A stretch of 11,399 bases of DNA, taken from assembly GCA_038046605.1 (NCBI GenBank), contig JBBSVW010000075.1, positions 1 to 11,399 on the forward strand. Reading direction: 5' to 3'. The notes under the pieces were generated by a model that did not search any database, had not been told where the DNA came from, and saw only the letters and a list, made by a program, of their open reading frames with translations. Source of the stretch: Candidatus Micrarchaeota archaeon (lineage in GTDB: Archaea > Micrarchaeota > Micrarchaeia > Norongarragalinales > SBBD01). Numbering within the stretch: the stretch's first letter is position 1; each line of letters starts with the position of its first letter. The translations under genes were made by a program, and so were the position numbers. Of this stretch, positions 1 through 11,399 are shown in pieces.

Positions 1-37
1 TCTCGATTTCCCTATCCAAAACCCTTCCTTTCTCAAA

Positions 38-250
38 TTAGCTAATTGTTCCCGTATCCTGGCATAGCGCGGCCCCTTCCTTCCTTGCAACTTTGATGTT
101 TTCCAAAATGATTGCAAGCTGCTCTTTAGCCGTTTCCTTGGTTTCGGATTTCAATGCGAGTTCAATTGCCTTTTCCACATCAAGCGGCAAGCCGGTGACT
201 GCCCTTTTGAGGAGTTCTTCTGTTGCCGTTGCGATTTTTTTTGCATCCAT
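38..250 (-). CDS. fumA: Class I (Fe-S) fumarate hydratase / tartrate dehydratase alpha subunit, N-terminal fragment; ends at in-frame TAA (possible pseudogene or edge artefact)
   Basis: Family-typical N-terminus (A-V-T-G-L-P-L-D-V ... I-L-E-N-I-K-V-A) and the CQDTG motif carrying the first Fe-S cysteine. Only 70 aa precede TAA at 38-40, whereas family members are roughly 280-300 aa. Confidence 0.85.
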   Translation of the reverse strand: MDAKKIATATEELLKRAVTGLPLDVEKAIELALKSETKETAKEQLAIILENIKVARKEGAALCQDTGTIS

Positions 251-260
251 TCAAATCCAC

Positions 261-596
261 TTATTTTTTTGGAACATACCTAATCATCAGCTTGTTTCTC
301 GAATAGGTCCTTATTATTATCCCATCTGAGTGGGTTTGGGGCAAGTAAGTGGCCCCTGGCTTGCGTATTCCTGGAACTGGGACCGTTGAAAGCCTGATGT
401 GGGTGCCTCCAATTTTCTTTGGGAACTTGCCTTTAATTTGTGCCTCCAGGGCATCTAATTTTTTTGGAGTTAGCCCCTCGACCGTGAAAATAGCATGCAT
501 ATTTTCAGTGTTGACAATTTTTTCCCCTGAATAATGCTTTGCATATTCCTTTGTGAGGTGTTTTTCTACCAATTCAACTATTTTATGGAAAGGCAT
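261..596 (-). CDS. Hypothetical basic protein, 111 aa
   Basis: ATG-to-TAA ORF that fills the gap between the tRNA-Asn 3' end and fumA on the same strand; 10-nt spacer to the fumA start. No motif recognised. Confidence 0.6.
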   Translation of the reverse strand: MPFHKIVELVEKHLTKEYAKHYSGEKIVNTENMHAIFTVEGLTPKKLDALEAQIKGKFPKKIGGTHIRLSTVPVPGIRKPGATYLPQTHSDGIIIRTYSRNKLMIRYVPKK

Positions 597-620
597 ATGC
601 TAGGGGAAGAATTAGCAGAA

Positions 621-628
621 ATAAAAAA
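621..628 (-). terminator. Oligo-T tract, putative archaeal terminator for tRNA-Asn
   Basis: TTTTTTAT on the minus strand, 4 nt after the tRNA discriminator base. Confidence 0.45.
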
Positions 629-632
629 GGAG

Positions 633-790
633 CGCCCTGGGCAGGATTTCCTTGCCTATAATTGGCGGAGCCGCAAAAGGCTTTCTTTGGCGGCGCCATC
701 GCCTTTCTTTCTCGAAAGAAAGGCAAGGCATTCGAACCTGCGACCTGCTGATTAACAGTCAGCCGCTCTAACCGGCTGAGCTACCAGGGC
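633..790 (-). tRNA. tRNA-Asn(GTT) with an 84-nt intron in the T-loop (59/60); exons 790-731 and 646-633; CCA not encoded
   Basis: Minus strand reads GCCCTGG TA GCTC AGCCGGTTA GAGC G GCTGA CTGTTAA TCAGC AGGTC GCAGG TTCGAA [intron] T CCTGC CCAGGGC G. All four stems pair perfectly, giving a 74-nt mature tRNA. Confidence 0.95.
647..730 (-). other. tRNA intron at 59/60 with relaxed BHB; internally structured; MITE/REP-like core
   Basis: Removal restores the TTCGAAT T-loop. Ends TGCCT...AGGCA pair. Perfect 10-bp hairpin at 701-724. The junction can slide by a few nt because AAT occurs at both ends. Confidence 0.85.
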
Positions 791-819
791 ATGAAGGCTC
801 TAGTGTTATTCCAATATAC

Positions 820-828
820 GTTTAAAAA
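820..828 (-). promoter_or_regulatory. Putative TATA box for tRNA-Asn
   Basis: TTTTTAAAC on the minus strand, about 30-38 nt upstream of tRNA position 1, in the intergenic gap. Confidence 0.45.
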
Positions 829-858
829 TCGTCGCAGATGGCGTTTTTCAAAGGCGAA

Positions 859-1506
859 TCAAGCAGAGCACTTGATTAGGGATGCCAGTTTGGAATCACC
901 GACAATCCCTTCGTATTTAGTGTCCTCGATCACAAGCGAAGGTGTGCTTGTAATGTTGTATTTTGTCGTGAGAATGCTTATTAGCCCCATCTCGCCTTTG
1001 TTTGGGAATGCAAAGATGCGCACATTTCCGCATTTATCCCTGAAATTGTCAAGGTATGCTGCCTGCGCATCACACTCGGGGCATGCCCTGCCTTCGGGAT
1101 AGAAATAAAGTATTGGCACAATGTCCTTTTTCCCGCAAAGCGATTCCAGCTGCCTCATGTATAGCCATAGCTCCAGGCTTTGGAGGATGTACTTATCCTT
1201 GGCCTCCTGGAGATTGGATAGGAGATTTGCCTGGGAGTATTGCTCCATCTGGTAAGCAAGGCTATTAGCCCTCTTGATTTGGTCCTTTGTTTGCTGCTCC
1301 AATGCAGGGCAGATGTCGGTTTTTTTTGACCCTTCCAGCTGCGAATAGAGGAGAAGGAGCCTAGCCATCTGGGAATCGCGCTCCATTTGCTCCAATTTCC
1401 CGGCAATTTCGGATTGCCTCCCATCCTCGATGCTTTTAACGGCGAAAAAATTGGCTATGAACACCAAGACTACAATTATCCCCGCCTTGTAAAAAACGCT
1501 CACCAT
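859..1506 (-). CDS. Membrane-anchored protein with helical region and C-terminal thioredoxin-like (CxxC) domain
   Basis: N-terminal hydrophobic helix, then ILYFY...CPECDAQ (CxxC) and YNITSTPSLVI (cis-Pro loop pattern of the thioredoxin fold). Start overlaps the GT2 stop (ATGGTGA). Confidence 0.8.
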   Translation of the reverse strand: MVSVFYKAGIIVVLVFIANFFAVKSIEDGRQSEIAGKLEQMERDSQMARLLLLYSQLEGSKKTDICPALEQQTKDQIKRANSLAYQMEQYSQANLLSNLQEAKDKYILQSLELWLYMRQLESLCGKKDIVPILYFYPEGRACPECDAQAAYLDNFRDKCGNVRIFAFPNKGEMGLISILTTKYNITSTPSLVIEDTKYEGIVGDSKLASLIKCSA

Positions 1507-2837
1507 TTTAGCTCACTGCTTGAAACTTCCTTTATGAAGCTTATGAAATAAATAATCGAGAGGAACATAGGATAGACCGTCATAAATAATAGTATGGGGG
1601 GAAGGTCAGAAAGCCCGATCCTTCTTTTGGTTATGCTAAAGCTCGTATAGACCACATAGCCCCATATCAGAAGTGTGGTGATGTAGAATATTGCCGCTGA
1701 TTGGAACCTGAATGCAAACGAGGAGATGATGCCAAATGCAACGGCGGGCGATTCAGGCGCTATTGCAAGCGCAACATAAAATAAACCCGCAAGCAGGGTC
1801 AGGTAAAGCTGCGCAAGCCTTGCGATCACTACGATGGATAGGGCCTGAATCAGGTAGGAAACCGGGAATACGAACCTGCCAAATGTGCCATAAGCCTTGT
1901 TGAACCAAAGTGAGAAGTATTTCTTTCCGTTGTAAATTGCGCCCCTAAACCACCTTATCCGCTGCTTGTAGAGTCTCATTAAAGTCCTTGGGACGCTTGT
2001 GAATGCGCGCGCTTCTGTTGTGGTAATGATCCTGTAGCTGTGTTTTCTGATGTTTAGCGCAATATCCATATCCTCGGTGATGTTGTCCTCGTCAAATCCG
2101 CCCACTTCAAATAGTATTGATTTGCGGTACATTGAAAGGGGGCCAGGAGTGATGAAGATGCTTTCGAGCTTGCCATAGCTTATCTGGGTAAAGCCATGCC
2201 CGACATAGTACTCCACTTCTTGAATGCGCTGCAAAAGGTTCCTTGGCCTGCTGACACTGACAAGCCCAATAACGGATGCGATTTCCTTGCCTGTGAAATG
2301 GCTGGCAAGGTGCGTCAAGGCATCAGGATGCACAAATGTGTCCGAATCTATTGTTGCGATCATTTCGCCCCTTGCCTTGGCAATTCCCAGGTTCAGGGAA
2401 GCTGCTTTTCCGATGTTGCGGCGCGTGCGGATTATCCTTATGCCCCTGAATTTACGCAAGATCTTGTAGCTATCATCGGTGCTCGCATCCTCTATGGCGA
2501 TAATCTCGATTTTTCCGTCGTATTTGAGGGCCTTTATTGCCCTAAGCGATTCCTCAAGCGTTTTTGCGCTGTTGTAAATGGGAACAAGCACAGTAACAAA
2601 TGGCCGTTTGCCCGTCGTTTTTACCTCATGGTCCTCCTTGAATTTGAGTATGTAAACAAGCTCAACGTATAGGAAAAAGAAGTTCACGGATAGGAATATT
2701 GCATAGTAGGGCAAAAGCTCGAAAATGAAATAGAATATCGCGCCAAGCGCGCAAACTGATGCGATTGCCGCAAATAGCGATCCACTGCTGCCTTTCCTGA
2801 ATACCCTCCTGCCGGCGTTCATTTGCATCCCAAGCAT
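1500..2837 (-). CDS. Processive GT2 glycosyltransferase (cellulose synthase/PgaC-IcaA-like), membrane-integrated
   Basis: VPIYN, EDASTD, GKAASLN, DSD (DxD), TEDMD and QRIRW (D,D,D,QxxRW signature), with N- and C-terminal TM helices. The start could be a slightly later Met (2828 or 2822). Confidence 0.92.
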   Translation of the reverse strand: MLGMQMNAGRRVFRKGSSGSLFAAIASVCALGAIFYFIFELLPYYAIFLSVNFFFLYVELVYILKFKEDHEVKTTGKRPFVTVLVPIYNSAKTLEESLRAIKALKYDGKIEIIAIEDASTDDSYKILRKFRGIRIIRTRRNIGKAASLNLGIAKARGEMIATIDSDTFVHPDALTHLASHFTGKEIASVIGLVSVSRPRNLLQRIQEVEYYVGHGFTQISYGKLESIFITPGPLSMYRKSILFEVGGFDEDNITEDMDIALNIRKHSYRIITTTEARAFTSVPRTLMRLYKQRIRWFRGAIYNGKKYFSLWFNKAYGTFGRFVFPVSYLIQALSIVVIARLAQLYLTLLAGLFYVALAIAPESPAVAFGIISSFAFRFQSAAIFYITTLLIWGYVVYTSFSITKRRIGLSDLPPILLFMTVYPMFLSIIYFISFIKEVSSSELKW

Positions 2838-2850
2838 CCCCTCGGCAGCT

Positions 2851-2858
2851 ATTTATAC
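2851..2858. promoter_or_regulatory. TATA-like box in the 44-bp divergent gap
   Basis: ATTTATAC on + (GTATAAAT on -), about 24 nt before ATG 2882, consistent with a leaderless transcript. Confidence 0.4.
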
Positions 2859-2881
2859 TTTTTTGGTTTTAACCCTTTCCT

Positions 2882-4318
2882 ATGAGGCAATATTTGGCGG
2901 TGCAGGTGGGGGTTTGCTCCCTTGCGCTTTTTGGGATGATTTTGTCCCCTACCTTAATGGAATTCCTCTCATCACTAATCCGCCTTCTCACCGAAGGCAA
3001 CACTTTTGGCAAGCATTTTGTGTTCCTTGGGTTTTTCATATTTGTTGGTTTGCTTAAGCTGGGATTGGGAAATAAGGATATTCCTTTCATTTCGATGCTT
3101 AGCATTAATCGGGTCAAAACGGCTCTTTTTGCGCTTATTGCAATTGGCTTTGCCTTCAATATCATTGCAAACCTGCTAATCTTCCAGGAATACGGCGCCC
3201 CGATCAATGGGTATGTTGCCCATGTGGCAAATTGCGGGATATCGACATGTTGGGAGGCAACCTATATCCAGCACTCCCATTCCCTAAAACCCGCAATCAA
3301 TTTCATTGACCAAAAGCTCCATCTTAACCTGGGTTCGATGGTTGATACCGGACGGCCAATGTCTGAAATCGAGCCCAACGTGGATGCGGTTTCAATCATT
3401 GCGCTTGCAATCCTTGCCTTAATTTTTACCATTTCCATCATTTTGGCCATAAAGGAGGAAAATTACGCAAATCTGCTTATTCTCCAATTGGCATCCATAG
3501 TATCCATCATTTCCGTGCTTGACGGGGGACTTTTCACGGTTGCGGGGATCAATGCAATAGTGTTGCTTGCGCTTTATTGGGGGAATGGGGAAAAAACGGA
3601 TATGGATTGGAAGTTTTACGCGTTTCTTCTTGCTTACGTTTATTTCATCGGTGCAATTGTTCCAAAACTTGTTGGAACAAACCTGGTTTTCCTTAGTTAT
3701 TTTGCACTGGCGGGAATTTTGATTTCGATTTTTATTTTGTATAAATCCAATCTCCCGAAATTTCCAAAATTCCTTGCCTACGCCTCAATTTTTTTATTGA
3801 TTTTTTCAGCCTGGCACTTGCATTCGCTTTTCAATTATGTCTACAATGGGGAAAATGCAGGCCCTTCCGGCAAGGCGATAATTTATGGCTTTCCTGATGA
3901 TTTGGCAACGGACAATGCGCTTTCCAATTTTAACGCCCCGAAATTATCCTCTTTTTACAGGTATGGCTGGTATGCGGCAGTGGTGCCATCAAAAGAATTG
4001 GCTGTAAATGGGCTTGTGAAATCCCTAAAGCCAAGTGTTTCCCCAAAGGGATATTTCCTTGGGGAGGCGGATAGCCAGGAGGACAGGGAAGGACTGGTAA
4101 CTGTGATCCTTAGGGGGAATGCAGCTCCAGTTGAAATTTCAACCGTATCGTTTCGGGCAATTGGGTATGCGATTTGCGAAAAAAGGTGTGTAATTCGGGG
4201 AACAACTTCCCTTTATGCCAATCATCTTGCCCTCGAGATTTCAAGCTTCCTTTATTCAAAAGGCTATGATGCGGTTGTGATTACCCCTGTAATGTGGGAT
4301 TATGGAAAAGTGAACTAG
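2882..4318 (+). CDS. Polytopic membrane protein of unknown function with C-terminal soluble domain
   Basis: 478-aa ORF with roughly 9-10 hydrophobic segments, a large loop containing HSHSLKP, and a hydrophilic C-terminal third. Confidence 0.85.
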   Translation: MRQYLAVQVGVCSLALFGMILSPTLMEFLSSLIRLLTEGNTFGKHFVFLGFFIFVGLLKLGLGNKDIPFISMLSINRVKTALFALIAIGFAFNIIANLLIFQEYGAPINGYVAHVANCGISTCWEATYIQHSHSLKPAINFIDQKLHLNLGSMVDTGRPMSEIEPNVDAVSIIALAILALIFTISIILAIKEENYANLLILQLASIVSIISVLDGGLFTVAGINAIVLLALYWGNGEKTDMDWKFYAFLLAYVYFIGAIVPKLVGTNLVFLSYFALAGILISIFILYKSNLPKFPKFLAYASIFLLIFSAWHLHSLFNYVYNGENAGPSGKAIIYGFPDDLATDNALSNFNAPKLSSFYRYGWYAAVVPSKELAVNGLVKSLKPSVSPKGYFLGEADSQEDREGLVTVILRGNAAPVEISTVSFRAIGYAICEKRCVIRGTTSLYANHLALEISSFLYSKGYDAVVITPVMWDYGKVN

Positions 4319-4395
4319 TTTCTAAGGCGAATGGAATTTAAGGTGTATTGCGGGGTTTGGACCTTGTTTCATATTTTGCTTTTTTTCCATCCTAA

Positions 4396-5685
4396 TTAGA
4401 GCACTTTCCTGTACGCATCCATCAGCTTATCCGTGCTCTTCTCAATGGAAAATCCAAGCGCAGTCCTCCTTGCATTCTGCTGTATCCTGCGCTTTGCGCC
4501 ATCGCGGAGTTGGAGCCCCTTAAGCATCTTTTCCGCGCATTCCTCCTCGTCAAATGGCTTGAACAGGAAGCCGTTCCTTCCCTCCTGAAGCAGTTCCGGA
4601 ATCGCAAGGCTATTTGCGCCAACGCAAACACGTTCGCATGCCATTGCCTCGAGCAGGGCGAGCCCCTGGGTTTCAAAAGTGCTGGCGGTTGCAAACACAT
4701 CGGCTGCGCAGTAAAAAAACGGCACCTCGAATTCCTTCACGAAGCCCGTGAAAATTATCTCCTTTTCCAAACCCAGCTTTTTGGCCAATTTCATGTACTT
4801 CGATTTGGCAGGCCCATCGCCCTGGATGATGAATTTGGCCTCCTGGCTTTTCCGAAGCATTGCAAATGCCTTGATGAGGACTTCCACATTCTTTTCCTCG
4901 GATAGCCTTCCTGCCGTCACTATGAGTTTTTCGTGCCTTTGTATCCCAAGTAGCTCCCTTACAATGTTCGGGTCGTATTTTGCGGAAAATTTGGAGGTAT
5001 TGGTGCCATTTGGGACAACTGCCGTGTTCCCTATGCCATTCTTGTTCAATAGTTTTTCAATCACATGTGATGGGGCGGTTACCAAATCAAAGGGCGAATA
5101 GAACTGCTTTATTGTGCCCCATGCAAATGCGGAAAAAAGTTTCTTCCCAATGAAGTTTTTTGTGATATAGGAGGGGGCTTTAGGCATCATGGTATGGAAT
5201 GTGCCAATCAGGGGAAGGTTCAGCGCCTTGGCGCTTGCAATAGCGGCAACCCCCATGGACGCAATTGCGTGTGAATGGACGAGGTCGATTTTGTGCTTTT
5301 GCGCAACCCTTATGGAATTTAGCGGGAATATCGCTAGCTTGTATTGTGGGTATGGCGGAAAAACCAGTGAATCAAAAAAGAACGTTTTGGGATTGCCGTA
5401 TTCCCTCTTCTCATTGGCCGTGCCTGAAGTGAAAATGAATACCTCATCGCCCCTTTTTTCCAATTCGCCCTTGTAGCCTATCATGGCGTTGACAACGCCA
5501 TCCACGTTGGGCAGGTAGGTATCCGTGTAAAAGCCGATTTTCAGGTTGGATTTGCCATCCCATTTTTTCCTATCCGGCCTAAGCCTGAATTTATGGATCG
5601 CCTTCATGAGATCGAGCTTTCTTAGGTTGATTTGCATATTCGGAATTTTTAATTGTGCCATATTTGACGCCAATTGTATTTGCAC
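4396..5685 (-). CDS. GT4 family (GT-B) glycosyltransferase, 1,2-diacylglycerol 3-glucosyltransferase-like
   Basis: FYTDTYLPNVDGVV, TFHT, GRLSEEKN, GDGP and ETQGLALLEAMA (Ex7E). The true start is probably an internal Met (5661, 5637 or 5607) rather than GTG 5685. Confidence 0.92.
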   Translation of the reverse strand: MQIQLASNMAQLKIPNMQINLRKLDLMKAIHKFRLRPDRKKWDGKSNLKIGFYTDTYLPNVDGVVNAMIGYKGELEKRGDEVFIFTSGTANEKREYGNPKTFFFDSLVFPPYPQYKLAIFPLNSIRVAQKHKIDLVHSHAIASMGVAAIASAKALNLPLIGTFHTMMPKAPSYITKNFIGKKLFSAFAWGTIKQFYSPFDLVTAPSHVIEKLLNKNGIGNTAVVPNGTNTSKFSAKYDPNIVRELLGIQRHEKLIVTAGRLSEEKNVEVLIKAFAMLRKSQEAKFIIQGDGPAKSKYMKLAKKLGLEKEIIFTGFVKEFEVPFFYCAADVFATASTFETQGLALLEAMACERVCVGANSLAIPELLQEGRNGFLFKPFDEEECAEKMLKGLQLRDGAKRRIQQNARRTALGFSIEKSTDKLMDAYRKVL

Positions 5686-5750
5686 TATGTATGAATTGGA
5701 ATTGGTAGGGCATTGTTCCTGATCAATTCATCCTAATCCATTGCGCTTTC

Positions 5751-6857
5751 TCATCTTGTGATTTCAGCCATTTCAAAAACCTCGAGCAAATGTTTTTTTC
5801 CCTCGAAATGCCTCCGGGCCGGCTCGATGATTTTATTGAGCTCAAGGGCAACTGCGGCTTTTAGGTCCATTGCATGAAGGGTTTTTGCAAGGTAGGCCAA
5901 TTCCAGCTCGTCATAGCTTCCAAACTCCAAATCACCGCCATATTTGCTATCCCGGCTAATGGAGAATGTTTTTTTCTCATGGAAAATTATGTGCCTTGCA
6001 ATTTCGAGAACCGGATTGCCCTCTATTGCAGCCGGGCAGTACGCCTTCCTCATCTTCTCCGAAATTTCCTTTTCGGAATCATGGATGAAAATTGCCGAGG
6101 AGGGGAGTGATTTGCTCATCTTATTCTGTGCAACGATTTCCTCTTTTTCCGCAAGGCGCTCGCCGGCTGGCTCTATGAATTTCGAAAAGTCACGGCCATC
6201 TGAACTCTTGGGTTCAGTCAAGCCCGGAATCAGATGATGGTGCAATGCAATTGGTTTTTTTAGCTTCATCTTCGGGAAAACCTCGCGTGCAACCATGTGT
6301 ATTTTTCGCTGGTCCATTCCCGCATGCGCAACATCAACTCCCAGGTGCTTGATATCAATTCCCTGCATCGAAGGATAAAAGTACTGCGCAAGCTCAAGTG
6401 AATCGCGCTCGCTTCTTCCCATGATGGTTAGGCAGCGCGTTGCCCGGGCAAGTGTCATGTGCTTTGAAAAGGTGATCACATCCTTCCAATATTCGTCGTT
6501 TCCCTGATATAATTCAGTGCCGCGGACAATTTTTACGCCGGGGCAGAAGAATTTGAATGCCTCCTCGTAGTATTTCGAGGCGGTTTTGATTTTCTCCCAA
6601 TCGCCGGATAGCTTGTTGTTTATCACGGAATGCCAATCCGCAAGGAAAACCTGCGTCTTGAAGCCGGCCTTTGTGAGATCGTTGACCTTGAATCCATTGA
6701 TTAGAAGGCTTCCTAAATGCAGTTTTCCGGATATTTCAAGCCCAATGTAGTGCGACGGGTGGCTATTTGTGCCCAGTAATTCCCTTAATTCGTCCCTGGC
6801 AACAATTTCTTCACAAGGCGCCCTTTCTATTAGCGCCATTTTACCCTCAAGATCCAT
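5751..6857 (-). CDS. tyrS: Tyrosine--tRNA ligase (archaeal type)
   Basis: YIGLEISGKLHLGS (HIGH), LADWHS, YPSMQGIDI, GMDQRKIH, KMSKS, AYCP and LHAMDLK motifs. Confidence 0.97.
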   Translation of the reverse strand: MDLEGKMALIERAPCEEIVARDELRELLGTNSHPSHYIGLEISGKLHLGSLLINGFKVNDLTKAGFKTQVFLADWHSVINNKLSGDWEKIKTASKYYEEAFKFFCPGVKIVRGTELYQGNDEYWKDVITFSKHMTLARATRCLTIMGRSERDSLELAQYFYPSMQGIDIKHLGVDVAHAGMDQRKIHMVAREVFPKMKLKKPIALHHHLIPGLTEPKSSDGRDFSKFIEPAGERLAEKEEIVAQNKMSKSLPSSAIFIHDSEKEISEKMRKAYCPAAIEGNPVLEIARHIIFHEKKTFSISRDSKYGGDLEFGSYDELELAYLAKTLHAMDLKAAVALELNKIIEPARRHFEGKKHLLEVFEMAEITR

Positions 6858-6980
6858 TTTGCATCCCTAAATGTAATTTTTCGGGGCTTTTAATTGGTGC
6901 GCATGCGGTAAAAACAAAGAATTAGGGGGCAATTGACAATTCAAATATGCTTAGGGGCTAGTGCCCATTTGCGAAAATTC

Positions 6981-6986
6981 AAAAAA
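6981..6986 (-). terminator. Oligo-T tract after rps17e
   Basis: TTTTTT immediately after the TAG stop on the minus strand. Confidence 0.35.
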
Positions 6987-7196
6987 CTAGGCAGCTATTG
7001 GCGCTGGCGCATGCTGTTTCATTAGGACGGTTATCTCTCCGGCTAGCCTATTTAGCTCCACCTGGTTTTGGTTCATTATCCCAAGCTTCCGGAGCGATGC
7101 CTTGTTCTTGGAAAAATCCAGGCTAAAAAGGCTCGAATTTGCCTCGACCAGCTTGTGCGCTGCCACTTTAGTCACCCTTCCCTTTACTCTTCCCAT
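6987..7196 (-). CDS. rps17e: 30S ribosomal protein S17e (eS17)
   Basis: MGRVK..., FSLDFSKNK and NRLAGEIT match the eS17 pattern MGRVR...DF..NK...N.IAGYIT; 69 aa. Confidence 0.9.
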   Translation of the reverse strand: MGRVKGRVTKVAAHKLVEANSSLFSLDFSKNKASLRKLGIMNQNQVELNRLAGEITVLMKQHAPAPIAA

Positions 7197-7200
7197 TCAT

Positions 7201-7206
7201 ATCACC
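7201..7206 (-). promoter_or_regulatory. Shine-Dalgarno motif for rps17e
   Basis: GGTGAT on the minus strand, 4 nt before the ATG. Confidence 0.6.
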
Positions 7207-7227
7207 AATTTTTAAGCAATTTTCTAA

Positions 7228-7425
7228 TAGCCCCGGGCAGATTTTCGCGCCTTGCCCCTTTCTTTAAAAAAGAAAGGTGCGAACGGCTCCGCGCCAAAGA
7301 AATAATTTGATTTACGGATCAAAATGATATTTTTCTCAGAAGCGAAGCCGCCGAATTTAAAGGCATTTCGAACTGCCGTCTACAGGTCCAAAGCCTGCCA
7401 TGCTTGGCCGCTACACTACGGGGCT
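7228..7425 (-). tRNA. tRNA-Gln(TTG) with a 125-nt intron in the T-loop (59/60); exons 7425-7367 and 7241-7228; CCA not encoded
   Basis: Minus strand reads AGCCCCG TA GTGT AGCGGCCAA GCAT G GCAGG CTTTGGA CCTGT AGAC GGCAG TTCGAA [intron] T CTGCC CGGGGCT A. The 73-nt mature tRNA has the A1-U72 pair typical of archaeal tRNA-Gln. Confidence 0.95.
7242..7366 (-). other. tRNA intron at 59/60 with strict bulge-helix-bulge; MITE/REP-like core
   Basis: T-stem GGCAG/CTGCC, 3-nt bulge AAT, 4-bp helix TTCG/CGAA, 3-nt bulge AAA, intron helix TGCCTT/AAGGCG. Confidence 0.92.
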
Positions 7426-7451
7426 AGCCCTATTTTTCTGCATCCCTTCCT

Positions 7452-8102
7452 TTAAATGGCTTCCACTTTGCCCAATTTCCTGGCAAAAACAACCAAATTC
7501 TGCGATTTTTCAAGGGGAACCTTTTTGCCATCCTTTTCATAGAAGCTATCCATGATTTCAAAGCCCTTGCCTTCAAGCAAGCCTTCGAGCTCCCCTTTTT
7601 TGAAGAAATAGTAGTACCTGCCCCGGCCAATCCCTCCGGGCACCTTCCACTCGATGCTTGCCTCCTTTTTTCCCCCGGATTGGTTTTCCGACCAAACTGA
7701 AACGAAAAGAAGGCCGCCTTTTTTTAGGGTGCGGGAAAATTCCAAAATTGCTTGGGGCTGCTCCTTGGGAATTAGGTGGTGAAGGGCCGCTATGCAGGCG
7801 ATTTCATCGAAAAACGAGGCGGAAAACGGGATTTTTTGGATTTGACCATCGACGACGCATGCATTTTTTGCATCCGAGTCAAGAAGCCTTTGCCTTGCAT
7901 ATTTGAGCATCTCAAATGACGAATCGATGCCATATGCCTCCTTGCATCCCCTTGCGATTTCCACAAGGTTCCTGCCATTTCCGCAGCCGGCGTCCAGTGC
8001 CCGATCCCCGGGCTGGATTTTAGGGAGGAAGAATTTTAGCGCCGAAAATGGGGTTTTCCTGCTTTTTTCCCATTCGGAGGCGATTTCGTTGTATACTTGC
8101 AT
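7452..8102 (-). CDS. Class I SAM-dependent methyltransferase, Trm9/ALKBH8-like (putative tRNA cm5U34 methyltransferase)
   Basis: VYNEIA..W...R.TP, LDAGCGNG (motif I), IAALHHL, R.LKKGG...VSVW and RYYYFF..GELE parallel the Trm9/ALKBH8 methyltransferase motifs. Confidence 0.85.
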   Translation of the reverse strand: MQVYNEIASEWEKSRKTPFSALKFFLPKIQPGDRALDAGCGNGRNLVEIARGCKEAYGIDSSFEMLKYARQRLLDSDAKNACVVDGQIQKIPFSASFFDEIACIAALHHLIPKEQPQAILEFSRTLKKGGLLFVSVWSENQSGGKKEASIEWKVPGGIGRGRYYYFFKKGELEGLLEGKGFEIMDSFYEKDGKKVPLEKSQNLVVFARKLGKVEAI

Positions 8103-8151
8103 GCGATCATTCCTATAATGCGATTACATTTAAGATTTCCATTGCGGCCAA

Positions 8152-8661
8152 TTAGGTGATGTCAATTTTGAAAAACACATCGAATTTTTCCCCGTTTTCC
8201 TTCTCGAGGATTATTTTTACTATGTGTTTGCCCCTTTCCCGGATCCTAAGCGCTTCATAAAATGTTTTTCTCCCTCCGTTTGCAAGAACGGCTTTTTTTG
8301 CTTGCGAGCTTTTTCCATCCACCATAATTTCGAAGGAATAAAGCCCCCCCTTGCCCTCCCTGTTCAATATGTCAAAGCCGAATGTGAATGTTTCGTTTGC
8401 CTCCATTTCCTTGGGGATGGTCTTTTCAAGCAAAACCAATGCTGAGTATTTCTCCGGCTGCTTTTGGAAGAGCATCAGGAGCATCACAAGGGAAAAAAGG
8501 GCCGCCGTTGCGAGGAGGTATTTGAAAACAGTGTTCCCATCCAATGCGTTCGCGGTTGCATCATTCTTAATTCCTTTGGCATTAAGCGCCATCCTGCCTT
8601 TTTTTGCTGCCTTCGATGCGCGACCGCCTCCCGATCCACCAGCCTTGCGTTTTATCCCCAT
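8152..8661 (-). CDS. Single-TM protein with Ig-like C-terminal domain (DUF1616-like)
   Basis: Basic N-terminus, one TM helix, then a beta-rich region with F.F.I.NREG....Y, recalling DUF1616 (from memory, not searched). Confidence 0.65.
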   Translation of the reverse strand: MGIKRKAGGSGGGRASKAAKKGRMALNAKGIKNDATANALDGNTVFKYLLATAALFSLVMLLMLFQKQPEKYSALVLLEKTIPKEMEANETFTFGFDILNREGKGGLYSFEIMVDGKSSQAKKAVLANGGRKTFYEALRIRERGKHIVKIILEKENGEKFDVFFKIDIT

Positions 8662-8683
8662 GATGTAATTTTCGGAGGTGCAA

Positions 8684-8690
8684 TTTATAA
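8684..8690. promoter_or_regulatory. Palindromic TATA box shared by divergent genes
   Basis: TTTATAA (TTATAA palindrome) lies 22 nt from ATG 8661(-) and 24 nt from ATG 8715(+). Confidence 0.5.
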
Positions 8691-8714
8691 TCCCTAATTC
8701 CCAAATCGTAGCCT

Positions 8715-9113
8715 ATGGAAATTGGGGAATTGGAAAAGCTTGCCATGGTTTTGGAGGCCTTGGCGTTAAGCGGCGCCTACGGGATTATGGCAAAAAACAT
8801 AGGGGAGGGGAAAGCCGAAATCACGCATTATCTTTTCCCCAAATTTTTTCCCAACATCAAGCCTGCCATGAGCGCTAAGGAAGTTGGCGAAAATCCCGCA
8901 TATTTTGAGGCACTTTCAAAAATGAAAGCCGCAGGGTTCGAATTCGATACGGCCGATGCAAGTGGGAATTTTACCGGCCTTGCCAGATTGGTGGAAGTGC
9001 TGCCGTTTGCATTACAGGAAACCGAGCTTGCCGAAATCCGGAGAATAAAGGGTTTTGCGGCCCTCAATTATTTGATTGGCGTGCTGGATTCAAAAAATAT
9101 CCAGAAAATATAA
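8715..9113 (+). CDS. Hypothetical protein, 132 aa
   Basis: ATG-to-TAA ORF that fills the gap, with a TATA box at leaderless spacing. No motif recognised. Confidence 0.7.
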   Translation: MEIGELEKLAMVLEALALSGAYGIMAKNIGEGKAEITHYLFPKFFPNIKPAMSAKEVGENPAYFEALSKMKAAGFEFDTADASGNFTGLARLVEVLPFALQETELAEIRRIKGFAALNYLIGVLDSKNIQKI

Positions 9114-9225
9114 AATTTCAAAGTCCCTGCTAAGCTTTTGCCTTTTTTCCTATTAGCCCATTTTGCCTCCCGAATCCCAACCTATAAATAGCTTGATTTC
9201 CAGAAGAATCCGGAAGGTGTTAAGC

Positions 9226-9756
9226 ATGAAATTCGTTGCATTAATTCTACTGGCTTCCATTTTGCTTTTCGGCTGCACAAGCACTCCGCCGCAGGCAAGC
9301 CCGTCGGTGAATATTGTAGCGTCCGTTCAGCCCTCGGGAGTTCTGGCCTCTTCAGTTTCCGCCTCAACGATAATTCCGTCAAATGCGCCCTCGCCCATTT
9401 CCGGCCTCTCCAAATTCGTGCCATACGACAAGGAGCAATACGAGAATGCCCTGCTTTCCGGTAAAATCATCCTCATGTTTTTCCAATCAAGCGCATGCCC
9501 GGATTGCGAGATTCAGAAGGCCGTAATTGAGGGCACCTTCAAATCGATGGCCCTAAGCAACGTCGCCGGTTTCAACGTCAAATTCATTCCTCCGCAGGCA
9601 AATCCCGACGAGGAGGCGATTGCAAAAATATTTTCCGTCAATTCAAGCGGCACCATCCTGGTTCTCGGGGAGAGTGCTGTCGAGAAATACAAGGATTCGA
9701 GGAGCCTATCCTCGGAGGAAATAGTTCTTGAACTTGAAAAAGCCGGCGCGAGGTAA
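9226..9756 (+). CDS. Thioredoxin-like lipoprotein
   Basis: Signal peptide with lipobox LLFGC, Ser/Pro-rich linker, then ILMFFQSSACPDC (CxxC). ATG 9226 follows an SD-like AGGTG and is preferred over TTG 9163. Confidence 0.85.
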   Translation: MKFVALILLASILLFGCTSTPPQASPSVNIVASVQPSGVLASSVSASTIIPSNAPSPISGLSKFVPYDKEQYENALLSGKIILMFFQSSACPDCEIQKAVIEGTFKSMALSNVAGFNVKFIPPQANPDEEAIAKIFSVNSSGTILVLGESAVEKYKDSRSLSSEEIVLELEKAGAR

Positions 9757-9853
9757 TTTGCCCATTAGTTGAATTGGAAATTGATGCGGGAGCGCTTTTT
9801 TGCATGCTTGCTAAGGTTAATATTTGGTTTTAACATCCTAGTTATGAATCCGC

Positions 9854-10801
9854 ATGCCAATTGCCCTGAGTGTAAAGGATATTTCCCTGAGCTATGGCAA
9901 AACGCAGGTGCTGAAGGGATGCTCGCTTGATGTCGAGGAGAATGAGATTTTCGGGCTGCTTGGGCCAAATGGCGCAGGGAAAAGCTCGCTTATGAGAGTT
10001 ATAACCGGACAGGCAAGGCCCCAAAACGGCCAGGTCGGCTACTGGGGCAAGGATTTATCCTATGCCATTTCCGAAATCAAGAAATTCATTGGTCTAGTGC
10101 CGCAGGACTATTCGTTCGCCTTTGATTTTACTGTTCTCGAAAACTTGCGGTATTTTTCAAAGCTTTACGATTTTAGCGGGGATGAGCTGGAAAAAAAGGT
10201 CGAATCACAAATCTCATCTTTCCTCCTAGGGGGCAAAAGGGATGCTGTTGCTTCCAACCTTTCTGGGGGCTACAAGCGCTTGCTGAATTTTGCACTCTCC
10301 ACCCTCCATTCTCCAAAATTGCTTTTGCTGGATGAGCCTACCGTAGGCCTTGATCCCGACATCCGCTTCACCGTTTGGCAAATTATAAAGCAGATGAGGG
10401 ATCAAGGAAAGACGATAATACTGACGACGCACTATTTGGAGGAAGCAACCTACCTATGCGATCGGCTTGCAATAATTTACGCGGGCCAAATATTGGTGCT
10501 TGGCACCCCTACGGAATTGATTGCCAAGTATGGTGGCGATACCACCATTTTCGTGAAATTATCTATTCCAGCCGCATCTTTAGAAAATTCCGTAAAAAAA
10601 ATCAAGGGGATCATCAGTGCGCAGGCAAATGGCAAGGTTTTGGTTGTTAATTGCTCGCCAATCGATGTCCTTAGGGTCATAACCTCCCTTGGGACTTTCA
10701 TTGCCAGGGAGGATTTGACCGTGCAGGAAACATACGTGAAGGAGCCCACGATGGATGATGTGTTCAAGGCGCTTGTTGGAAGGGAAATAGGTGTCAAATA
10801 A
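9854..10801 (+). CDS. ABC-2 type (DrrA/NatA-like) exporter ATP-binding protein
   Basis: Walker A GPNGAGKS, Q-loop VPQ, signature LSGGYKR, Walker B LLLLDEPT, H-loop TTHY, and C-terminal EPTMDDVF. Confidence 0.95.
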   Translation: MPIALSVKDISLSYGKTQVLKGCSLDVEENEIFGLLGPNGAGKSSLMRVITGQARPQNGQVGYWGKDLSYAISEIKKFIGLVPQDYSFAFDFTVLENLRYFSKLYDFSGDELEKKVESQISSFLLGGKRDAVASNLSGGYKRLLNFALSTLHSPKLLLLDEPTVGLDPDIRFTVWQIIKQMRDQGKTIILTTHYLEEATYLCDRLAIIYAGQILVLGTPTELIAKYGGDTTIFVKLSIPAASLENSVKKIKGIISAQANGKVLVVNCSPIDVLRVITSLGTFIAREDLTVQETYVKEPTMDDVFKALVGREIGVK

Positions 10802-11397
10802 TGGGCATTTTTACCGTTATGAAAATGGAGCTTAAGTTCATCTCCTCGCAAGGGTCGACTGCCCTGTTGATTTTGCTCTACCCCCTTGTGCTCATGATGG
10901 TTGTCGGGCCAATTTTCACTTCTATTGGCGCAAAGGGCGTCCTGATTGCCGTCCATTCGGAATTAAGCGATCCCCTTCCAGAGCTGGAATCGCAATTTGT
11001 GTATTTGGTCAAATCAAAGCCTGATATGATACGCGAGGTATTGTCCGGAAAAGCGGTAATGGGCCTTAGCATGGAGGTCGATGGGAATGGGAGGAGGCAT
11101 ATGTACGCCTACTATACTCCCGGAAAGGAAATTGTTGCAAACGCCCTTGCATTGCAATTGCAGGGGAAATTTTCTGATGTATCCGCCACCCATGTCGAGA
11201 CCAACCTGATTGCGATTTGGCAGAACATGAAGAGCCTCTCAACTGATATCGATGCAAAGCTTGTGAAAATACCAAGCGTCCGGAGTTCCCTATTAGAGAG
11301 CAAGAACAAGATGTCCTCATTAAAAAGCAACATGGATTTCCAGCAAAGTGCGGTTCACGATAATTGGGTTACACTTTTTCACAATACAAATGCATAG
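10801..11397 (+). CDS. ABC-2 type permease, N-terminal part (TM1, extracellular domain, coiled coil); appears truncated
   Basis: TAATG coupling to the ATPase; MKMELKFI...LLILLYPLVLMMVVGPIF start typical of ABC-2 permeases. The C-terminal TM bundle is absent before TAG at 11395-11397. Confidence 0.75.
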   Translation: MGIFTVMKMELKFISSQGSTALLILLYPLVLMMVVGPIFTSIGAKGVLIAVHSELSDPLPELESQFVYLVKSKPDMIREVLSGKAVMGLSMEVDGNGRRHMYAYYTPGKEIVANALALQLQGKFSDVSATHVETNLIAIWQNMKSLSTDIDAKLVKIPSVRSSLLESKNKMSSLKSNMDFQQSAVHDNWVTLFHNTNA

Positions 11398-11399
11398 TA

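Follow-up and report, generated by a model that had tools for sequence, protein, structure and literature searches.

How might one short sequence have come to interrupt two different tRNA genes in opposite orientations, in a way that would leave both transcripts spliceable? The question was raised by a window of 11,399 nt (the whole stretch of DNA that was analysed) from a Candidatus Micrarchaeota archaeon, a tiny groundwater archaeon with a genome of 1.64 Mb.

Two T-loop introns in opposite orientation

ARAGORN called no tRNA on the raw window, and the two Rfam tRNA matches, at 722-784(-) with 41.2 bits and at 7362-7418(-) with 22.7 bits, both broke off in the T-loop. In silico deletion of positions 647-730 brought back the canonical cloverleaf of tRNA-Asn(GTT) (ARAGORN score 124.4), and deletion of 7242-7366 that of tRNA-Gln(TTG) (score 119.1). 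Because the deletions restored the tRNAs, both inserts were classified as 59/60 introns, with a register uncertain by 1–3 nt due to the A/T repeated at the junctions. On the minus strand, tRNA-Asn consists of a 5' exon at 731-790 (nt 1–59, with UUCGAA as its 3' end), an 84-nt intron at 647-730 and a 3' exon at 633-646 (U60, the 3' strands of the T-stem and acceptor, and the discriminator). The tRNA-Gln, likewise on the minus strand, has its 5' exon, also ending in UUCGAA, at 7367-7425, a 125-nt intron at 7242-7366 and its 3' exon at 7228-7241. The original prediction had placed both genes correctly, strand included. An Rfam SOX2OT match at 8731-8839 reached 21.9 bits, far below the gathering score of 70, and was dismissed as spurious.

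The Asn intron is a compact two-armed element of the S-type, in sense orientation. Its full arm at 677-729(-) (nhmmer, C75:727-677, E = 1.5e-10) contains the end GCCTTGCC, the hairpin TTTCTTT/AAAGAAA, the box GCG-ATGGCGC-CGC and an AAAGAAA tail. Read from the sequence, a second, hairpin-less arm (CCTTGCC-TATAATT-GGCGGAGCCGC) faces the first at 649-676(+) and aligned with its counterpart in the Gln intron. The Asn intron had four more loci in the genome (C73, C61, C57 and C26), with 89–96% identity over 48–85 nt. In the Gln intron, a full A-type arm lies forward on the plus strand at 7249-7302 (nhmmer, C75:7249-7307, E = 1.9e-16), antisense to the tRNA; six further copies were found at 91–93% identity. 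It is joined by a spacer at 7303-7330 with a small palindrome (TTGATTTACGGATCAA), whose TTGATT-NNNN-AATCAA pattern recurred in other two-armed copies, to a degenerate hairpin-less arm (UGCCUU-UAAAUUC-GGCGGCUUCGC) at 7331-7365(-), the 5' end of the intron.

The prediction that the two introns align in opposite orientation was borne out. The local alignment of the Asn intron in sense with the Gln intron in antisense scored 46 (43 matches in 55 columns), a score reached by none of 2000 dinucleotide shuffles (maximum 39). Sense against sense scored 25, which 131 of the 2000 shuffles reached, and the matched part was the palindromic hairpin only. A second collinear block, CCGCC-AA-TTATAGGCA, aligned at the far ends of the two introns. 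The 11-mer CGCCAAAGAAA, by which the orientation had been fixed originally, was confirmed at 7292-7302(+) and, in reverse complement, at 682-692, as were the short inverted repeats at the ends (TGCCT...AGGCA and CGCCT...AGGCA). Misassembly had been named as a possible source of the pattern. Independent Logan contigs with 0–3 differences bridged both loci and upheld the assembly: X1 record 1 (72-1149) and X2 record 10 (543-1669) spanned the Asn locus, and X2 record 14 (6571-8130) and X3 record 20 (7046-7393), the latter from a second study, spanned the Gln locus. The contig search listed no inversion or empty-site joints, a result of little weight since contigs drop rare variants.

A family of palindromic repeats and its candidate splicing motif

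The core shared by the two introns is one hairpin "arm" of ~50 nt that begins with GCCTTGC. This end is followed by an AT-rich hairpin of 7–9 bp, a GCG-RTGGCKC-CGC box, which can pair back to the arm end, and an AAAGAAA tail. The complete element has two arms face to face over a small palindromic spacer, with GCCTTGC...GCAAGGC as outer ends. The genome contained 27 arms: 28 nhmmer matches at E < 1e-3, reduced to 26 by two reverse-strand matches on the same hairpin, and one arm added by regular expression and BLAST. The terminal inverted repeats and multiple copies anticipated for a MITE-like element were thus both present, and the two introns stand as opposite-facing members of one family.

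Orientation and placement of intronic arms were assigned from their flanks, from ARAGORN on in silico spliced sequences and from stem matching. Reconstructed tRNA introns held 18 of the arms, 8 sense and 10 antisense, mostly at the T-loop site 59/60 but also at 37/38 and in the D-loop. Two arms belonged to tRNA-like 3' modules, five to arrays downstream of tRNA genes, and two lay away from tRNAs. For the 3' modules on C61 and C70, no Rfam tRNA match to a 5' half was found. The occurrence of the family outside tRNAs, also expected from the original prediction, was observed at C79:7832-7940, in the rps24e-rps27ae spacer, and at C93:9321-9431, before proS. A BHB intron in the proS mRNA was rejected, there being no strict motif that restored the reading frame; a weak AU-rich BHB candidate at offset 8 of proS, seen in 4/4 genomes, leaves the conservation of the upstream copy unexplained. 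Inverted doublets were found on C1, C27 and C62, where the two-armed introns run A-then-B (in tRNA-Ala on C1) or B-then-A (on C27 and C62). Since such heterotypic A/B doublets exist both ways round, the possibility that the inversion is only apparent, produced by differential decay of a symmetric ancestor, was rejected.

The terminal repeats had been proposed to supply the intron helix of the bulge-helix-bulge (BHB) motif. The Gln intron forms a strict 3-4-3 BHB, GGCAG UUCG AA/A UGCCUU ... AAGGCG CGAA AA/U CUGCC (slashes mark the junctions), with helices h, H and h' of 5, 4 and 6 bp. The element ends make the inner helix, and the degenerate arm provides the UGCCUU strand of h'. A strict motif at the right position was found in two of the 16 introns tested, Gln and Phe, both of which use the element ends; the proposal held for these, whereas the Asn junction matched the relaxed BHB motif only. 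Pairing with the T-loop falls to four nucleotides (CGAA, UGAA or UGGA) that varied by locus and lie outside the repeat; this, like the low number of strict motifs, weighs against the DNA-level reading preferred below. An EndA gene was present on C20 as one frame of 395 aa with two PF01974 (tRNA_int_endo) matches (75.5 and 25.1 bits), and by frame length and domain matches the enzyme is predicted to be of three-unit size.

Turnover in relatives and candidate agents of spread

The repeat was found in all seven genomes of the genus. A pattern search matched 13 of 41 relatives, these seven included, with no match for the reversed control. Across 185,579 species genomes, the exact matches comprised 42 loci in 15 assemblies, of which 13 were titled Micrarchaeota or Norongarragalinales and two plain 'archaeon', with no others. 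Sister species differed at orthologous loci, in both presence and orientation, as had been predicted. The T-loop intron of tRNA-Gln was absent in G004, G007 and G009, whereas G001 and G005 carried a sense C-type arm and the present genome (G000) an antisense A-type arm; G002, G003 and G006, in whose fetched stretches the probe did not find the gene, were excluded from this comparison. At the tRNA-Asn 59/60 site, five genomes had five different fillings, and the site was empty in G006. The rps24e-rps27ae spacer was occupied in two of the six genomes examined, and the proS locus was also polymorphic for the insertion. Such polymorphism among relatives is a trait of MITEs. The idea that the element inverts at its locus fared less well: orientation at the locus does differ among relatives, but the Gln intron of G000 belongs to another subfamily than those of G001 and G005 and therefore points to replacement or independent insertion, not to in-place inversion.

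The placement of the arms bears on how the family spread. Twenty-five of the 27 lay in or beside tRNA or tRNA-like genes, far above random non-coding insertion, which indicates a tRNA-specific process and counts against the DNA-level reading that we prefer. The splicing machinery could return an excised (circular) intron to other pre-tRNAs or to the genes that encode them, and DNA inversion across its inverted ends could later turn it round. The strong tRNA association, the site 59/60 common to many different tRNAs and the inverted ends of two-armed copies (7–17 bp), which could mediate inversion, would fit such RNA-level transposition, for which the Thermoproteales provide a precedent with intron families common to several tRNAs (PMC4090602; bioRxiv 10.64898/2026.10.13.758758, section 2.5). 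It would have to accommodate orientations of about 1:1, not rare flips, the copies in the intergenic spacer and before a protein gene, and a Gln intron whose subfamily shows that it is not an inversion of the sense introns in G001 and G005. As reverse transcriptase (PF00078) also had no match in the 90.7% complete genome, we consider this route unlikely.

The arms themselves carry signs of constraint. Invariant positions were combined with compensatory changes: RNAalifold gave 14 pairs, six of them with double changes, and the C2-G43 pair was replaced by A-U in 3 of 78 aligned arms. The loop box RTGGCKC was conserved. The arm is strand-asymmetric, with a U.G pair in all 78 aligned arms and better folding of the forward strand in 76/87, which, among non-independent copies, hints at a strand-specific role and counts against the preferred reading. 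Several solo arms began ≤2 nt after a stop codon and were followed by T-runs, and relatives had further arms after stop codons. The arm could on these grounds be a host-functional hairpin module (a site for protein binding, or a signal for transcript ends or processing) that is selected and moved by recombination between copies, its intron location being secondary. Cores near-identical in separate families of the order (L093) could likewise mean function and not mobility, which also weighs against the preferred reading. We nevertheless hold a host function to be improbable as the explanation: sister species gain and lose orthologous sites, the arms face both ways relative to the host transcript, unlike an RNA signal, and the intronic majority of copies would be discarded. 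Complementarity within the palindrome can, moreover, be preserved by template-switch repair without selection.

An HUH (TnpA/RAYT), tyrosine recombinase or DDE gene flanked by the same ends had been suggested as a partner, and none was recovered in the 90.7% complete assembly. The single Y1_Tnp gene was IS200-type (IS200, 88.2 bits; RAYT NF047646, 21.8 bits, cut-off 80) and occurred in two of the seven genomes of the genus, whereas all seven carry the repeat. On C9, this TnpA and an arm are 1.2 kb apart. The 11 other Y1 loci that were fetched had no arms, and the Y1 gene was rejected as the cognate enzyme. TnpB (PF07282) had no match in the genome. Two DDE_Tnp_1 insertion sequences had inverted ends unrelated to the arms. 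Among 36 end-like matches, no facing ends lay 300–5000 bp apart, as an autonomous element with the same ends would require. What stands of the predicted non-autonomous DNA-level element is therefore the family, its ends, the copies outside tRNAs and the turnover, but neither a transposase partner nor a target duplication of fixed length was found.

Five arms lay in arrays of a tRNA, the element and an orphan copy of the tRNA from T-loop to 3' end (C57 twice, C9, C68 and C89), and a like geometry was seen in G003 (L086, L088). Mobile-element integration is a route to intron gain that Sugahara et al. 2012 put forward (PMC3293823), and the arms could be scars of larger elements that integrated site-specifically into tRNA genes, with att duplications that were later reduced and an intron left where the proximal duplicate was lost. 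The arrays are what such integration would leave, yet the genome had no match to the tyrosine integrase domain PF00589, the duplicates varied from 13 to about 50 nt, and neither flanking target duplications nor duplicated exons were found at the Asn and Gln introns of the window. A single att specificity is also insufficient for a ~50-nt arm that recurs beside a protein gene and a wide range of tRNAs. We regard this origin as very unlikely.

A DNA-level repeat as a proposed source of tRNA introns

With a probability of roughly 0.6, we interpret both introns as lineage-specific, short, non-coding palindromic repeats that spread at the DNA level as non-autonomous, MITE- or REPIN-like elements, and whose outward ends serve the splicing motif in either orientation. 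Copies would arrive or be exchanged as DNA, possibly by a trans-acting enzyme or by template-switching among copies during replication or repair. As the outer ends are complementary, we propose that they would pair as helix h' on the intron side of the BHB whichever way the element faces, and that a broad-specificity three-unit EndA could then excise the intron and yield a functional tRNA. Within a gene-dense genome, tRNA genes may be a safe haven for the element. More tentatively, and at rather less than even odds, the family may be an archaeal counterpart of eukaryotic introners: an orientation-free palindromic DNA repeat that creates BHB introns in tRNA genes, its ends bringing half of the splicing motif.

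Bacterial REP and REPIN sequences are short imperfect hairpins in many copies, often inverted doublets over a spacer, that fall into subfamilies, lie outside genes, often just past stop codons, and are associated with RAYT transposases. The present family resembles them in its multi-copy hairpin units, inverted doublets and subfamilies, but has no RAYT (the sole Y1 gene being absent from 5/7 genomes of the genus) and lies mostly inside tRNA genes. MITEs are small and non-coding, occur in many copies and have terminal inverted repeats and presence/absence polymorphism; unlike them, the family lacks a fixed target-site duplication and an autonomous element that shares its ends. Introners are DNA transposons that create spliceosomal introns. 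The likeness would lie in a DNA-level repeat within genes that host splicing is predicted to remove from the RNA, but here through protein-only BHB tRNA splicing instead of the spliceosome, and no transposase was found.

Among archaea, transposed intron families common to different tRNAs are known from Thermoproteales (Fujishima et al. 2010, summarized in PMC4090602); the preprint bioRxiv 10.64898/2026.10.13.758758 used them as a positive control. Spread at the DNA level is suspected for these and for the present family alike. The present family differs in occurring in both orientations relative to the tRNA, a point on which the passages on Thermoproteales are silent, and in its two-armed palindrome, its conserved outward ends, its DPANN host, and its copies between genes or next to gene ends that have been duplicated. 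ARMAN-2 (Ca. Micrarchaeum acidiphilum), of the same phylum by record titles, also has non-canonical tRNA introns, and a three-unit epsilon2 EndA, comparable to the 395-aa frame with two endonuclease-domain matches; its abstracts mention neither a repeat family nor inversion (PMC3239211, PMC3488258). In Caldiarchaeum, tRNA-Thr is split by a 1.8-kb recombinase-bearing insertion (PMC3293823), similarly placed beside duplicated tRNA fragments and tying intron gain to a mobile element, whereas the inserts here are gene-free, 50–250 nt long and from a family of 27 copies.

A full-text literature search, supplements aside, found no paper that describes tRNA introns of archaea as inverted repeats or as MITE-like ones. 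Intron transposition itself is already known; its both-orientation, palindromic-repeat form in archaeal tRNAs is new here. The finding is relevant to the gain of archaeal tRNA introns, a question still open: a 2014 review (PMC4090602) describes the transposition mechanism as unknown. Complementary ends would account for both orientations staying spliceable, with splicing predicted from the sequence, and the orientation independence disfavours a purely RNA-based spread. One recognizable family occurs in three settings, as introns both ways round, as intergenic solo copies and, from one sister species to the next, as differing occupants of a given splice site, and intron gain is therefore directly testable within one small clade. 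If the comparison with introners is right, the family would exemplify a concrete way for introns to enter archaeal tRNA genes, and the arrays of gene end, arm and duplicated gene end would be fresh insertions that later become T-loop introns.

Oppositely oriented introns in tRNA-Asn and tRNA-Gln

In the raw window, ARAGORN detected zero tRNAs. The Rfam tRNA model matched 722–784 (minus strand, 41.2 bits) and 7362–7418 (minus strand, 22.7 bits), both matches breaking off in the T-loop. Removal of 647–730 yielded a 75-nt tRNA-Asn(GTT) (ARAGORN score 124.4) and removal of 7242–7366 a tRNA-Gln(TTG) (score 119.1), confirming two minus-strand tRNA genes, each interrupted after UUCGAA (position 59/60). 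According to the original prediction, the Asn intron in sense direction resembles the antisense of the Gln intron. This alignment scored 46 (43 of 55 columns identical), which was reached by 0 of 2000 dinucleotide shuffles (maximum 39). With both introns in sense, the score was 25, reflecting the palindromic hairpin only, and was reached by 131 of 2000 shuffles. The non-palindromic 11-mer and, at the far ends, a further block in collinear order were found at the positions given in the original prediction. Misassembly was excluded, since independent Logan contigs, one of them from a second study, bridged the Asn and Gln loci with 0–3 differences. One contig from sequencing run X1 with low depth (2) contained 18 other letters instead of 7248–7361 in the Gln intron, weak evidence of a possible short-intron allele in a co-occurring strain.

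Architecture and genomic positions of the arm family

The genome of the archaeon (G000; 1.64 Mb, 106 contigs, 90.7% complete) was searched with BLAST and an iterated nhmmer profile. The latter gave 28 matches at E<1e-3, two of which were the same hairpin on the reverse strand. Counting one extra copy from BLAST and regex, G000 contained 27 copies of a hairpin unit of approximately 50 nt starting with GCCTTGC, here called an arm, and the Asn and Gln introns are thus members of a multi-copy family. A complete element consists of two facing arms separated by a TTGATT-N-AATCAA spacer. When 78 distinct simple arms, taken from 135 fetched loci, were aligned, the invariant positions were G1, C3-C7, GCG, GGC and CCGC. 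RNAalifold folded each arm into one long hairpin, with the end GCCUUGC pairing with GCG-N-GGC around an AT-rich stem. Pairing was kept through double changes in 6 of the 14 predicted pairs; C2-G43 was replaced by A-U in 3 of the 78 arms, and a U.G pair was present in all 78. For 76 of 87 arms, folding was better on the forward strand than on the complement, with more G.U pairs (100 vs 32 among 1410 pairs). Since the copies share ancestry, this asymmetry no more than hints at a strand-specific step.

The arms were divided into subfamilies labelled A, A', B, C and S in this analysis. S-type elements contained an internal strict bulge-helix-bulge (BHB) splicing motif (UGGCG CCGC CA|A AGAA ... UUUU GCGG CU|C CGCCA; window 660–697, minus strand), with an equivalent place in the copies on contigs C73, C26, C61 and C30, which would cut a 19–20-nt piece out of the intron interior. 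Additionally, nested two-hairpin inserts were frequent in the arm hairpin loops, in both orientations. They were observed at C79:7890–7925 and C93:9385–9420, on C30, C27, C62, C70 and C89, and in fetched loci L083, L087 and L016. Their presence varied between orthologous copies in the rps24e-rps27ae spacer (G000 vs the related genome G006).

The 27 arms were placed by their flanks, ARAGORN on every possible single deletion, T-stem/acceptor matching and second-intron removal. Eighteen lay within introns of tRNA genes that could be reconstructed (8 sense, 10 antisense), mostly in the T-loop, with one at 37/38 (tRNA-Thr, C23) and one in the D-loop (tRNA-Gly, C106). Five antisense arms (two on C57, one each on C9, C68 and C89) directly followed a tRNA 3' end that looked intact and were themselves followed by an orphan second T-loop-to-3'-end copy. 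These arrays of tRNA, palindromic modules and orphan copy spanned C57:10075–10432, C9:22964–23190, C68:5948–6120 and C89:36690–36960. In the C68 and C89 arrays, the first 3'-end copy itself requires removal of a T-loop intron. Two sense arms (C61:9131–9240 and C70:12126–12290) were bounded by a T-arm-like stem (CGGAG/CUCCG) and a tRNA-like 3' end (CGGGCCCA); the loop of these modules was an unusual UCCGA. Reconstruction of a whole tRNA around them did not succeed. Because no tRNA body was found upstream, each may represent the 3' half of a tRNA that is split or heavily interrupted.

The remaining 2 of 27 arms were unrelated to tRNAs. One began 2 nt past the stop codon of a ribosomal-protein gene read as rps24e, upstream of an rps27ae-like gene (names based on reading of the translations), and the other was ahead of a gene read as prolyl-tRNA synthetase (proS). 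In total, 25 of 27 arms were in or next to tRNA or tRNA-like genes, an extreme bias. Unequal decay of a symmetric palindrome could give an illusion of orientation. This was ruled out by heterotypic doublets in both orders (A before B in tRNA-Ala, B before A on C27 and C62), which make orientation a real property of the element.

Splicing motifs and orthologous loci

The tRNA-Gln junction formed a strict 3-4-3 BHB, with the T-stem as helix h, UUCG/CGAA as helix H, AA|A and AA|U as the two bulges, and the paired two ends of the element (UGCCUU/AAGGCG) as intron-side helix h'. tRNA-Phe showed the same strict geometry. In the remaining 14 introns tested, including Asn, the fit required irregular bulges. 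On the proposal that the terminal repeats supply the BHB helix, Gln agreed in strict form and Asn only in a relaxed one. It follows directly from symmetry that complementary ends would give an identical helix either way round, and such a helix could explain how the host tolerates both orientations. The candidate splicing endonuclease (EndA) of G000 was encoded in a single frame of 395 aa that matched splicing-endonuclease domains twice; in size and build it resembled the broad-specificity three-unit EndA described for ARMAN-2.

A degenerate end-plus-hairpin pattern matched 13 of 41 related genomes, among them all seven of the genus (6–17 matches each), with 0 matches for the reversed control. 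An exact A/C-type pattern occurred at 42 loci in 15 assemblies among 185,579 species genomes; by title, 13 assemblies were Candidatus Micrarchaeota or Norongarragalinales archaeon and 2 plain 'archaeon'. Comparison of orthologous tRNA genes revealed empty sites, and fillings varied in subfamily and orientation. tRNA-Gln lacked a T-loop intron in G004, where the same downstream gene was retained, and in G007 and G009, from two other genera examined. Its T-loop contained a sense C-type arm in G001 and G005 and an antisense A-type arm in G000. Since the subfamilies differ, the G000 intron reflects replacement or separate gain and not an inversion in place. Position 59/60 of tRNA-Asn was empty in G006. 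In five other genomes it held an S element (G000), a C-like arm (G001), a C+S doublet (G004), a B+A doublet (G005) or a second, unrelated palindromic module (G003). The rps24e-rps27ae spacer contained an arm in G000 and G006 and was empty in G001, G003, G004 and G005.

The module replacing the arm element in G003 tRNA-Asn (L033) belongs to a second repeat family (GACACC - GGGGGG loop CCCCCC - ... GCCTCTACCC), also found at C9:23100–23165, C61:9241–9340, C106:10600–10680, L053 and L055. It was located directly behind tRNA 3' ends and behind rps27ae in relatives. A further intron family, with a CTTTTTCTTT hairpin followed by CCCTTGGGAG, occupied D-loop and T-loop sites of other tRNAs (C68:5955–6017, C26:14262–14416, C27:21147–21231 and C57:9950–10050). 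Many G000 tRNAs had two or three introns apiece, and only 24 tRNA matches were obtained genome-wide at E<=1.

In four of the seven genus genomes, a copy of the proS ribosome-binding region and first 21–30 nt was followed by a solo arm and the real start (C93:9306–9461 in G000, L041; L042, L044 and L046). By direct count, the upstream and downstream copies showed 15 differences, every one synonymous, and between the four species the upstream copies varied at third codon positions only. With no non-synonymous change among the 15, the upstream copy appears to be under constraint as a coding sequence, unlike a dead duplicate in decay. No strict BHB that would join the two proS copies by splicing was found. 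The geometry of gene end, arm and duplicated gene end recurred at tRNA 3' ends and, in G003, at the end of a protein gene (L085). The proS arrangement may be a trace of the insertion mechanism, or of recurrent recombination of filled with empty alleles.

Mode of spread and classification

Searches of G000 (90.7% complete) for a reverse transcriptase, for TnpB and for a tyrosine integrase gave no match. Its one Y1 HUH gene, at a distance of 1.2 kb from an arm, scored as IS200 and not as RAYT and was rejected as a partner. It was missing in 5 of 7 genus genomes, two of them with assemblies of 7 and 20 contigs, and no arms were present at the other Y1 loci examined. Two DDE elements were rejected as source, their ends being unrelated to the arm ends. 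No pair of facing element ends enclosing a gene was found in G000, nor was a fixed target duplication. The stretch C9:23269–24698 (L061:1769–3199), directly upstream of a tRNA gene bearing an arm array, contained a LAGLIDADG/intein-like endonuclease of 277 aa as a free-standing ORF and a 148-aa TnpA of IS200 type. The 4 nt pairing with each host's T-loop were locus-specific. Together with the 25/27 bias towards tRNAs, they argue for a distribution shaped by a tRNA-specific process or by strong selection on copies that have arrived.

We file the family as BHB tRNA introns that behave like a MITE/REPIN-type DNA repeat, with neither the transposase nor the target duplication by which either class is recognized having been found. 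The original prediction of a non-autonomous MITE/REP-like element was partly supported. Intron families common to several tRNA genes occur in Thermoproteales, by a mechanism given as unknown (PMC4090602). For Asgard archaea, a 2026 preprint found no general intron arrival route (bioRxiv 10.64898/2026.10.13.758758), and Sugahara et al. tied intron gain to a 1.8-kb recombinase-bearing insertion (PMC3293823). Neither full-text searches nor passages of PMC11782384 yielded a description of archaeal tRNA introns as an orientation-free palindromic family. What this analysis adds is the inverted orientation, together with copies in intergenic DNA and the architecture of the arms.
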